Positions 1 to 64,000 of a DNA stretch of 64,000 nucleotides are shown piece by piece (position 1 is the stretch's first letter; each line of letters starts with the position of its first letter). The DNA comes from Alistipes sp. (GTDB lineage Bacteria > Bacteroidota > Bacteroidia > Bacteroidales > Rikenellaceae). The notes under the pieces are model-generated. The model was not told the origin of the DNA. It ran no database searches and saw only the letters and a program-made list of their open reading frames with translations. The translations under genes and the position numbers were made by a program. The stretch lies in contig JAFQRH010000007.1 in the NCBI GenBank assembly GCA_017410165.1, forward strand, positions 4,447 to 68,446, given 5' to 3'.

Positions 1-1
1 A

Positions 2-424
2 TATTGCTCTTCGGCGGTAGCAACCACAACGGTAGAGATTGGCGCAAATCCTACAACGGGTGTTGAGTACACCTTCACCATTTTGCCGACAGACTTCCCT
101 TCGTCGAAGACGACAAATAATAAGACGTCGATAGCAACGGCTACCGATGGCTCGGGTGCAAGAATGGTGGTATCGTGGACTTCTACATCGACGAATATGA
201 GTACCAGCGGATATATTTCTACGCAAAACGGAAGTAAGATCTACAACACATCCGATTTGGGCTCTGTAACAGATGTTTCAATAGCGAGTACATCGACAAA
301 GCTTACAACGACTATTGGCACTACTGCGCAGCCAACGACAGCGGGCGAGGGTGGTTACTTTATGGTTAAGGCAAGCGGTACAGTTTCGGATATTTCCGGC
401 ATAACCGTAACATTCGAGAAATAA
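2..424 (+). CDS. C-terminal part of a Thr/Ser-rich, probably surface-exposed protein (5' end outside window)
   Basis: Frame is open from base 2 (YCSSAVATTTVEIG...) to TAA at 422-424 and is followed by a terminator; beta-rich, T/S/G-rich composition. Confidence 0.7.
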   Translation, partial: YCSSAVATTTVEIGANPTTGVEYTFTILPTDFPSSKTTNNKTSIATATDGSGARMVVSWTSTSTNMSTSGYISTQNGSKIYNTSDLGSVTDVSIASTSTKLTTTIGTTAQPTTAGEGGYFMVKASGTVSDISGITVTFEK

Positions 425-443
425 CAGACCCAAATGTAGTATC

Positions 444-480
444 AGCGGAGCGAAAGCTGTCTTTCGCTCCGCTACTTTTT
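444..480 (+). terminator. Rho-independent terminator
   Basis: 13-bp stem AGCGGAGCGAAAG/CTTTCGCTCCGCT, 4-nt loop, then a T run. Confidence 0.85.
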
Positions 481-590
481 ATGCATCATCAATTACCTAG
501 ACTTAAAACAAAATGTGGCTGCTTCGATAGTCTTTATTGAAACAGCCACGTAATATGTAAAATATTTTTTTGCAACGAAAACCTGCCGCA

Positions 591-1163
591 TCAGAGCAGG
601 TAACTGCCCCAGAGGGTACTTGCGATTGTTACGACGATTTGTACGAGCACAAAGAGCAATATTGCTCGCCAGCCGCGTACGTTACACGACGTAGCATAAC
701 CGTTATACGCCCACACATAGTAGAGTATCAACCACGCCAACGCCCAGATGCCATAGAGTGTCGTTACAGTCAGTTGTACGCCCGTAGGTTGCGCGCCCGA
801 CATAATTGCATCAACGACACCCTTCATCTGCGTCTGAACGCACGGCAGAAGTTGCAGGGCAAGCATCGGCAGAAGCAACAATTTTGCAAATGCCGCTGTA
901 CCAAACACATCTACAAGGCGAATCTGCGAGCGTGAGAGAATAAGTCCACAAACATATAGCAGCAACGTCGGCAACAGCCAATAAAAGAGATCGAGAGCCA
1001 CCACGCGCCACAGTGTAGCGTTGCTATACGTGTAGTGAATATAACTATCCTGCGCCAAGCCATTGCTCCACTCGATGAGCGACGTAGCGACAATGAAAAT
1101 CAAACCCATTACAAGGGCCTTTGTTCCGGTAATGTGTCGGAACGGATTAAAAATTTTGTCCAT
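591..1163 (-). CDS. Multi-pass membrane protein, YIP1-like
   Basis: 190 aa with about 5 hydrophobic segments; N-terminus FNPF...G.KAL resembles Bacteroidetes YIP1-type proteins. Confidence 0.65.
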   Translation of the reverse strand: MDKIFNPFRHITGTKALVMGLIFIVATSLIEWSNGLAQDSYIHYTYSNATLWRVVALDLFYWLLPTLLLYVCGLILSRSQIRLVDVFGTAAFAKLLLLPMLALQLLPCVQTQMKGVVDAIMSGAQPTGVQLTVTTLYGIWALAWLILYYVWAYNGYATSCNVRGWRAILLFVLVQIVVTIASTLWGSYLL

Positions 1164-1212
1164 ACTATCCTCCTTCTCTATTATTTTAGGTATTTACATT
1201 GTTAAAACTGTA

Positions 1213-3366
1213 CTACTCCTTCTCGAAAAGCAGCACAGCCAAATCGTATTGCTGCAATACGACCTTTGTGCCTCCCCTCTTGACCGATGCGCCACGCAAT
1301 GCCGTATGCTCGACAAAGCGATAGCCGGGCACGCGGATTTTGGCAGTCAGTGTCTCCGGGGTGCGTTGCTGATTAGCGACCACGACAGCCATCTGCTCAC
1401 CCGCAACATAGGCACGCGCATCGACCTTTTCGTTCGAGCATTCAAAACCGAGCGTATCCATATATTTGCCACACAGCAGCGTCGTTTCGTAGTGCTCTTT
1501 GAGTGCATTAACCTCGGCGAGATACGACTGGTATATCGGACAAGTGTCAATCAGGTCGCGGCAACGGAAAATCTCGATATCAATACGCTGACCATCGAGT
1601 ATCGTATTATTTACGTGCCAATATACGTCGTTATCATCACGTTGTCCTCGGTCGGTAAACACCAACTCCGGGAAGGTAAACTTGAAGAAATTCATCCAAC
1701 GTGTCGGTTCATCGTTTGCCGGATAGCCGTGCGTATAGTCGCAATATTGCGCTAATGCATCTACCGTACCCTCGGCACCGAGTGCAAAGTCAGGAGCCAT
1801 CTGTTTGCAGCGTTCGCGCAGCAGTTTCAAACACTCCATACGTTTCTGTATGCCAAAGACATCGGGCACTGTAAACTCGCGACTAGTATCCCAATTTGTG
1901 CTCTCTTTCTCGATATAACCGAGTTGATCGAAAAAGACGCTATGTGCGCCGAGCGCAAATGCGCGATCTTGAAGCGCAAAAAGAACCCGATTCCAATCGG
2001 GATGCATCATTGTTGCGATGGCAAACGTGCGCTGATCGTACTCGCCAAGCCACGTTCCCTGACCCGTAAATTTGTAACGCTCCAATATCTCGGAGCCGGT
2101 ATTATCGTGACGGCACACCTTCGGACCCATACCGCTGCGGTAGTAGCGACTCTCGCGGTCGATAAGTTTGCCGTTGAAATAGAGCAACAAGTGGCTGCCA
2201 TCGGCTTGATACTCGGCGATTGCCCTCTTCAACGCCTCGTCGCCACCCTGCGACTCGTCAGGCGAATAGTCGGGGTTGCCGTGATCCATTCCTTCTGCCC
2301 ACCAACCAAATAGGAACACTGCATTTGAATTAACGCTCTTATCTACCTCTTTCAATCGGCCGTAAAGATCGGGATATTTGAAGAAGTACTCTCCGTATTG
2401 GTGTTTGAATATCACACGCTGCCAGCTTCGTAATTTGCGCACCCACTCCGGCGCCTCGCGGTACTCCCACCACGTATCCACCCAACGTCGATATATGTTG
2501 GCCGCCGTATGCCACGTGCCCGTATATGGAGCAACGACATTCGCCGCACAACTCCACGTCTCGCCACAGAAACAATGCGGATACTTGAAGAAACCGAGTT
2601 CCAACCGATCAAACTCGCCATCCGCACCTTTATACGTGCGCAAACCGTGCCACGTATCCTGAAAAGTATTGTCGTGGCTGCCGAAGTAGAGACCCTGCGC
2701 CTTGCCAAGCAACGCAAAACAGTTCATAAAGACCTTATAACCATACTTTACATCGTGCTGTCGGAATATCTGTTCCGGCTTTTTATATGGAGCCGACGAT
2801 ATGCGATTAATCTTCTGTATCGGTTTATCGTAGAGACGACCACCCGCCTCCGAGGTGTAGAGTTTATGGTCCGCCGGAGCATCAATATTGCGAATGAGCG
2901 GATACTGCATCTCTCGCACAACAGAGTGTGGTTCATTATTCTGAATATCGCACGCAAAGCGCACCTTATCCTCCTCCAACTTAACGCAGAGTGTCACCTG
3001 CATCTCGACCGTATCTCCACGAGCGAGCAATCGTGGATATCGGAGAGTTATGGTGTTACCCTCTTGCACGACCACCACATCTTGCGCATCGCCAAGCACC
3101 TGAATCTCCTTCTCGTCGGGCGTATCGTAGTACAATCGCCACATATAATCGCCACCGGCGGAATACTCGTGTCCCGTCTGCTCGTTACGCAACGAATAGA
3201 GCAGGCCATCCTCGCCAATAGTTATGCTCATTGCCTCATTCGAGAGCGTAAAGCACTTTACGCAGTCATTTGTAGCAGTTGTCGGTTGGTGCTGTCGATG
3301 ACTGTCTCCGCCACACGAAAGCATCAAGGCAGCCGCAATACAGAGAGTGAAAAATTTGTAATTCAT
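1213..3366 (-). CDS. Lipoprotein, putative glycoside hydrolase (DUF6259-like TIM barrel)
   Basis: 717 aa; lipobox LMLSC; beta-sandwich-like N-terminus; FFDQLG and EG motifs as candidate catalytic acids. Confidence 0.65.
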   Translation of the reverse strand: MNYKFFTLCIAAALMLSCGGDSHRQHQPTTATNDCVKCFTLSNEAMSITIGEDGLLYSLRNEQTGHEYSAGGDYMWRLYYDTPDEKEIQVLGDAQDVVVVQEGNTITLRYPRLLARGDTVEMQVTLCVKLEEDKVRFACDIQNNEPHSVVREMQYPLIRNIDAPADHKLYTSEAGGRLYDKPIQKINRISSAPYKKPEQIFRQHDVKYGYKVFMNCFALLGKAQGLYFGSHDNTFQDTWHGLRTYKGADGEFDRLELGFFKYPHCFCGETWSCAANVVAPYTGTWHTAANIYRRWVDTWWEYREAPEWVRKLRSWQRVIFKHQYGEYFFKYPDLYGRLKEVDKSVNSNAVFLFGWWAEGMDHGNPDYSPDESQGGDEALKRAIAEYQADGSHLLLYFNGKLIDRESRYYRSGMGPKVCRHDNTGSEILERYKFTGQGTWLGEYDQRTFAIATMMHPDWNRVLFALQDRAFALGAHSVFFDQLGYIEKESTNWDTSREFTVPDVFGIQKRMECLKLLRERCKQMAPDFALGAEGTVDALAQYCDYTHGYPANDEPTRWMNFFKFTFPELVFTDRGQRDDNDVYWHVNNTILDGQRIDIEIFRCRDLIDTCPIYQSYLAEVNALKEHYETTLLCGKYMDTLGFECSNEKVDARAYVAGEQMAVVVANQQRTPETLTAKIRVPGYRFVEHTALRGASVKRGGTKVVLQQYDLAVLLFEKE

Positions 3367-3490
3367 AATTTTGTATGGTTAGAGTTTTAATTCAAAGTTA
3401 ATAAATTTAGCGATAATACAAAACTAATTGCATAAAAATCAATCAGCAGCCATCATTTCAAGTGTGCACGAGCAGCCCTCGCAAAAAAAA

Positions 3491-3526
3491 TTCGACAAGG
3501 CATTCTCCACGAAACGCCTTGTCGAA
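3491..3526 (-). terminator. Terminator hairpin after the SPFH operon
   Basis: TTCGACAAGGC/GCCTTGTCGAA inverted repeat preceded by an A8 run (T run on the minus strand). Confidence 0.75.
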
Positions 3527-3546
3527 CTACACGCAAAAAAACGGGA

Positions 3547-3753
3547 TTACTCCCCTTTTAGCACCCTAACCAATTTTATCACACCATATATCAGAGCCAC
3601 AATAACTACCACAAAAGTTGCGATAGGTCGCCACTCGGTCGAGTCGGATTGTTGTTCGCTGCCGAACATCAACACAAGCTGCACCGTTGCAACGACAAGC
3701 ATCACAGCGACAAAAACGCCCAACTTTACTCGCTCAAATTTTTCGTATTTCAT
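3547..3753 (-). CDS. Small two-TM membrane protein
   Basis: 68 aa with two hydrophobic helices; last gene of a co-oriented run. Confidence 0.6.
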   Translation of the reverse strand: MKYEKFERVKLGVFVAVMLVVATVQLVLMFGSEQQSDSTEWRPIATFVVVIVALIYGVIKLVRVLKGE

Positions 3754-3775
3754 ACCCTTACATTATCAAAAAAAG

Positions 3776-4303
3776 TTACACATAATCACGTTGGCGACGC
3801 TGACGGCGGTAACGCAGTTCGATACGCTCAATCTCCTGTTTCGAGCGCACACGTACGCGCCAATACTTATATACGCACACGAGCCATACCACCCACATCG
3901 AGATTGACCACAAACTAATTCGGCACATCTCGCCAAAATCGGGATGCTTGCCAATCCAATATAGCACAAACGGCAATACGCTCCAAGTGAGTGCCAGCAA
4001 CCCGACCGACCACATCGCCCTACCCCAACGCGAGCGAGGACAGAGGTCGTGGAAATAGAGATATATACCAACAAGCATAATGACGGCACAAATCAAGAAC
4101 GCAAAATCGCTCAACAATTCGCCATACGGAGCAGGGATATAATCGAAGATATTGCACGGTTCAAGCCGCAATATCAGAGCCGTCATTATTGCCAAATCGC
4201 CCCACGATAACTTCCCGTCATCCGGAGTCGGAATCCGATGCTTTGCTCCATTACCACGACGCAGGAATGGGCGGAAGCGCGCAAAGTTAATCCTTGGTTT
4301 CAT
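3776..4303 (-). CDS. Hypothetical membrane protein
   Basis: 175 aa with about 4 TM segments; overlaps the upstream Arc-like gene. Confidence 0.6.
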   Translation of the reverse strand: MKPRINFARFRPFLRRGNGAKHRIPTPDDGKLSWGDLAIMTALILRLEPCNIFDYIPAPYGELLSDFAFLICAVIMLVGIYLYFHDLCPRSRWGRAMWSVGLLALTWSVLPFVLYWIGKHPDFGEMCRISLWSISMWVVWLVCVYKYWRVRVRSKQEIERIELRYRRQRRQRDYV

Positions 4304-4496
4304 TTGTCGTCAAATTTGAAGTTTTACGCTTTGCGCGAGGTCTGCGTCCGCTACGACGCAGTGCCTCGGCAATTATCCATTGCAGCTGACCGTTGGTGCT
4401 GCGAAATTCGTCCGCCGCCCACTGCTCGATGGCATCCATCGTCTCGGCGTCGATTCGCAACACAAAACTGCGAGTATTACTCTCCTTTGCTGCCAT
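4287..4496 (-). CDS. Arc-like ribbon-helix-helix DNA-binding protein
   Basis: SFVLRID...AIEQWAADEFRSTNGQL..II.EAL is a typical Arc/RHH pattern, commonly found after SPFH genes. Confidence 0.85.
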   Translation of the reverse strand: MAAKESNTRSFVLRIDAETMDAIEQWAADEFRSTNGQLQWIIAEALRRSGRRPRAKRKTSNLTTNETKD

Positions 4497-4511
4497 AATC
4501 GGGACTCTATT

Positions 4512-5462
4512 TTAATGGTGCAACGTACCCGTATTTACAACCGGCTGGGCCGCCTCGTCGGCGCACAATACAACCAGCAGATTGCTGACCATAGCCGCCT
4601 TGCGCTCCTCGTCGAGCTCGACAACACCCTCGGTCGAAAGACGCTCCAAAGCAATCTTAACCATCGAAACAGCACCCTCGACAATCTTCTCGCGAGCCGA
4701 GATGATAGCATCCGCCTGCTGACGGCGCAACATTGCAGCCGCAATCTCCGGAGCGTATGCCAAATAGTTCAAACGCGCCTCCATAACCTCGATGCCCGCC
4801 ATCGCAAGACGCTCGTTGAGCTCGTCGGTCAGGCGATCGTTAATCTCGTCGCCACCCGAACGCAACGTAATCTCGCCATCCGTATTATTCGAGTTCTCGT
4901 CATAGGCGTACATACCCGCAACCTGACGCAGAGCCGAGTCGGACTGCACTGCGACAAAGTTTTCGAGGATGTTCATACGTGTTGTCGAACTTGTCGTAAG
5001 CGTGCCAGCGTCAACCGGTGCATCAATCTCGAACACCGCTTTATACGCGCCATCGGTCTTAATCTTCCAAACAAGCACCAAACCGATAAGAATCGGATTA
5101 CCCGCCTTGTCGTTCACCTTAATCGGATCGACATTAAGGTTACGTGCACGCATCGAGAGTTTCTTGGCGCTCATAAACGGATTAATCCACCAGAAGCCCG
5201 TATCGTAGAACGTACCGCGATAGTTACCGAAGAAGAGCAGCACGCGCGCCTCGTTCGGCTCCAACATCAAATAACCGCACGCCATAATAATCGCCGCGAT
5301 GAGCAACACCACCGAGCCGACGAACAAAAGCGCGCAAAAATCATCGTGCTTGAATAGTTCAACAAACAGCCATACGCTGCCTGCCACGATTGCCAGATTC
5401 AAAACCAAAGCCAGAAAACCATTGAGTTTCCAACCCGAATAGTTGTAATTGTTTGTCTTCAT
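4512..5462 (-). CDS. SPFH/band 7 domain membrane protein
   Basis: Two N-terminal TM segments; [36 protein letters not shown]. Confidence 0.92.
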
Positions 5463-5580
5463 AACACTAACTGTTTTTAAGGTTCTTAAAGTAATATCAT
5501 TTTGATATCACAAAGATATACACAAAACAGTCAATCTTCCAAATATTTTTTCAAAAAAAATGCACTTTCACGCAAAAAAA

Positions 5581-5608
5581 TATGCCGGACACTCTTCGCA
5601 TCCGGCAT
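5581..5608 (-). terminator. Terminator hairpin after the metallophosphoesterase gene
   Basis: TATGCCGGA/TCCGGCATA stem next to an A run. Confidence 0.65.
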
Positions 5609-5639
5609 ACATATATAAATTAAGGAGTCGGGCGACGCA

Positions 5640-7244
5640 CTACCACACCTCGCCCACCGTATATACAGGCGGTGCGGCCAACTCGTAATCTTGACCCGAA
5701 ATCACCTCATCGCAAGTATATTTACGGCCCTTACCATCCGTAGCAACAACCTTAATCTCTGCCGACGGATTTTTCAGCGTGTAGATGTACATATGGTGGC
5801 AAGGCGAGCAGTAGTTGCGACGTGTGCTACCCTTACGGTGACCACGACCAACAACGCCTACGTGGTAGCCGATAGCCCACCAATCCTTGCTCGATGTGAG
5901 CGAAGGATGCTCATCGCCACGGAACGGAGACGCCTTCATCAACTGCATTTCGCCAGAGTATTTACCATCCTCATAGACCTCGACCTTCCAATCCTTATCG
6001 GCATACCATACGTTTGCCAACAACTTGTCGGCGCCGAATGGCAATGTCGGCTGCTCGAACGAGCCACCGAAGGCAGCATCACCGCGATAGAGGCGCAACT
6101 GATATTTCAAATCGCGACCTACGCTTTTATACACATCATCCGTCACCTTGTTACCCTTGATATCGAAAATCGCGTAACCATTTGGCGAGCCGTCGCCATT
6201 GTTGCACGACCACCACCAGCAACCCGATGCCGCAGCGAGAATATGCTCGTGGATGCCGTTTGCGTGGTGATAGTGGCGCATATAGTGGGTGTGACCCGAC
6301 ATAATGCGGCAGTTAGGATACTCGGCCAACATCGCGAGCACCTTCTTATTGTTCGCCGTCTTGCGGAAATGCTCAACCGGAATATGTACACAGAAGATAA
6401 GCAGCTTGTCCTTTGGCACGTATTTCAAATCGTTACGCAACCACTCGACCTGCTTATCGGTAAAATCGCCGTGATATTTCTTAAAGTTGGTGATGTCGTC
6501 ATAGACGATATCGTTCATCGACACGATATGCGCATCGCCTCGATTCCACGAGTAGTCAATCGGGCCAAAAGTCGCTTCGAACATACGCTGCATACGTATC
6601 GTGGTCTCCGTATTGCGGGCATTGAGCGCAATCGGCTCGTAGTCGCAGTCGTGGTTACCGATGGTCTGGAACATCGGCATACCGATCTTCTCTGCCATCA
6701 TCTCGTGCTTGATCATCGGCATCAGATAGTTGGCATTGCGCGGACCCTCCGAATAGACAATATCGCCGAGCGAAACGGCATAGCACGGATATTTGCACTT
6801 CTTGGCCGTACTCTTCAAATCGGGAGCAGTCTCCGTACGAAAACGATTTACGTGGCGCAGATTCTGACACTGAGGATCGGCAACGCAGATAAGATGAAAA
6901 TTCTTCTCCACACCACCCTTCAACGGACGAAGCACGAAATCGTAACGCTTGTCGTCGGTCAGTTTCTTGTAGAAGCAAGGGTGACCCTGACGCAACGGCA
7001 CCTCATACTCGGCAGGAATCGAATAATAGACATACGCCGCTTCCGGATGGCGGTTGAAGCGATAGGCACCCTTCGCATCGGTCACGACAACGGTATATCC
7101 GTCCGAAACCACCACGTTTTCAATCGGCGTACCATTGACGGTCGAAATCACGCCCGACACATCAAATGCAGGCGCATCCGTTTGCGCTGCGGCAACACCC
7201 GACACGAGCGCAGCCGACAACAGCAACATAAAAAATCTTTTCAT
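5640..7244 (-). CDS. Secreted calcineurin-like metallophosphoesterase with N- and C-terminal accessory domains
   Basis: Signal peptide (AAA-Q); motifs ADPQ, LGDIVY, IGNHD, HIP, SGHTH; VVVSDG N-domain; DGSPNGY C-domain. Confidence 0.9.
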   Translation of the reverse strand: MKRFFMLLLSAALVSGVAAAQTDAPAFDVSGVISTVNGTPIENVVVSDGYTVVVTDAKGAYRFNRHPEAAYVYYSIPAEYEVPLRQGHPCFYKKLTDDKRYDFVLRPLKGGVEKNFHLICVADPQCQNLRHVNRFRTETAPDLKSTAKKCKYPCYAVSLGDIVYSEGPRNANYLMPMIKHEMMAEKIGMPMFQTIGNHDCDYEPIALNARNTETTIRMQRMFEATFGPIDYSWNRGDAHIVSMNDIVYDDITNFKKYHGDFTDKQVEWLRNDLKYVPKDKLLIFCVHIPVEHFRKTANNKKVLAMLAEYPNCRIMSGHTHYMRHYHHANGIHEHILAAASGCWWWSCNNGDGSPNGYAIFDIKGNKVTDDVYKSVGRDLKYQLRLYRGDAAFGGSFEQPTLPFGADKLLANVWYADKDWKVEVYEDGKYSGEMQLMKASPFRGDEHPSLTSSKDWWAIGYHVGVVGRGHRKGSTRRNYCSPCHHMYIYTLKNPSAEIKVVATDGKGRKYTCDEVISGQDYELAAPPVYTVGEVW

Positions 7245-7347
7245 TTTATGAATCTATTAAGTTGGTTATATATCTCTCCGCACAAATTATTTGTACAAAA
7301 ATAAGGATTTTTAATACCTTTGCCAAATAATTTAACTCTTTTTCGCA

Positions 7348-8316
7348 ATGAAATTTCGCACCGAAGTTCATATAGAGCCATTTGCAAAACCGCTCGAATA
7401 CTCGTCCGAAATCCTATCTATCGGCTCTTGCTTTGCCGACGAAATCGCTGCGCGACTACGCCGCGCAAAGTTTCGCGTCACCACCTCGCCCGTAGGCATT
7501 CTCTTCAATCCGGCATCGATTGCCGATGCGTTGAACCACTTTGCAGAGTGTCGCACGGTGAGCGCAGAGGAGATTTTCGCACGCGACGAGTCGTGGTTCT
7601 CGTTCGATGCACACTCGGCACTCGACCGACCGACAAAAGAGCAGGCAATCGAGGCGTTTAACGATGCCATACAGCGTGGATACGAGGCGATGATGCGTGC
7701 CGACACGCTCATCATCACATTCGGCACTGCGTGGGTGTACACGCTCAATGCTACCGGCAAGGTGGTTGCCAACTGCCACAAAGTAGCCCAATCGCAATTC
7801 TCTCGCAGGCGGCTATCCGTCGAGGAGATTACGGCGATGTATCGTCCGCTAATCGAAGGCGCTCTGCGCGGAAAGCAGATTATACTGACCGTCAGTCCTG
7901 TACGCCACCTCGGCGACGGTGCCGAGCAGAATGCTGTAAGCAAGGCAACGCTACGCTTGGCAGCCGATGCGCTATGTGAACAGTTTGACAACGTACGATA
8001 TTTTCCGGCGTACGAACTCCTGAACGACGATTTGCGCGACTATCGTTTCTATGCCGATGACCTCGTTCATCCGTCAAAAGCCGCCGTAGAGTATATCTGG
8101 GAGAAGTTTTCGACAGCCGCCCTATCGGCACAGACACGGGAGCAGATGGCACGCGTTATGCGCATTGTCGCCGCCGCCGAACACCGCCCGCAAAATCCTC
8201 ATTCGACGGAGTACGCCAACTTCTGCCGACGCAACATTGAGGCAATCGGACAGTTGCCGATGGTCGATTTTAGCGAAGAAACGGCATTTTTTGAGCAATA
8301 TATCAACAAAAGTTAG
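7348..8316 (+). CDS. GSCFA domain protein
   Basis: IGSCFA, GILFNPASI, IITFGTAWVY, TVSPVRH, YFPAYE, DDLRDYRFY, HPS. Confidence 0.93.
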   Translation: MKFRTEVHIEPFAKPLEYSSEILSIGSCFADEIAARLRRAKFRVTTSPVGILFNPASIADALNHFAECRTVSAEEIFARDESWFSFDAHSALDRPTKEQAIEAFNDAIQRGYEAMMRADTLIITFGTAWVYTLNATGKVVANCHKVAQSQFSRRRLSVEEITAMYRPLIEGALRGKQIILTVSPVRHLGDGAEQNAVSKATLRLAADALCEQFDNVRYFPAYELLNDDLRDYRFYADDLVHPSKAAVEYIWEKFSTAALSAQTREQMARVMRIVAAAEHRPQNPHSTEYANFCRRNIEAIGQLPMVDFSEETAFFEQYINKS

Positions 8317-8342
8317 TATCTTTGTAGGATTTTACACGTACG

Positions 8343-9950
8343 ATGAAAACGAGAAGATACATAACGCTTATGTTGCTGGCATTTTTGGCAGTTGCGGGCT
8401 ATGCCCAGCAGCCGAAAATGGCGGTAAATATCATTATCGGCGGTCTGCGGGCCGACGACCTGCAACGATACGACAAAAACTTTTCGACGGATGGTTTTCG
8501 CCGACTGCTCGGCGGGGGTGCCGTATTTACGGAGTGCTACCTCGACTACACGCCGACGACGACCTGCGCTTCGCTTGCGAGCATAGCCACCGGCACTACC
8601 CCATCGTCGCACGGCATATCGGCCGATGGTTGGTACGATCGCACAAGCAACAACACACCCGTTGCGCTCTGCCACAAAAAGCCGGAAAGTGCCACCGCAA
8701 AGCCGACCGTGGGCATCAGCACGGCATACACAACAGCGCACTTGACAGCCCAGACACTCACCGATGCGCTCATTGCATCGACAGATAGCGCACACGCCAT
8801 AACCATCGCACACGAGCCACTATCGGCAATGATGCTGGCGGGTCACAGTGGCGAATGTTATTGGCTGGACGAGAAGGGCGGATGGGCATCGGCCGACTGC
8901 TACACGACATCGCTTCCAAGTTGGGTTGCACTGCACAACTCACTCACATACAATAAGGTATTTGTACTCGGTGCGTGGTTTGGCAAATTCACCCAATCAC
9001 AATACGTCAATTCGCGCCGTTCGGATATCAAATTATACGATTTCTCATCCAAGCAGAAGACCGTAACCAATGCCGTTCCGGTCGATTGGGTCAAGGAGTT
9101 GCAGACAACACCTGCGGGAAATGCCGCAATATTGGAGTTTGCGAAAAAAGCAGCCAATGCACTACTGACCGACAAAGAGTATCAGGGCGAGAAGAAGGTG
9201 CTTAACATCTGTCTCGATATTCCGCGAAACATCGCACAGAGATACGGTACGGAGTCAATCGAGTATGAAGATATGCTCTATCGTCTCGACGCCTCGATTG
9301 GCGAGTTTCTGACGCACATCTTCGCTCAATCGAAGAGTCACGATGAGCTTATCGTAACACTCTGCGCCGACCACGGCACAAGCCCGTCGTACAAAGACGA
9401 GAAGGGCGAGAAGGAGCGTTTCAACGCCCGACAAGCAGAGGTTATACTCAACGCATTTTTAAGTGCGCGTCACGGACAAGGCAAGTGGGTATTGGGATAT
9501 GCCGACGGGTCGATTTACCTCAACCACGACCTTATCTACGAGCGCAAACTGACCGTAGCGGCAATTCAAGCCGAGGCGACCACCTTCGTTCAGCAGTTCC
9601 GAGGCGTAGCCAACGCCGTGAGTGCTACCGACTTGCAGCGCACAACCTTCACGAAGGGCGCACAACATCTGATGCAGAATAGTTTCTATCCGCGACGTTC
9701 GGGCGATATCGTCCTGTGGCTCACCCCTCAACGCATCGAAGAGCAGAGCGGAAAGATGGCCGACAGCGGCTCACCGTATAACTACGACCGCCACGTACCA
9801 CTCATCATATACGGCGGAGGCATTGCCGCACATCACTCTGCGCGACGCGTATGCGTTACGTCGCTCGCGCCGACTTTGGCATCGCTTTTGGGCATCAGTC
9901 GCCCGGATTGCGCAGATACCGAACCACTCACCGAAATAAAACACAAGTAA
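8343..9950 (+). CDS. PafA-type alkaline phosphatase superfamily protein, probably catalytically degenerate
   Basis: Signal peptide; fold motifs PTTT...IATG..PS.HGI, ADHG, YD.HVPLI; several metal ligands replaced (see findings). Confidence 0.8.
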   Translation: MKTRRYITLMLLAFLAVAGYAQQPKMAVNIIIGGLRADDLQRYDKNFSTDGFRRLLGGGAVFTECYLDYTPTTTCASLASIATGTTPSSHGISADGWYDRTSNNTPVALCHKKPESATAKPTVGISTAYTTAHLTAQTLTDALIASTDSAHAITIAHEPLSAMMLAGHSGECYWLDEKGGWASADCYTTSLPSWVALHNSLTYNKVFVLGAWFGKFTQSQYVNSRRSDIKLYDFSSKQKTVTNAVPVDWVKELQTTPAGNAAILEFAKKAANALLTDKEYQGEKKVLNICLDIPRNIAQRYGTESIEYEDMLYRLDASIGEFLTHIFAQSKSHDELIVTLCADHGTSPSYKDEKGEKERFNARQAEVILNAFLSARHGQGKWVLGYADGSIYLNHDLIYERKLTVAAIQAEATTFVQQFRGVANAVSATDLQRTTFTKGAQHLMQNSFYPRRSGDIVLWLTPQRIEEQSGKMADSGSPYNYDRHVPLIIYGGGIAAHHSARRVCVTSLAPTLASLLGISRPDCADTEPLTEIKHK

Positions 9951-9955
9951 GAGAT

Positions 9956-10372
9956 ATGGCAGATAAAGTGCAGGAGGAGATTATCGAAGAGTTTTCGATG
10001 TTTGACGACTGGTTGGACAAGTACGACTACCTGATCGGTTTGAGCGAATCGTTACCGCTTATCGACCCGTCGCACAAAAACGAACAATATATCATCGAAG
10101 GGTGTCAGTCCCGCGTTTGGGTAGATGCCCGATTGGAGGATGGAAAGATCTATTACAGCGCCGACAGCGACGCTATAATCGTCAAGGGCATAGTCGCCCT
10201 GCTGATACGCTCGCTCGAAGGACGTACGCCACAAGAGATACTCGACACCGACCTCTATTTCATCGAACGTATCGGCTTGAAGGAGAACCTATCGCCAACG
10301 CGAGGCAATGGCGTCTTGGCAACCATCAAACAGATGCGTCTCTACGCACTCGCCTTCTCGGCCAAACAATAA
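9956..10372 (+). CDS. sufE: SufE family Fe-S cluster sulfur-transfer protein
   Basis: ATG at 9956; IEGCQSRVW, DSDAIIVKG, LSPTR.NG. Confidence 0.93.
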   Translation: MADKVQEEIIEEFSMFDDWLDKYDYLIGLSESLPLIDPSHKNEQYIIEGCQSRVWVDARLEDGKIYYSADSDAIIVKGIVALLIRSLEGRTPQEILDTDLYFIERIGLKENLSPTRGNGVLATIKQMRLYALAFSAKQ

Positions 10373-10385
10373 AACAAGAGCGGCA

Positions 10386-10706
10386 ATGACACCGGAAGAG
10401 ATTTTACAGACTGAAAAGGATATTGTCCTAACACTCAAAAATATATACGACCCTGAAATCCCCGTAAACATCTACGATTTGGGGTTGATATACAACGTCG
10501 ATTTCGACCCGTCGGGCGAGGTCACGATACAGATGACTCTGACGGCTCCGAACTGTCCGATGGCAGATATATTGGTCGAGGATGTGAATGTGCAGGTGGC
10601 GAAGGTCAAGGGGGTCGAAAAGGTAAACGTAATACTCGTTTTCGAGCCGGCTTGGGACAAGAGTATGATGTCGGAGGAGGCACTGCTCGAACTCAACCTC
10701 TTGTAG
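10386..10706 (+). CDS. DUF59/SufT-like Fe-S cluster assembly protein
   Basis: ATG at 10386; DPEIPVNIYDLGLIY, MTLTAPNCP, FEPAW. Confidence 0.92.
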   Translation: MTPEEILQTEKDIVLTLKNIYDPEIPVNIYDLGLIYNVDFDPSGEVTIQMTLTAPNCPMADILVEDVNVQVAKVKGVEKVNVILVFEPAWDKSMMSEEALLELNLL

Positions 10707-10757
10707 CGACATCACATCTCGACAAATCATCTCGAAACAGCAGAGGGAGGGGTATTG

Positions 10758-11708
10758 ATGGCTGATATCGAACGCATCATAAAGAATCTGAAAACGGGTG
10801 CTGCATCGCTCGCTTGTGGCGGTTATCTGCATTCGCTCGACACGCTGCATCGCCACGAGATACTCATTGATGCCGGCTACGACCGTCTGATGCGCAAATA
10901 CAAGAAGATTGAGGAGATATACGAGAGGACGCACAAAGATTGGAATCAAACCTTCTACGAGATGATGTTCCGCACGATGGATTCGTCGGGCAACCGCGCC
11001 GCATACGAACAACTCGCGCGAATCGTTCCATACCGCATCATACAACGCGAGCAACACACCCAGAAATCGGTCGAGGCACTGCTGCTCGGCACCTCCGGAC
11101 TGCTGACGGCATACCGCGATGACGAATATACGTTGTCGCTCAAAAGCGAATACTTCTACCTTGCACGCAAATACGACCTCTCGCCGATGCGATTCAAAGA
11201 GTGGCGATTGGCGGGCGTTCGTCCGTACAACCACCCCGTGTTGCGATTGGCTCAAATTGCGGCATTTCTCTCGCAGAAAGATTTTGCGGTAAATGCCATT
11301 ATCGACTGCCAGACGCCGCAGGATGTCGAGAGATTGTTCGGCGTCGAGGCATCCCGATATTGGACGTCGCATTTCATACCATCCGAACTCACAGCCGACA
11401 TACCCAAACGCCTCGGTCGCGAGAAGTGTTATTTGATAGGCATAAATTTGGTCGTGCAGTTGCAATACGCCTACGGCAGTTATATCGGCAGCGAGATGTT
11501 GCGCGAGCGGGCCATATCGTTATTGGAAAAGCTCCCTGCCGAAAACAACCAATTCCTGCGACGTTGGGCGAGTTACGGCGTCAAGGCGGGCAATGCGTTC
11601 GAGAGTCAGGCACTTTTGCAGTTGGCAACGGAGTATTGTCGCGCGGAGCGTTGCGAGGAGTGTCCGGTCGGTGCAAACATCATCGAGAAGGCGCGACGCA
11701 ACGAATAG
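10758..11708 (+). CDS. DUF2851 family protein
   Basis: DW...FY, GVRPYNHPVLRLAQ, INLVV, QALLQL...YC...RCEEC; appears shorter at the N-terminus than typical members. Confidence 0.8.
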   Translation: MADIERIIKNLKTGAASLACGGYLHSLDTLHRHEILIDAGYDRLMRKYKKIEEIYERTHKDWNQTFYEMMFRTMDSSGNRAAYEQLARIVPYRIIQREQHTQKSVEALLLGTSGLLTAYRDDEYTLSLKSEYFYLARKYDLSPMRFKEWRLAGVRPYNHPVLRLAQIAAFLSQKDFAVNAIIDCQTPQDVERLFGVEASRYWTSHFIPSELTADIPKRLGREKCYLIGINLVVQLQYAYGSYIGSEMLRERAISLLEKLPAENNQFLRRWASYGVKAGNAFESQALLQLATEYCRAERCEECPVGANIIEKARRNE

Positions 11709-11818
11709 TTCGCTGATTTGCCATCTTTTTTAGCCCAATTTGTTATTTTTACGCTCTTTTAGGCGAGAAGCAGACCAAAAACGGTGCAAATTTATTTGCA
11801 ACTGCTCGCTCTTTGTAT

Positions 11819-11826
11819 TATCTTTG
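11819..11826 (+). promoter_or_regulatory. Bacteroidetes -7 promoter element upstream of secA
   Basis: TATCTTTG matches TAnnTTTG, 30 nt upstream of the secA ATG. Confidence 0.65.
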
Positions 11827-11856
11827 CGCGTATTATCAAGAAAACAGAGATTTACT

Positions 11857-14800
11857 ATGGACATACTATCAAGTTTAATCAAACTCATTTTCGGCAGCAA
11901 AGCCGACAAAGACCGCAAAGAGGTCGAGCCATATTTGGTAAAAATCAAAGCCATATATCCGTCAATTCAACAGTTGAGCAATGACGAGTTGCGTGCACGA
12001 AGCGCAGCGTTGCGTAAGCGCATTGCCGACTTCATTGCCGAGGACGAGGCACACATCACCGAGCAGAAAGGTCGCTTGGAGGACTCCTCGATTTCGCTCG
12101 CCGAGAAGGAGAAGATTTCAAAGGATATCGATACGACGGTCAAGCGCATAGACGACAAAATCGAGAAGATTCTCGACGAGATTCTGCCGGAGGCGTTCGC
12201 CATTATGAAGGATACGGCTCGCCGTTTCGCAGAGAACGAGACCGTCGAGGTTACCGCCAACGATTTCGACCGCGATTTGGCAGCAGTCAAGGATTTCATC
12301 ACCGTCGAAGGCGACAAGGCAATCTACTCGACACGTTGGACTGCCGGCGGAAACGACATCAAGTGGGATATGGTTCACTACGACGTTCAGTTGTTCGGCG
12401 GTGTCGTTTTGCACAAAGGCAAGATTGCCGAGATGGCAACCGGTGAGGGTAAAACGCTCGTAGCAACCCTGCCGGTATTCCTCAACGCCCTTGCAGGCAA
12501 GGGTGTGCATATGGTGACGGTCAATGACTATCTGGCACGCCGTGATGCCGAGTGGATGGGTCCGATGTACCAATTCCACGGTCTGTCAGTCGATTGTATC
12601 GACTCGCACCAGCCAAACTCGGAGGCACGTCGCAAGGCATACCTTGCGGATATCACATTCGGTACGAACAACGAGTACGGCTTCGACTACCTGCGCGACA
12701 ATATGGCATCGTCGCCATCCGATCTGGTACAGCGCAAGCACCACTTCGCCATTGTCGATGAGGTGGACTCGGTGCTCATCGACGATGCACGTACGCCGCT
12801 CATCATTTCGGGTCCCGTTCCGAAGGGCGACGACCAGATGTTCGAGCAATACTGCCCTGCCATTCAACACCTGTACGGTTTGCAGCGCGACTTCGTGACG
12901 TCGCTCGTTGCCGAATCGCGCAAATTGGCAGCCGACGGCAAGATGGACGAGGCGGGTATTTTGATGTACCGCGCATATAAGGGTCTGCCGAAATACAAGC
13001 CGCTCATCAAGTTCCTCTCGGAGCAGGGCATCAAGGTTCAGATGCAGAAGACCGAGAATATCTATATGGCGGACAACAACCGCCGTATGCCGGAGATTAC
13101 CGACGAGTTGTTCTTCGTCATTGACGAGAAGCTCAACTCGGTCGAGCTGACCGACAAGGGTCACGAGGTACTGTCGCGCTACTTCAAGGAGGACGGCTTC
13201 TTCGTTTTGCCTGATATCGGTGCCGAGATTGCCGAGTTGGAACAGCAGGAGCTCACGCTCGAAGAGAAGGCGCAACGCAAAGATGAACTCATCAAGGATT
13301 ACTCGATAAAGTCGGAGCGTGTACACACGGTCAATCAGTTGCTCAAAGCATACTCGATGTTCGAGAAGGATGTGGAGTATGTCGTTATGGACAACAAAGT
13401 GAAGATTGTCGATGAGCAGACGGGTCGTATTTTGGACGGTCGTCGCTACTCGGATGGTCTGCACCAGGCAATCGAGGCAAAGGAGCACGTGAAGGTCGAG
13501 GCAGCAACGCAGACCTTCGCAACAATCACGTTGCAGAACTACTTCCGTATGTACCACAAGTTGGGCGGTATGACCGGTACGGCAGAGACCGAGGCATCGG
13601 AGTTCTGGAACATCTACAAGTTGGACGTCGTAATCATCCCGACCAACCGTCCGGTTATCCGCGATGACCAGAACGACGTCATCTACAAAACCAAGCGCGA
13701 AAAGTATAACGCCGTAATCGCCGAAGTGGAGCGACTCGTAAAAGAGGGTCGTCCGGTATTGGTCGGTACGACATCGGTCGAGATTTCGGAGTTGCTCAGC
13801 CGTATGCTCAAAATTCGTGGCTTGAAGCACAACGTACTCAACGCGAAGCAGCACCAATTGGAGGCACAAATCGTCGCCGAGGCAGGTCGTCCGGGACAGA
13901 TTACCATCGCTACCAATATGGCAGGTCGTGGTACCGATATCAAACTGACCGAGGAGGTTAAAGCCGCCGGAGGTTTGGCGATCATCGGTACGGAGCGTCA
14001 CGAGAGCCGCCGTGTCGATCGTCAGTTGCGCGGTCGAAGCGGTCGTCAGGGAGACCCCGGCTCTTCGATGTTCTTCGTATCGTTCGAGGACGACTTGATG
14101 CGTCTGTTCGGTTCGGAGAGAATCGCCGCAATGATGGACCGAATGGGCATCGAAGAGGGCGAGCGTATCGAATCGGGAATGATGTCGAAGGCCGTAGAGC
14201 GAGCACAGAAGAAGGTCGAGGAGAACAACTTCGGTATTCGTAAGCGACTGCTCGAATATGACGATGTGATGAACTCGCAGCGTGAGGTTATCTACACGCG
14301 CCGTCGCCACGCACTCTATGGCGAGCGTATCGAAATCGACCTCAACAACCTGATGTACGACTACGCAGAGGCATTCCTCAACGAACACGAGGGCGACGAC
14401 TTCGAGTCGTTCAGTTTCGAGCTTATCCGTGAGGTTGGTTTGCAACCGACATTCACGCTCGAAGAGTACGATAAGGCAAAACGTGGCGAGCTCGTAGAGA
14501 TGATTGTCGCAGATTTGCAGGCACTCTACAATCGTCGCGCAAAGGCGGTAGCAGACACCGTTCGTCCGGTGATGACGAAAATCTACGAGGAGCAGAAAGA
14601 TCACCTCGACGGCATCATCCGCTTCCCGCTCACAAATGGTCACTTGGGCTACAACGTACCGGTCAATTTGCAGAAGTGCAAAGATTCGGACGGTGCGGAG
14701 ATATACAAAGTATTCTCGAAGGTGGTGCTCTTCACCACGATTGACGATGCTTGGCGCGAGCACCTGCGCGAGATGGACGATTTGCGCCAGAGCGTGCAGA

Positions 14801-15144
14801 ATGCATCCTACGAGCAGAAAGACCCGCTGCTTATCTACAAGTTCGAGTCGTTCGGCCTCTTCTCGAAGATGTTGGAGAAGATTAACCGCGACGTGCTATC
14901 GATTCTCAACAAGTCGTACATCCCTGTACAGCAGCAGAATCCGGAGGCGATTCAGAACACCCGTCAGCAGCGTGCGAAGGTCGATGTAAACAAGTTGCAG
15001 GCATCGCGTATGGCAGCGGCTGCGGCAGCAGGTCAGGGCGAAAAGAGCAAACCGGCACCGATACACGTCGAGAAAAAGGTAGGCCGCAACGACCCTTGTC
15101 CGTGTGGCAGTGGCAAGAAGTACAAACATTGTCACGGCAAATAA
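11857..15144 (+). CDS. secA: Preprotein translocase ATPase SecA
   Basis: [38 protein letters not shown]-terminal [19 protein letters not shown]; ATG at 11857. Confidence 0.99.
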
Positions 15145-15156
15145 CCGACCGGAGAT

Positions 15157-15594
15157 ATGGGAGCATACGCAGCAGAGAAACAGCGTCAATTAGACATCCG
15201 CTACTTGAAGATGGCGCGAATATGGGCAGGAAACTCATATTGTGTGCGTCGTCAAGTGGGTGCGCTTATCGTCAAGGATAAGATGATTATCTCGGACGGA
15301 TATAACGGTACGCCGTCGGGCTTCGAGAACATCTGCGAGGACGATATGGGGCAGACCAAACCATACGTACTGCACGCTGAGGCAAACGCCATTACGAAGG
15401 TTGCCAAGAGCGCAAACAACTGCGACGGTGCGACGCTCTACATCACCGCATCGCCTTGCATCGAGTGCGCCAAACTGATTATTCAAGCGGGTATCAAACG
15501 CGTGGTATATTGCGAGGAGTATCGCTCGAACGAGGGTTTGCAACTATTGCAAAGGGTCGGTATCGAGTGCGTATATATAGATATTGAAGCATAA
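15157..15594 (+). CDS. dCMP deaminase family protein
   Basis: GYNG, HAEANAI, PCIEC zinc-deaminase motifs. Confidence 0.93.
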   Translation: MGAYAAEKQRQLDIRYLKMARIWAGNSYCVRRQVGALIVKDKMIISDGYNGTPSGFENICEDDMGQTKPYVLHAEANAITKVAKSANNCDGATLYITASPCIECAKLIIQAGIKRVVYCEEYRSNEGLQLLQRVGIECVYIDIEA

Positions 15595-15641
15595 ACATCA
15601 AACAATAATTTTTAATCACTTACATTAAAACACAAACAGTT

Positions 15642-16640
15642 ATGAGTTTCCTTACTAACGAAAAACTGACCATCGTCGGCGCAGCCGGTATGATCGGTTC
15701 GAACATGGCGCAGTGCGCTATGATGATGAAGCTTTCGTCGAACATCTGCCTTTATGACCCATTTGCTCCTGCATTGGAGGGCGTAGCAGAGGAGTTGTTC
15801 CACTGCGGTTTCGACGGTATCAACCTCACCTTCACCTCGGACATCAAAGAGGCATTGACCGATGCAAAGTACGTTGTATCGTCGGGTGGCGCTGCTCGTA
15901 AAGCAGGTATGACTCGCGAGGATTTGCTCAAAGGTAACGCAGAGATTGCTGCCGAGTTCGGTAAGAACATCAAGCAGTACTGCCCTGACGTTAAGCACAT
16001 CGTTGTAATCTTCAACCCGGCTGATATCACCGGTCTCATCACGCTCATCTACTCGGGCGTTAAGCCGTCGCAGGTTACTACCCTCGCAGGTTTGGATTCG
16101 ACCCGTCTCCGCAGCGAGTTGGCGAAGTACCTCCACGTACCGGCAGACGAGATTACCAACCCACGCACGTATGGTGGTCACGGCGAGCAGATGGCCGTAT
16201 TCGCATCGACCGTTAAGGTTCAGGGTACGCCACTCACCGACATCATCGGCACCGAGCGTATGCCACTCGCAGATTGGGATGCTCTTCGTCAGCGCGTAAT
16301 CCAGGGTGGTAAGAACATCATCGACCTCCGTGGCCGTTCGTCGTTCCAGAGCCCTGCTCTCGTTTCGATTCAGATGATTGCTGCCGCTATGGGTGGCGAG
16401 CCATTCCGTTGGCCTGCCGGTGTTTACGTAAACACTGACGAGTTCAAGAATATTATGATGGCTATGGAGACCTCGATTACCAAGGATGGCGTACAGTACA
16501 TTCCTGTTCAGGGTAACGAGGAGGAGCACGCTGCTTTGGTTGATAGCTACAAGCACCTCTGCAACCTCCGCGACGAGGTTATCGCAATGGGCGTTATTCC
16601 GGCTATCGAGGAGTGGCACTCGATTAACGAGAACCTCTAA
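15642..16640 (+). CDS. mdh: Malate dehydrogenase
   Basis: GAAGMIG, RKAGMTREDLL..N, NPAD, LDSTRL, GGHGE. Confidence 0.92.
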   Translation: MSFLTNEKLTIVGAAGMIGSNMAQCAMMMKLSSNICLYDPFAPALEGVAEELFHCGFDGINLTFTSDIKEALTDAKYVVSSGGAARKAGMTREDLLKGNAEIAAEFGKNIKQYCPDVKHIVVIFNPADITGLITLIYSGVKPSQVTTLAGLDSTRLRSELAKYLHVPADEITNPRTYGGHGEQMAVFASTVKVQGTPLTDIIGTERMPLADWDALRQRVIQGGKNIIDLRGRSSFQSPALVSIQMIAAAMGGEPFRWPAGVYVNTDEFKNIMMAMETSITKDGVQYIPVQGNEEEHAALVDSYKHLCNLRDEVIAMGVIPAIEEWHSINENL

Positions 16641-16665
16641 TAAGGAATTTGCGTTAAAGCGGACA

Positions 16666-16703
16666 AACCGCCGACCTTCACGTGAGGGTTGGCGGTTGTT
16701 TTT
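16666..16703 (+). terminator. Rho-independent terminator after mdh
   Basis: AACCGCCGACCTTCA/TGAGGGTTGGCGGTT followed by GTTTTT. Confidence 0.85.
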
Positions 16704-16872
16704 TGAGCAATATAACACACGAAGTCGAAGCAATGCAGCAAAAAGTCGAATAAAAACTATCAAAAAACGACATTTCGGCACTCTGAAGAGTTTTTTTTGC
16801 GAATAATTTTATATCTTTGGGTGTTGGAAAAATTTTTGCATCGGTATTTTGTTTAATAAACAAATACCGAGT

Positions 16873-18852
16873 ATGAAAAACAAACGAGGAAAGATAATGA
16901 ACGACATTCGCGCACTTATCAGAAAATACGCATTCGAGAAGTATCTGCATTCGGGAGTAATCGCTCTCATCGATATCATTTTGTCAATATTCGTCGCAGC
17001 AATCGTATTGGTTTGCGTCAATATGGTTTTGCCAAGTTACCTCTTCTCGTTTAAGGGAGGTGTGTTTGTCATCATTATATCGACAATCGCCTCGATGGTG
17101 GCAATCTTTACGATGAAGACCCACCACATCATCATTCGCCATAGCACACTGACCGATATCTGGAAATTTGCCGCTGCAACCATAATCAAAGAGGTGATGT
17201 TCGGCATCGGGCTCTACTTTATTTGCAACATTAGAGGCACGTTGTTCGCATCGTTTATCATTCTCGATTCGATGGCACTCTTCTGTGGATTTGTCGGCAT
17301 ACGTATTGCGATGGTTGTGGTTTACGATACGCTCAAACAGCGTCTGATTACCGACAACAGCCGTATCAACACACTCATATACAGCACAAGCAGCAAGGCG
17401 ACCGGTCTGAAAGTTCGTCTGCAAAACTCGCCACACTATAAGGTGGTCGGATTTATCGACAACAACCACGAGGCGAACAATCGCCTGTTGGGCGTGCGCG
17501 TCTTTTCGATGAACGGAATGGACAAAGCGCAAATGAAGGAGTTGTTCGACTCGCATATGATTCAGGCAGTTTTGTTCCCGAACTACGATTCGCTCAGCGA
17601 GGAGCGCGACCAACTCATTGCATTCTGTACATCGAATAAAATCAAGGTGTTGGTTGTTCCGCCTATTGGCGAGATTGTCGATGGAAAGATGCCGCAAAAC
17701 TCAATCCGAGAGATTAAAATCGAAGATTTGCTCGGTCGTGACGAGATAAAAATCTCGATGAAGGAGATTATCGAGAAGTTCAACAACACATCTATTCTCG
17801 TTACGGGAGCAGCCGGCTCAATCGGCTCGGAGTTGTGCCGCCAGTTGGCATCGTTCGGCATCCGCCAACTCATAATGTTCGACAATGCCGAGACGCCGAT
17901 GCACAACATCCGTTTGGAGTTGGAGGAGAAGTTCCCGCATCTGGATATCGTTCCGATTGTAGGCGATGTGCGCCAACGCCAACGCTTGGAGTATATCTTC
18001 TCGAAATTTGCGCCACAAATCGTATTCCACGCCGCTGCATACAAACACGTGCCGCTGATGGAGGAGAATCCGTGCGAAGCGATTTTGGTGAACGTCGTCG
18101 GTACGCGCAATGTGGCCGATTTGTGCGTTAGCAACGGAGTCGAGATGATGGTTATGATTTCGACCGACAAGGCGGTAAATCCGACCAACGTAATGGGCTG
18201 CTCGAAGCGTCTTGCCGAGATATACGTGCAGTCGCTCGGACGGAGCATTGAGAGGGGCACATTTGCCGGCGGTGGCAAAACGAAGTTCGTCACAACGCGT
18301 TTCGGCAACGTGCTTGGCAGCAACGGTTCGGTCATTCCGCGCTTCCGCGAACAGATTCTCAAAGGTGGCCCTGTGACGGTGACCCACCCTGACATTACAC
18401 GTTTCTTTATGACCATTCCGGAGGCGTGCCGCCTGGTGATGGAGGCCGCGACAATGAGTTGCGGAAACCAGATTTTCGTCTTCGATATGGGTAAATCCGT
18501 AAAGATCGTTACGCTTGCCGAGCGAATGATCGAGCTGGCGGGCTTTACCGTAGGTAAGGAGATTTCGATAAAGTTCACAGGTCTGCGTCCGGGCGAGAAA
18601 CTCTACGAAGAGGTGCTGTCGAATGCAGAGAATACGACCGCAACCAATCACGAGAAGATTCGTATTGCAACCGTACGCGAATACGACTACAACGAGGCAC
18701 TCAAAGCTGTCGAGGAGTTGGGCGTGTTGGCCGAGCAGGTGCAGATTATGGATGCGGTCAGAAAGATGAAAGATGTGGTTCCGGAGTTCAAGAGCCAAAA
18801 TTCGCGCTTTGAAGAGCTGGACGCAGAAATGATAACAAAAAAGGTTGGTTAG
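16873..18852 (+). CDS. Membrane-bound nucleoside-diphosphate sugar 4,6-dehydratase (CapD/PglF/WbpM type)
   Basis: About 4 N-terminal TM segments; GAAGSIGSEL, HAAAYKHVP, STDKAVNPTNVMGCSKR, RFGNVLGSNGSV, LRPGEKLYEE. Confidence 0.93.
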   Translation: MKNKRGKIMNDIRALIRKYAFEKYLHSGVIALIDIILSIFVAAIVLVCVNMVLPSYLFSFKGGVFVIIISTIASMVAIFTMKTHHIIIRHSTLTDIWKFAAATIIKEVMFGIGLYFICNIRGTLFASFIILDSMALFCGFVGIRIAMVVVYDTLKQRLITDNSRINTLIYSTSSKATGLKVRLQNSPHYKVVGFIDNNHEANNRLLGVRVFSMNGMDKAQMKELFDSHMIQAVLFPNYDSLSEERDQLIAFCTSNKIKVLVVPPIGEIVDGKMPQNSIREIKIEDLLGRDEIKISMKEIIEKFNNTSILVTGAAGSIGSELCRQLASFGIRQLIMFDNAETPMHNIRLELEEKFPHLDIVPIVGDVRQRQRLEYIFSKFAPQIVFHAAAYKHVPLMEENPCEAILVNVVGTRNVADLCVSNGVEMMVMISTDKAVNPTNVMGCSKRLAEIYVQSLGRSIERGTFAGGGKTKFVTTRFGNVLGSNGSVIPRFREQILKGGPVTVTHPDITRFFMTIPEACRLVMEAATMSCGNQIFVFDMGKSVKIVTLAERMIELAGFTVGKEISIKFTGLRPGEKLYEEVLSNAENTTATNHEKIRIATVREYDYNEALKAVEELGVLAEQVQIMDAVRKMKDVVPEFKSQNSRFEELDAEMITKKVG

Positions 18853-18854
18853 TT

Positions 18855-20057
18855 ATGCCTAAAATTTCGGAAAGAGCTGTACTTATGCCGTCATCGCCCA
18901 TCAGGCGACTTGCACCGCTGGCAGAGCAAGCAAAAAAACGCGGCACAAAGGTATATCATCTAAATATCGGTCAGCCGGACATCGAATCGCCGGTCGAGGG
19001 CCTGAACGCCCTGCGCCAGATAGACCGCAAGATTCTCGAATATAGTCCGAGTGACGGTTTTGCATCGTTGCGCGAGAAGTTGGTCGGATACTACGACCAA
19101 TACCAAATCAAACTATCGGCCGATGATATCATCATCACGGCGGGCGGTTCGGAGGCGGTGCTCTTCGCGTTTATGTCGTGCCTGAATCCGGGTGACGAGA
19201 TTATCGTGCCGGAGCCGGCGTATGCCAACTATATGGCATTTGCAATCTCGGCTGGCGCAGTCATTCGCCCCATCACATCGACCATCGAAGATGGATTTGC
19301 ACTGCCTGCAATCGAGCGTTTCGAGGAGTTGATTAACGAGCGCACACGAGGCATACTCATCTGCAACCCGAACAACCCGACCGGCTACCTCTATACCCGC
19401 AAGGAGATGAACCGCATCCGCGACTTGGTCAAGAAATACGACCTGTTCCTCTTCTCGGACGAGGTCTATCGAGAGTTTATCTATACCGGCTCGCCATATA
19501 TCTCGGCGTGCCATTTGGAGGGTATCGAACAGAATGTCGTTCTCATCGACTCGGTCTCGAAGCGTTACTCGGAGTGTGGCATCCGCATCGGTGCGCTCAT
19601 TACCAAAAACAAGGTATTGCGCGATGCTGTGATGAAGTTCTGCCAGGCGCGATTAAGCCCTCCGTTGTTGGGACAAATCGTAGCCGAAGCATCGCTCGAC
19701 AGCCCACGCTCGTATGCAATTCACACGTACGAGGAGTATATCGAGCGTCGCAACTGCCTCATCGACGAACTGAACAAGATTCCGGGCGTCTATTCGCCAA
19801 TTCCGATGGGTGCATTCTACACGGTGGCGCGTCTGCCGATTGACGACAGCGACCGCTTCTGCGAGTGGTGTTTGAAAGAGTTCGAGTGGGAAGGTGCGAC
19901 GGTGATGCTTGCGCCGGCATCGGGCTTCTATTCGGAGCCGAATCTGGGCAACGACGAGGTGCGTATCGCCTACGTACTCGGCAAAGAGGAGCTCAAAAAA
20001 GCGATACGCGTACTTGCCAAGGCAATCGAGGCGTATCCGGGACGAACGACAAAATAA
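18855..20057 (+). CDS. Class I/II PLP-dependent aminotransferase (aspartate aminotransferase-like)
   Basis: NIGQPD, NPNNPTG, DEVYREF, DSVSKRYSECGIRIG. Confidence 0.93.
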   Translation: MPKISERAVLMPSSPIRRLAPLAEQAKKRGTKVYHLNIGQPDIESPVEGLNALRQIDRKILEYSPSDGFASLREKLVGYYDQYQIKLSADDIIITAGGSEAVLFAFMSCLNPGDEIIVPEPAYANYMAFAISAGAVIRPITSTIEDGFALPAIERFEELINERTRGILICNPNNPTGYLYTRKEMNRIRDLVKKYDLFLFSDEVYREFIYTGSPYISACHLEGIEQNVVLIDSVSKRYSECGIRIGALITKNKVLRDAVMKFCQARLSPPLLGQIVAEASLDSPRSYAIHTYEEYIERRNCLIDELNKIPGVYSPIPMGAFYTVARLPIDDSDRFCEWCLKEFEWEGATVMLAPASGFYSEPNLGNDEVRIAYVLGKEELKKAIRVLAKAIEAYPGRTTK

Positions 20058-20068
20058 GCACTACAACA

Positions 20069-21172
20069 TTGAGCATCGACCTGATAATTTCAGAGATACT
20101 GCGTCAGACGATTTGGGAAGTAGCCCCAAATGCCGCCGACGCAATAACAACAGCCGCAGCAGACCTCGACGAGAGCGAGTGGTTTCGGTTGCACGCACTC
20201 GCTGTGCGACAGGGTGTTGTTGCTCTGCTCTTCGATGGATTGATGAGTGCGGGCGTTACGATTCCGCACCACGTAAAGATGCGATTCATATCCTCGACCG
20301 ACCATATCGAGAAGGAGTATGCCAAGAAGCGTCGCATCGCACGAAAACTCGCCGAGGTGTATGCCGGCGAAGATATTCGGATGATGATACTCAAAGGTAT
20401 CGGTATTTCGATGCTCTACCCCGTTGCGCACCATCGCCCAAGCAGCGATATCGACATATATCTCTGTGGCGACCAGCAACGTGGTGATGAACTGCTACAC
20501 AAACTATACGGCATCTCTATCGACAAAGGACGCCATCACCACACGGTTTTTCGCATCAAAAACATACTCATAGAGAACCACTACGACTTTATCGAGGCGC
20601 ATAGTCGCGCATCGTCGCAGAGGGCAGAACAGCGACTTAAAGAGTTGGTTGCCAACGAACAACCGCTCGAAGCCGACATCGACGGCGTGACCTACCTGAC
20701 ACCTTCGCCCACGATGAATGCGTTATTTCTCACGCTACACTCCGCAGCGCATTTCGCCGCCGAAAATATCTCTATACGCCACCTATGCGATTGGGCATTC
20801 TTCCTCAACGCGTACAGCAAGCAGGTCGATTGGCAGGAGATTATGCAGTTGAGCAACGAGTTGGGATTCCGACCATTCCTCGATGTGATGAATGGTGCCT
20901 GTGTGCGATACCTCGGAATGGATGCTTCGCTCGCACCGTCACTCTCGGATGACGAACAGACAATCGAGCGAATGTGGGCGGACTCGATGGAGTACAAGGT
21001 GCGTGATATACCCAAGAACTTCCTACGCGGTTGGATTTATCGAATCAAACGCCGATATGCAAACCGTTGGAAGCAGCGTTTAGCATACTGCGACAACGGA
21101 TTTAGCGCATTTATACGCTCGGCAGCGATTCACATTCTGCCACCAAAGATTGTTCGCAGAGTTCAAGAATAG
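20069..21172 (+). CDS. Nucleotidyltransferase family protein (NTP_transf_5-like)
   Basis: ILKGIG....YP....R.SSDIDIY, IENH; start uncertain (TTG at 20069). Confidence 0.8.
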   Translation: MSIDLIISEILRQTIWEVAPNAADAITTAAADLDESEWFRLHALAVRQGVVALLFDGLMSAGVTIPHHVKMRFISSTDHIEKEYAKKRRIARKLAEVYAGEDIRMMILKGIGISMLYPVAHHRPSSDIDIYLCGDQQRGDELLHKLYGISIDKGRHHHTVFRIKNILIENHYDFIEAHSRASSQRAEQRLKELVANEQPLEADIDGVTYLTPSPTMNALFLTLHSAAHFAAENISIRHLCDWAFFLNAYSKQVDWQEIMQLSNELGFRPFLDVMNGACVRYLGMDASLAPSLSDDEQTIERMWADSMEYKVRDIPKNFLRGWIYRIKRRYANRWKQRLAYCDNGFSAFIRSAAIHILPPKIVRRVQE

Positions 21173-21181
21173 TACTCAAAA

Positions 21182-21228
21182 AAGAGAATCCTCCGACGCT
21201 CACTTTATTCTCGTCGGAGGGTTTTCTT
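21182..21228. terminator. Bidirectional terminator between convergent genes
   Basis: AAGAGAATCCTCCGACG/CGTCGGAGGGTTTTCTT. Confidence 0.8.
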
Positions 21229-22350
21229 CTATTGTGCCATTGCCGGCTGCTTGTGTTTTATACGCGAGGTGACCCTCTTCCAGTCGAGCAATCGCCACCA
21301 ATCGCGTACGAAATCGGCTCGACGATTACGATGGTCGATATAGTAGGCGTGTTCCCACACATCAAGCGTCAGTAACGGGTTCAGCCCCGAACGCAACGGA
21401 TTACCCGCATTCGATGTCGAGACAATCGACAGCCGACCATCCTTATCCTCGACGAGCCATACCCAACCCGAACCAAATAGTGAGGTTGCCGCCTTTGTGA
21501 ACTGCTCTTTGAAGGCATCTACCCCACCGAAATCGCGTTCGATGGCTCTACGCAACTCGGCAGGCATATCGGTTTGCGTCGGGGTGAGCGTATTGAAAAA
21601 GAGCGTATGGTTCCAAACCTGCGCAGCATTATTAAACAGCGCACCGTCGGCGTGAACGACAAGCGAGTCGAGCGTCATCCCTTCGCAGGGCGAGCCGACC
21701 GCCAAGCGATTCAGATTATCGACATACGTTTGCAGGTGTTTGCCGTAGTGGTAGTCGATGGTTTCGCGGCTCATCAGCGGAGCCAAAGCGTCTGCCGAGT
21801 ATGGCAGTGAAGGCATTGTGTAATTCATAATTTTATCGGTTTTGGTTACGTTCGGTTGAGCAACGACCACCTTTACAACATCCCCCGCCCGCAATCGGTT
21901 ATGTAGGTAGATATATCCGTTGAGATAGGTAGCGAAGAATAGCCACAGCAGGTATGGCACCATAAGCCACGCGGCCAACAGACGACGCGAGGCGGCATAT
22001 ATTATATAGGTAAAGACCAACACATCGAGCAGAAGAATCGTTATGAGTCCCGCAAGAGGCGAACGCAATGCAAAGAATACTACGCTCCACAGAAAATTGA
22101 CCAGCAGTTGTAGCAACCACAGGCGCACGACACTCATATCCCCTCGCGAAACAAGCACTCCGATACTCACGCCCATAAGCAGATAGAGCACGCTCCACGC
22201 AATCGGGAAGACGATATTCGGAGGCGTTAGCGGCGAACGCACCAATGTCGGATACCACTCTTCGAGTGCCGAGGTTTGGAGCATCGAGCCAATGACACCA
22301 ACTCCGAAGCACAGCAGTATAGGCACAACGTATGACAACACCTTTCTCAT
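21229..22350 (-). CDS. TspO/MBR tryptophan-rich sensory domain fused in frame to an Fe/Mn superoxide dismutase
   Basis: WYPTL..SPLTPPN.VF..AW..LY.LMG and LWL.FATYLN (TspO), then YHYGKH, NAAQVWNH, FGSGW, DVWEHAYY (SOD); no stop between them; ATG at 22350. Confidence 0.9.
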   Translation of the reverse strand: MRKVLSYVVPILLCFGVGVIGSMLQTSALEEWYPTLVRSPLTPPNIVFPIAWSVLYLLMGVSIGVLVSRGDMSVVRLWLLQLLVNFLWSVVFFALRSPLAGLITILLLDVLVFTYIIYAASRRLLAAWLMVPYLLWLFFATYLNGYIYLHNRLRAGDVVKVVVAQPNVTKTDKIMNYTMPSLPYSADALAPLMSRETIDYHYGKHLQTYVDNLNRLAVGSPCEGMTLDSLVVHADGALFNNAAQVWNHTLFFNTLTPTQTDMPAELRRAIERDFGGVDAFKEQFTKAATSLFGSGWVWLVEDKDGRLSIVSTSNAGNPLRSGLNPLLTLDVWEHAYYIDHRNRRADFVRDWWRLLDWKRVTSRIKHKQPAMAQ

Positions 22351-22418
22351 AAAAGCAACAAAATTTAGTTCGTACGACGATACGCTACAAATCCAATGCC
22401 CCAATCGACAAAAAGATA

Positions 22419-22452
22419 GGTGGGTATCCGAGAAACATCTCGAATACCCACC
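22419..22452 (-). terminator. Terminator-like hairpin after MFS transporter 1
   Basis: GGTGGGTAT..CGAGA/TCTCG.ATACCCACC. Confidence 0.6.
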
Positions 22453-22480
22453 CATATTATACCCTACGCGGGGCTATACG

Positions 22481-23935
22481 CTACGCCTGTTGCTCCTCGT
22501 AGCCATCGGCTTTGGCACTCCACATCGTGAGCAACGACACCACGCCGAGCATAGCCATAATCAAAATGGTTATATACGCTGCATTCCAACCATAGTGCTG
22601 TGCTACGAAACCGAAGCCAACACCCGAGATGAGCGTACTTGCATAACCAAAGATACCAAGAATACCGTTTGCCGTAGCAGCTGCGCGGTTAGTTGCCTGA
22701 TTAGCGGCAGCAACACCCAGCAACGCCTGCGGACCATAGATAAAGAAGCCGATAAATGTAAATGGAATCATCATCAACCACCAAGGCGAACCCGTCGGAA
22801 TAACCCAAAAGAGGGCAATCGACAACGCTGCACCTATCATACAGAATACGCACGTGTGGTGTGCCTTATTCTTGAACACGTGGTCCGTAACCCAACCTGC
22901 AACGACCATACCGATATTACCGCCGATGAACTCGAATACGATACAGAGCGTTGTAGCCATAGCCAACGACAAGCCCTTCGACTCGATGAGCAACGTCGGG
23001 CCCCAGTCGAGCGCAGCAAAACGAACGACATAGACAAAGAAGTTGGTCAGCGCCAACGTCCAAATCAGACGATTGCCAAACACCTTGCGGCGAACAAATG
23101 CTTTGTACTCTGCCTTCTCCTCCGGCGTACGCACGATTGCCTTCTTCTTGCCCACAACCTCCGGAAGACCGACATCCGACGGAGAGTCTTTAAGCAGTGT
23201 GAACAATCCGATGGCACCAATCGTGGCAAATATAGCCGGAATGATGAAGCACCAACGCCAAGCATAGAAGTGTGCTGCAAAGGTGAGCACCTTCGGGTCG
23301 GTGACCTCCAAGCCGAGATTCGATGCGATAGTGGCTACCGCCTCGGCATTTGCCGACATATCGACACCCAGATGAGGCATAATATACCAGCCGCACAAGC
23401 CGAATACAAGACCTGCACCAATCGAGTGGGACATATTCCAGATGGAGAGTTTCGTAGCGAGTTCCTTCGGATGAACCCACTGCGTGATGGTCTTGGTGAT
23501 AGGCGGCACGCCCATACCCTGCAAGTAGCCATTAATCACCCACACGATGCCCATAAAGTAGAGTAACACGCTCGAAAAGGCAATCTCGACACCTGCATTA
23601 TTCGCCAACGCAACAATCCATCCGGCGATGGTATCGCTACAACCGAACAAGAAGTTAGCCAATGCACACAGCATCAAGCCAATCGAAACAACAATACGCG
23701 CGCTGTTGCGGTCCGAAATAATACCGTTCACGAAACGCGACAGACCGTAGATAATGCCGTGCAACGTAAGGAACAAACCGAGCGACACCTTCGAGATACC
23801 GAACTCAGCCGTCAAACCCGGCATTGCAACCGAAAAGTTTTTACGCACGAAGTAGAAGAACGCGTAGCCCACCATCGTAACGATGATGGTCCGCCACTGC
23901 CAATACTGAAACGAGTGTTTGGTTTTTTCAGCCAT
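22481..23935 (-). CDS. GlpT/UhpT-type organophosphate:Pi antiporter (MFS), paralog 1
   Basis: YWQWRT...GY..FYFVRKN, WNMSHSIG, YVVRF..LDWGP, FIYGPQAL; both substrate-binding Arg motifs present. Confidence 0.92.
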   Translation of the reverse strand: MAEKTKHSFQYWQWRTIIVTMVGYAFFYFVRKNFSVAMPGLTAEFGISKVSLGLFLTLHGIIYGLSRFVNGIISDRNSARIVVSIGLMLCALANFLFGCSDTIAGWIVALANNAGVEIAFSSVLLYFMGIVWVINGYLQGMGVPPITKTITQWVHPKELATKLSIWNMSHSIGAGLVFGLCGWYIMPHLGVDMSANAEAVATIASNLGLEVTDPKVLTFAAHFYAWRWCFIIPAIFATIGAIGLFTLLKDSPSDVGLPEVVGKKKAIVRTPEEKAEYKAFVRRKVFGNRLIWTLALTNFFVYVVRFAALDWGPTLLIESKGLSLAMATTLCIVFEFIGGNIGMVVAGWVTDHVFKNKAHHTCVFCMIGAALSIALFWVIPTGSPWWLMMIPFTFIGFFIYGPQALLGVAAANQATNRAAATANGILGIFGYASTLISGVGFGFVAQHYGWNAAYITILIMAMLGVVSLLTMWSAKADGYEEQQA

Positions 23936-23994
23936 TTTATCTAATTAAGTTTTAGGTTTTTAAGGTTTTTTGTTTGGTAGATGCGGTTGCGAGA

Positions 23995-25335
23995 TTACTC
24001 AACCTCCCAGATACCACCCTTGCCAAAGAGACGCTCGGTAAGTTCGGCCATAAATCCGCAACGATAGACGATATCGATATTCGTAAAGCGGCTACGCATA
24101 TACGGAATATACGAGAAGGTCTTACGCATACGCTCGCGTGTCACGCCGATATGCTCCGGCTCATAAGGAGCGCCTACCAAACGGAGGTTTTCGCGCACCT
24201 CGGCAAACGGAATAATCTGCTCACGAATCTGCTCTTTGAGCGTAGGCCAAGCGGCTTTGAGTGCCTCCAACTGCTTGCGCAAGCCCTCTTTATCGGTATA
24301 TTTACCGTAGGTCTCCTTCAAACCACGAGCAAGGTGACCAGGCATTCCTGCGAATACCTCACGAATCTCCTGCTCCTGCTCTTCCCACGACTTCCACTGC
24401 TCGACGCACTTATCAACGTCCAGATTAGCAATATCCTTCTCCAACAAGAACTCCAACGATGCGGTCGAAGCCAACGTGCCGATACCGACCTTGAAGCCGT
24501 GCGACACGTGCTTACCCTCGAAGCACAAATCCTCCATATCCCAGCAGTGCGAGAACTGGTGCTCGGTACCCGACGCCGGACGGCTCGACTGGATTGCCTG
24601 CATAGCAAAGCCACTCATAAGCAGACCCTCGGCGAGTGCCTCGGTCATCTTCAAGTCGCCCTCGTGCACAGCAGCCGGAGCCGACAACGACTCACGCAGA
24701 CCATCCTGCACCAAATCCCACGCAAACTTATCTACCGGCTCGTTACCCGTAACGTCAGCCAGCAACCAATCTGCCGCAGCAGGAATCTTCGCAATCAAAT
24801 CGGCATAACCCGACGCAGCCAACTCCTTCGGAGCATCAGCCGCAATAACAGGGTCCATCACAAAACCGTATGGAGCCGGACAATCGAACGTCTGCTTGTT
24901 GCCATCCTTGGTAATCGACGCGCCGTAAGCCGTGTAGCCATCCATCGAAGCAGCCGTACCTACACACATATATTTGCGACCGAGCAGATGCGAAGCATAC
25001 TTGGTCATATCGTTCATCACACCCGAACCGACAGCGATAGCGATTGCGTCCAGATTTTTCAGATGCTCGTGAATCTTCTCGACGTGCTGCCACTCGGCGT
25101 AGAGTTCCTTGTCGGTAAAGATAAACGGCTTCTCCTGCGGAATACCTGCCGCTTCGAGCGAAGCAAATACCGCCTTGCCGGCTACCTCCCACGTATTGAG
25201 GTCGGCAATGATGATTGCCGTCTGCTGCGGGAAGAGTTTGGCGAACATCTCTGCCGTACGCGATACCACACCGGCACCAATAATAAGGTCTTTTGTGTCT
25301 GTTGTGCGTTGAAGAGCACTCTCTACTTTGTTCAT
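23995..25335 (-). CDS. araM: sn-glycerol-1-phosphate dehydrogenase family (AraM/EgsA-like)
   Basis: AVGSGVMND..K, GTAASMDGY, SGYADLIAK, RPASGTEHQFSH, SHGFKVG. Confidence 0.88.
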   Translation of the reverse strand: MNKVESALQRTTDTKDLIIGAGVVSRTAEMFAKLFPQQTAIIIADLNTWEVAGKAVFASLEAAGIPQEKPFIFTDKELYAEWQHVEKIHEHLKNLDAIAIAVGSGVMNDMTKYASHLLGRKYMCVGTAASMDGYTAYGASITKDGNKQTFDCPAPYGFVMDPVIAADAPKELAASGYADLIAKIPAAADWLLADVTGNEPVDKFAWDLVQDGLRESLSAPAAVHEGDLKMTEALAEGLLMSGFAMQAIQSSRPASGTEHQFSHCWDMEDLCFEGKHVSHGFKVGIGTLASTASLEFLLEKDIANLDVDKCVEQWKSWEEQEQEIREVFAGMPGHLARGLKETYGKYTDKEGLRKQLEALKAAWPTLKEQIREQIIPFAEVRENLRLVGAPYEPEHIGVTRERMRKTFSYIPYMRSRFTNIDIVYRCGFMAELTERLFGKGGIWEVE

Positions 25336-25365
25336 TTTCTCTATTGTGTTTTAGTTTTACATCAT

Positions 25366-26055
25366 CTACTTCTTTTGGCCATAGTAGGCATTTGCACCGT
25401 GCTTGCGCTCGTAGTGCTTCTCGACAAGGTCGGGATTCATCTCGACCGACGGATTCAGCGCCACCGTGATAGATGCCATTCGGGCAACCTCCTCCAAAAT
25501 CACAGCGTTATGCACCGCATCGTGCGCACTCTTACCCCACGTGAATGGACCGTGATGCTTGACGAGGACCGCCGGCGTATGCATCGGATTCATACCCTCG
25601 AAGGCATCGGCAATCACATCACCGGTCGCCGCCTCGTATGCCGATTCAATCTGCTCGCGCGTCATCTCCTCCGTACACGGAATGTCGCAATAGAACGTAT
25701 CGGCGTGTGTCGTTCCGATATTCGGAATTGCGCGACCCGCCTGTGCCCAAGCCGTTGCGTAGGTCGAGTGGGTATGCACGACACCGCCAACATCCGCAAA
25801 GCGACGATAGATGGCAAGATGTGTCGGCGTATCGGACGACGGACGGAGCGTGCCATCGACCACATTACCATCCAAATCGACAACGACCATATCGTCTGCC
25901 GTCATATTATCGTACTCGACACCACTCGGCTTGATAACGACCAAACCCGTCTTACGGTCGATTGCGGAGACGTTACCCCAAGTGAGTATCACCAAATTGC
26001 GGCGCACCAATTCAAGATTGGCATCCAGCACCTCACGTTTCAACTCTTCAAGCAT
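25366..26055 (-). CDS. araD: L-ribulose-5-phosphate 4-epimerase
   Basis: [49 protein letters not shown]. Confidence 0.96.
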
Positions 26056-26248
26056 TGCTATACGTGTTTTACAGATTGATTATTTAGTTAGTTTGTCAGT
26101 GTCGGTATTTCAAAAGTTATCCTTTTCAACCACAAAAATAACTACACGGTATCAAAAAAGCAAGAAAAACTATCACCAATCGATGTTTTTCTTTCCTTTT
26201 CTTACTTTTCTACTTTGCTTTTTGCACACTTTCCATTTTTAAGCGATG

Positions 26249-26992
26249 CTACAAGCGATTCTCCTCCGCATCCTTTTCCAGCACATCGTCGCCCTCCCAC
26301 TCGAACATCGGGAAATCACGACGCGCACCAAGCGAGAAGCGCGTATAGGTTATCGGCAGACCACGACGCAGATAGACCTGCTCGTAGGCCGTCTTGACCG
26401 ACAGCACCTCATCGGCATAGCCACTGCCGTAGATATCGTTATTGGCAACCTCGCACGGCAAATCGAATCGGCGCACGACCTCTGCCGTATAGTTAAACAG
26501 GTGTTGCGAGTCGGTTTTCAGGTTAATCCAACCATCATCCTCCAAGATTTGGGCATAGTAGTTCAAAAAGACGGGCGACGTCAGACGTTTCTTTGCTCGA
26601 CGCGTTTTGAGTTGCGGATCGGGGAATGTAATCCATATCTCGGCAACCTCGCCCTTCGCAAAGAGCGACGTAATGAACTCGATACGCGCGCGAAGGAAAC
26701 CGACATTTTGCATCTTCGCCTCGGTTGCACTCTTTGCGCCGCGCCACATACGGGCACCCTTAATATCGACGCCGATAAAGTTTTTATCGGGATTGCGCTC
26801 CGCCAGAGCAACCGTATATTCGCCCTTGCCACAACCGAGTTCCAGCACTATCGGGCGGTCGTTCTTGAAAAAATCGCGATGCCAATTACCCTTCAACGGG
26901 TGGTCGCAACGGAACATCTGCTCGAATGCCGGCTGTACGAAGCACTCGAAGGTCAGATTCTCCGCAAATCGTTTAAGTTTATCTTTTCCCAT
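26249..26992 (-). CDS. trmB: tRNA (guanine-N7)-methyltransferase
   Basis: LELGCGKGE, GVDIKGAR, ITFPDPQ, LKTD. Confidence 0.96.
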   Translation of the reverse strand: MGKDKLKRFAENLTFECFVQPAFEQMFRCDHPLKGNWHRDFFKNDRPIVLELGCGKGEYTVALAERNPDKNFIGVDIKGARMWRGAKSATEAKMQNVGFLRARIEFITSLFAKGEVAEIWITFPDPQLKTRRAKKRLTSPVFLNYYAQILEDDGWINLKTDSQHLFNYTAEVVRRFDLPCEVANNDIYGSGYADEVLSVKTAYEQVYLRRGLPITYTRFSLGARRDFPMFEWEGDDVLEKDAEENRL

Positions 26993-27431
26993 CTGTTTCG
27001 GTCTCCACCTCTATTCCTACCGCCTCGATACCGCGCACGGCATACAGAGGCGAGATTGTAAATATATAACTACCTCGTTGTGAGAGTAGCGAGTGTTCTC
27101 TATACGCCACGCTCTCCGACATCGCAAACGGCGACGATGCGCGCCCGTTGCCATCTATTCGCAACGTCACACATTCGGAGAACTGACGAGCATCGGGCAG
27201 CGAGACATTCACCTGCACCGAAAGTGTATCCTGCTTGAAATTATGATTGTAGCGCAAAGCAATCGACAAACGGCGCAACGAGAGCGTATCGTCGTTCTCG
27301 AAAAGAACACTCTCCGGCTCGCGCCACTCTCGCGGATTGACGGCCGACATCTCCACCCTCTGCGGAGCAAGACACCCCACTGCCGCCACGACCGCTACCG
27401 TCGCCAACACTACGCTACGCAACCACTGCAT
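26979..27431 (-). CDS. gldH: GldH-like lipoprotein
   Basis: Lipobox AVGC; W.....F..DDT...., LRYN.NF; downstream of a PSP1 gene, as is usual in Bacteroidetes. Confidence 0.7.
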   Translation of the reverse strand: MQWLRSVVLATVAVVAAVGCLAPQRVEMSAVNPREWREPESVLFENDDTLSLRRLSIALRYNHNFKQDTLSVQVNVSLPDARQFSECVTLRIDGNGRASSPFAMSESVAYREHSLLSQRGSYIFTISPLYAVRGIEAVGIEVETETDGKR

Positions 27432-27451
27432 ATCCGACCTCTCCTCTGCCG

Positions 27452-28846
27452 TTACTCTTCGCTTGCACCACCTTGACGCTCCTCGCGCGGTGCGTTATTA
27501 TGGCGATTTCTGCCGCCACGATGTGCTCCACCGCGAGAACGGTTGTTACGATTGTGCGAGTGGTTTGCGCGACGTTCACCCTCCGCCTTCGGTGCAGCCG
27601 TCGGCTGTGCATCGTCTGTCGGCTCCGAAGAGGCGTTTTGTGCCGGTTTATGCTCCTGCTTGTCGTGCGCGTCGGTGTGCTCTCTGCGCTCGGCGCGTTG
27701 CTCCTGACGATTGTCGCCACGCGAATTGCGATTGTTGCGCTTCTTGCGCTTCTTTGCCTTATCGAAACGAGTGATGCTATCCTCCTCGGTGCGGAATGTC
27801 GGCTCCTCGGTCTTGGCAGGTGCCGTATCGCCCAAGATGCTCTCGACCTTCTTGCCGTCGCGGTTAAGTGCCAAAATCTCCTTCACGCGCCAAATCGGAA
27901 TCGTCACCACGTTGGCCATTGCCTCCTTGCTCGTGCTGAACGACATCGTGCGGGCGAGGATATCGGTCTTGACCGGATAGTACTCGCCATCCATCGCCTG
28001 CAACGGCTCGCGCAGACGCGGAATCGAGCGACGTGCATCGGCATAGACATCGTATTCGTACATCAGGCAGCACTTCAACTTTGAGCACTGACCCGCCAAC
28101 TTCTGCGGATTGAGCGACAAATCCTGCACGCGCGCTGCGGAGGTTGTGACGCTCGAAAAGCTCGAAATCCACGACGCACAGCACAACTCACGACCACAAG
28201 CACCGATACCGCCGATGCGGCCCGCCTCCTGACGTGCGCCAATCTGCTTCATCTCGATACGGATATGGAACTGCTCGGCAAAGACCTTGATAAGTTCGCG
28301 GAAATCGACACGGCCGTCGGCAATGTAGTAGAATATCGCCTTAATCTTGTCGCCCTGATACTCCACGTCGCCAATCTTCATATCGAGCCCCATATCGGCA
28401 GCAATCTGGCGCGAGCGAATCATCGTCTCGTGCTCCAAGGCAATCGCCTCCTGCCAACGCTCGATATCGTACGGCTTTGCCTTGCGGTAAATCTTCTTGA
28501 ACTCGCCATTGTAGGGGTTGAAACCTATGCGGCGCATCTGCTTTGCGACCATATCGCCCGTCAGCGAGATGATGCCCACATCGTGGCCCGGCGACGCCTC
28601 GACAGCCACAATATCGCCCACTTCGAGTGGCAGATTATTGACATTCTGGTAGAACGAGCGACGCGTATTCTTGAAACGCACCTCAAATATGTCGGTCGGC
28701 ACATTATTCGGATATTCGCGCTGCCAAGGGGTTTCGTGCAGTTTGAAACAGCCATCGGCATAGACGGCAAACGGCTCGCCGAACTCGTTTTCGCCAAAGC
28801 AACATCCGCGACCAATTTCGGGTTTGGTGTATTTAGTGTAGTCCAT
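27452..28846 (-). CDS. PSP1/RicT (YaaT) domain protein with low-complexity C-terminal tail
   Basis: EVRFKNTRR, VEYQGD..KAIFYY.ADGRVDFRELI, RIEMKQIGARQE...GGIG.CGRELCC, KLAGQCSKLKCCL; start likely 28846. Confidence 0.93.
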   Translation of the reverse strand: MDYTKYTKPEIGRGCCFGENEFGEPFAVYADGCFKLHETPWQREYPNNVPTDIFEVRFKNTRRSFYQNVNNLPLEVGDIVAVEASPGHDVGIISLTGDMVAKQMRRIGFNPYNGEFKKIYRKAKPYDIERWQEAIALEHETMIRSRQIAADMGLDMKIGDVEYQGDKIKAIFYYIADGRVDFRELIKVFAEQFHIRIEMKQIGARQEAGRIGGIGACGRELCCASWISSFSSVTTSAARVQDLSLNPQKLAGQCSKLKCCLMYEYDVYADARRSIPRLREPLQAMDGEYYPVKTDILARTMSFSTSKEAMANVVTIPIWRVKEILALNRDGKKVESILGDTAPAKTEEPTFRTEEDSITRFDKAKKRKKRNNRNSRGDNRQEQRAERREHTDAHDKQEHKPAQNASSEPTDDAQPTAAPKAEGERRANHSHNRNNRSRGGAHRGGRNRHNNAPREERQGGASEE

Positions 28847-29095
28847 AATTTCCCAAAAGTTTGTATATTTCGGGTAAAGGTAGGAAAAATTTTTCAATTA
28901 CCGCATGTTTTGCGTAGCAAAAACTGTTTCTTACCACAATTAGCCACGACACAGACGAAACAAGGGTGGGGCATTCGATTATCATCTACTAACTCCACCC
29001 TATCAAGAAAAAAACTCTTCATTTTACCTTCATCAGCAGAAGGTCAGATAATGGTCTGTTCAACAAGGAAATCCATCCGACTTAAATTCAAGGTA

Positions 29096-29210
29096 AAGGC
29101 AAACAACCCGAAAGCCGTTATTGTTGTTACGGTTAGATGGCGAGTTGTTGTTACGGTTAGAAACACGGCAGTTGCGAGCATTATTGTACCAACTGCCCCC
29201 ACGAAGCACC
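29096..29210 (-). repeat. DGR template repeat (TR)
   Basis: 115-nt near copy of 30802-30916; minus strand reads as [38 protein letters not shown] with 12 AAY codons; 12 of 14 differences from VR are at TR adenines. Confidence 0.97.
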
Positions 29211-30217
29211 TACCTAATGACCATTAACTGTAATTTTTCACACACCGAACGTCGTAAGCACTTGGTGTACGCTCTGCGCACAAATGCCAGCAACGGAATT
29301 ATATGCTCTACATATTGTTCATCGTCCCACACTCCGTTTGCAAGTAGGTGTGTATATTTGTATATCTTTCTTTTGAACCTTATTTTGCTTCTTCTGTTAA
29401 GTACGATTTTGTCGCACGATATTCTGTACCCCAAAAATGCCACACCTCTTGTTGCAGTCTCCAATTGCGGACATTTTAAGGTAAGCGACAGTTGTTTAGA
29501 GACAAAATCGGATACTCGATTAACATATTCTTTCAAATCCTCCTTACTATGTCCGAATAACAACATATCATCCATATACCGTACATACACCGGCACACGT
29601 AATGCCTCCTTTATATAGTGATCGAGGAATGAAAGATAGAAATTTGCAAAGTACTGACTCGTAAGATTGCCAATCGGAATACCTCGCTGCGGCGTAACAG
29701 CGTAAGAATCAATAATCTTATCAAACAGATTCAACAGTTGACAATCTTTAAAAACTCGCCGCAACTGCTGTTTCAACACAACGTGCGATACCGAGTCAAA
29801 ATATTTTCTCACATCTAATTTGGCAACATAACGACACTGGCTCATACCCTGTCGAGCACGATCAATCGCAGCATACACACCTTTTCCTTCGCGTGATGCA
29901 TACGTATCGGAAATAAAGTGTTGTTCGAAGCGCGATTTACAGACATTGATTATGGCATGATGCAATACCCGCTCCTCAAACGATGCGGCACATATCACAC
30001 GCTGTTTCGGATCGTATATGTTAAAATAGTGATACCGACCGATTTTGAAAGTACCATTGAGTACTCCATCCCGTAACTCCAAAATATTATTGTAGAGATT
30101 CTTCGTAAATTGTATTACCGGCTCTTTGTGTTGTTTACCTCGTCGCGCATCATAATAGGCCGCCAAAAGATTTTCCAATGCGAGAATCCGAGGCATTAGA
30201 TTAGCAACACGTTTCAT
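29210..30217 (-). CDS. DGR reverse transcriptase
   Basis: 335 aa; YDPK.R.I.AASF.ERV.HHA, GKG, KLDVRKYFDSV, GIPIGNLTSQYFAN, YVRYMDD; no maturase/endonuclease extension; adjoins TR. Confidence 0.96.
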   Translation of the reverse strand: MKRVANLMPRILALENLLAAYYDARRGKQHKEPVIQFTKNLYNNILELRDGVLNGTFKIGRYHYFNIYDPKQRVICAASFEERVLHHAIINVCKSRFEQHFISDTYASREGKGVYAAIDRARQGMSQCRYVAKLDVRKYFDSVSHVVLKQQLRRVFKDCQLLNLFDKIIDSYAVTPQRGIPIGNLTSQYFANFYLSFLDHYIKEALRVPVYVRYMDDMLLFGHSKEDLKEYVNRVSDFVSKQLSLTLKCPQLETATRGVAFLGYRISCDKIVLNRRSKIRFKRKIYKYTHLLANGVWDDEQYVEHIIPLLAFVRRAYTKCLRRSVCEKLQLMVIR

Positions 30218-30666
30218 TGCGACTCCTCAGCAAACAATTCACACAATATGCGACCATACTTTTCAACTCGTTTATCTCCGATTCCGGAAATTTGCGTCAT
30301 AGCCGACGACTCGACTATCGGCAATTGTGCTATTTGAGCAAGTTCCGCATCGGTAAATACGGCATACGCAGGTACAGCATCATCCGCAGCAAGTCGCTTT
30401 CTAATAGCTCTCAATTTGGTAAACTTCTCGAAATCCTCCCGATTGAGCGACTCTTTATAATCGATTTTCTCTTTTCTATCCTGCGGAGAGCCAGAATATG
30501 CCGACGGCAAATATGTCACCAATACCGACCAATGCCCAATATTATCCGACGAGACATAAAACTGTCTGTCAATATCCAACACCTTGTGTCCTCGCAGAAA
30601 CTTGTTCATTATATCCTGTTCCTCTTCGCATCCACGCGACGATATATCAAAAATCTTTACCTGCAT
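30214..30666 (-). CDS. HRDC-domain DGR accessory protein
   Basis: LRAIRKRLAADDAVPAYAVFTDAELAQIA...ISGIGDKRVEKYG; its TGA overlaps the RT ATG (ATGA at 30217-30214). Confidence 0.9.
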   Translation of the reverse strand: MQVKIFDISSRGCEEEQDIMNKFLRGHKVLDIDRQFYVSSDNIGHWSVLVTYLPSAYSGSPQDRKEKIDYKESLNREDFEKFTKLRAIRKRLAADDAVPAYAVFTDAELAQIAQLPIVESSAMTQISGIGDKRVEKYGRILCELFAEESQ

Positions 30667-30703
30667 ATATTTTCTTTGAAATTCACAATAGTATTTGAGC
30701 GAA

Positions 30704-30764
30704 ATCTCGGTTGTCTATTCTCGCAGGACTTTTTCTTTGTCCTGCTCGTCTATCCAACCGAGAT
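30704..30764 (-). other. Two-tier hairpin downstream of the DGR target gene
   Basis: Outer stem ATCTCGGTTG (30704-30713)/CAACCGAGAT (30755-30764); inner stem GCAGGAC (30723-30729)/GTCCTGC (30739-30745). Confidence 0.75.
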
Positions 30765-30795
30765 ATTTTTAAGTCGGATAAATTTCCATTGAACT

Positions 30796-32193
30796 CTAAG
30801 GAAGGCAAACAACCCGAAAGCCGCCAGTGTCGTACCGGTAAGATGGCGACGTGTCGTTACGGTCAGAAACACGGCAGTTGCGAGCACTAGCGTACCAACT
30901 GCCCCCACGAAGCACCCTGTATTGGCCCGAGCTGGGGCCCGTAGGGTTGTTCTGTGACGATGACGAGTAATCGCCATACCAATCGCTACACCACTCCCAT
31001 ACATTGCCGCTCATATCATATAATCCGAGAGCATTAGCACGCTTCTGCTTGACCGGATGAGTTGCATTGCCACTGTTGCCATCGTACCAACCAACAGCAT
31101 CCATGACACCGCCTCCGCTATATTTTGTTCCAACTTTTCTGTTACCTCCGCGTGCGGCATACTCCCACTCCGCTTCGGTCGGAAGACGGTATCGCCGGCC
31201 TGTCATCGCACTCAACTCCTGACAAAATTGATTGGCCTCTTCCCAATTGACATAATACATCGGATATGTGTCCCCAACTCCATACATTGACCAACTCGAA
31301 TTTGCCTTATCTCGTTGCTGATAAATAGTTGCACCCATTATCTTTTGCCACTGCGCCTGCGTAACCTCACATTCAGCCATATAGAAAGAGCCAACTATAA
31401 CAGAGTGCACCGGTGACTCGTCGCTATCGGCTTCGCTGCCCTGCTCTGTGGTCGCGCCCATTTGGAATGTGCCGCCCTCGACATAGATCATCTTCATCCC
31501 CAACCCACAGTTTGCCTGTTCGGTATAATCCTGCGGTGTGCGAGAGTAGGAGGATTGTCCATAATTAGAAGAACCATAGTTCAATTGCGAGCCATAGGAC
31601 GACGAATTGGAAGAGCCATAATTCGGTTGCTGATACGATGGTTGGTCCGTAGTCGTAACATATAGTCGTTCGCCCAGCAGTGCGCTCAAAAGTTCGGAAC
31701 AGGCAGCAGGTATTGCATTTGGATTGCTCAACATATCCACGTCTGCCATCTTTTCACACTTATAGGTGGTCGTACTGAACAATTCGGACGACAAGTTCAC
31801 AACAAATTCGTCGTAAGAGTTAGAGTGCATCTTAACCTTGACAACCGAAAAAATCACATAATCAACCTCCGCTCCTTTTGACACAGACATCTCCCTTATC
31901 TTTTTGGCAATATCAAAAGGCGTTGGTCGCGTTATTCCCTGTTGCGCCAATGCAGCTTTCACCTCCGATATGGAATATGAGTAGTACTCATAGTGTTTAG
32001 AGTTGGTGAATGCCTCTTCTATATTTGCACGAATTGTTGTTTTGGTCGAAGTTGCAAGTTTTACATCGTTATTTCGGTCAAATATCTCCCAAACCGCAAC
32101 TCTCTGTTTGGCAAAGAAAGATTGCGCTGTGACGATGCTCGGAGCAAGCATCGCCACGCACAAAAGCAATATGATAGATAATTTTCTATACAT
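30796..32193 (-). CDS. DGR target protein: signal peptide, N-terminal alpha/beta domain, S/Y/G/N-rich linker, FGE-sulfatase (CLec) domain with C-terminal VR
   Basis: VEGGTFQMG, E.P.HSV, EVTQAQW, PMYYVNWEEA, RLPTEAEWEYAARGG, GLYDMSGNVWEWC.DW, RVLRGGSW...GFRVV. Confidence 0.95.
   Translation of the reverse strand: MYRKLSIILLLCVAMLAPSIVTAQSFFAKQRVAVWEIFDRNNDVKLATSTKTTIRANIEEAFTNSKHYEYYSYSISEVKAALAQQGITRPTPFDIAKKIREMSVSKGAEVDYVIFSVVKVKMHSNSYDEFVVNLSSELFSTTTYKCEKMADVDMLSNPNAIPAACSELLSALLGERLYVTTTDQPSYQQPNYGSSNSSSYGSQLNYGSSNYGQSSYSRTPQDYTEQANCGLGMKMIYVEGGTFQMGATTEQGSEADSDESPVHSVIVGSFYMAECEVTQAQWQKIMGATIYQQRDKANSSWSMYGVGDTYPMYYVNWEEANQFCQELSAMTGRRYRLPTEAEWEYAARGGNRKVGTKYSGGGVMDAVGWYDGNSGNATHPVKQKRANALGLYDMSGNVWEWCSDWYGDYSSSSQNNPTGPSSGQYRVLRGGSWYASARNCRVSDRNDTSPSYRYDTGGFRVVCLP
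30802..30916 (-). repeat. DGR variable repeat (VR)
   Basis: Encodes [38 protein letters not shown]; aligns to TR without gaps at offset 1706. Confidence 0.97.
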
Positions 32194-32223
32194 TGTTACT
32201 CGAAATATCTAATACGGTTACTC

Positions 32224-32700
32224 TTAGATTGCGCCAACCAACTCGTATGTCAGTTTTGTACAAGCGATACGAAGACTATCCAAATCTGTATATACGTCAA
32301 TGGTCTTCATCGCAACAACAAGGCCCGTCGAGGAGTTATAGATATAAGCGATTAACTGCGCAGTGTTTTTGCTCGTAATGTTGATTGCAGTTTTCAGCAC
32401 ATAATCCATTTGCTGCTTCTTAACATAAGAGAATGTCGCCTCGGAAATATTGCCATTTCTGTCGAAATTCGCTTCGAGCGACAGGAAACTAATCGAAACA
32501 TAGGCCTCATAATCCTCCGAGTTGGTTACCGCTTCGCTCATTCTGTTGCGAATGTAAGCTTTTGTGCTCTCTGCAACCTTACCACTTGGATCAACTACCT
32601 CCGTGACAGCCACCTTCTTACGCTTGTAGAATTGAGCCGATACGGTCGATGTCGAAATCATTGCAAAAAGTGCAATCAAAAGAAAAATACGTGTCTTCAT
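32224..32700 (-). CDS. Secreted hypothetical protein, paralogous to the N-terminal domain of the DGR target
   Basis: Signal peptide (VSA-Q); KKVAVTEVVD / STKAYIRNRMSEAVTNSEDYEAY / DYVL / ACTKL..ELVG align to the target N-domain. Confidence 0.8.
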   Translation of the reverse strand: MKTRIFLLIALFAMISTSTVSAQFYKRKKVAVTEVVDPSGKVAESTKAYIRNRMSEAVTNSEDYEAYVSISFLSLEANFDRNGNISEATFSYVKKQQMDYVLKTAINITSKNTAQLIAYIYNSSTGLVVAMKTIDVYTDLDSLRIACTKLTYELVGAI

Positions 32701-32963
32701 AGTAATTTGAGTTTTTAGTTAAACATAATTTGTATCGTTGCCAACAGATGACAACCGTTTAACTAAAAAATAGAAACGTGGGTATGTTTACTGATAAGAA
32801 GGTACGACCAAGCACCTATACGAACATAAACACAACCCACGCCAAACAGCGCAGGCATTTTGTGTCTATTGTGTGTTCGTAGTAATAATTTGGTCGTTTT
32901 ACTTATCAACAACAATAGCCCTAAATGCCATCAAAACAAATTGCGTATTCCGCAATTCAGTCA

Positions 32964-32995
32964 CAAATATAGCGACTTATTTTGAAAAGCACAAA
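32964..32995 (-). promoter_or_regulatory. Bacteroidetes sigma-A promoter for the DGR operon
   Basis: Minus strand TTTG (32995-32992), 20-nt spacer, TATATTTG (32971-32964). Confidence 0.7.
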
Positions 32996-33058
32996 AAAAA
33001 GAGCAACAGAAATATTGCTCGCAGGAGTTGTGGTTGAGAAAAATCGGGGAGGGGAGAT

Positions 33059-34417
33059 TTACAGCGATTTTTGCAGACGGCGCAGATGACCGCCGACACG
33101 TACCGAGTAGCAGATGGCTGCGGTTGTGAGTCCGACAATATAGCCAATCATCAGACCCTCGGCACCCATACCGAGAGTGAAGGCAAAAAGATAGCCGACC
33201 GGAATATTCAACAGCACGTAGGCGACGAACGACAGCGTAGCGATAATGCGCACGTCCTGCATACCGCGCAGCACGCCGACCATCGTCCCCTGTATGGCAT
33301 CCGAGACCTGATAGAGTGCAACAAGCACTATAAGACGCGAGCCGAGCGCGATAACCTGCTCGTTGGTGGTAAACGCCATCGGCATCACACCACTAAACGC
33401 AATAAACGACACGAGCACCAGCGCACCCCACAGCGCACCAATATGCACCGACGAGAGCACCACATCGCGCAGCGTGCGTGCATCGCGGACACCGAAGGCG
33501 TGCGACGTGCGGATGGTTGTCGCGCTACCGATAGCGACGGTCATCATAAATGCCGCGTTGCCGTACGTTCCGCCAATCTGGTTGGCTGCGATTGCCTCCG
33601 CACCAAACCAACCCATCATAATACTCGTCACGACGAAGGCGATACCCTCCAAGAACATCTGACCGGCAACCGGCACACCGATTCCAAGCAGGCGAACGAT
33701 ATACGAGAGGTAGTTGATGCCGCGCGAGAAGAGTTGCAGATAGTCGCGGTACTCGCGCTTGAAATAGAAGTAGCCGAGCGCCACAACGGGCGACAAGTAG
33801 CGCGCCACAAGCGTAGCCAAACCTGCACCATAGACGCCCATTGGCTCCGAGCCGCAATGTCCGAAAATAAACACCCAATTAAGGAGAATATTCACAAGGT
33901 TGGTCGCCAGAGCGATGAGCATCGGGGCGACCGTATTGCCGACACCTTCGAGAAACTGTTTGAAACAGCCGTAGAGCATAACCGCCGGCAGGGAGTAGGC
34001 CATCAGGCGATAGTAAGGCATTGCCATATCGACCACCTCAACGGGCTGCCCAAGCCGATAGAGCAACGGTTCCATCCATATTTGCAGCATCATAAAGCAG
34101 ACGCCCAGCACCGCGCACATAACAAGCGACGATTGCAGATAGTGTGCCGTGCGACGATACTCGCCACGCGCGAAGTGTTCGCCGATAAGCGGTGTAATGC
34201 CGAGCGTAACGCCAAGCGTCAAACTGAACATCACGAAGCTCATCATCACGCCAAACGACACGGCCGACAGCGGCAACGGGTCATCCGCACCATAAGCCCC
34301 GACCATAGCGTTGTCGGCAAACTGCACGACGATATAGCCGAGTTGCGACAAGGCAACCGGCATAGCCAGACGCAGATTGGCTTTATAGTGTGACGCGTAA
34401 CGATTAAACCACTTCAT
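33059..34417 (-). CDS. MATE family efflux transporter (NorM-like)
   Basis: LAMPVALSQL...QFADNAMVG, about 12 TM segments, YQVSDAIQG. Confidence 0.93.
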   Translation of the reverse strand: MKWFNRYASHYKANLRLAMPVALSQLGYIVVQFADNAMVGAYGADDPLPLSAVSFGVMMSFVMFSLTLGVTLGITPLIGEHFARGEYRRTAHYLQSSLVMCAVLGVCFMMLQIWMEPLLYRLGQPVEVVDMAMPYYRLMAYSLPAVMLYGCFKQFLEGVGNTVAPMLIALATNLVNILLNWVFIFGHCGSEPMGVYGAGLATLVARYLSPVVALGYFYFKREYRDYLQLFSRGINYLSYIVRLLGIGVPVAGQMFLEGIAFVVTSIMMGWFGAEAIAANQIGGTYGNAAFMMTVAIGSATTIRTSHAFGVRDARTLRDVVLSSVHIGALWGALVLVSFIAFSGVMPMAFTTNEQVIALGSRLIVLVALYQVSDAIQGTMVGVLRGMQDVRIIATLSFVAYVLLNIPVGYLFAFTLGMGAEGLMIGYIVGLTTAAICYSVRVGGHLRRLQKSL

Positions 34418-34585
34418 CGGGGCGCAAAGATACGAAAAGTTTTACAATAGCGCACGCTCGCCGTCGCTATAATCCGCTGCCCGACCACTCGACAACCGTC
34501 TCCACGCACGTTTTTATGCGTTTGGCGCAGTTATTGCGACCGCCACCCTTACGTAAAACAATCAACAAACCAAAAAAATCGAATT

Positions 34586-36046
34586 ATGGAGATTAAAAAA
34601 AGTACAACATTCCGGTTGAGCGTGATGACGCTTGCCATTATGAACGTGACTGCCGTCGTCAGTCTGCGCGGACTGGCTGCCGAATCGGTGTACGGCCCTT
34701 CGTCGGCGTTCTACTATCTGTTTGCCGCCATCGTATTCCTGATACCTACGGCGCTCGTGGCCGCCGAGTTGGCTGCAATGTTCTCCGACAAGCAGGGCGG
34801 TGTTTTTCGCTGGGTCGGCGAAGCATTCGGTGCAAAGGCGGGATTTTTAGCAATCTGGCTGCAATGGATACAATCGACCATTTGGTATCCGACCGTGCTG
34901 ACCTTCGGTGCAGTTTCGATTGCGTTTATCGGTATGGACCAGACGCACGATATGGCGTTGGCATCGAACAAGGGCTTTACGCTCGCCGTCGTGCTGGCTA
35001 TCTATTGGATTGCGACCTTCATATCGCTCAAAGGTCTCGGCTGGGTGGGTAAAATCAGTAAATGGGGCGGTATAATCGGCACTATCATACCCGCCGCGTT
35101 GCTCATCGTGCTCGGCATTACGTACCTCGCCTCGGGCGGACACAACAATATGGATATGTCGATCGGTTTCTTCCCCGATTTGAGCAAATTCGACAACTTG
35201 GTGCTCGCCAGCGGAATCTTTCTCTTCTATGCCGGTATGGAGATGATGGGTATTCACGTAATGGAGGTGAAAGATCCGGCGCGTAACTACCCGAAGGCAA
35301 TCATTATCGGCTCGCTCATCACGGTCGCAACATTCATCCTCGGCACATTCTCGCTCGGATTTATCATTCCGGCAAAAGATGTTTCGCTCACGCAGTCGCT
35401 GCTCATCGGTTTCGACCGCTATTTCAGTTATCTGCACCTCTCGTGGGCGTCGCCAATCATCGCCATTGCGTTGATGTTCGGCGTGCTGGCCGGCGTACTG
35501 ACGTGGGTCGCAGGTCCATCGAAGGGTATATTCTCGGTCGGCAAAGCGGGCTATCTGCCACAATGGTTGCAAAAGACCAACTCGAACGGTGTACAGCGCA
35601 ATATTCTGCTCATTCAGGGCGGCATCGTGACGCTGTTGTCGTTGCTCTTTGTCGTAATGCCATCCGTGCAGTCGTTCTACCAGATTTTGTCGCAGATGAC
35701 CGCCTCGCTATACCTGATTATGTATATGATGATGTTTGCCGCCGCAATCACACTCCGCTATCGATTGCGCAACGCCGAGCGCCCGTTCCGATTGGGTAGC
35801 AACGGAGTGTTGTGGCTCATCGCCGGAGTCGGTTTCTGCGGCTCGCTGCTCGCCTTCGTGCTGAACTTCATTCCGCCGGCACAGATTTCGACCGGAAGCC
35901 CGCGCACGTGGGTAACGATACTCGTCGTCGGATGTCTTGTGGTCATCGTCATTCCGTTTATCATCTACGCAATGCGCAAACCGTCGTGGAAGAGCACGGA
36001 TGCAGATGCCGATTTTGCGCCGTTCCATTGGGAGAAGCAACAGTAA
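34586..36046 (+). CDS. gadC: APC-family amino acid antiporter, GadC-like (Glu or Gln/GABA)
   Basis: NVTAVVSLRGL, FLIPTALVAAELA, GGVFRWVGEAFG, FYAGMEM...H..EV.DP..NYPKAI. Confidence 0.82.
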   Translation: MEIKKSTTFRLSVMTLAIMNVTAVVSLRGLAAESVYGPSSAFYYLFAAIVFLIPTALVAAELAAMFSDKQGGVFRWVGEAFGAKAGFLAIWLQWIQSTIWYPTVLTFGAVSIAFIGMDQTHDMALASNKGFTLAVVLAIYWIATFISLKGLGWVGKISKWGGIIGTIIPAALLIVLGITYLASGGHNNMDMSIGFFPDLSKFDNLVLASGIFLFYAGMEMMGIHVMEVKDPARNYPKAIIIGSLITVATFILGTFSLGFIIPAKDVSLTQSLLIGFDRYFSYLHLSWASPIIAIALMFGVLAGVLTWVAGPSKGIFSVGKAGYLPQWLQKTNSNGVQRNILLIQGGIVTLLSLLFVVMPSVQSFYQILSQMTASLYLIMYMMMFAAAITLRYRLRNAERPFRLGSNGVLWLIAGVGFCGSLLAFVLNFIPPAQISTGSPRTWVTILVVGCLVVIVIPFIIYAMRKPSWKSTDADADFAPFHWEKQQ

Positions 36047-36064
36047 AAAAAACAGAAAGGGCGT

Positions 36065-36218
36065 GTCTAACAAGTTTTTTTAGACACGTCCTTCCTTTTT
36101 GTTAGAAGTTGTATAACAAGAGGGATTTCAAGGCTTGCGAAGCGTGAGAAACCGCAGCATACTTGGCGTATGTGAGGATTTCGAGCGCAAGCGTAACGCA
36201 GAAATCACCTTGTTAGAC
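36065..36218. mobile_element. MITE/REP-like non-coding element with 10-bp terminal inverted repeats
   Basis: GTCTAACAAG (36065-36074) and CTTGTTAGAC (36209-36218); long internal stem-loop 36114-36215; no ORF. Confidence 0.55.
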
Positions 36219-36253
36219 GGCTTCCATCTGTTTTCACGTTCGACATATTTCTA

Positions 36254-37084
36254 CTACTCGTCGCTATTGCTGCCGTTCAAGAAGGCGTGATAGACGCTCT
36301 CGCTCAAACCCATACTCGAAAAGCCGCCATCGTGGTAGAGATTCTGCATCGTAACCTTACGCGTCAAGTCCGAGAAGAGTGTCACGACGTAGTTGGCACA
36401 ATCCTCTGCCAACGCGTTACCGAGCGGCGACATACTATCGGCAAATTCGAGCATTCCGCCCATACCCTTCACGCCCTTGCCGGCAGTGGTTTCGGTCGGC
36501 GACTGCGAAACGGTATTGATACGCACCTTATGGTCGCGGCCATAGATGGCTCCGAAACTGCGCGCAATCGACTCCAACAATGCCTTTGCATCTGCCATAT
36601 CACCATAGCCGACAAACGTACGCTGTGCCGCCATATAGGTCAGTGCAACCACCGACCCCCACTCTTTCACGGCATTCTTTGCGTAGAGCACTTGCAGGAG
36701 TTTATGGAACGAGACAGCCGAAATATCGAGCGTCTTTGAGAGAAAATCGTAATTCAAATCTTGGTACGGACGCCCTTTACGGACGTTTGGCGACATACCG
36801 ATTGAGTGTAAAACAAAGTCAAACTGACCGCCAAAATGCTCCATTGTTTTATCGACCAACCTCTCCAAATCCTCGACCGACGTAGCATCTGCCTCGATTA
36901 TCGGAGCGTTACACTTGGCAGCCAACTCGTCAATCGAGCCCAGACGAATCGACATCGCCGTATTGGTCAATACAATCTCGGCCCCCTCTTCAACCGCACG
37001 CTCGGCGACCTTCCAAGCAATGGATTGCTCGTTCAGGGCACCGAAAATAATTCCTTTCTTGCCTTTTAACAGATTGTAAGTCAT
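36254..37084 (-). CDS. fabI: Enoyl-ACP reductase
   Basis: GIIFGALNEQSIAW, HSIGMS, Y..M.DAKA.LES.AR, VTMQNLYHDGGFS. Confidence 0.95.
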   Translation of the reverse strand: MTYNLLKGKKGIIFGALNEQSIAWKVAERAVEEGAEIVLTNTAMSIRLGSIDELAAKCNAPIIEADATSVEDLERLVDKTMEHFGGQFDFVLHSIGMSPNVRKGRPYQDLNYDFLSKTLDISAVSFHKLLQVLYAKNAVKEWGSVVALTYMAAQRTFVGYGDMADAKALLESIARSFGAIYGRDHKVRINTVSQSPTETTAGKGVKGMGGMLEFADSMSPLGNALAEDCANYVVTLFSDLTRKVTMQNLYHDGGFSSMGLSESVYHAFLNGSNSDE

Positions 37085-37154
37085 AATTTATATTTTTCGG
37101 CATCCACCCACCCTCTTGCGGAACAGATGCACATTATTTCAAGATTGAAGCCAA

Positions 37155-37493
37155 TTAGATTGCTCCGTCGAAGTCGGCACCGCCATCGTCCATCGGCTCA
37201 TCGTCCGAGCCATCGTCCTGAATCTCGTCTGCGCCCTTGATATCCTCGTCGTAGTACTCCTTATCATCGTCTTCGTCCGACAAATCGTCAATCTTCACAT
37301 CAATCTTCACCAAGTAACTAATCTCCTCGGTCTCGAACGGCACAGCGTAGAAGAAGTCGCCGTTTGGTTTGTCGATACGAATCATTGCATCAAAATATCC
37401 TGCCGGATAGAACTGTTTTACCTCCTCCTGCAATTCGAGCGGAAGGTTGTTAAAACTAACTACCAATCTCTTTTTGTTGTTGGGTGTAATCAT
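37155..37493 (-). CDS. Small hypothetical protein with highly acidic C-terminal tail
   Basis: ATG at 37493; KRLVVSF.NLP.E, FYAVPFETEEISYLVK, then a D/E-rich tail. Confidence 0.75.
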   Translation of the reverse strand: MITPNNKKRLVVSFNNLPLELQEEVKQFYPAGYFDAMIRIDKPNGDFFYAVPFETEEISYLVKIDVKIDDLSDEDDDKEYYDEDIKGADEIQDDGSDDEPMDDGGADFDGAI

Positions 37494-37586
37494 ATACGTT
37501 GAGTTATTCTGTTCAAAATTTTCCGCAAGTATAAGCAAAAAAAGTGTAAGTCGGCATTTCTGCGATTTTTTTTTGATTTTTTTTGA

Positions 37587-39776
<2,190 letters not shown>

Positions 39777-39815
39777 AGCAAACGGAGAGTTGAAAAGAAA
39801 GGAATATTGAATATA

Positions 39816-40724
39816 ATGAGCAACACAATGAAGATTACCGATAAATTCAAAGGCGTAGGCGTCGCACTCATAACGCCTATGCAACCGAATGGCAGCATAG
39901 ATTTTGCAGCACTCGCACGCGTCATCGAGCGCGTCATTGAGGGCGGAGTCGATTATCTGCTTGCGCTCGGTACGACATCCGAAAATCCTACGCTCTCGGC
40001 CGACGAGCGTGTAGCCGTAATGAAGTTTATCCGCGAGCGCGTGGCAGGTCGCACGGCGTTGATGGTCGGGGTCGGTGGCAACTGCACGCAAAGCGTGGTG
40101 AACACCCTGCGCAGTTGGGATTTCACGGGCTACGACGCCATACTCAGCGTCAATCCATACTACAACAAACCAAATCAGGAGGGGCTCTACCGCCACTTTA
40201 TGGCCATTGCCGAGGCATCGCCTCTGCCAATCGTTCTGTACAATATTCCGGGACGCACGGGAGTAAATATGACACCCGAGACCGTTGCACGCCTTGTGGC
40301 AGCAAGCGACCGATTTATCGGCATCAAGGAGGCATCGGGCAACGTCGAGCAGATGGAGCGCATCTGCCAAAGCGTAGGCAGAGAGTTCTTCCTTACGAGT
40401 GGCGACGACGGACTGACCGTCGAGGCGGTGCGTCGTGGCGGAGTTGGCGTTCTCTCGGTATTGGCCCACCTCTACCCTGCCCAAGTGAAGCGTTTGACCG
40501 ATAAGGCAAACGAGGGGCGATATGAGGAGGCAGAGCAGTTGCTCGAAGCACTTATGCCGGTAACCAACTCGCTCTTCGAGGAGGGCAATCCGGTCGGCGT
40601 CAAAACTGCACTCTCGACGAAGGGCATCTGCGGAGCAACGGTACGTCTGCCACTTGCCGATGGCAGCGAGGCGCTGCGCGAGAAGCAGATTCGTCTCATT
40701 GCCGAATACGAAACAGCCAAATAG
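39816..40724 (+). CDS. dapA: 4-hydroxy-tetrahydrodipicolinate synthase
   Basis: GTTSE, PYYNKP.QEG, LYNIPGRTG, IKEASG, SGDD, NPVGVK. Confidence 0.96.
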   Translation: MSNTMKITDKFKGVGVALITPMQPNGSIDFAALARVIERVIEGGVDYLLALGTTSENPTLSADERVAVMKFIRERVAGRTALMVGVGGNCTQSVVNTLRSWDFTGYDAILSVNPYYNKPNQEGLYRHFMAIAEASPLPIVLYNIPGRTGVNMTPETVARLVAASDRFIGIKEASGNVEQMERICQSVGREFFLTSGDDGLTVEAVRRGGVGVLSVLAHLYPAQVKRLTDKANEGRYEEAEQLLEALMPVTNSLFEEGNPVGVKTALSTKGICGATVRLPLADGSEALREKQIRLIAEYETAK

Positions 40725-40753
40725 TGCGTTATAGACAAAAAACGGTATTGGTT

Positions 40754-41506
40754 ATGTTAAAGAAGATTTTTACGGCAATCGCAGCACTGCTCGCATTTGG
40801 CGTTGCGCAAGCACAGACGCCGGACAACGACCTGCTCTTTGCCGAGATAAACAACAACGCATCGCAGTACTACTACCCCAACTTGATGATGCGTTACGAG
40901 GCGGGTGACACGCTCACCGACCACGAGTACCATTTCCTCTACTACGGTTTTGCCTTCCAGCCGCAATACAAGCCGTTGGAGACCAACCCGGGAATGGATC
41001 GCGTACAGGCAATTATGGCCCGTTTGGCTATCGACACGCCGTCGGTTGCCGACATTGACGAGTTGATTGCTGCCTGCACCGAGGCGATGGAGCGAGACCC
41101 ATTCTCGCCGAAACTGCTCAACATTCTGGCATACGCATACGGCACATCGGGCGACAAGGTGCGCGAAAAGCAATACTTCAACCATCTGAACGGCATACTG
41201 CACTGCATCGAGCGTTCGGGCTCGGGACTGAAAGAGAAAGAGCCGATGCATATAATTATGTTCTCGCACGGTTTGGACTACATAGCAGCCAAAGATTGGA
41301 ACTACCTGAAAGGCCGTATCGTGAGCCGAACGGTCGAATTTGTGCCATTCGAGCGACCACACAACAAGGTCAAGGGCTACTATTTCGATTATAGCCGCAT
41401 ATATTGGAACAAACCTGACAACTACACCTTCAAGCGCGAACGCACTTGGCAGTTCAACAACCTCAAACCGCGCGAATACAAGAGTTTGCGCAAGAGCGAC
41501 TATTAA
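40754..41506 (+). CDS. Secreted DUF4919-like protein
   Basis: Signal peptide (AQA-Q); YYYP.LM.RY.AGD.TLT..EY..LYYG. Confidence 0.75.
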   Translation: MLKKIFTAIAALLAFGVAQAQTPDNDLLFAEINNNASQYYYPNLMMRYEAGDTLTDHEYHFLYYGFAFQPQYKPLETNPGMDRVQAIMARLAIDTPSVADIDELIAACTEAMERDPFSPKLLNILAYAYGTSGDKVREKQYFNHLNGILHCIERSGSGLKEKEPMHIIMFSHGLDYIAAKDWNYLKGRIVSRTVEFVPFERPHNKVKGYYFDYSRIYWNKPDNYTFKRERTWQFNNLKPREYKSLRKSDY

Positions 41507-41564
41507 ACAGAGGTGGCGCACAATCGCACGCAAGCGGACGCCACAGAATATACACCGAAAACAA

Positions 41565-43610
41565 ATGAAGAGATTTTTCAACATATCGGCACTCGCCATT
41601 GCGCTCGGCGCACTACTGCTCTCGGTCGGCTGTGAGCCACATCCGCTACCCGCCGGCTCGTTTGTCGTGAATAGCGGCATTGTCGGCAATCGTTTGGAGT
41701 TGGAGGGTGCAGAGGGCGCATCGACACGATTTGCCATCACATCGGCTTTCGCTTGGGAGGTCGCTCCGTGCGAAGGCGTACATTTCGAGCCATCGTCGGG
41801 CGAAGCAGGAGAGAATATCACAATCACCGCAACCGCGCTGCAAGCGAACAACTCGTTGGACGAGGTGCGCTTGGGAGAGGTTACCTTCATTGTCGAGAGT
41901 ACGCGCTTTGTCGGCATCGAGGCCTTTCAGTTGCCGCAAATCGAGTTAGAGAGCGATGCGGAGCGTACGATATGGGTCGGTGCGGCAGCAGGCGAAAGCA
42001 ACACGTTCGACATCACCTGCTCGTCTCTCGATATCGAAGCTGTTGCCACGGGTGACGTCGAATGCAAGACGACAAACCTCGACGCAATAAGGAAGCGTTT
42101 TCGCGTGAGTGTCGCAGCAACGGCAGACAACCGCACGATGAAGGATGCGCTCGTCGGTCAAATTGGCTTCGAGGTAAATGGTGTTCGTCAAGCGGGCACA
42201 ATCGAGGTGCGCCAATACAAGGCAATCCGCACCACCGAACAGCACATCAAGGTTAATGGTTTGCGTGGCTCGACCTACACGCTTACGGTCGAGACCCCAT
42301 TCGAGTTCAACGCTATCTCCACATCGAAGGCGTTGTCGCTCGACTGCTCGGGAGCCGACGTCACCATAACGGCACTTGCCGAGAACACGGGCGAAGAGGT
42401 GGTAAAGATTGGCGATGTAGTCATCGCGCTCAAAGAGGACGATAGGTGCAGCGTTGCGTTGGAGGTATGGCAACGTCCGGCAAAAGCACCGACAACATTG
42501 ATGGTGTATATGCTCGGCACGGCACTAAAATCCTACTTTAAGAGCAACGTAAATATGATTTTGAAGGCGGTCGAGGCGGATATTCTCGGCGAGTCGCGCA
42601 TCGTCATATTCACCCAAAGCACAACACAAACAGGCGCGATATACGAGCCACAGTACGATACACGGACGGGCAAAGCGACTCTACACGAGATATGCACGGT
42701 CGATTTGCCGGTGCGCTACAACGGCGAGATGATGGCCGACATATTGAGTAAGATGGCAAAGGCGGCTCCGGCACACAACTACTCGCTGCTGTTCGGCTCG
42801 CACGCCAAAGGTTGGCTTCCGAAGGACACCTCGGCTTCGATGTTGCGTGCAGGTCGCAACCGCATCGAACGCATCTGGACCCCACTGCCGGGTATGCCGG
42901 ATGTGCGCCACGTAGGCGACAGCAGTACCACCCAAATCGACACCGACGAGTTTGCCGAGGCGATTACGGCGGCGGGTTTGAAGTTTGAGTTTATACTCTT
43001 CGATTGCTGTTATATGTCGAGCGTCGAGGCACTATACGATATGCGGGCAGCGGCACGCTACATCCTCGCTTCGCCTTGCGAAGTGATGGCGGCAGGTTTT
43101 CCGTACGATGAGATTCTGCCTTTGCTCGTGGGCAAGCAGTACGATTTGGATGGCGCGGCACGTAGTTTCGTCGATTTCTACCTGAGCGGGAATGCCATTT
43201 CGCGTGCGTCGGCTTGCGCGGCCGTTACCGACTGCGAACAATTGGAGTCGTTGGCAGAGGCGATGAAGCGCGTAAACAATGCACCGCAAAAGTCATACTC
43301 GGCGGCAGAGATTCAGCCGTACGACGGAGTGCACGTCACCAATAACCCGACACACATATTCTTCGACTTGGAGGATTTCGTGCTGCGTTCGTGCGCCGAC
43401 GAGCAGGCAGCATCGGCATTCGTCGAGCAGTTGAGCAAAACCGTCACGTCACGCTACCACACGCCGACATTCTTCTCGGTGTACAACGGTATGGACAACC
43501 CAATAAACTACTATTCGGGCATCACGACAAGCGCGCCAATAGAGAGTAACGACTCCTCGGCATATATCGACGAATGGCACGAAACGGCGTGGTACAAGGC
43601 GACACACTAA
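41565..43610 (+). CDS. Clostripain-family (C11) cysteine peptidase lipoprotein with N-terminal BACON-like domains
   Basis: Lipobox SVGC; SHAKGW (catalytic His) and FDCCYMS (catalytic Cys); ASPCEV, FFDLED, YSGI. Confidence 0.9.
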   Translation: MKRFFNISALAIALGALLLSVGCEPHPLPAGSFVVNSGIVGNRLELEGAEGASTRFAITSAFAWEVAPCEGVHFEPSSGEAGENITITATALQANNSLDEVRLGEVTFIVESTRFVGIEAFQLPQIELESDAERTIWVGAAAGESNTFDITCSSLDIEAVATGDVECKTTNLDAIRKRFRVSVAATADNRTMKDALVGQIGFEVNGVRQAGTIEVRQYKAIRTTEQHIKVNGLRGSTYTLTVETPFEFNAISTSKALSLDCSGADVTITALAENTGEEVVKIGDVVIALKEDDRCSVALEVWQRPAKAPTTLMVYMLGTALKSYFKSNVNMILKAVEADILGESRIVIFTQSTTQTGAIYEPQYDTRTGKATLHEICTVDLPVRYNGEMMADILSKMAKAAPAHNYSLLFGSHAKGWLPKDTSASMLRAGRNRIERIWTPLPGMPDVRHVGDSSTTQIDTDEFAEAITAAGLKFEFILFDCCYMSSVEALYDMRAAARYILASPCEVMAAGFPYDEILPLLVGKQYDLDGAARSFVDFYLSGNAISRASACAAVTDCEQLESLAEAMKRVNNAPQKSYSAAEIQPYDGVHVTNNPTHIFFDLEDFVLRSCADEQAASAFVEQLSKTVTSRYHTPTFFSVYNGMDNPINYYSGITTSAPIESNDSSAYIDEWHETAWYKATH

Positions 43611-43639
43611 ACGCGCCAAATGCGCTACGCGAGACGAAA

Positions 43640-43676
43640 TATCCCCGCAACCGACTCCTTCGTGTTGCGGGGATAT
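43640..43676. terminator. Bidirectional terminator
   Basis: ATATCCCCGCAAC/GTTGCGGGGATAT between convergent genes. Confidence 0.8.
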
Positions 43677-43695
43677 CTTTGTATTGCAGGTTACG

Positions 43696-45009
43696 CTATC
43701 GTGCTTTGCGATAGACCATTTGCAATCGCTCCGACATAAAGAACTGCACCACGCCTCGGAAGAACATATACGCCGTGAATGCCAACCACAAAGCATCGTT
43801 ACCAAGCAGCGGATGCAACGCGTAGTAGAGCAGGAAATACGCCGCAGTCGATACGAGCATCGAATTGCGCAGAACGCGCGTCAGCGTTGCACCGACCATA
43901 ATGCCATCCATAAGGAACGGTGTGCAGGCCGCCAACGGAATGGCAATAACCCATCCGACATATCGGCGAGCAACTTCGATAATCGACGACGCCTCGGCTG
44001 TTCCGTCACGCAGGAAGAGCGACAGGATATCCTCCCACCATCCGACATATATCGCGATACAGAAGAGGGCTGTACCGACACCCCAAAAGAGGATAAGACG
44101 CAATGCGTGGCGCAAAGACGCCTCGCTGCGCGCACCGACAAATCGGCCGGTGAGTGCTTCGGCGGCATAGGCAAAGCCGTCGTTCATATAGGAGAAGAGC
44201 GTGAATAGTTCCATCAGAATCGTATTCACGGCCAAAATCGTTGCACTCTCCATTCGCGCCGATGCCGCCGTAAAGAAGGTATAGACCGAACAGATGCAGA
44301 ACGTACGTATTATAATATCGGTATTGACACGGAAAAACTCGCGCATCGGTGCCATATCGAGCGCACGTCGCCAATCGATTCGTCGGAAAGTTTTGCGGAA
44401 GCAGACCAAGAGCAGCACCACCGAGAGCAACATTCCGCACCATTGCGCCACCACCGAGGCGTAGGCGATGCCGGCGATACCCATATCGAAGCCAAAGACG
44501 AACCACAAACTGCACAACACGTGCAGCACATTCACCACAATCGACGTACACATCGGAATTACGGCATTCTGCATACCTGTAAACCAACCATTCAGACCGA
44601 AGAGCATAATACCCGCAGGCACAGCCCAGATGCGGGCGTAGAAGTAGTCGGCAACCATATCGTCACCATTCATCAGCCATAGAGAGAACTCGCCGAGCGG
44701 ATATTGCAGGACGAGCATCAACACACCCAACGCCGCCGCAACCACCACTGCACGCAAGAGCATTGCGGTCGTCTCCTCGAAGTTGCCCGCACCGAACGCC
44801 TGCGCCGTAAAGCCACTCGTACCCATACGCACAAAGGAGCAGTTCCAATATATGAAGTTGAATATCGACACTCCGATAGCCAACGCTCCGATGGTATGCG
44901 CCGAGTCGCCCCAATGGCCCGCAATCGCAGTCGAAAAGATACCCATCAACGGAACGGTGATACTCGAAATCACGTTCGGCAATGCAAGACGAAATATCTC
45001 GCGATTCAT
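43696..45009 (-). CDS. MATE family transporter (DinF-like)
   Basis: LALPNVISSITVPL, FVRMGTSG.TAQA.GA, GWFTGMQN, DGFAYAAE.L.G; start 45009 or 45036. Confidence 0.92.
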   Translation of the reverse strand: MNREIFRLALPNVISSITVPLMGIFSTAIAGHWGDSAHTIGALAIGVSIFNFIYWNCSFVRMGTSGFTAQAFGAGNFEETTAMLLRAVVVAAALGVLMLVLQYPLGEFSLWLMNGDDMVADYFYARIWAVPAGIMLFGLNGWFTGMQNAVIPMCTSIVVNVLHVLCSLWFVFGFDMGIAGIAYASVVAQWCGMLLSVVLLLVCFRKTFRRIDWRRALDMAPMREFFRVNTDIIIRTFCICSVYTFFTAASARMESATILAVNTILMELFTLFSYMNDGFAYAAEALTGRFVGARSEASLRHALRLILFWGVGTALFCIAIYVGWWEDILSLFLRDGTAEASSIIEVARRYVGWVIAIPLAACTPFLMDGIMVGATLTRVLRNSMLVSTAAYFLLYYALHPLLGNDALWLAFTAYMFFRGVVQFFMSERLQMVYRKAR

Positions 45010-45092
45010 ATTGAGTTGTGTTGCGTTATGTGTCATCGTTCAATCGTTTGCTCAAAAAACTTTGCAAATATATTGATTTTTTTGTCGAAAAA

Positions 45093-45125
45093 TTTGCAAA
45101 ATTCGATTGGGGGGGGGTAAATTTG
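45093..45125 (+). promoter_or_regulatory. Promoter with a G9 tract in the -33/-7 spacer
   Basis: TTTG (45093-45096), 21-nt spacer ending in G9 (45109-45117), TAAATTTG (45118-45125). Confidence 0.7.
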
Positions 45126-45176
45126 CGGTAGTTTTCAGAGCCAAAGAGAGATAAACACACTAAAAACATAAGCGTT

Positions 45177-45599
45177 ATGAAGAGATTGTTTGTAATTCTT
45201 GCAGCGGCACTTACGTTGGCGTCTTGCGAGACCAAAGTGCAGGATGTGCCGGAGATCAGCGTAGAGCAATCCGAATACAGCGTATCATCGACGGGTGGCA
45301 CGATGATTATCCCCGTGTACTCGACCGGCATCGACGATGTGAGGATTTCGTACAAGTGGCACAGCGACGAGTGGGAGACCGACGAGAACGGCGATATGAC
45401 ACCGAAGGAGGGTTGGTGCAAAGTAGTGAAAGTCATCAACGACTACCAAGTAACGCGAGATTTGCCGGCGTGGCTGTCGGGGCTGCAAATCGAAATCAAA
45501 CCGAACGAAGTAGCAGCAGAGCGCACGGCGTACGTCACCGCCAGCAGCTTCACCAAATCGGTGGTAATAACCATCAACCAAACCGCAAAAATGGAGTAG
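45177..45599 (+). CDS. Small lipoprotein with BACON-like domain
   Basis: Lipobox LASC; GWC, IEIKPN....RTAYV, ITINQ. Confidence 0.8.
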   Translation: MKRLFVILAAALTLASCETKVQDVPEISVEQSEYSVSSTGGTMIIPVYSTGIDDVRISYKWHSDEWETDENGDMTPKEGWCKVVKVINDYQVTRDLPAWLSGLQIEIKPNEVAAERTAYVTASSFTKSVVITINQTAKME

Positions 45600-45623
45600 T
45601 TTTCCACGCGCATAACTACGACC

Positions 45624-45657
45624 AAAGAGCCCGTTCCGAAAAAGAACGGGCTTTTTT
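45624..45657 (+). terminator. Rho-independent terminator
   Basis: AAAGAGCCCGTTC/GAACGGGCTTTTTT. Confidence 0.8.
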
Positions 45658-45760
45658 CTGTCGCTTTCGGGTGGCGGCGCTTCACTATTATCAAAAATTG
45701 TGTACCTTTGCCGGCGAAGTCGTGAGACTTTAAGTATTAAAAGACAAACACAACAGAGAG

Positions 45761-46984
45761 ATGAAAGATTTTAACAGCGATTCGAGCAATGCCGTATCGC
45801 GTTTTGCAAAGGACAAACGTCTGCGCACGGCTCGCACCGAGCGTGTCGAGCGAACGGAGCAAAAAAGCAGCCGTTCGGGAGGTTTTGGCGCAACAAAGCG
45901 CACCTCGTACAACCCTAATTTCACATCGGACAACCGCCTCAAAGAGGGCTATCGCAGCGAGCGCAACGAAGGCCGTTCGCAGGGCGGCAAATTCTCGAAG
46001 CCGTACCACAGCGAGGGCGAGCGTTCGACGGGCAAGCGTTTCGGCGAGGGAAAGGCGTTCGGCGGCGAGCGCACATTCGAGCGTGGCGAGCGCCCGCAGG
46101 GTGGCAAGAAGTTCGGCGGAAAGTCGTTCGGCATCAAGCCATTCGGTGGTCGCAAGTCGGAGGGTGGAAAGCCGTTCGGCGGCGAGAAGAAATTCGGCAG
46201 CAAATCGTACGGCAAGCAGCGCGACGAGCGTCCGAAATCGTATCCTAAATACAATCCGAACAAGGTAACGGGCGAGATTCGTCTGAACCGCTTTGTTGCA
46301 CAGTCGGGCCTCTGCTCGCGTCGCGAGGCAGACGACTTTATCACGGCAGGTCTGGTCAGCGTGAACGGCATTATCGTTACGGAGCTCGGCACGAAGGTAA
46401 AACCGACGGACGAGGTGCGTTTCAACGACGAGCGTATTCAGGGCGAAAAGAATGTATATCTGGTACTTAACAAGCCAAAGGGGTATGTTACGACGTTGGA
46501 GGACGACCACGCCGAGAAGACCGTAATGGAGTTGGTCAAAGATGCTTGCACGGAGCGCATCTATCCGGTCGGCCGACTGGACAAGAACTCGCTCGGACTG
46601 TTGCTGTTCACCAACGATGGCGACGTAACACGCAACCTCACGCATCCGTCGCTGCGCAAGAAGAAGATTTACGAGGTGTCGCTCGACAAGCCACTCACAC
46701 GTGCCGATTTCGACCAGTTGGCCGAGGGCGTGACGTTGGAGGATGGCGAGGCGTTTTTCGACGAGATTTCGTGGCTCAAAGATGACAAAAAGTCGGTCGG
46801 CGTGGAGATTCACTCGGGTCGCAACCGCATCGTGCGCCGTATGTTCGAGCATCTTGGCTATCAGGTAACGAAGCTCGACCGTGTATATTACGCCGGACTT
46901 ACGAAGAAAAACCTCAAACGAGGTGCTTGGCGATTCCTCACAAACGACGAGGTAAACCGTATCAAGTCGGGTCGCTACGAATAG
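45761..46984 (+). CDS. rluB: rRNA pseudouridine synthase (RluB/RsuA family) with long low-complexity N-terminus
   Basis: S4 domain RLNRFVAQSGLCSRREAD; NKPKGY, YPVGRLDKNS.GLLL.TNDG, GRNR.VRRM. Confidence 0.88.
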   Translation: MKDFNSDSSNAVSRFAKDKRLRTARTERVERTEQKSSRSGGFGATKRTSYNPNFTSDNRLKEGYRSERNEGRSQGGKFSKPYHSEGERSTGKRFGEGKAFGGERTFERGERPQGGKKFGGKSFGIKPFGGRKSEGGKPFGGEKKFGSKSYGKQRDERPKSYPKYNPNKVTGEIRLNRFVAQSGLCSRREADDFITAGLVSVNGIIVTELGTKVKPTDEVRFNDERIQGEKNVYLVLNKPKGYVTTLEDDHAEKTVMELVKDACTERIYPVGRLDKNSLGLLLFTNDGDVTRNLTHPSLRKKKIYEVSLDKPLTRADFDQLAEGVTLEDGEAFFDEISWLKDDKKSVGVEIHSGRNRIVRRMFEHLGYQVTKLDRVYYAGLTKKNLKRGAWRFLTNDEVNRIKSGRYE

Positions 46985-47004
46985 GCGGCACATAGCCAGC
47001 AGAC

Positions 47005-47043
47005 AAGGGCTGTACGATCGGAGAAGGTCGGCAGCCCTTTTTG
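47005..47043 (+). terminator. Rho-independent terminator
   Basis: AAGGGCTG/CAGCCCTT followed by a T run. Confidence 0.75.
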
Positions 47044-47188
47044 TTTGGTTTGTCCAAAGAGATAAACAGGGATGGATATATGCACTATTTTGCCATTTTA
47101 CCCAAAAATAATGACAATTTACGTAGATATTTTCCACTCTTTTTTGCTATCTTTGTATAAAATTTTATACAAATCAACCTATAAAACA

Positions 47189-47962
47189 ATGAAACGAACC
47201 TTTTTAACCACAATTGTCGCGCTGCTGATAGCGGGCAACGCAATGGCGTGGGACAACCGTAGCCACTCGACCATTGCCCGTATTGCCGAAAAGCACCTGA
47301 CTCCGCGCGCAAAAGCAAACATCGAACGATATATCGACGGTCACAGCGTCGTATATTACGCATCGTGGATGGACTACAATCGTACATTCCCGCCTTATGA
47401 CGTAACGCACGATTGGCACGTCGATTATTGGACCGACGCACAGCGTACGGATGCCGAGGGTAATCCTCTGCCACCGCAGTCGGTCGATAACATCAAGCGC
47501 ATTATGAGAGAGATGAGCGACTTCCGTTCGATGCCCGACTCGGTAGTCAATATCAACATCAAGTATCTTGTTCATCTGGTCGGCGATATGCACTGTCCGG
47601 TACACGTCAATTTTGCAAAGTATCGTCCGTTGAAAATCAAGTGGGGCAAGGAGCAGATAAAGTATCACAAGTTCTACGACGGCTACATCATCGCCCTCAA
47701 ACACAAGAACGCTTCGCCTCTCGCGCTTGCCGACGAGCTCGACCGTGTGGATGATGCCCGCCGTGCAGAGTTGCAGGCAGGAACGCCCGACGATTGGCAC
47801 GAGGAGACACTCCGCTACTCGACCAAAAGTTACGAGTTGCTGCCCGAAGATAAGGTCATCACAGACAAGTATTTGAGTGAGGTTGCACCACTCGCAGAGC
47901 ATCTGCTTGTTGCCGCCGGCTATCGACTCGCACTGATTTTCAACACCATTTTCGACAAATAA
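47189..47962 (+). CDS. S1/P1 nuclease, copy 1 (secreted)
   Basis: AMA|WDNRSH, WMD, WH, HLVGDMHCPVH, YHKFYD, AGYRLA; ATG at 47189. Confidence 0.92.
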   Translation: MKRTFLTTIVALLIAGNAMAWDNRSHSTIARIAEKHLTPRAKANIERYIDGHSVVYYASWMDYNRTFPPYDVTHDWHVDYWTDAQRTDAEGNPLPPQSVDNIKRIMREMSDFRSMPDSVVNINIKYLVHLVGDMHCPVHVNFAKYRPLKIKWGKEQIKYHKFYDGYIIALKHKNASPLALADELDRVDDARRAELQAGTPDDWHEETLRYSTKSYELLPEDKVITDKYLSEVAPLAEHLLVAAGYRLALIFNTIFDK

Positions 47963-47975
47963 AAACGACCTGAAT

Positions 47976-48821
47976 ATGAAGAGATTACTTATATCAATCA
48001 TCGCCCTTCTCGCACTTTCGCCGATGGCAAAGGCGTGGAATGGCCCGTTGCACGCCGCCGTTGCCGAAATCGCCAACGTAAACCTCACACCGGAGGCGCG
48101 CAAGAACATCGAAGCCGCATTGGGCAACCACGGCATTGTATATTACGCCCACTGGATGGACGACGTAGCAAAGACCGAGGGCTACAAGCACGTGAGCAAG
48201 TGGCACAACGTACCACTGACGGCTAAAAACAAAATCATCCCTGCAAAGAAGGCCGCCAAATCGAAGAACGGCACAATCAGCAAGGCGTTGGCTATGGATG
48301 GTTTGGCTCGCGCCATTGCCGCAATCGAGAATCGCGACGCAATATCCGCCGAGGAGTTGAAGGACAACATCCGCTACGTCATCTACATCGTAGGCGACTT
48401 GCACTGTCCGTCGCACTACGTCTTTACGGATATGTTGGAGCAGCGCGCACTCAAATATTTCTATCACAAAGAGAAAAAGCCGCGTTCGTTTATGCGTTTT
48501 TGGGAGAGCGAGGCCATCACTTCGACCTTCTCGTGGCGACCAAGCGAGTTTGTGCACCAACTCAACCGTCTCTCGCCGGAGCAGATTGCCCGCCTGACCG
48601 AAGGCAGTGTCAGCGATTGGGTGAAAGGCAATGCCAAGACCTATCGTCAGATATACTCGCATTTGACACCTAACCAACACTTCGACAAGAAACAATACCG
48701 CATTTGGTTGAACAACTTCTACGAAATGGCGACCGACCAAATCGGCGTTGCCGGCTATCGTTTGGCGGCACTGCTCAACGGTCTGTTTGATGAGTCGGAG
48801 CCAAAAAAGAGCATAAAATAA
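47976..48821 (+). CDS. S1/P1 nuclease, copy 2 (secreted; zinc ligands partly replaced)
   Basis: AKA|WNGPLH, WMD, WH, YIVGDLHCPSH, FMRFWE, AGYRLA. Confidence 0.88.
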   Translation: MKRLLISIIALLALSPMAKAWNGPLHAAVAEIANVNLTPEARKNIEAALGNHGIVYYAHWMDDVAKTEGYKHVSKWHNVPLTAKNKIIPAKKAAKSKNGTISKALAMDGLARAIAAIENRDAISAEELKDNIRYVIYIVGDLHCPSHYVFTDMLEQRALKYFYHKEKKPRSFMRFWESEAITSTFSWRPSEFVHQLNRLSPEQIARLTEGSVSDWVKGNAKTYRQIYSHLTPNQHFDKKQYRIWLNNFYEMATDQIGVAGYRLAALLNGLFDESEPKKSIK

Positions 48822-48840
48822 CCTTCAAAACCAAGACACA

Positions 48841-49644
48841 ATGAAGACAAAACTCACCATACTGACAATCGCCCTCTCCGTATTTGCGGCGAGCACCGCG
48901 TGGGGTTGGGGTCGTGATGCACACGCAACCATCGCCTACATCGCCGAACGACACCTTACGCCGGAGGCAAAGCAAAATATCGAGGCACAAATCGACGGAC
49001 GTTCGATTGTATATTACGCATCGTGGATGGACAACCACGGCGAAGAGGTGCGCCAATGGCGTCACTCGGTATACTACGACCCAATTACACACAAACCAAC
49101 CGGTACGGCATATACCGAGTTGAATACGACTATCGAGAAGTTGCGCGACTACAAGTCGCTCTCGGAGCGTAAGCGCAAAGAGCATATCTACCATCTGGTA
49201 CACGCAATGGGCGACTTCCACTGCCCGGGTCACACCTACCTGTTGAGCGCAGATGGCAAGACCAAGGTCAATACGCACTACGACGTAGTGGGACACGACG
49301 GCAAAGTAACCAGATTCCACACAGTATGGGATTTGCACGTAATTCGCCACTTCCACTCGACATTCGGATATATGGACTTTGCCCACTCGCTCGACAATAA
49401 CCTCTCGCAGGATTATATCGACCACGTGACGGCCGGCAATCTCTACGATTGGTTGTGCGAGACCTGCAACGAGAGTTTGTGGATCTACGATATGGTTCCA
49501 AAGAAGCCGAAGGGCACTCCGAAAGCCGAACTCTCGCGCATCAATATCGTACAGTTGCAAGAGATGGGTCTGCTTGCCGACCGACAGATTGTCAAGGCGG
49601 GTTTGCGCCTGGCAAAGGTGATAAACGAAGTATTCGGGAAATAA
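48841..49644 (+). CDS. S1/P1 nuclease, copy 3 (secreted)
   Basis: AWG|WGRDAH, WMD, WRH, HAMGDFHCPGH, FHTVWD, AGLRLA. Confidence 0.92.
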   Translation: MKTKLTILTIALSVFAASTAWGWGRDAHATIAYIAERHLTPEAKQNIEAQIDGRSIVYYASWMDNHGEEVRQWRHSVYYDPITHKPTGTAYTELNTTIEKLRDYKSLSERKRKEHIYHLVHAMGDFHCPGHTYLLSADGKTKVNTHYDVVGHDGKVTRFHTVWDLHVIRHFHSTFGYMDFAHSLDNNLSQDYIDHVTAGNLYDWLCETCNESLWIYDMVPKKPKGTPKAELSRINIVQLQEMGLLADRQIVKAGLRLAKVINEVFGK

Positions 49645-49659
49645 TCAAATCATAACACA

Positions 49660-50478
49660 ATGAAACGAATCGTATTACTTACATTTGCGCTCCTCGCTCT
49701 GATTGCGCACGACGCGCTTGGTTGGGGACGTTTGGGCCACTACACGGCAGCCGAGATAGCAGAACGCCACCTAACGCCGGAGGCAAAACGTAACATCGAA
49801 CGCTACACGAACGGTACGCCACTCGCCGAGTACTCGGTTTGGATGGACCAAGTGGCAAAAGTACAGCCATACAAGAAACTTTTGCACGGTTGGCACGCCT
49901 CGATTGCAGACACAAAGTGCAAATCGACACCCGAGGTACGCGCAGAGTATCGCAAAAGTCGTGACGGCGTGACGGCAATGGAGTACTTTGCCGAGGAGTT
50001 GCGCAACCGTGAGCAGTTGAGCGACTCGGTAGTGCTGGCGGCCATCAAGTGCATCGTGCATATCATCCCCGACTACCACTGTCCGGCACACGTTCGCTTT
50101 ACCGACTATAAAAATAATGGCGGTTTTGACGTGATATTCTACAACAAACGTGTGCAGTACCACAAGGTGTGGGACTCGGGCGTCATTACGCGAGGTCGCA
50201 AGATTAAGGATTATAAGAAGTATGCCGACGTGCTCGACACCTACACGAAGAAGCAGATTGCACGCGCAACCAAAGGCGATGCGCAGGATTGGTTCGAGCG
50301 TGCAGCGCAACAGGTGCGACCAACCATTCACTCGGTAAAGGCGGGCGACACGTTGGGCGAAGAGTGGGTACAGGAGGTATTGCCTTTCGGCGAGCAGTTG
50401 CTCAAAGAGTCGGGCTACCGCTTGGCAAAGGCACTCAATACGCTATTTGGTGACGAAAAACCTAAAAAATCAAAATAA
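49660..50478 (+). CDS. S1/P1 nuclease, copy 4 (secreted)
   Basis: ALG|WGRLGH, WMD, WH, HIIPDYHCPAH, YHKVWD, SGYRLA. Confidence 0.92.
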   Translation: MKRIVLLTFALLALIAHDALGWGRLGHYTAAEIAERHLTPEAKRNIERYTNGTPLAEYSVWMDQVAKVQPYKKLLHGWHASIADTKCKSTPEVRAEYRKSRDGVTAMEYFAEELRNREQLSDSVVLAAIKCIVHIIPDYHCPAHVRFTDYKNNGGFDVIFYNKRVQYHKVWDSGVITRGRKIKDYKKYADVLDTYTKKQIARATKGDAQDWFERAAQQVRPTIHSVKAGDTLGEEWVQEVLPFGEQLLKESGYRLAKALNTLFGDEKPKKSK

Positions 50479-50487
50479 CACAAATCT

Positions 50488-51660
50488 ATGAAAAAACTTT
50501 TTGCTTTGCTGCTTGCCATCACACCATTGGTAGCAACAGCGCAGTACAATCCGGACATTATCTACACCGACATCTCGAAGGCGCCTCTGCGCACAGAGAT
50601 TATCCTCCCCGAGGTAAACGGCTACACGCTCTACAAGGCCGACCTTCACATCCACACCATCTACTCGGATGGCGACTGCACGCCGACCTATCGCGTACGC
50701 GAGGCGTGGAATGACGGTCTGGATATTATCGCCATCACCGACCATATCGAGTATCGTCGTCACGAGCCACGCTGGTTGGAGTTCTTGAAGGGATACACCG
50801 GTGGCGAAGCAATCAAGGCACGCAACCGCAACGTAATCAAAACGCCGGCGACCGAGGAGGGCATTCTCGTCGATTTGAATTATGGCGTCAAAGAGGCCGT
50901 GAAGGCAGCCGAGAAGTACGATATGCTCGTAATTCCGGCGGCAGAGATTACCCGCGAGCCGGTCAATATCGGCCACTACAACGTACTCTTTACCACCGAC
51001 AACAACAAGATTTACGATCCGGACCCGTTGCAGTCGATGCGCAACGCTCGCAAGCAGGGCGCACTCATTATGCACAACCACCCGGGTTGGAAGCGCAAGA
51101 GCGTTGCCAAGACCGAGTTCGAGTTGCAGGCATACAGCGAGGGTCTTATCGATGGTATCGAGGTTGTGAACGGCGTGCAGTTCTATCCGAAAATCATCGA
51201 CCGCGCCGTTACCGAAAACCTTTTTATGGCATCCAATACGGATATCCACCCTACGACTGCCGAGCACTATCGTATGAAGGGCGACTTCCGCAATATGACC
51301 TTCATCCTTGCAAAGGACAAGTCGCTCAAATCGATTCGCGAAGCGTTGGAGGCACGTCGCACGATATGCTACTCGGGCGGTCAGGTAATCGGCGAGGAGT
51401 CGTTGCTCAAAGCACTCTTCGACAGTTCGATTAAGGCGCAGGTTATCAGCACCGACAAGAAGAATCAGACCATTGCCGTAACCAATATGTCGTCGCTCAA
51501 CTACAAGTTGCGTCGCGGCAGAGGCATCACTCACGACCTTACCCCTTTCCAAACGATTATCTTCACCATCGAGAAGGGCAAACCACTGACTGCCAAGGTT
51601 ATGAATATGTGGTGTGGCGAAAAGAACCATCCAAACGTAGAGATTAAGGCGAAGAAGTAG
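50488..51660 (+). CDS. Secreted PHP-domain phosphoesterase
   Basis: Signal peptide (ATA-Q); DLHIHTIYSDG, ITDHIE, EIT...GHYN, NHPGW, IEVVNG, NTDIH. Confidence 0.9.
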   Translation: MKKLFALLLAITPLVATAQYNPDIIYTDISKAPLRTEIILPEVNGYTLYKADLHIHTIYSDGDCTPTYRVREAWNDGLDIIAITDHIEYRRHEPRWLEFLKGYTGGEAIKARNRNVIKTPATEEGILVDLNYGVKEAVKAAEKYDMLVIPAAEITREPVNIGHYNVLFTTDNNKIYDPDPLQSMRNARKQGALIMHNHPGWKRKSVAKTEFELQAYSEGLIDGIEVVNGVQFYPKIIDRAVTENLFMASNTDIHPTTAEHYRMKGDFRNMTFILAKDKSLKSIREALEARRTICYSGGQVIGEESLLKALFDSSIKAQVISTDKKNQTIAVTNMSSLNYKLRRGRGITHDLTPFQTIIFTIEKGKPLTAKVMNMWCGEKNHPNVEIKAKK

Positions 51661-51677
51661 GCAATCGGATTCACTTC

Positions 51678-51717
51678 AAACAAAACCGGAGTGGCTTGCG
51701 CTACTCCGGTTTTGTTT
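51678..51717. terminator. Bidirectional terminator
   Basis: AAACAAAACCGGAGT/ACTCCGGTTTTGTTT. Confidence 0.85.
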
Positions 51718-52825
51718 GGTGGAAGACCTCGACGATTTTGTTACACATTGCCGGCCACGAGAAGCGTTTGCGCTCGTGGGCGATATTGCGACGGAAACGG
51801 TCGAGATTACCCTCCTTATAGAGTTGCTCGATGGCATCCATCACGCCCTCGACCGTCGGAGGGCAGACATAGCCGACCTTATCGTCGGGCACAATTTCGG
51901 GCAGACCACCGACATCGGTAACAATCATCGGCAGGTGGAAATTGTAGGCAATTTGCGTCACTCCGCTCTGCGTCGCCGTACGATACGGCAACACAAGCGC
52001 ATCCGCCACCGAGAAGTAGTACTTCACATCGGCATCGGCAATAAAGCGGTCGTGCAACACGACACTCGCTCCGAGTCGTGCAAACAGCGGAGCGTAACGC
52101 TCCTTATCGTCGTAAAATTCGCCTGCGACAATCAGTTTCTGTCCATCGCGTCGCACGCGCGACCACGCTTCGAGCAGTATATCAAGGCCCTTATACTCGC
52201 GAATCAAGCCAAAGAACAACAGATACTGCAAGTTGGCATCCAGCCCCAATGCGCGGCACGCCTCGGCGCGCTCGACGCGCTCGCCAAAGTTCGAGAACAT
52301 CGGATGTGGCGAGAAGAGTGCCGGTACGGAGGTATATTCGCGCAGTTCGCCGTGCACCTGTTCGGACATATACACAAAGCCATCGACCGCGCGCAGATAG
52401 TATCGGTTGAATGGGCGGTCGATGATATGGCGCTCGTGCGGCTCGACATTATCAATCTGGCAGATGAATTTCGTATGACCGTTACCGCGAGCGATGCGGG
52501 CAATCGTACCAAAGCACGGAGCCATAAACGGTGTCCAATACTTCATCAGCACCATATCGGGTCGCTCGCGACGCAGGCGCAAACCCAACCGAATCCAATT
52601 CAGCGGGTTGCAGGTATTCATCACGCGCTCGATATGCAAATCCGTCGGTGCAGGCGTATCGACCGTCTGGCTCTTGCCCGGAAAAAGCAACGACGGATAC
52701 TGCAACGAAAAGGTGTAGATGCGCACCTCGTCGCCGCGTCGCATATATTCGCGCGCCATCGTCTCCATAATCGAAGCCAAGCCACCGCGATACGGGTGTG
52801 CCGGCCCTAAAATTACGATTTTCAT
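51701..52825 (-). CDS. Glycosyltransferase family 4 (GT-B)
   Basis: GPAHPYRGG, FFGLIREYKGLD, LPYRTATQSGV, TDVGGLPE. Confidence 0.93.
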   Translation of the reverse strand: MKIVILGPAHPYRGGLASIMETMAREYMRRGDEVRIYTFSLQYPSLLFPGKSQTVDTPAPTDLHIERVMNTCNPLNWIRLGLRLRRERPDMVLMKYWTPFMAPCFGTIARIARGNGHTKFICQIDNVEPHERHIIDRPFNRYYLRAVDGFVYMSEQVHGELREYTSVPALFSPHPMFSNFGERVERAEACRALGLDANLQYLLFFGLIREYKGLDILLEAWSRVRRDGQKLIVAGEFYDDKERYAPLFARLGASVVLHDRFIADADVKYYFSVADALVLPYRTATQSGVTQIAYNFHLPMIVTDVGGLPEIVPDDKVGYVCPPTVEGVMDAIEQLYKEGNLDRFRRNIAHERKRFSWPAMCNKIVEVFHQTKPE

Positions 52826-52947
52826 AATCGGCTCTATTGTTCGATGGGTAAAGATACAAAAAAATCGTCAAATTCCGCACGGCAGTTGACGATTTTAAGG
52901 TGTGAAGGTATGCGCAAGGGTTTGCACGCACAGCCAGTGCGGCTACC

Positions 52948-53676
52948 CTATCGCCACTCGATGACGGCACGACAAGCAACGGTCGCCTCGTCGGAGATAA
53001 TCTCGAACATCGACTCCTCGCCCTGCTGGCAATAGCCCACCGAGATAGTTTGACCCAGACGGCACTCGTGCATAAAATGCACATCCAGACGAAGCGGACG
53101 ATTCGACGAGAGCATATCAATAGGCAACACGTCGAGCATCATCGCAAGGTAGCGCATCGTATTGACGTGGTGGTTGAAATCTATATCGCTATACACAACA
53201 CGGCGCGAAGTGCTCTCCGTCGGCTCGATTCCGCGCAATTTGCGAGGTGGTGTGCAAGGCGACGGTGCGCTGCACAATTTATCGGGCGTAAAGGTGTCGC
53301 ACTCTTCGAGCGAGACCGGCACACGGCGTTCGTAATCAATCAGGCACCACTGCGACACGGCTCGGCACACGACCTCTCCGGCAGCATCCACCATCTCGAA
53401 ATTTCGGGTCGAGAGCAACAGCCGATTTTCGCTGACCCACGTGCGCAACTCCATCTCCTCGTACTGCTTTGGAAAGCGGTCAATTTCGACCGACATACGC
53501 GAGAGTACCCACGCACGTTTCTTCACCATAATTGCATCGACGCCGAAACCACGATTCTGAGCATCGGCTCCTGCCATATGGAGCATTATGCTACACAGCG
53601 AATCGAGGCGGGCGTGGAAGGTAAAATCCACATCCTGTGGCTCGATACGAAATTTGAAAATTGACTTTTCTGCCAT
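52948..53676 (-). CDS. Acyl-ACP thioesterase
   Basis: WVLSRM, TWV.....L.S.RNF, SDID.NHHVNT.RY. Confidence 0.9.
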   Translation of the reverse strand: MAEKSIFKFRIEPQDVDFTFHARLDSLCSIMLHMAGADAQNRGFGVDAIMVKKRAWVLSRMSVEIDRFPKQYEEMELRTWVSENRLLLSTRNFEMVDAAGEVVCRAVSQWCLIDYERRVPVSLEECDTFTPDKLCSAPSPCTPPRKLRGIEPTESTSRRVVYSDIDFNHHVNTMRYLAMMLDVLPIDMLSSNRPLRLDVHFMHECRLGQTISVGYCQQGEESMFEIISDEATVACRAVIEWR

Positions 53677-53920
53677 CGTGTTTTACTGTTTTTAGTGGTG
53701 CAAAGATAGAGTTTTATCGATAGAAACACAATTTTTAGCCCTTTTCGGACGTTACAAAGCATAATTCCGACATCGCCAAACAATATTTATGCAAACAGCG
53801 ATACCATATATAAATATAATTTCGTATATTTGTATCGGTGAAAATGGTGCGCTTTCGCAAGTTCTTTCGTGAATGAGCGCGCATCGGACGGGGAGGGGTA
53901 AAATAATATAAGGATATAAT

Positions 53921-54127
53921 ATGGGAATAGTCGTCAAGTTGGCAACCGTAATGGCAAAGCGCAAAATAACGCTCGGTGAATTGGCTGAACGCATCAATAT
54001 CACGCCGGCGAATCTGTCGATTCTCAAAACGGGCAAAGCGAAAGCGATACGCTTCTCGACACTCGAAGCCATTTGCCACGAATTGAGGTGTCAGCCGGGC
54101 GATATTCTCGAATACGAGGATAAATAA
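53921..54127 (+). CDS. XRE/Cro family HTH transcriptional regulator (YozG-like)
   Basis: ELAERINITPANLSILKTGKAKAIRFSTLEAIC..L.CQPGDILEY. Confidence 0.93.
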   Translation: MGIVVKLATVMAKRKITLGELAERINITPANLSILKTGKAKAIRFSTLEAICHELRCQPGDILEYEDK

Positions 54128-54159
54128 TTGCAGGTCGAAAGCAAAAACACGCCCCAAAA

Positions 54160-54190
54160 TTTGGAAAATTCACGGGGGGGGGTATATTTG
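54160..54190 (+). promoter_or_regulatory. Promoter with a G9 tract in the -33/-7 spacer
   Basis: TTTG (54160-54163), 19-nt spacer ending in G9 (54174-54182), TATATTTG (54183-54190). Confidence 0.7.
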
Positions 54191-54238
54191 CAGCGACAAT
54201 CTTCCGTAGAGCAGCAATGTTAGCGGAAGGCAGGCAAA

Positions 54239-54301
54239 GAGAAGTGAGAAGTCAGGAGTGAGGAGCGATTAGTGAGTATTGAGGAGTGAGGAATGAGAAG
54301 C
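54239..54301 (+). repeat. Degenerate 7-bp tandem repeat, 9 units, consensus GAGRAGT
   Basis: GAGAAGT GAGAAGT CAGGAGT GAGGAGC GATTAGT GAGTATT GAGGAGT GAGGAAT GAGAAGC. Confidence 0.8.
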
Positions 54302-54423
54302 GGGGATAGATGGTATAGAAGAAGTTCGTAGAGAGACAAAATATAGTGATGAGATAAGTATAGAAAAAACAGTTAATGAGCGATAATATCAATCGAAAGT
54401 AATTATTAAACCAGATTAAAGCA

Positions 54424-57258
54424 ATGAAAAGATTATTAACAATGACGATTGCGGCTCTTGCAGCATTCGTTGCGATTGCTCAACCGAGCAATCAACCGGC
54501 AATTCCGGTTATTCCGAACGACCCGGCCGTAAGAACCGGTAAGTTGGAGAACGGAATGAGTTACTACATTCGCCACAATGCCAAGCAGAAGGCATTGGCA
54601 GACTTCTACATCATACACGACGTCGGCGCGATTCAGGAGGAGGACGACCAGCAGGGTTTGGCCCACTTCCTTGAACATATGGCTTTCAACGGCACACACA
54701 ACTTGCCGGGCAAGATGATGATCGAATACCTCGAAAAGGTGGGTATCAAGTTCGGTTTGAACCTCAATGCAGGTACTTCGTGGGACTACACCCAATATCT
54801 TATGCGCGACGTACCCGTATCGCGTCAGGGCGTAATCGACACTGCGTTGCTCGTTCTGCACGACTGGTCGCACTTCATCGCATTGCAGCCGAAGGAGATT
54901 GACTCGGAGCGCGGTGTGATTATGGAGGAGTTGCGTACACGCGACGGTGCAAGTTGGCGTTCGACCATCAACCTCGTCAAGAACCTCTTGAAGGGTACCA
55001 AATACGAGCATCGTAACCTTATCGGCCACCTCGACGGTCTGAAATCGTTCGACCACAGCGCACTCGAAGCATTCTACAAGAAGTGGTATCGTCCGGACTA
55101 TCAGGCAGTAGTGGTTGTCGGCGACATTGACGTTGATAAGATTGAGGCGCAAATCAAGTCGCTTATGTCCGACATCCCTGCTCCGGCAGCTGATGCGGCA
55201 GTCAAGGAGGAGATTATCGTTCCGGACAACGCAGAGCCGATTATCTCGATTTTCGAGGACCCTGAAATGCTCGAAAGCGATGCAGGTATCTTCATCAAGC
55301 GCGCAGCAATGCCAAAGCATATGAACAATACGATTATCGCCGAGCAGTTCTCGCTCATCAACGCTCTGGGTAGCGCGATGGCAAACGCCCGTTTTGCAGA
55401 GATGGCGATGAAGCCGGATGCACCATTCACGCAGGCAGGTCTCTCGAATGGCGGCGTGGGCATCTGCCCTACTCTGGATGGTCTGTCGGTTAGCGTAACC
55501 ACCAAAGACAACGCCTTGAAGGGCGGTATCGAGGCGGCTTACACCGAGTTGGAGCGCATCCGTCGTCACGGCTTTACGGAGGGCGAGTTGGAGCGTGCAA
55601 AGAAGCAGGTACTCCGTCGCGAGGAGCAGGCGTATATGAACCGCAACGACCGTATGAACGGCGACTACGTACGTCGCTACATCGCAAACTTCCGTAAGAA
55701 CTCCCCGATGCCGGAGGCAGAGTTGGAGTGGAAGATGGACAGCACGATTATCGCCGAGTTGCCACTCGTTGCAATCAATCAGGTATTTGCACAGTATATC
55801 ACCGACCACAACCAGGTCGTAATCGTAAATGCACCTAAAAAAGAGGGCGTTGTAAACCCTACAACAGAGGATGTCAAGGCGATTATCGCCAAGGTTAAGC
55901 AGGCAGAGATCGCTCCTTATCAGGACAACACCGTAAAAGAGCCGCTCATCGCCAACGAGGCAGCATTGAAGGGCTCGCCGGTGAAGAAGAGCGCAATCAA
56001 CGAGCTCTACGGCACGACCGAGTGGACACTCAAAAACGGCATCAAGGTTATCGTTAAGCCGACAACTTTCAAGGCAGACGAGGTTCAGATTCAGATGACA
56101 TCGCGCTCGGGTTATTCGTGCGTTGCCGACGAGGATTACCACACGGCCGAGTATCTCACGCTCGTAATGTCGCAGCAGGGTGTATCGAAGTTCTCGGCTA
56201 CCGACCTTCGCAAGCAACTCTCCGGCAAATCGGCTAACGTAACCGTTGCTCCGGGCGCATACAACACGAGAGTAATCGCCAACGGTTCGCCAAAGGATTT
56301 GGAGACCATTCTCCAACTCATCTACCTGAAATTCACCGACCCTCGTTTCAATGAGGATGACTTCAAGGCAATTCTCAACCAATATATCAGCTACGTTGAG
56401 AACTTGAAGAGCAACCCTGATTTCAAGGCAGGCGAGCAGCAGCAGAAGACGCTCTACAACAACCACCCGCGTCGTCAGCAGATTTCCGCCGACATTTTGC
56501 GCGATATCCACTTCGACCGCTTGGAGCCGATTTACAAGAAGTTGCTCTCGAACGCAGGCGACTTTACGGTATATATCGTTGGTAATGTCGATTTGAACAC
56601 ACTCAAACCACTCGTAGAGAAGTACATTGGTTCGCTTCCGGCAAAGAAGAAGCAGACCAAGCGCGTGGATGATGGCGTACGCTATGCAAAGGGCGAGGTT
56701 GTAAACGACTTTAAGACCGAGATGCAGCAGCCAAAGGTTAATGTAAACCGCATCTACACGGGTAACATCGACTACACGCTCGAAAACAGTATAACGATGT
56801 CGTTCTTGCAGGAGGCACTTCGTTCGCGCTACCTCGTTTCGATTCGCGAGGAGAAGGGCGGCACGTATGGCGTTCAGGTTGGCGGTTCGCTTGACAATTC
56901 GGATGGCTTGCAGACCTACGAGTTGCAGATCGCGTTCGATACCAACGAGCAGATGGCTGACGAGTTGAGCGAAATCGTCGTTGCAGAGTTGAAGAAGATT
57001 GCCGAGCAGGGCCCTCTCACGGAGGATGTCGAGAAGACTCGCGAGTTCTTTATCAAAGATTGGGGCAACCGTCTGCAAAAGAACAACGTATGGCTTAACT
57101 ACATCTTGCTGTACGATCAGTATGGAGCCGATATGAACTTCATCGGCGACTTCGAGCGCGTCGCAAAGGAGATGAATGGCGAGCAGATTAAAGCACTTGC
57201 TGCGAAGATTCTCGCTGACGGCAATATGGCGTATATCGTAATGCGTCCCGCAAAATAA
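54424..57258 (+). CDS. M16 family zinc peptidase (PqqL-like), secreted
   Basis: Signal peptide (AIA-Q); G.LENG..YYI, GLAHFLEHMAFNG, NAGTS.D.T.Y, IREEKGGTYGV. Confidence 0.95.
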   Translation: MKRLLTMTIAALAAFVAIAQPSNQPAIPVIPNDPAVRTGKLENGMSYYIRHNAKQKALADFYIIHDVGAIQEEDDQQGLAHFLEHMAFNGTHNLPGKMMIEYLEKVGIKFGLNLNAGTSWDYTQYLMRDVPVSRQGVIDTALLVLHDWSHFIALQPKEIDSERGVIMEELRTRDGASWRSTINLVKNLLKGTKYEHRNLIGHLDGLKSFDHSALEAFYKKWYRPDYQAVVVVGDIDVDKIEAQIKSLMSDIPAPAADAAVKEEIIVPDNAEPIISIFEDPEMLESDAGIFIKRAAMPKHMNNTIIAEQFSLINALGSAMANARFAEMAMKPDAPFTQAGLSNGGVGICPTLDGLSVSVTTKDNALKGGIEAAYTELERIRRHGFTEGELERAKKQVLRREEQAYMNRNDRMNGDYVRRYIANFRKNSPMPEAELEWKMDSTIIAELPLVAINQVFAQYITDHNQVVIVNAPKKEGVVNPTTEDVKAIIAKVKQAEIAPYQDNTVKEPLIANEAALKGSPVKKSAINELYGTTEWTLKNGIKVIVKPTTFKADEVQIQMTSRSGYSCVADEDYHTAEYLTLVMSQQGVSKFSATDLRKQLSGKSANVTVAPGAYNTRVIANGSPKDLETILQLIYLKFTDPRFNEDDFKAILNQYISYVENLKSNPDFKAGEQQQKTLYNNHPRRQQISADILRDIHFDRLEPIYKKLLSNAGDFTVYIVGNVDLNTLKPLVEKYIGSLPAKKKQTKRVDDGVRYAKGEVVNDFKTEMQQPKVNVNRIYTGNIDYTLENSITMSFLQEALRSRYLVSIREEKGGTYGVQVGGSLDNSDGLQTYELQIAFDTNEQMADELSEIVVAELKKIAEQGPLTEDVEKTREFFIKDWGNRLQKNNVWLNYILLYDQYGADMNFIGDFERVAKEMNGEQIKALAAKILADGNMAYIVMRPAK

Positions 57259-57280
57259 GGGTGCCGAGCGCACGCTGACA

Positions 57281-57316
57281 AAGACGGCTGTCCGAATCGA
57301 ATCGGGCAGCCGTCTT
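57281..57316 (+). terminator. Terminator hairpin
   Basis: AAGACGGCTGTCCGA/TCGGGCAGCCGTCTT. Confidence 0.75.
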
Positions 57317-57477
57317 CGCATCTTATCGTTACGCATTGGGACAATGCATCAGGCGCAAGAGTCGTAGTCCGAGCGGATAAAAGATTTGGCAAAACAAAAA
57401 AAATTGCGTACTTTTACACGAATTATGCCCGAAGCGGGGCAATGTAAACTACGAACAAACTAAAAACAAAATCTAAT

Positions 57478-58344
57478 ATGACACAATTCAACCGATATCG
57501 TTCGATATATTCGCACGATGAACTTATGGCGCGTCTGCGTTGTCTGAAACACGTTGCCCTCGATATGGACGGCACGATTTATATGGGCACAACCCTGTTC
57601 CCATACACCAAACCGTTCCTCGCCGGCTTGAAGGATATGGGTGTTCGTCACTCATTCCTTACAAACAACCCTTCGGCGTCGATTGCCGACTATCTGGCAA
57701 AACTCGCACGTCTGGGCGTCGAGGCAACCGAGGAGGAGATGTACACCACGGCGTTGGCTACCATCGACTACATCAAGACGCACTATCCGCAAGCAAAACG
57801 ACTCTTTATGCTCGGAACACCATCGATGATTACCGAGTTCGAGAAGGCGGGCTTCGAGTCGGCAGCCGATTCGGCGGAGGATCGTCCCGATGTATTGGTC
57901 GTAGCATTCGACAAGACGCTTGCATACGACCGCCTGTGTCGCGCTGCGTGGTGGATTTCGCAGGGCGTACCTTACATTGCAACCAATCCTGACCGCGTAT
58001 GCCCTACCGACCAGCCAACCGTATTGGTCGATTGCGGTTCGATTTGCGCTTGTCTGACACACGCTACGGGTCGCACGCCGGATATCACGCTCGGCAAGCC
58101 GGACCCTAATATGTTATCAGGCATCTTGTCGCGCTACGGTTACGAGGCGGACGAGGTTGCGATGGTTGGCGACCGCATCTACACCGATATCGAGATGGCA
58201 CACAACGCCGGTGCGTTCGGCGTATTGGTACTCTCGGGCGAAACAACACTCGAAGTGGCAGACGCTGCACCGAAACAGCCGCACCTGATTTGCGACAGCA
58301 TCGAGGTACTCGGAGAACTCATCGCCGAGAGCCACAAAGAGTAA
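57478..58344 (+). CDS. HAD-IIA family sugar-phosphate phosphatase (NagD/AraL-like)
   Basis: DMDGTIY, FLTNN, ATNPD..CP, GKP, MVGDRIYTDI. Confidence 0.92.
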   Translation: MTQFNRYRSIYSHDELMARLRCLKHVALDMDGTIYMGTTLFPYTKPFLAGLKDMGVRHSFLTNNPSASIADYLAKLARLGVEATEEEMYTTALATIDYIKTHYPQAKRLFMLGTPSMITEFEKAGFESAADSAEDRPDVLVVAFDKTLAYDRLCRAAWWISQGVPYIATNPDRVCPTDQPTVLVDCGSICACLTHATGRTPDITLGKPDPNMLSGILSRYGYEADEVAMVGDRIYTDIEMAHNAGAFGVLVLSGETTLEVADAAPKQPHLICDSIEVLGELIAESHKE

Positions 58345-58381
58345 TCACAGAAGCTTCACGTAGCACATTCACACAAGGGAG

Positions 58382-60052
58382 ATGAAGATGAATAAATCTT
58401 TCAAATATTGGCAATGGCGCACAATCATTACGACAATGCTCGGGTATGCGTTGTTCTACTTCGTGCGCAAAAACTTTTCGTTCGCAATGCCGGGTTTGGC
58501 TGCCGAATACGCTATCTCGAATACGAGTTTCGGTATCATCCTCGCCATTGTCGGCTTGGTATATGGTCTGTCGCGTTTCGCAAATGGCCTGCTCGCCGAT
58601 AGAATGAACGCACGCTACCATATGTCGCTCGGTCTGTTGCTCTGCGCGGCAGCATCGCTCGCATTTGGCTTTGCACCGGCACTGCTCGGCATTGAGATTG
58701 GCGTAGCACCGCACTCGCTCGTCGTTGCGTTCGGTGTGCTGTTGGTTCTCAACAACATCTTCCAAGGCAGCGGATTCCCGCCTTGCGCACGCCTGCTCTC
58801 GCACTGGATTCCACCGCAGGAGTTGGCTACGAAGATGTCGATTTGGAACACATCGCACTCCATCGGTGCAGGTCTGCTCGCAATCCTCTGCGGTTTCATT
58901 ATGGGACATATGGGCTCCGATTTGAGCAGCAACGCCGAGGATGTCGAGCGTATGACGCGCAACTACATAACAACCAACTTCAAGGACGATGTCAAGAAGT
59001 CGGATATCCGCATCGCAAAGGTAAACAGCGTCAGCGTCTCGGAGGCAAACGACGCTACGGTGGCACAGGTGGTATATACCTACAAACCAAACTACGAGGA
59101 TGGTCGTCGCGTGAGCGAGGCATATATCTTTACGCACGAGGACTATACGGATGTAAAGTCGCTCATCGCAGAGAATGCCAAGATTACGACCGAGGAGATT
59201 GCCTCCGACACGGGTCTGCCTGCACCACAAGCAAAGGCATTGCAGAGCATCGTTTCGCTCTCGTCGAATGCAGGTGCGTGGAGATGGTGTTTCTGGTTGC
59301 CGGGCATCATTGCGCTGATTGGCGCGTTAGGTATATTCGTATTCCTGCGCGACACGCCTAAATCGGTCGGTCTGCCGGAGCTCGAAAACAAGACCTCGGC
59401 TCTTGCCGACGACACCAATCCGGAGGAGTATCGCCGATTTGTACGCAAGAAGGTATATGGCAATAAACTGATATGGATTTTGGCCTTTGCCAACTTCTTC
59501 GTCTATGTCGTTCGTTTCTCGGTACTCGATTGGGGTCCAAAATTCCTCACCGAAGCACGCGATATGTCCTATGCGTACGCAGGATGGACGGTAGCAATCT
59601 TCGAGATTTTCGGCATTATCGGAATGCTTGCAGCCGGCTGGGCGACGGACAAGTGGTTTGGTGGCCGTGCGCACCGCACTTGTGTATTCTGTATGCTCGG
59701 AACGGCACTGTTTATGACCATATTCTACCTATTACCGGGTGACGTACATCCGCTCGTGCTAATCTGCGTATTGGCAATGGCGGGCTTCTTCATCTACGGT
59801 CCACAAGCACTCATCGGTATTGCCGCTGCAAATCAGGCGACCAAGAAGGCGGCCGCTACGGCAAACGGTTTGACCGGCATATTCGGCTATTTGAGCGTAT
59901 TCGTATCGGGTCTTGGCGTCGGCGTATTGGTCGATCACTTCGGATGGAATTACGTATTTGTCGGTATGATTGCAATGGCCGTAGTCGGTATGGGTGTATT
60001 CCTGCTGATGTGGGGCGCAAAGCGCGATGGCTACGACGAGCAGACGGCGTAG
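58382..60052 (+). CDS. GlpT/UhpT-type MFS transporter, paralog 2, with ~82-aa extramembrane insertion
   Basis: YWQWRT...FYFVRKN, WNTSHSIG, YVVRF..LDWGP, FIYGPQAL; extra soluble segment before AWRW. Confidence 0.92.
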   Translation: MKMNKSFKYWQWRTIITTMLGYALFYFVRKNFSFAMPGLAAEYAISNTSFGIILAIVGLVYGLSRFANGLLADRMNARYHMSLGLLLCAAASLAFGFAPALLGIEIGVAPHSLVVAFGVLLVLNNIFQGSGFPPCARLLSHWIPPQELATKMSIWNTSHSIGAGLLAILCGFIMGHMGSDLSSNAEDVERMTRNYITTNFKDDVKKSDIRIAKVNSVSVSEANDATVAQVVYTYKPNYEDGRRVSEAYIFTHEDYTDVKSLIAENAKITTEEIASDTGLPAPQAKALQSIVSLSSNAGAWRWCFWLPGIIALIGALGIFVFLRDTPKSVGLPELENKTSALADDTNPEEYRRFVRKKVYGNKLIWILAFANFFVYVVRFSVLDWGPKFLTEARDMSYAYAGWTVAIFEIFGIIGMLAAGWATDKWFGGRAHRTCVFCMLGTALFMTIFYLLPGDVHPLVLICVLAMAGFFIYGPQALIGIAAANQATKKAAATANGLTGIFGYLSVFVSGLGVGVLVDHFGWNYVFVGMIAMAVVGMGVFLLMWGAKRDGYDEQTA

Positions 60053-60068
60053 GGCCGACCAAAGCACA

Positions 60069-60117
60069 ACAACGAAACAGGGTGTCGCTCTTTCGAGCCG
60101 ACACCCTGTTTTGTTGT
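60069..60117. terminator. Bidirectional terminator
   Basis: AAACAGGGTGTCG/CGACACCCTGTTT between convergent genes. Confidence 0.8.
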
Positions 60118-60135
60118 ATATATCCGCCTGACGCT

Positions 60136-61401
60136 CTATCGAACGATAGTCTCTTCACGATCCGGACCTACCGAGATAATCTTCACCGACACACCGGTCT
60201 CCTGCTCGATAAACGCCACGTAGTCCTTAAACTGCTGTGGGAAATCGTCATAATTGCGGACGTTGCAGATATCGCAATTCCAACCCTCGAACTCGCGATA
60301 AATCGGCGTAATATCCGCATCGCTCTCATAAGGGAAGTAGTCGATACGCTCACCGTTCACTTCGTAGCCGACAGCGACCTTAATGGTATCGAAATCGTTC
60401 AGCACGTCCGACTTCATCATAATCAAGTCAGTCACACCGTTCATCGTCACAGCATATTTGAGCGCAACCAAGTCGAGCCAACCGCAACGGCGCGGACGAC
60501 CCGTCGTAGCACCGAACTCGTTACCCACCTGACGCAGGCACTCGCCCGTCGAATCGAACAACTCGGTCGGGAACGGACCACTGCCGACACGCGTACAATA
60601 CGCTTTGAAGATACCATAGACGTTACCGATACGTGTCGGAGCAACACCCAGACCGGTGCAGACACCTGCACACAACGTATTCGACGAGGTTACGTACGGA
60701 TAGGTACCGAAATCGATATCGAGCAACGAACCCTGCGCGCCCTCTGCCAATATCGAAACATCGTCGGCAATGTAGCCATTTACGACCATTTCGCTATCGA
60801 CAAAGCGGAAACGGCGCAACTGCTCGATTCCGGCAAACCACTCCTTCTCGTAGTTGTCAATATCGTACACATAATCATACTGACGGAGTTGGAAGAGGTG
60901 CTTGGTTTTGAGTTGCTCGTAACGCTCCATAAAATCAGGCAACAGAATATCGCCTACACGCAGACCATTACGACCCGTCTTATCCATATATGCAGGGCCG
61001 ATACCCTTCAACGTCGAGCCGATTTTGGTCTTGCCCTTTGCCGCCTCGCTTGCCGCATCCAACACGCGGTGCGTAGGCAGAATCAGGTGCGCACGCTTCG
61101 AGATAGTGAGGCGCGACACAACATCGACACCCTTTGCCTCGATTTGAGCGATTTCGTCCGCCAAAATTACAGGGTCGATAACCACTCCGTTACCTATGAT
61201 ATTCACAGCTCCATCGCGGAAAATACCCGACGGAACAGTGTGCAACACAAATTTATCACCGCCAAAATGCAGCGAGTGTCCAGCGTTCGGACCGCCTTGG
61301 AAGCGGGCTATTACATTATAGTTGGGTGTCAAGACATCCACCACTTTACCTTTACCCTCGTCGCCCCATTGCAAACCGAGTACCACATCTACTTTTTTCA
61401 T
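60136..61401 (-). CDS. purA: Adenylosuccinate synthetase
   Basis: GLQWGDEGKGK, RFQGGPNAGH, EGAQG, GTYPYVTSS, EFGATTGRPRRCGW; ATG at 61401. Confidence 0.99.
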   Translation of the reverse strand: MKKVDVVLGLQWGDEGKGKVVDVLTPNYNVIARFQGGPNAGHSLHFGGDKFVLHTVPSGIFRDGAVNIIGNGVVIDPVILADEIAQIEAKGVDVVSRLTISKRAHLILPTHRVLDAASEAAKGKTKIGSTLKGIGPAYMDKTGRNGLRVGDILLPDFMERYEQLKTKHLFQLRQYDYVYDIDNYEKEWFAGIEQLRRFRFVDSEMVVNGYIADDVSILAEGAQGSLLDIDFGTYPYVTSSNTLCAGVCTGLGVAPTRIGNVYGIFKAYCTRVGSGPFPTELFDSTGECLRQVGNEFGATTGRPRRCGWLDLVALKYAVTMNGVTDLIMMKSDVLNDFDTIKVAVGYEVNGERIDYFPYESDADITPIYREFEGWNCDICNVRNYDDFPQQFKDYVAFIEQETGVSVKIISVGPDREETIVR

Positions 61402-61615
61402 CGTATAAGTTGAGTTTGTTTTTAGCAGGTGTAAAATTATGCCATTCGTCGCAAATCTTCGCTTTTCGGCACCCGTAATTATCAACATTTTTTCGACACG
61501 CACTTTGTGCGCCATCGCCACTGTTCAGATTCAGACAAATACGTTTATGGGGTGGCGCATTATCAGATTTTTTCACTACATTTGTCTAATTTAACAACAC
61601 AAAAAACGAAAACCT

Positions 61616-62377
61616 ATGAAACATCTGATTTGGATTATGCTGTGTGCTGCCGCAGTCGGCTGTACCTCTACGCCCGCAACCGCTCCCGCAACAGAGCCAT
61701 CCGCCACGTACGAGATTCACGAGGCGGTAGCAGTTGATTGCAGCTCCGAAATGGAGTGGATACAACGCTACGAGAAGACCGACATCGCCGCCCTCAAAGA
61801 GCGCGCCCAAAGCCAAGAGAAGGAGTGCGACGTGATGTTCTTCGGCAGTTCGTCCATCCGATTGTGGGAGACGCTCGAAGAGGATATGGCTCCACTGAAA
61901 GTGGTCAATCGCGGATACGGAGGAGCAACTCTGCGCGACCTGCACTACAACTACCCTACCGTAATGGACACGTATCGCCCGAAGGCGTTTGTTATCTATT
62001 GCGACAACGATTTGAAAGGCAAGGCGGGAGATTTGCTCATCGGCGAACTCTTCGACCACTATCGCGTGCTGCTCGCCCGTCTGGCAAAGGATTACCCCGA
62101 CACGCCGGTATTTGTTCTGGCAATGAAGCACTCGTTGCACCGTCTGAAAGCCCGCGACAAGCAGCGTCTGTTCAACGACTTGATGAGCGACTATGCCGCC
62201 GGCACCGAGAATCTGACGTTTGTCGATACCTGTTCTCCGCTGCTCAACGCCGATGGTATCGTGGATGACACGCTCTTCCTCGACGACCATCTGCACATCA
62301 ACCGCGAGGGTTATAGCCGTTGGACCGCCATCCTCAAACCGATGTTGATGGAGTGCGTCGGCCTCAATCGCAAATAA
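61616..62377 (+). CDS. SGNH/GDSL hydrolase lipoprotein
   Basis: Lipobox AVGC; FFGSSSIRLW, NRGYGG, YCDND, DDHLH. Confidence 0.88.
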   Translation: MKHLIWIMLCAAAVGCTSTPATAPATEPSATYEIHEAVAVDCSSEMEWIQRYEKTDIAALKERAQSQEKECDVMFFGSSSIRLWETLEEDMAPLKVVNRGYGGATLRDLHYNYPTVMDTYRPKAFVIYCDNDLKGKAGDLLIGELFDHYRVLLARLAKDYPDTPVFVLAMKHSLHRLKARDKQRLFNDLMSDYAAGTENLTFVDTCSPLLNADGIVDDTLFLDDHLHINREGYSRWTAILKPMLMECVGLNRK

Positions 62378-62404
62378 GCAGTTGCGGAAGATTCCCAAAA
62401 CAAC

Positions 62405-62442
62405 AAATAGCCCGACCACTTTCTGCGGTGGCCGGGCTATTT
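62405..62442. terminator. Bidirectional terminator
   Basis: AAATAGCCCG.CCAC/GTGGCCGGGCTATTT. Confidence 0.8.
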
Positions 62443-62463
62443 TATCGCTACATCGAACGTCGC

Positions 62464-64000
62464 CTACTTGGCAATAATCGTATGCTCGCCTGCCGAAAGC
62501 GTCAATCGCTCACCCGACTGCTCACCCGACTGCAACTGCGCATATCCCTGCGGTAAACGCACCTCCGCCTGTGTATCGGCAGGCACGGTGAGTTCCACTA
62601 CAAGTTCTCCATCACGCTTCTCGGCTAGCATCACAATCTCGCCAAAGCGCGTCGGAACAACGCTATGCACACAATTGAGCGTCGCCAAATTCGGCTCGAC
62701 CGAGAAACGACGAAATGCCGGTTCGAGCGGTGCAATACCGGCAATGTATTCGGACAAAATAGTCAGACCGCCACCACTCCAAGCGTGGTTGTAGGTACCA
62801 TTGCCCGACTTATACTGCATACCTCGTCCGCCGGTGTACTCCCAGCCCTCCCACAATGTGGAGTGAGGCGCAGCAACCATCTCGCCGAAGCGCAACTCCA
62901 TACGAGCCAACGCATCCTCGTAGTAGCCCATCTTACACAACGCCTCCAAGACGTACTTCTCCATATACGGGCTTGCGTTATAGTGCGTATGCAGGAACTC
63001 GCGAATCACCTCGTAACGCTCCTCCGGTACGATACCCGCGATGACCGCCATTGCCTGCACGCGATCGTCCGGCGAATCCTTATACTTCGCACTCTTGTAT
63101 TGTTGCAACTCCTCGTTCCAATACTTTTCGTTGAACGACACACGCAACTTGTCGTATATCTGCTCGGCCATCATAGCGTCGCTACCGTGACCCGTCAAAC
63201 GAGCCATCTCGGCAAAGCCACGCAGTGCAACCGCATACCAACACTGTTGCAACGCCTCTTTGTCGATATTACGGCCCCAATCGCCCCAATGCCAACCACC
63301 ACGACGCATCGTAATAAGACCGCTGTTCTGTGGCGTCCACGTATGGAACAGATAGCGATGTACGCGATCATAAACTGCATCAATCGTCGCAAGGTCGCCC
63401 GTCTGCATATAGTAGGTATAGAAACCGTAATAACCAACGCTCGCCAACATCTGACACGGCAACTCCGAACGATACCATCCCGGCACAGGCGATGCAATTG
63501 CGCCATTCTCCTGCTGGTGCATCATCAATTCGAGAATCGCCTTGCGGGTAAGCAGATGTGCGCGCTCGTCAAAGACATAACCTGCCTCGCCAAGTTCAAC
63601 CACCACATCACCCCACCACTGGGCACGTTCGCGGTCCGGACAATCCATATAGTTGTCGCGCATCGTAACATAGAGTGTGCGTTGCGCCTTTTGCCACAAC
63701 TTGTTACAAAAGTCGTTATCGCACTTAAAAGCACCGACGAAATCAGAGTCGTAACCACTCTCGCGATACTTCACTTCGAGCACTTCGACACCCTCCGGAA
63801 CGAAATATAGCACATCGTGGCCATTGGTCCAAATCGGGGTCTCGAACTCCTGTTCGCCTTCGCGGGCGATATACTCTGTATAGAACGAGCGAGCCGGACC
63901 AATCCAATAGTCGTCCGTACAAATCACAATACGCTCGCCGCCCCTGGCACGCAGTTTAATATATGGTGTAACGTGGGCATTATACGGAAGTTTTCCCGTA
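62464..64000 (-). CDS. Alpha-L-rhamnosidase (GH78)-like protein, 5' part outside window
   Basis: Frame open to the window edge; DCPDRERAQWWGD, DWG, TLWEGW, NHAWSGG. Confidence 0.9.
   Translation of the reverse strand, partial: TGKLPYNAHVTPYIKLRARGGERIVICTDDYWIGPARSFYTEYIAREGEQEFETPIWTNGHDVLYFVPEGVEVLEVKYRESGYDSDFVGAFKCDNDFCNKLWQKAQRTLYVTMRDNYMDCPDRERAQWWGDVVVELGEAGYVFDERAHLLTRKAILELMMHQQENGAIASPVPGWYRSELPCQMLASVGYYGFYTYYMQTGDLATIDAVYDRVHRYLFHTWTPQNSGLITMRRGGWHWGDWGRNIDKEALQQCWYAVALRGFAEMARLTGHGSDAMMAEQIYDKLRVSFNEKYWNEELQQYKSAKYKDSPDDRVQAMAVIAGIVPEERYEVIREFLHTHYNASPYMEKYVLEALCKMGYYEDALARMELRFGEMVAAPHSTLWEGWEYTGGRGMQYKSGNGTYNHAWSGGGLTILSEYIAGIAPLEPAFRRFSVEPNLATLNCVHSVVPTRFGEIVMLAEKRDGELVVELTVPADTQAEVRLPQGYAQLQSGEQSGERLTLSAGEHTIIAK

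Follow-up and report, generated by a model that had tools for sequence, protein, structure and literature searches.

Why should a gut bacterium keep four diverged S1/P1 nuclease genes in a row, with a PHP phosphoesterase gene directly behind them? This question was raised by a 64,000-nt stretch of DNA from Alistipes sp., a member of Rikenellaceae (hereafter the window), in which five co-oriented ORFs, every one with an ATG start, occupy positions 47189-51660 of the + strand. The first four, N1 (47189-47962, 257 aa), N2 (47976-48821, 281 aa), N3 (48841-49644, 267 aa) and N4 (49660-50478, 272 aa), belong to PF02265 and are predicted to encode secreted S1/P1 nucleases, apart from N2, a predicted secreted pseudo-nuclease of S1/P1 fold; the fifth (50488-51660, 390 aa) is predicted to encode a secreted two-domain PHP phosphoesterase (PF02811). 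The reading that we favor, with a probability of roughly 55%, is that the array forms an exported nucleic-acid or nucleotide salvage module, encoded by one operon and serving a nutritional role.

All four paralogues matched PF02265 far above its curated cut-off of 29.5 bits (N1, 103.7 bits, E 2e-29; N2, 81.3, 1.3e-22; N3, 86.2, 4.3e-24; N4, 127.4, 1.2e-36), with the matches running over the whole model, from positions 1-6 to 257-258, and their pairwise identity was only 29-34%. Each carries a hydrophobic leader whose end (AMA/W, AKA/W, AWG/W or ALG/W, the slash marking the predicted cleavage) follows an A-x-A or A-x-G pattern and lies directly before a Trp; in alignments, this Trp falls on residue 1 of mature SmNuc1, TBN1, AtBFN2, S1 and P1. 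The zinc cluster of this family is held by nine ligands, one Trp, five His and three Asp (PMC4144908, PMC11705217). Competent enzymes with a trinuclear zinc center are predicted for N1 and N4 and, more tentatively, for N3. N4 is the most canonical copy, with nine of nine ligands in the window and in 66/66 orthologues, a group motif H-A-S-[IV], a mature pI of 9.3 and a match to SmNuc1 (8QJL) at E 4.4e-24 that sets its Trp22 on residue 1 of the mature chain. N1 (mature pI 6.3, dN/dS 0.02-0.27) likewise has all nine, as do 32/32 of its orthologues, every one of which also carries the group motif H-V-D-Y after His60. In N3 (mature pI 6.9), eight ligands are in register and kept in 34/34 orthologues, which the tree unites in a single clade (33 carrying the N3 label and one of low identity); the putative His60 equivalent is shifted by one residue (W-R-H), the His standing at +1 in 31/34 orthologues, the His60 column itself being Arg, Ser or Ala beside a 6-residue deletion. 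None of the four paralogues keeps the base-stacking residues of SmNuc1, Tyr89 and Asn91, nor do the single-copy genes of Bacteroidales, so that substrate choice could differ from that of the textbook S1/P1 enzymes.

N2 departs from this picture. In the window it shows the substitutions His116 to Tyr, His149 to Met and Asp153 to Glu, and in all 33 of its orthologues between three and five of the nine zinc ligands are gone: His149 is replaced in 33/33, His116 in 31/33 (kept in L018 and L052), Asp45 in 22/33 and His60 in 19/33, while Asp153 is Glu in 29/33; Trp1, Asp120 and His126 are kept throughout, and His6 in 31/33. Further orthologues, from L086-L098, repeated the same pattern of loss, with His116 also retained in L086 and L087. 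The Zn1 and Zn2 sites are predicted to be unable to assemble. Hence, where the first-pass annotation had spoken of four nucleases, four PF02265 genes do stand, and one of them is, from its ligands, not a predicted nuclease. By descent and fold N2 is nonetheless an S1/P1 member: its AF2 model (pLDDT 88.6, pTM 0.86) returned S1/P1 nucleases as all of its top 21 PDB structural matches, at TM 0.65-0.78 (SmNuc1, AtBFN2, S1 and P1 among them). A homologue search with N2 gave 50 clusters with identities of at least 39%, after which identity fell to 31%. Ala-Trp is invariant among 48 N2 homologues, the protein is basic (pI 9.3) with invariant aromatic and basic residues of its own across the group, and dN/dS is 0.11 against L008 and 0.04-0.05 within the species. 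These values point to purifying selection and argue for a maintained, conserved pseudo-nuclease, which would most likely bind substrate or serve as a partner subunit, without catalysis of its own.

The fifth protein matched PF02811 (E 1.4e-9, 38.9 bits, cut-off 26.4) and, far more strongly, PDB 3E38, at E 2e-59 in two stretches that cover both domains and, in a profile search, at E 1.5e-81 with the match reaching residue 379 of 390. Its leader ends ATA/Q. A check for the pattern HxH, D, H, E, H, H, DxH found all nine ligands of the trinuclear metal center (H54, H56, D61, H86, E153, H163, H198, D252 and H254), which are invariant across 27 homologues and correspond to the published ligand list (PMC11656708). 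On this evidence we assign the protein to the 3E38/Sb-PDE clade, with a trinuclear center that appears intact. The characterized members of that clade are diesterases acting on small molecules, and apart from Sb-PDE and No-PDE no homologue has a known function (PMC11656708).

The anatomy of the run is consistent with a single operon comprising N1-N4 and the PHP gene. The successive spacers measure 13, 19, 15 and 9 nt and showed no stable structure in folding analysis. On the left, the run is bounded by the terminator hairpin and U-run (46994-47050, +) of an upstream rluB-like gene (45761-46984), with a dG of -30.9 kcal/mol and a z of -6.1, none of 200 shuffles being equally stable; on the right, a bidirectional terminator, formed by a hairpin flanked on either side by U/A runs (51672-51721; dG -34.1 kcal/mol, z -9.0), is common to the PHP run and a convergent glycosyltransferase gene (51701-52825, -). 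The -7 promoter consensus of Bacteroidetes is TAnnTTTG. A box of this type, TATCTTTG (47148-47155, +), lies 33 nt 5' of the N1 ATG, a TA[TC]CTTTG box occurs at a similar distance in nearly all orthologous arrays, and the sole other TAnnTTTG inside the operon falls within the N4 coding sequence. Some gene callers extend N1 to 47072; this longer ORF was rejected as it contains the -7 box and as the orthologues all begin MK[KR], and we place the true start at 47189. Metatranscriptome contigs cover each junction (X1, 47351-48251, 48405-49575 and 50359-51082; X5, 49543-49840), to be read with the fact that one contig of similar depth also crosses the upstream terminator (46497-47296), that flank depth is flat, and that the data are unstranded with possible DNA carry-over. 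Altogether, the coordinates and PF02265 matches, the alignment to mature crystallized enzymes, the PF02811 and 3E38 matches and the right-hand hairpin bear out what the first-pass annotation had described: four co-oriented paralogues spaced by 13-19 nt, leaders that end directly before Trp1, a PHP gene 9 nt downstream and a terminator closing the run.

Is this arrangement peculiar to one genome? The PF02265 copy count and the synteny across Rikenellaceae answered in the negative. At least 29 Alistipes/Rikenellaceae genomes, counted at species level and coming mostly from the guts of herbivores, carry the N1-N2-N3-N4(-N4')-PHP cassette, with 4, 5 or 8 nuclease copies per array. The 5-gene arrays contain a further duplicate of N4 (N4'), and the gene order is identical in 22 of the 29 arrays holding four or more copies. 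The other Bacteroidales sampled carry one S1/P1 copy, rarely two, and lack the PHP neighbor, in line with the earlier supposition that bacteria with these enzymes usually carry one or two. The cassette behaves as a clade-wide unit and occurs in no fewer than three genomic settings: here it follows rluB, in L086 and L090 it follows rplU-rpmA, and there are others besides. One array, that of L007, is a mosaic. In the tree, N1-N4 resolve into four monophyletic orthogroups, with identities of 53-63% within groups and 25-33% between them, three of the four having their own conserved motif after His60, and dN/dS is 0.1-0.3 for all five genes. The paralogues appear to be old, diverged copies; the fixed order, the purifying selection and the group-specific residues fit the division of labor proposed at the outset. 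The PHP partner is frequent, not obligatory: it is missing from five arrays with sufficient flanking DNA, and one PHP homologue, 52% identical, has no nuclease neighbor. In L040 and L050, on the other hand, a PHP gene lies divergent from two or three N4-like genes, which links the two families a second time.

How might such a module work? The five products would leave the cytoplasm through Sec, with signal peptidase I removing the leader, and for the nucleases the cut would have to fall exactly before Trp1, since the free amino group of that residue is a zinc ligand. Because the leaders are of the plain Sec/SPI type, a lipobox is absent and the proteins leave no space for a C-terminal T9SS domain, we take the periplasm, not the medium, as the probable default location, where the first-pass annotation had named both the extracellular space and the periplasm. 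There, N1, N3 and N4 would hydrolyze the P-O3' bond of single-stranded DNA and RNA, releasing 5'-nucleotides, and would also strip 3'-phosphates, with differing base, sugar or length preferences suggested by the pockets after His60 and by charge. N2 would serve beside them as the non-catalytic subunit, and the PHP enzyme would most likely finish what the nucleases leave, e.g., short 5'-phosphorylated oligonucleotides, 2',3'-cyclic phosphates or 5'-nucleotides, its products, nucleosides and phosphate, then being imported. Our best reading is thus of a periplasmic or vesicle-borne module made up of three putatively active nucleases, a non-catalytic partner and a finishing phosphoesterase.

Uptake counts against this reading: among the genes with a Pfam label in the 10 kb flanking the array on either side there is no SusC/SusD pair or TonB-dependent receptor, and no oligonucleotide or nucleoside transporter was seen within 10 kb. 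The locus thus points to no route by which polymers could enter the periplasm.

Several other explanations have to be weighed against nutritional salvage. The module might handle small nucleotide phosphoesters instead of polymers (3'-nucleotides, 2',3'-cyclic nucleotides, cyclic dinucleotides or 3'-phosphorylated cofactors), each paralogue having its own substrate and the PHP protein acting as a diesterase. We consider this rather unlikely, even though S1/P1 enzymes double as 3'-nucleotidases, SmNuc1 hydrolyzes c-di-GMP with a rate of about 220 per second (PMC11705217), the known members of the PHP clade are small-molecule diesterases (PMC11656708), the pocket residues after His60 vary by orthogroup, and small molecules can cross the outer membrane without the polymer importer that was not seen nearby. 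The neighborhood contains no signaling or cyclase gene, the basic surfaces of N2 and N4 (pI 9.3 in both) and the Lys-rich tails fit the binding of polyanions, and on present data this explanation is indistinguishable from polymer digestion, with which it is compatible. It is also doubtful, to a greater degree, that the enzymes are released, e.g., in outer-membrane vesicles, to attack the extracellular DNA of biofilms, competitors or neutrophil traps in the service of colonization or competition and not of feeding. Export signals are present, and repeated duplication up to 8 copies together with the mosaic L007 array hints at ongoing selection on the locus; overall dN/dS, however, is well under 1, and with no lipoprotein signal and too little length for a T9SS C-terminal domain no known route past the periplasm is evident. 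Furthermore, S1/P1 enzymes prefer single strands, whereas the DNA of biofilms and neutrophil traps is double-stranded.

Two further ideas appear very improbable to us. A barrier to incoming foreign nucleic acid (phage genomes, conjugative ssDNA or transforming DNA) would agree with an expanded family of nucleases predicted to lie outside the cytoplasm. Nevertheless, no PADLOC family matched any of the five proteins at E<=0.01, no defense-island, integrase or mobile context occurs within 10 kb in the window, the placement after rplU-rpmA in relatives is housekeeping-like, unlike that of defense islands, and DNA entering from phages or by conjugation is normally led past the periplasm in dedicated channels. 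The first-pass annotation had listed an ssDNA barrier, together with degradation of neutrophil traps or biofilm DNA and destruction of cyclic-nucleotide signals, among the possible roles, and nothing was found in favor of any of them. Just as remote is an action on non-nucleic phosphoesters such as phospholipids, in the manner of the zinc-dependent phospholipases C, with which S1/P1 nucleases share fold and metal site. PLC has Glu at the position equivalent to Asp153, as N2 does, and one N4 orthologue has a weak precomputed match to PF00882; yet PF02265 scores are strong for all four paralogues, a PLC match is absent at E<=0.01, and the N2 model has a far lower TM with clostridial alpha-toxins (0.39) than with nucleases (0.65-0.78).

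Known systems offer points of comparison for the proposed salvage module. Among solved structures, N4 is best matched by SmNuc1 of Stenotrophomonas maltophilia (PDB 8QJL; PMC11705217), which is likewise bacterial and made with a leader followed by the zinc-binding N-terminal Trp; its nine ligands are common to N1 and N4, and also to N3 if the shifted His is counted, and N2 has the same helical fold. However, SmNuc1 is the product of a single gene without PHP partner or dead paralogue, its Tyr89 and Asn91 are exchanged for V/D/Y, A/S/I and others in the array copies, and its motif H-Q-P reads H-C-P in all Bacteroidales copies. The fungal S1 and P1 and the plant TBN1 and AtBFN2 enzymes (PDB 5FB9, 1AK0, 3SNG and 4CWM) share family, fold and trinuclear zinc chemistry, although they are eukaryotic glycoproteins from dispersed genes, with no operon, and only 15-19% identical to N2 in structural alignments. 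Plants, too, have several diverged S1/P1 paralogues. For the proposed nutritional role, the closest functional precedent, compared by description and not by sequence, is the trypanosomatid class I 3'-nucleotidase/nuclease, an S1/P1-family enzyme that acts outside the cell in purine and phosphate salvage; it differs in being a membrane-anchored eukaryotic surface enzyme. Enterobacteria scavenge nucleotides in the periplasm with EndA, CpdB, UshA and AphA, i.e., a nuclease and phosphoesterases that yield importable nucleosides and phosphate, as proposed here, albeit from unrelated families and dispersed genes without a paralogue array. For N2 as a conserved non-enzymatic binding partner, the SusE/F-type surface glycan-binding proteins of Bacteroidetes, non-catalytic partners encoded beside enzymes, may offer a precedent, being, in contrast, lipoproteins for glycans and not derived from S1/P1. 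As for the PHP protein, it differs from the Bacteroides vulgatus protein 3E38, whose two domains and nine ligands it shares, by about 30 extra residues after His86 and by its seat behind nucleases, and Sb-PDE of Sphingomonadaceae acts on flame-retardant diesters (PMC11656708).

A more tentative thought, possible in our view though not probable, is that N2 represents a new type of S1/P1-derived pseudoenzyme, a secreted and basic protein without its metal sites, which captures nucleic acid or else pairs with the active paralogues and so sets their specificity or processivity, and that the cassette with its 3E38-type PHP protein is a dedicated multi-component "nucleic-acid utilization locus" of gut Rikenellaceae. 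If so, the natural substrate class of the orphan 3E38 PHP clade would be revealed as nucleotide-derived. As to habitat, the window sequence was found in gut and sheep-gut metagenomes, and the relatives bearing the array are mostly MAGs from the gut of cattle, sheep, goat, deer, buffalo and horse, with some from the human gut.

The run at 47189-51660 consists of five genes on the forward strand, each opening with ATG and separated by spacers of 13, 19, 15 and 9 nt: N1 (47189-47962), N2 (47976-48821), N3 (48841-49644), N4 (49660-50478) and the PHP gene (50488-51660). The first four match the S1/P1 family PF02265 end to end (E 2e-29, 1.3e-22, 4.3e-24 and 1.2e-36, respectively) and share only 29-34% pairwise identity, while the fifth matches the PHP domain PF02811; none of N1-N4 was matched by any NCBIfam model. 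Hydrophobic leaders end in MKRTFLTTIVALLIAGNAMA (N1), SPMAKA (N2), ASTAWG (N3) and AHDALG (N4), each directly before a Trp, and the -3/-1 pattern together with homology points to cleavage just before this residue. The closest solved relative of N4 is SmNuc1, the Stenotrophomonas maltophilia nuclease (PDB 8QJL, E 4.4e-24), next come plant TBN1/AtBFN2 and fungal S1 and P1, and in every alignment to solved relatives Trp22 of N4 lines up with the first residue of the mature protein. The first-pass annotation had described four S1/P1 genes, each with a signal peptide ending right before Trp1, and a PHP gene; since the leaders end at a Trp and this Trp is mature residue 1, that description is correct.

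The terminators around the run were identified by folding, in place of a simple terminator scan that returned 11 sites against 9.8 expected and missed both real ones. On the left, the rluB-like gene (45761-46984) ends in a hairpin with a U-run (46994-47050; -30.9 kcal/mol, z -6.1); on the right, a hairpin at 51672-51721 (-34.1 kcal/mol, z -9.0) is common to the five-gene run and a convergent glycosyltransferase gene. The four internal spacers fold no better than shuffles (0 to -2.4 kcal/mol). A -7 box of the Bacteroidetes type, TATCTTTG, lies at 47148-47155, 33 nt upstream of the N1 start, the consensus of such boxes being TAnnTTTG. An equivalent TA[TC]CTTTG box precedes N1 in nearly all orthologous arrays, and in one eight-gene array (L049) the second N1 copy, which directly follows the preceding gene, is without it. 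Some gene callers report a longer N1 ORF of 296 aa; this ORF contains the -7 box, and the real start is therefore 47189. A scan for sigma-70 promoters (6 sites found, 7.1 expected) addresses the wrong promoter type for Bacteroidetes and is uninformative, and Rfam, searched at a permissive threshold, gave no riboswitch or leader upstream of the operon, its four weak matches all falling far under the gathering scores. The locus is probably expressed: gut metatranscriptome contigs cross every internal junction and one also crosses the upstream terminator, although these contigs, unstranded, with a depth of 3-17 and flat over the flanks, show presence and are not proof of co-transcription.

How unusual such an array is was asked of related loci, with S1/P1 and PHP ORFs counted in 79 retrieved loci by an HMM built from the four paralogues; both scans behind this set used short peptide patterns from the query and kept only 80 loci each, so that it is a sample rather than a census. 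Among the 79, eight tandem S1/P1 genes occur in 2 loci, five in 13, four in 14, three in 3, two in 5, and a single gene in 42. Where at least four copies are present (n = 29), PHP comes next in 22, is missing despite enough downstream DNA in 5, and is beyond the contig end in 2. Independent gene calls with precomputed Pfam labels likewise place four- and five-copy arrays upstream of PHP homologues 55% identical to that of the window. The carriers are nearly all labelled Alistipes or Rikenellaceae and come from the gut of cattle, sheep, goat, deer, buffalo or horse; a four-gene version lacking PHP is also found in human gut assemblies (L019, L092 and L093). Sampled distant matches (at most 40% identity) carry a single copy and no PHP within 10 kb, except for two loci with two copies each (L061 and L082), and about 70 more human-gut metagenome contigs repeat this pattern; among these distant matches are Alistipes putredinis, A. 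montrealensis, Parabacteroides, Prevotella, Muribaculaceae, Bacteroides thetaiotaomicron and an Ereboglobus MAG. The array is thus not routine across the Bacteroidales sampled, which bears out the first-pass view of it as unusual, yet it is the rule in one Alistipes clade. The window DNA itself was found in gut and sheep-gut metagenomes, and the exact N4 protein in public metagenome assemblies (95 blocks), with the same five-gene arrangement around it every time. Among GTDB genomes (one per species), the closest locus, in an Alistipes sp. MAG from cattle caecum, has an N4 only 77% identical, and the most uniformly similar one (L008) reaches 74-81%; the window therefore appears to stem from an Alistipes lineage for which these genomes include no close species representative.

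Within the arrays, the copies are old and their order is fixed. Orthogroups were assigned from a neighbour-joining tree of 202 domain sequences together with best matches, and in that tree the orthologues of N1, N2, N3 and N4 each form one clade, with a mean identity of 53-63% inside an orthogroup against 25-33% between orthogroups. The arrays always keep the order N1-N2-N3-N4, to which five-gene arrays add a further N4-type copy, N4'. Both eight-gene arrays, from species-level MAGs, are duplications of N1-N2-N3(-N4') blocks: N1-N2-N3-N4'-N1-N2-N3-N4-PHP in L049 (4312-11999) and N1-N2-N3-N1-N2-N3-N4'-N4-PHP in L036 (3074-10929). The flanks vary, the genes following rluB in the window and its closest relatives, rplU-rpmA in L086 and L090, and other neighbours elsewhere; with the order constant while the flanking genes differ, the cassette is conserved as a unit. 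Purifying selection acts on each of the five genes: dN/dS is 0.00-0.05 inside the species and 0.11-0.32 in comparisons with other species, for which dS approaches saturation. Dosage alone is rejected as the explanation of the copy number of N1-N4, in view of their 25-33% identity, their age and their fixed order; the recent N4' copy and the duplicated blocks may be a matter of dosage.

Some loci show traces of exchange and movement. In L007 (353-5026), N4 and PHP are 77% and 76% identical to those of the window and N1, N2 and N3 60%, 48% and 45%, the latter three resembling those of five-gene-array lineages; this apparent mosaic, set beside the uniform L008, is suggestive of exchange by recombination inside the cassette among lineages of Alistipes. 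In L086 (8691-9821) and L049 (12250-18439) the DNA immediately downstream of PHP encodes a tyrosine recombinase (Phage_integrase) or phage-like genes, which may bear on how the cassette changed its genomic context.

The catalytic centre separates the four orthogroups. In the numbering of P1 nuclease, the metal ligands are Trp1, His6, Asp45, His60, His116, Asp120, His126, His149 and Asp153. Nine residues hold three zinc ions in S1/P1 enzymes (PMC11705217; PMC4144908), and those of SmNuc1 are Trp27, His32, Asp71, His88, His141, Asp145, His151, His175 and Asp179 (PMC11705217). All nine are present in 32/32 orthologues of N1 and 66/66 of N4, and these two proteins agree with the family in every sequence-level test. 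N3 keeps eight; its His60 column holds Arg, Ser or Ala, and in 31 of the 34 orthologues a His stands right after that column, adjoining a six-residue deletion, so that the change is probably a one-residue register shift. Two single-copy homologues (L053, 9779-10735; L057, 9944-10735) have Phe in place of Trp1, whose main chain, at the N-terminus, binds zinc.

N2 has followed another course. In the window it carries His116 to Tyr, His149 to Met and Asp153 to Glu, and among the 33 orthologues surveyed His149 is absent from all, His116 is kept in only two, Asp153 is Glu in 29, Asp45 is lost in 22 and His60 in 19; Trp1, Asp120 and His126 are retained, as is His6 in 31/33. Further orthologues (L086-L098) repeat this pattern, L086 and L087 also keeping His116. 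The retained Trp1, His6 and Asp120 would make up, going by the structures of P1 and phospholipase C, one complete zinc site, with the other two destroyed. The nucleophilic water of S1/P1 enzymes sits between Zn1 and Zn3 (PMC4144908); with two sites gone, N2 should therefore be unable to catalyse the family reaction, to judge from its sequence. Four secreted nucleases, as the first-pass annotation had it, are consequently one too many, His149 being lost in 33/33 and His116 in 31/33 N2 orthologues. A decaying pseudogene, on the other hand, is ruled out: the ORF is intact in all orthologues, dN/dS (0.04-0.3) is as low as in the neighbouring genes, and the AlphaFold model (48 homologues) is confident (pLDDT 88.6), with S1/P1 nucleases as its only structure matches (TM 0.65-0.78). 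N2 belongs to the family by fold, then, and departs from it by ligands. Its group is invariant at K92, Y148, W187, E191, H194, R198, W215, N219, Y223, R242, W244 and N246, a set rich in aromatic and basic residues, and in a collection of 5.8 billion proteins it is tight, identity falling to 31% after about 50 clusters at 39% or more. The most fitting description of N2 is that of a predicted conserved secreted pseudo-nuclease.

The first-pass annotation had also proposed a division of labour among the copies. The nucleoside-binding site of SmNuc1 is formed by Tyr89 and Asn91, just after the zinc ligand His88 (PMC11705217). Here N1, N4 and N3, three of the four orthogroups, each show a fixed signature: H-V-D-Y after His60 in N1 (32/32), H-A-S-[I/V] in N4 (Ala in 66/66) and x-H-[V/T/S]-[C/A] in N3; N2 is variable there. 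Mature pI differs as well (6.3, 9.3, 6.9 and 9.3 for N1 to N4). Such orthogroup-specific pocket residues and charge are what a division of labour would look like, and lend the proposal indirect support, although a distinct substrate preference for each copy is at this point only predicted. A further feature is shared by all Bacteroidales copies, single or arrayed, which read H-C-P-x-H where characterised enzymes have H-Q-P-x-H; this Cys hardly varies in any group, the dead N2 included, and being the sole cysteine of mature N1 and N2 it must lie outside any disulfide there. In N4' copies Asn replaces the first His of this motif, a position outside the nine ligands (L021, L027, L028, L030, L035, L036, L041, L048, L049, L051, L090, L091, L094 and L096), and these copies are a distinct sub-lineage of N4.

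The PHP protein matches little else than PDB 3E38, a two-domain PHP-like protein of Bacteroides vulgatus (E 2e-59; profile search 1.5e-81). All nine canonical metal ligands (H54, H56, D61, H86, E153, H163, H198, D252 and H254) are invariant in 27 homologues, and so is the context A-x-A|Q in which its leader, LVATA|Q, is predicted to be cleaved. The resulting N-terminal Gln fits the Bacteroidetes "Q-rule" for signal peptidase I substrates (PMC5837995, PMC10653852), whereas N1-N4 break it because a free Trp1 is needed. Public annotation calls the Alistipes proteins "histidinol-phosphatase", which is unlikely given the export signal. NCBIfam offered CehA/McbA below threshold (score 73.5, cut-off 80), as well as short matches over the N-terminal motif to its models of pAp phosphatase and RNase RNM; no function can be based on any of these. 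3E38 is the only structure in its clade, where known activity is limited to the phosphodiesterases Sb-PDE and No-PDE and the function of other homologues is unknown (PMC11656708). The recurrent place of the gene behind S1/P1 genes is a contextual clue to a natural substrate derived from nucleotides. In L040 and L050 a PHP gene stands on the opposite strand beside two or three N4-type genes, a further association of the two families; PHP is nevertheless not an obligatory partner, since 5 arrays are without PHP and a 52%-identical PHP homologue in L088 has no nuclease neighbour.

Taken together, we favour, with a probability of roughly 0.55, an exported module for the salvage of nucleic acids and nucleotides. 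N1, N3 and N4 would cut single-stranded DNA and RNA to 5'-nucleotides and strip 3'-phosphates, each with its own preference; N2 would bind substrate or pair with an active copy; and PHP would hydrolyse what is left over, namely short 5'-phosphorylated oligonucleotides, cyclic phosphates or 5'-nucleotides. Plain SPI leaders without a lipobox, on single-domain proteins with no room for a T9SS C-terminal signal, would place these steps in the periplasm, possibly including the vesicle lumen. A weak point of this reading is that neither an outer-membrane importer nor a transporter for nucleosides is encoded within 10 kb of the operon.

Other readings are weaker. That the proteins process small nucleotide phosphoesters or signals is unlikely, though it is the strongest of the rivals; degradation of the extracellular DNA of biofilms, competitors or the host is more doubtful still. 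A barrier to foreign DNA is very improbable, the five proteins having no PADLOC match, and we give equally little credit to non-nucleic substrates of the kind cleaved by zinc phospholipase C. A polymorphic toxin was rejected, as the only paper found to connect "S1-P1 nuclease" with Bacteroides deals with the Het-C toxin domain, a distant relative, and not with these proteins.

Two known families account for the five proteins. Very little work exists on bacterial S1/P1 nucleases, the characterised ones named in the literature consulted being only Mesorhizobium M1 and Stenotrophomonas SmNuc1 (PMC11705217 for the latter). Our literature search returned no relevant work on S1/P1 with Bacteroidetes, Alistipes, periplasm or extracellular DNA, no characterised Bacteroidota member, and no description of an ordered array of 4-8 copies, of a maintained dead paralogue, or of S1/P1 coupled to a 3E38-type PHP. 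This locus brings together three to seven diverged enzymes, encoded side by side in nature, and a conserved dead copy, and so provides a ready system for specificity evolution in a biotechnologically used family and for the role of a catalytically dead member. It also gives a first genomic-context clue to the substrate of 3E38-type PHP proteins, a functional lead for an orphan clade that is large in gut Bacteroidales and routinely mis-annotated as histidinol phosphatase. For the array-bearing Alistipes clade, common in herbivore guts and present in humans, it suggests heavy investment in the harvest of nucleic acids that other microbes release. Should all the enzymes be redundant, the finding shrinks to the expansion of a gene family in one lineage. 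As an example of specialised paralogues and of a retained pseudoenzyme it is clean and testable; it opens no long-standing question.

Several neighbours in the window deserve mention. The RluB-like pseudouridine synthase (45761-46984, forward strand; S4 and PseudoU_synth_2) has an N-terminal extension of about 170 residues, of low complexity and rich in Lys, Arg, Gly and Ser. A predicted 140-aa lipoprotein (45177-45599, forward strand; leader ending LTLASC) is conserved in all same-species contigs, and has a sub-threshold BACON-domain match only and no Pfam family on record. A sub-threshold Rfam match to the Thr operon leader falls at the end of its gene (45555-45660, forward strand; 32 bits, with the gathering score at 55; E 0.006) and can most probably be put down to chance or to a hairpin resembling a terminator. 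About 6-9 kb downstream of the operon, as seen in the same-species contig L001 (17867-20819), lie a NagD-type HAD phosphatase (Hydrolase_6/Hydrolase_like), a 554-aa MFS transporter and adenylosuccinate synthetase, which could be related to nucleotide metabolism and which, in other lineages, do not accompany the cassette.
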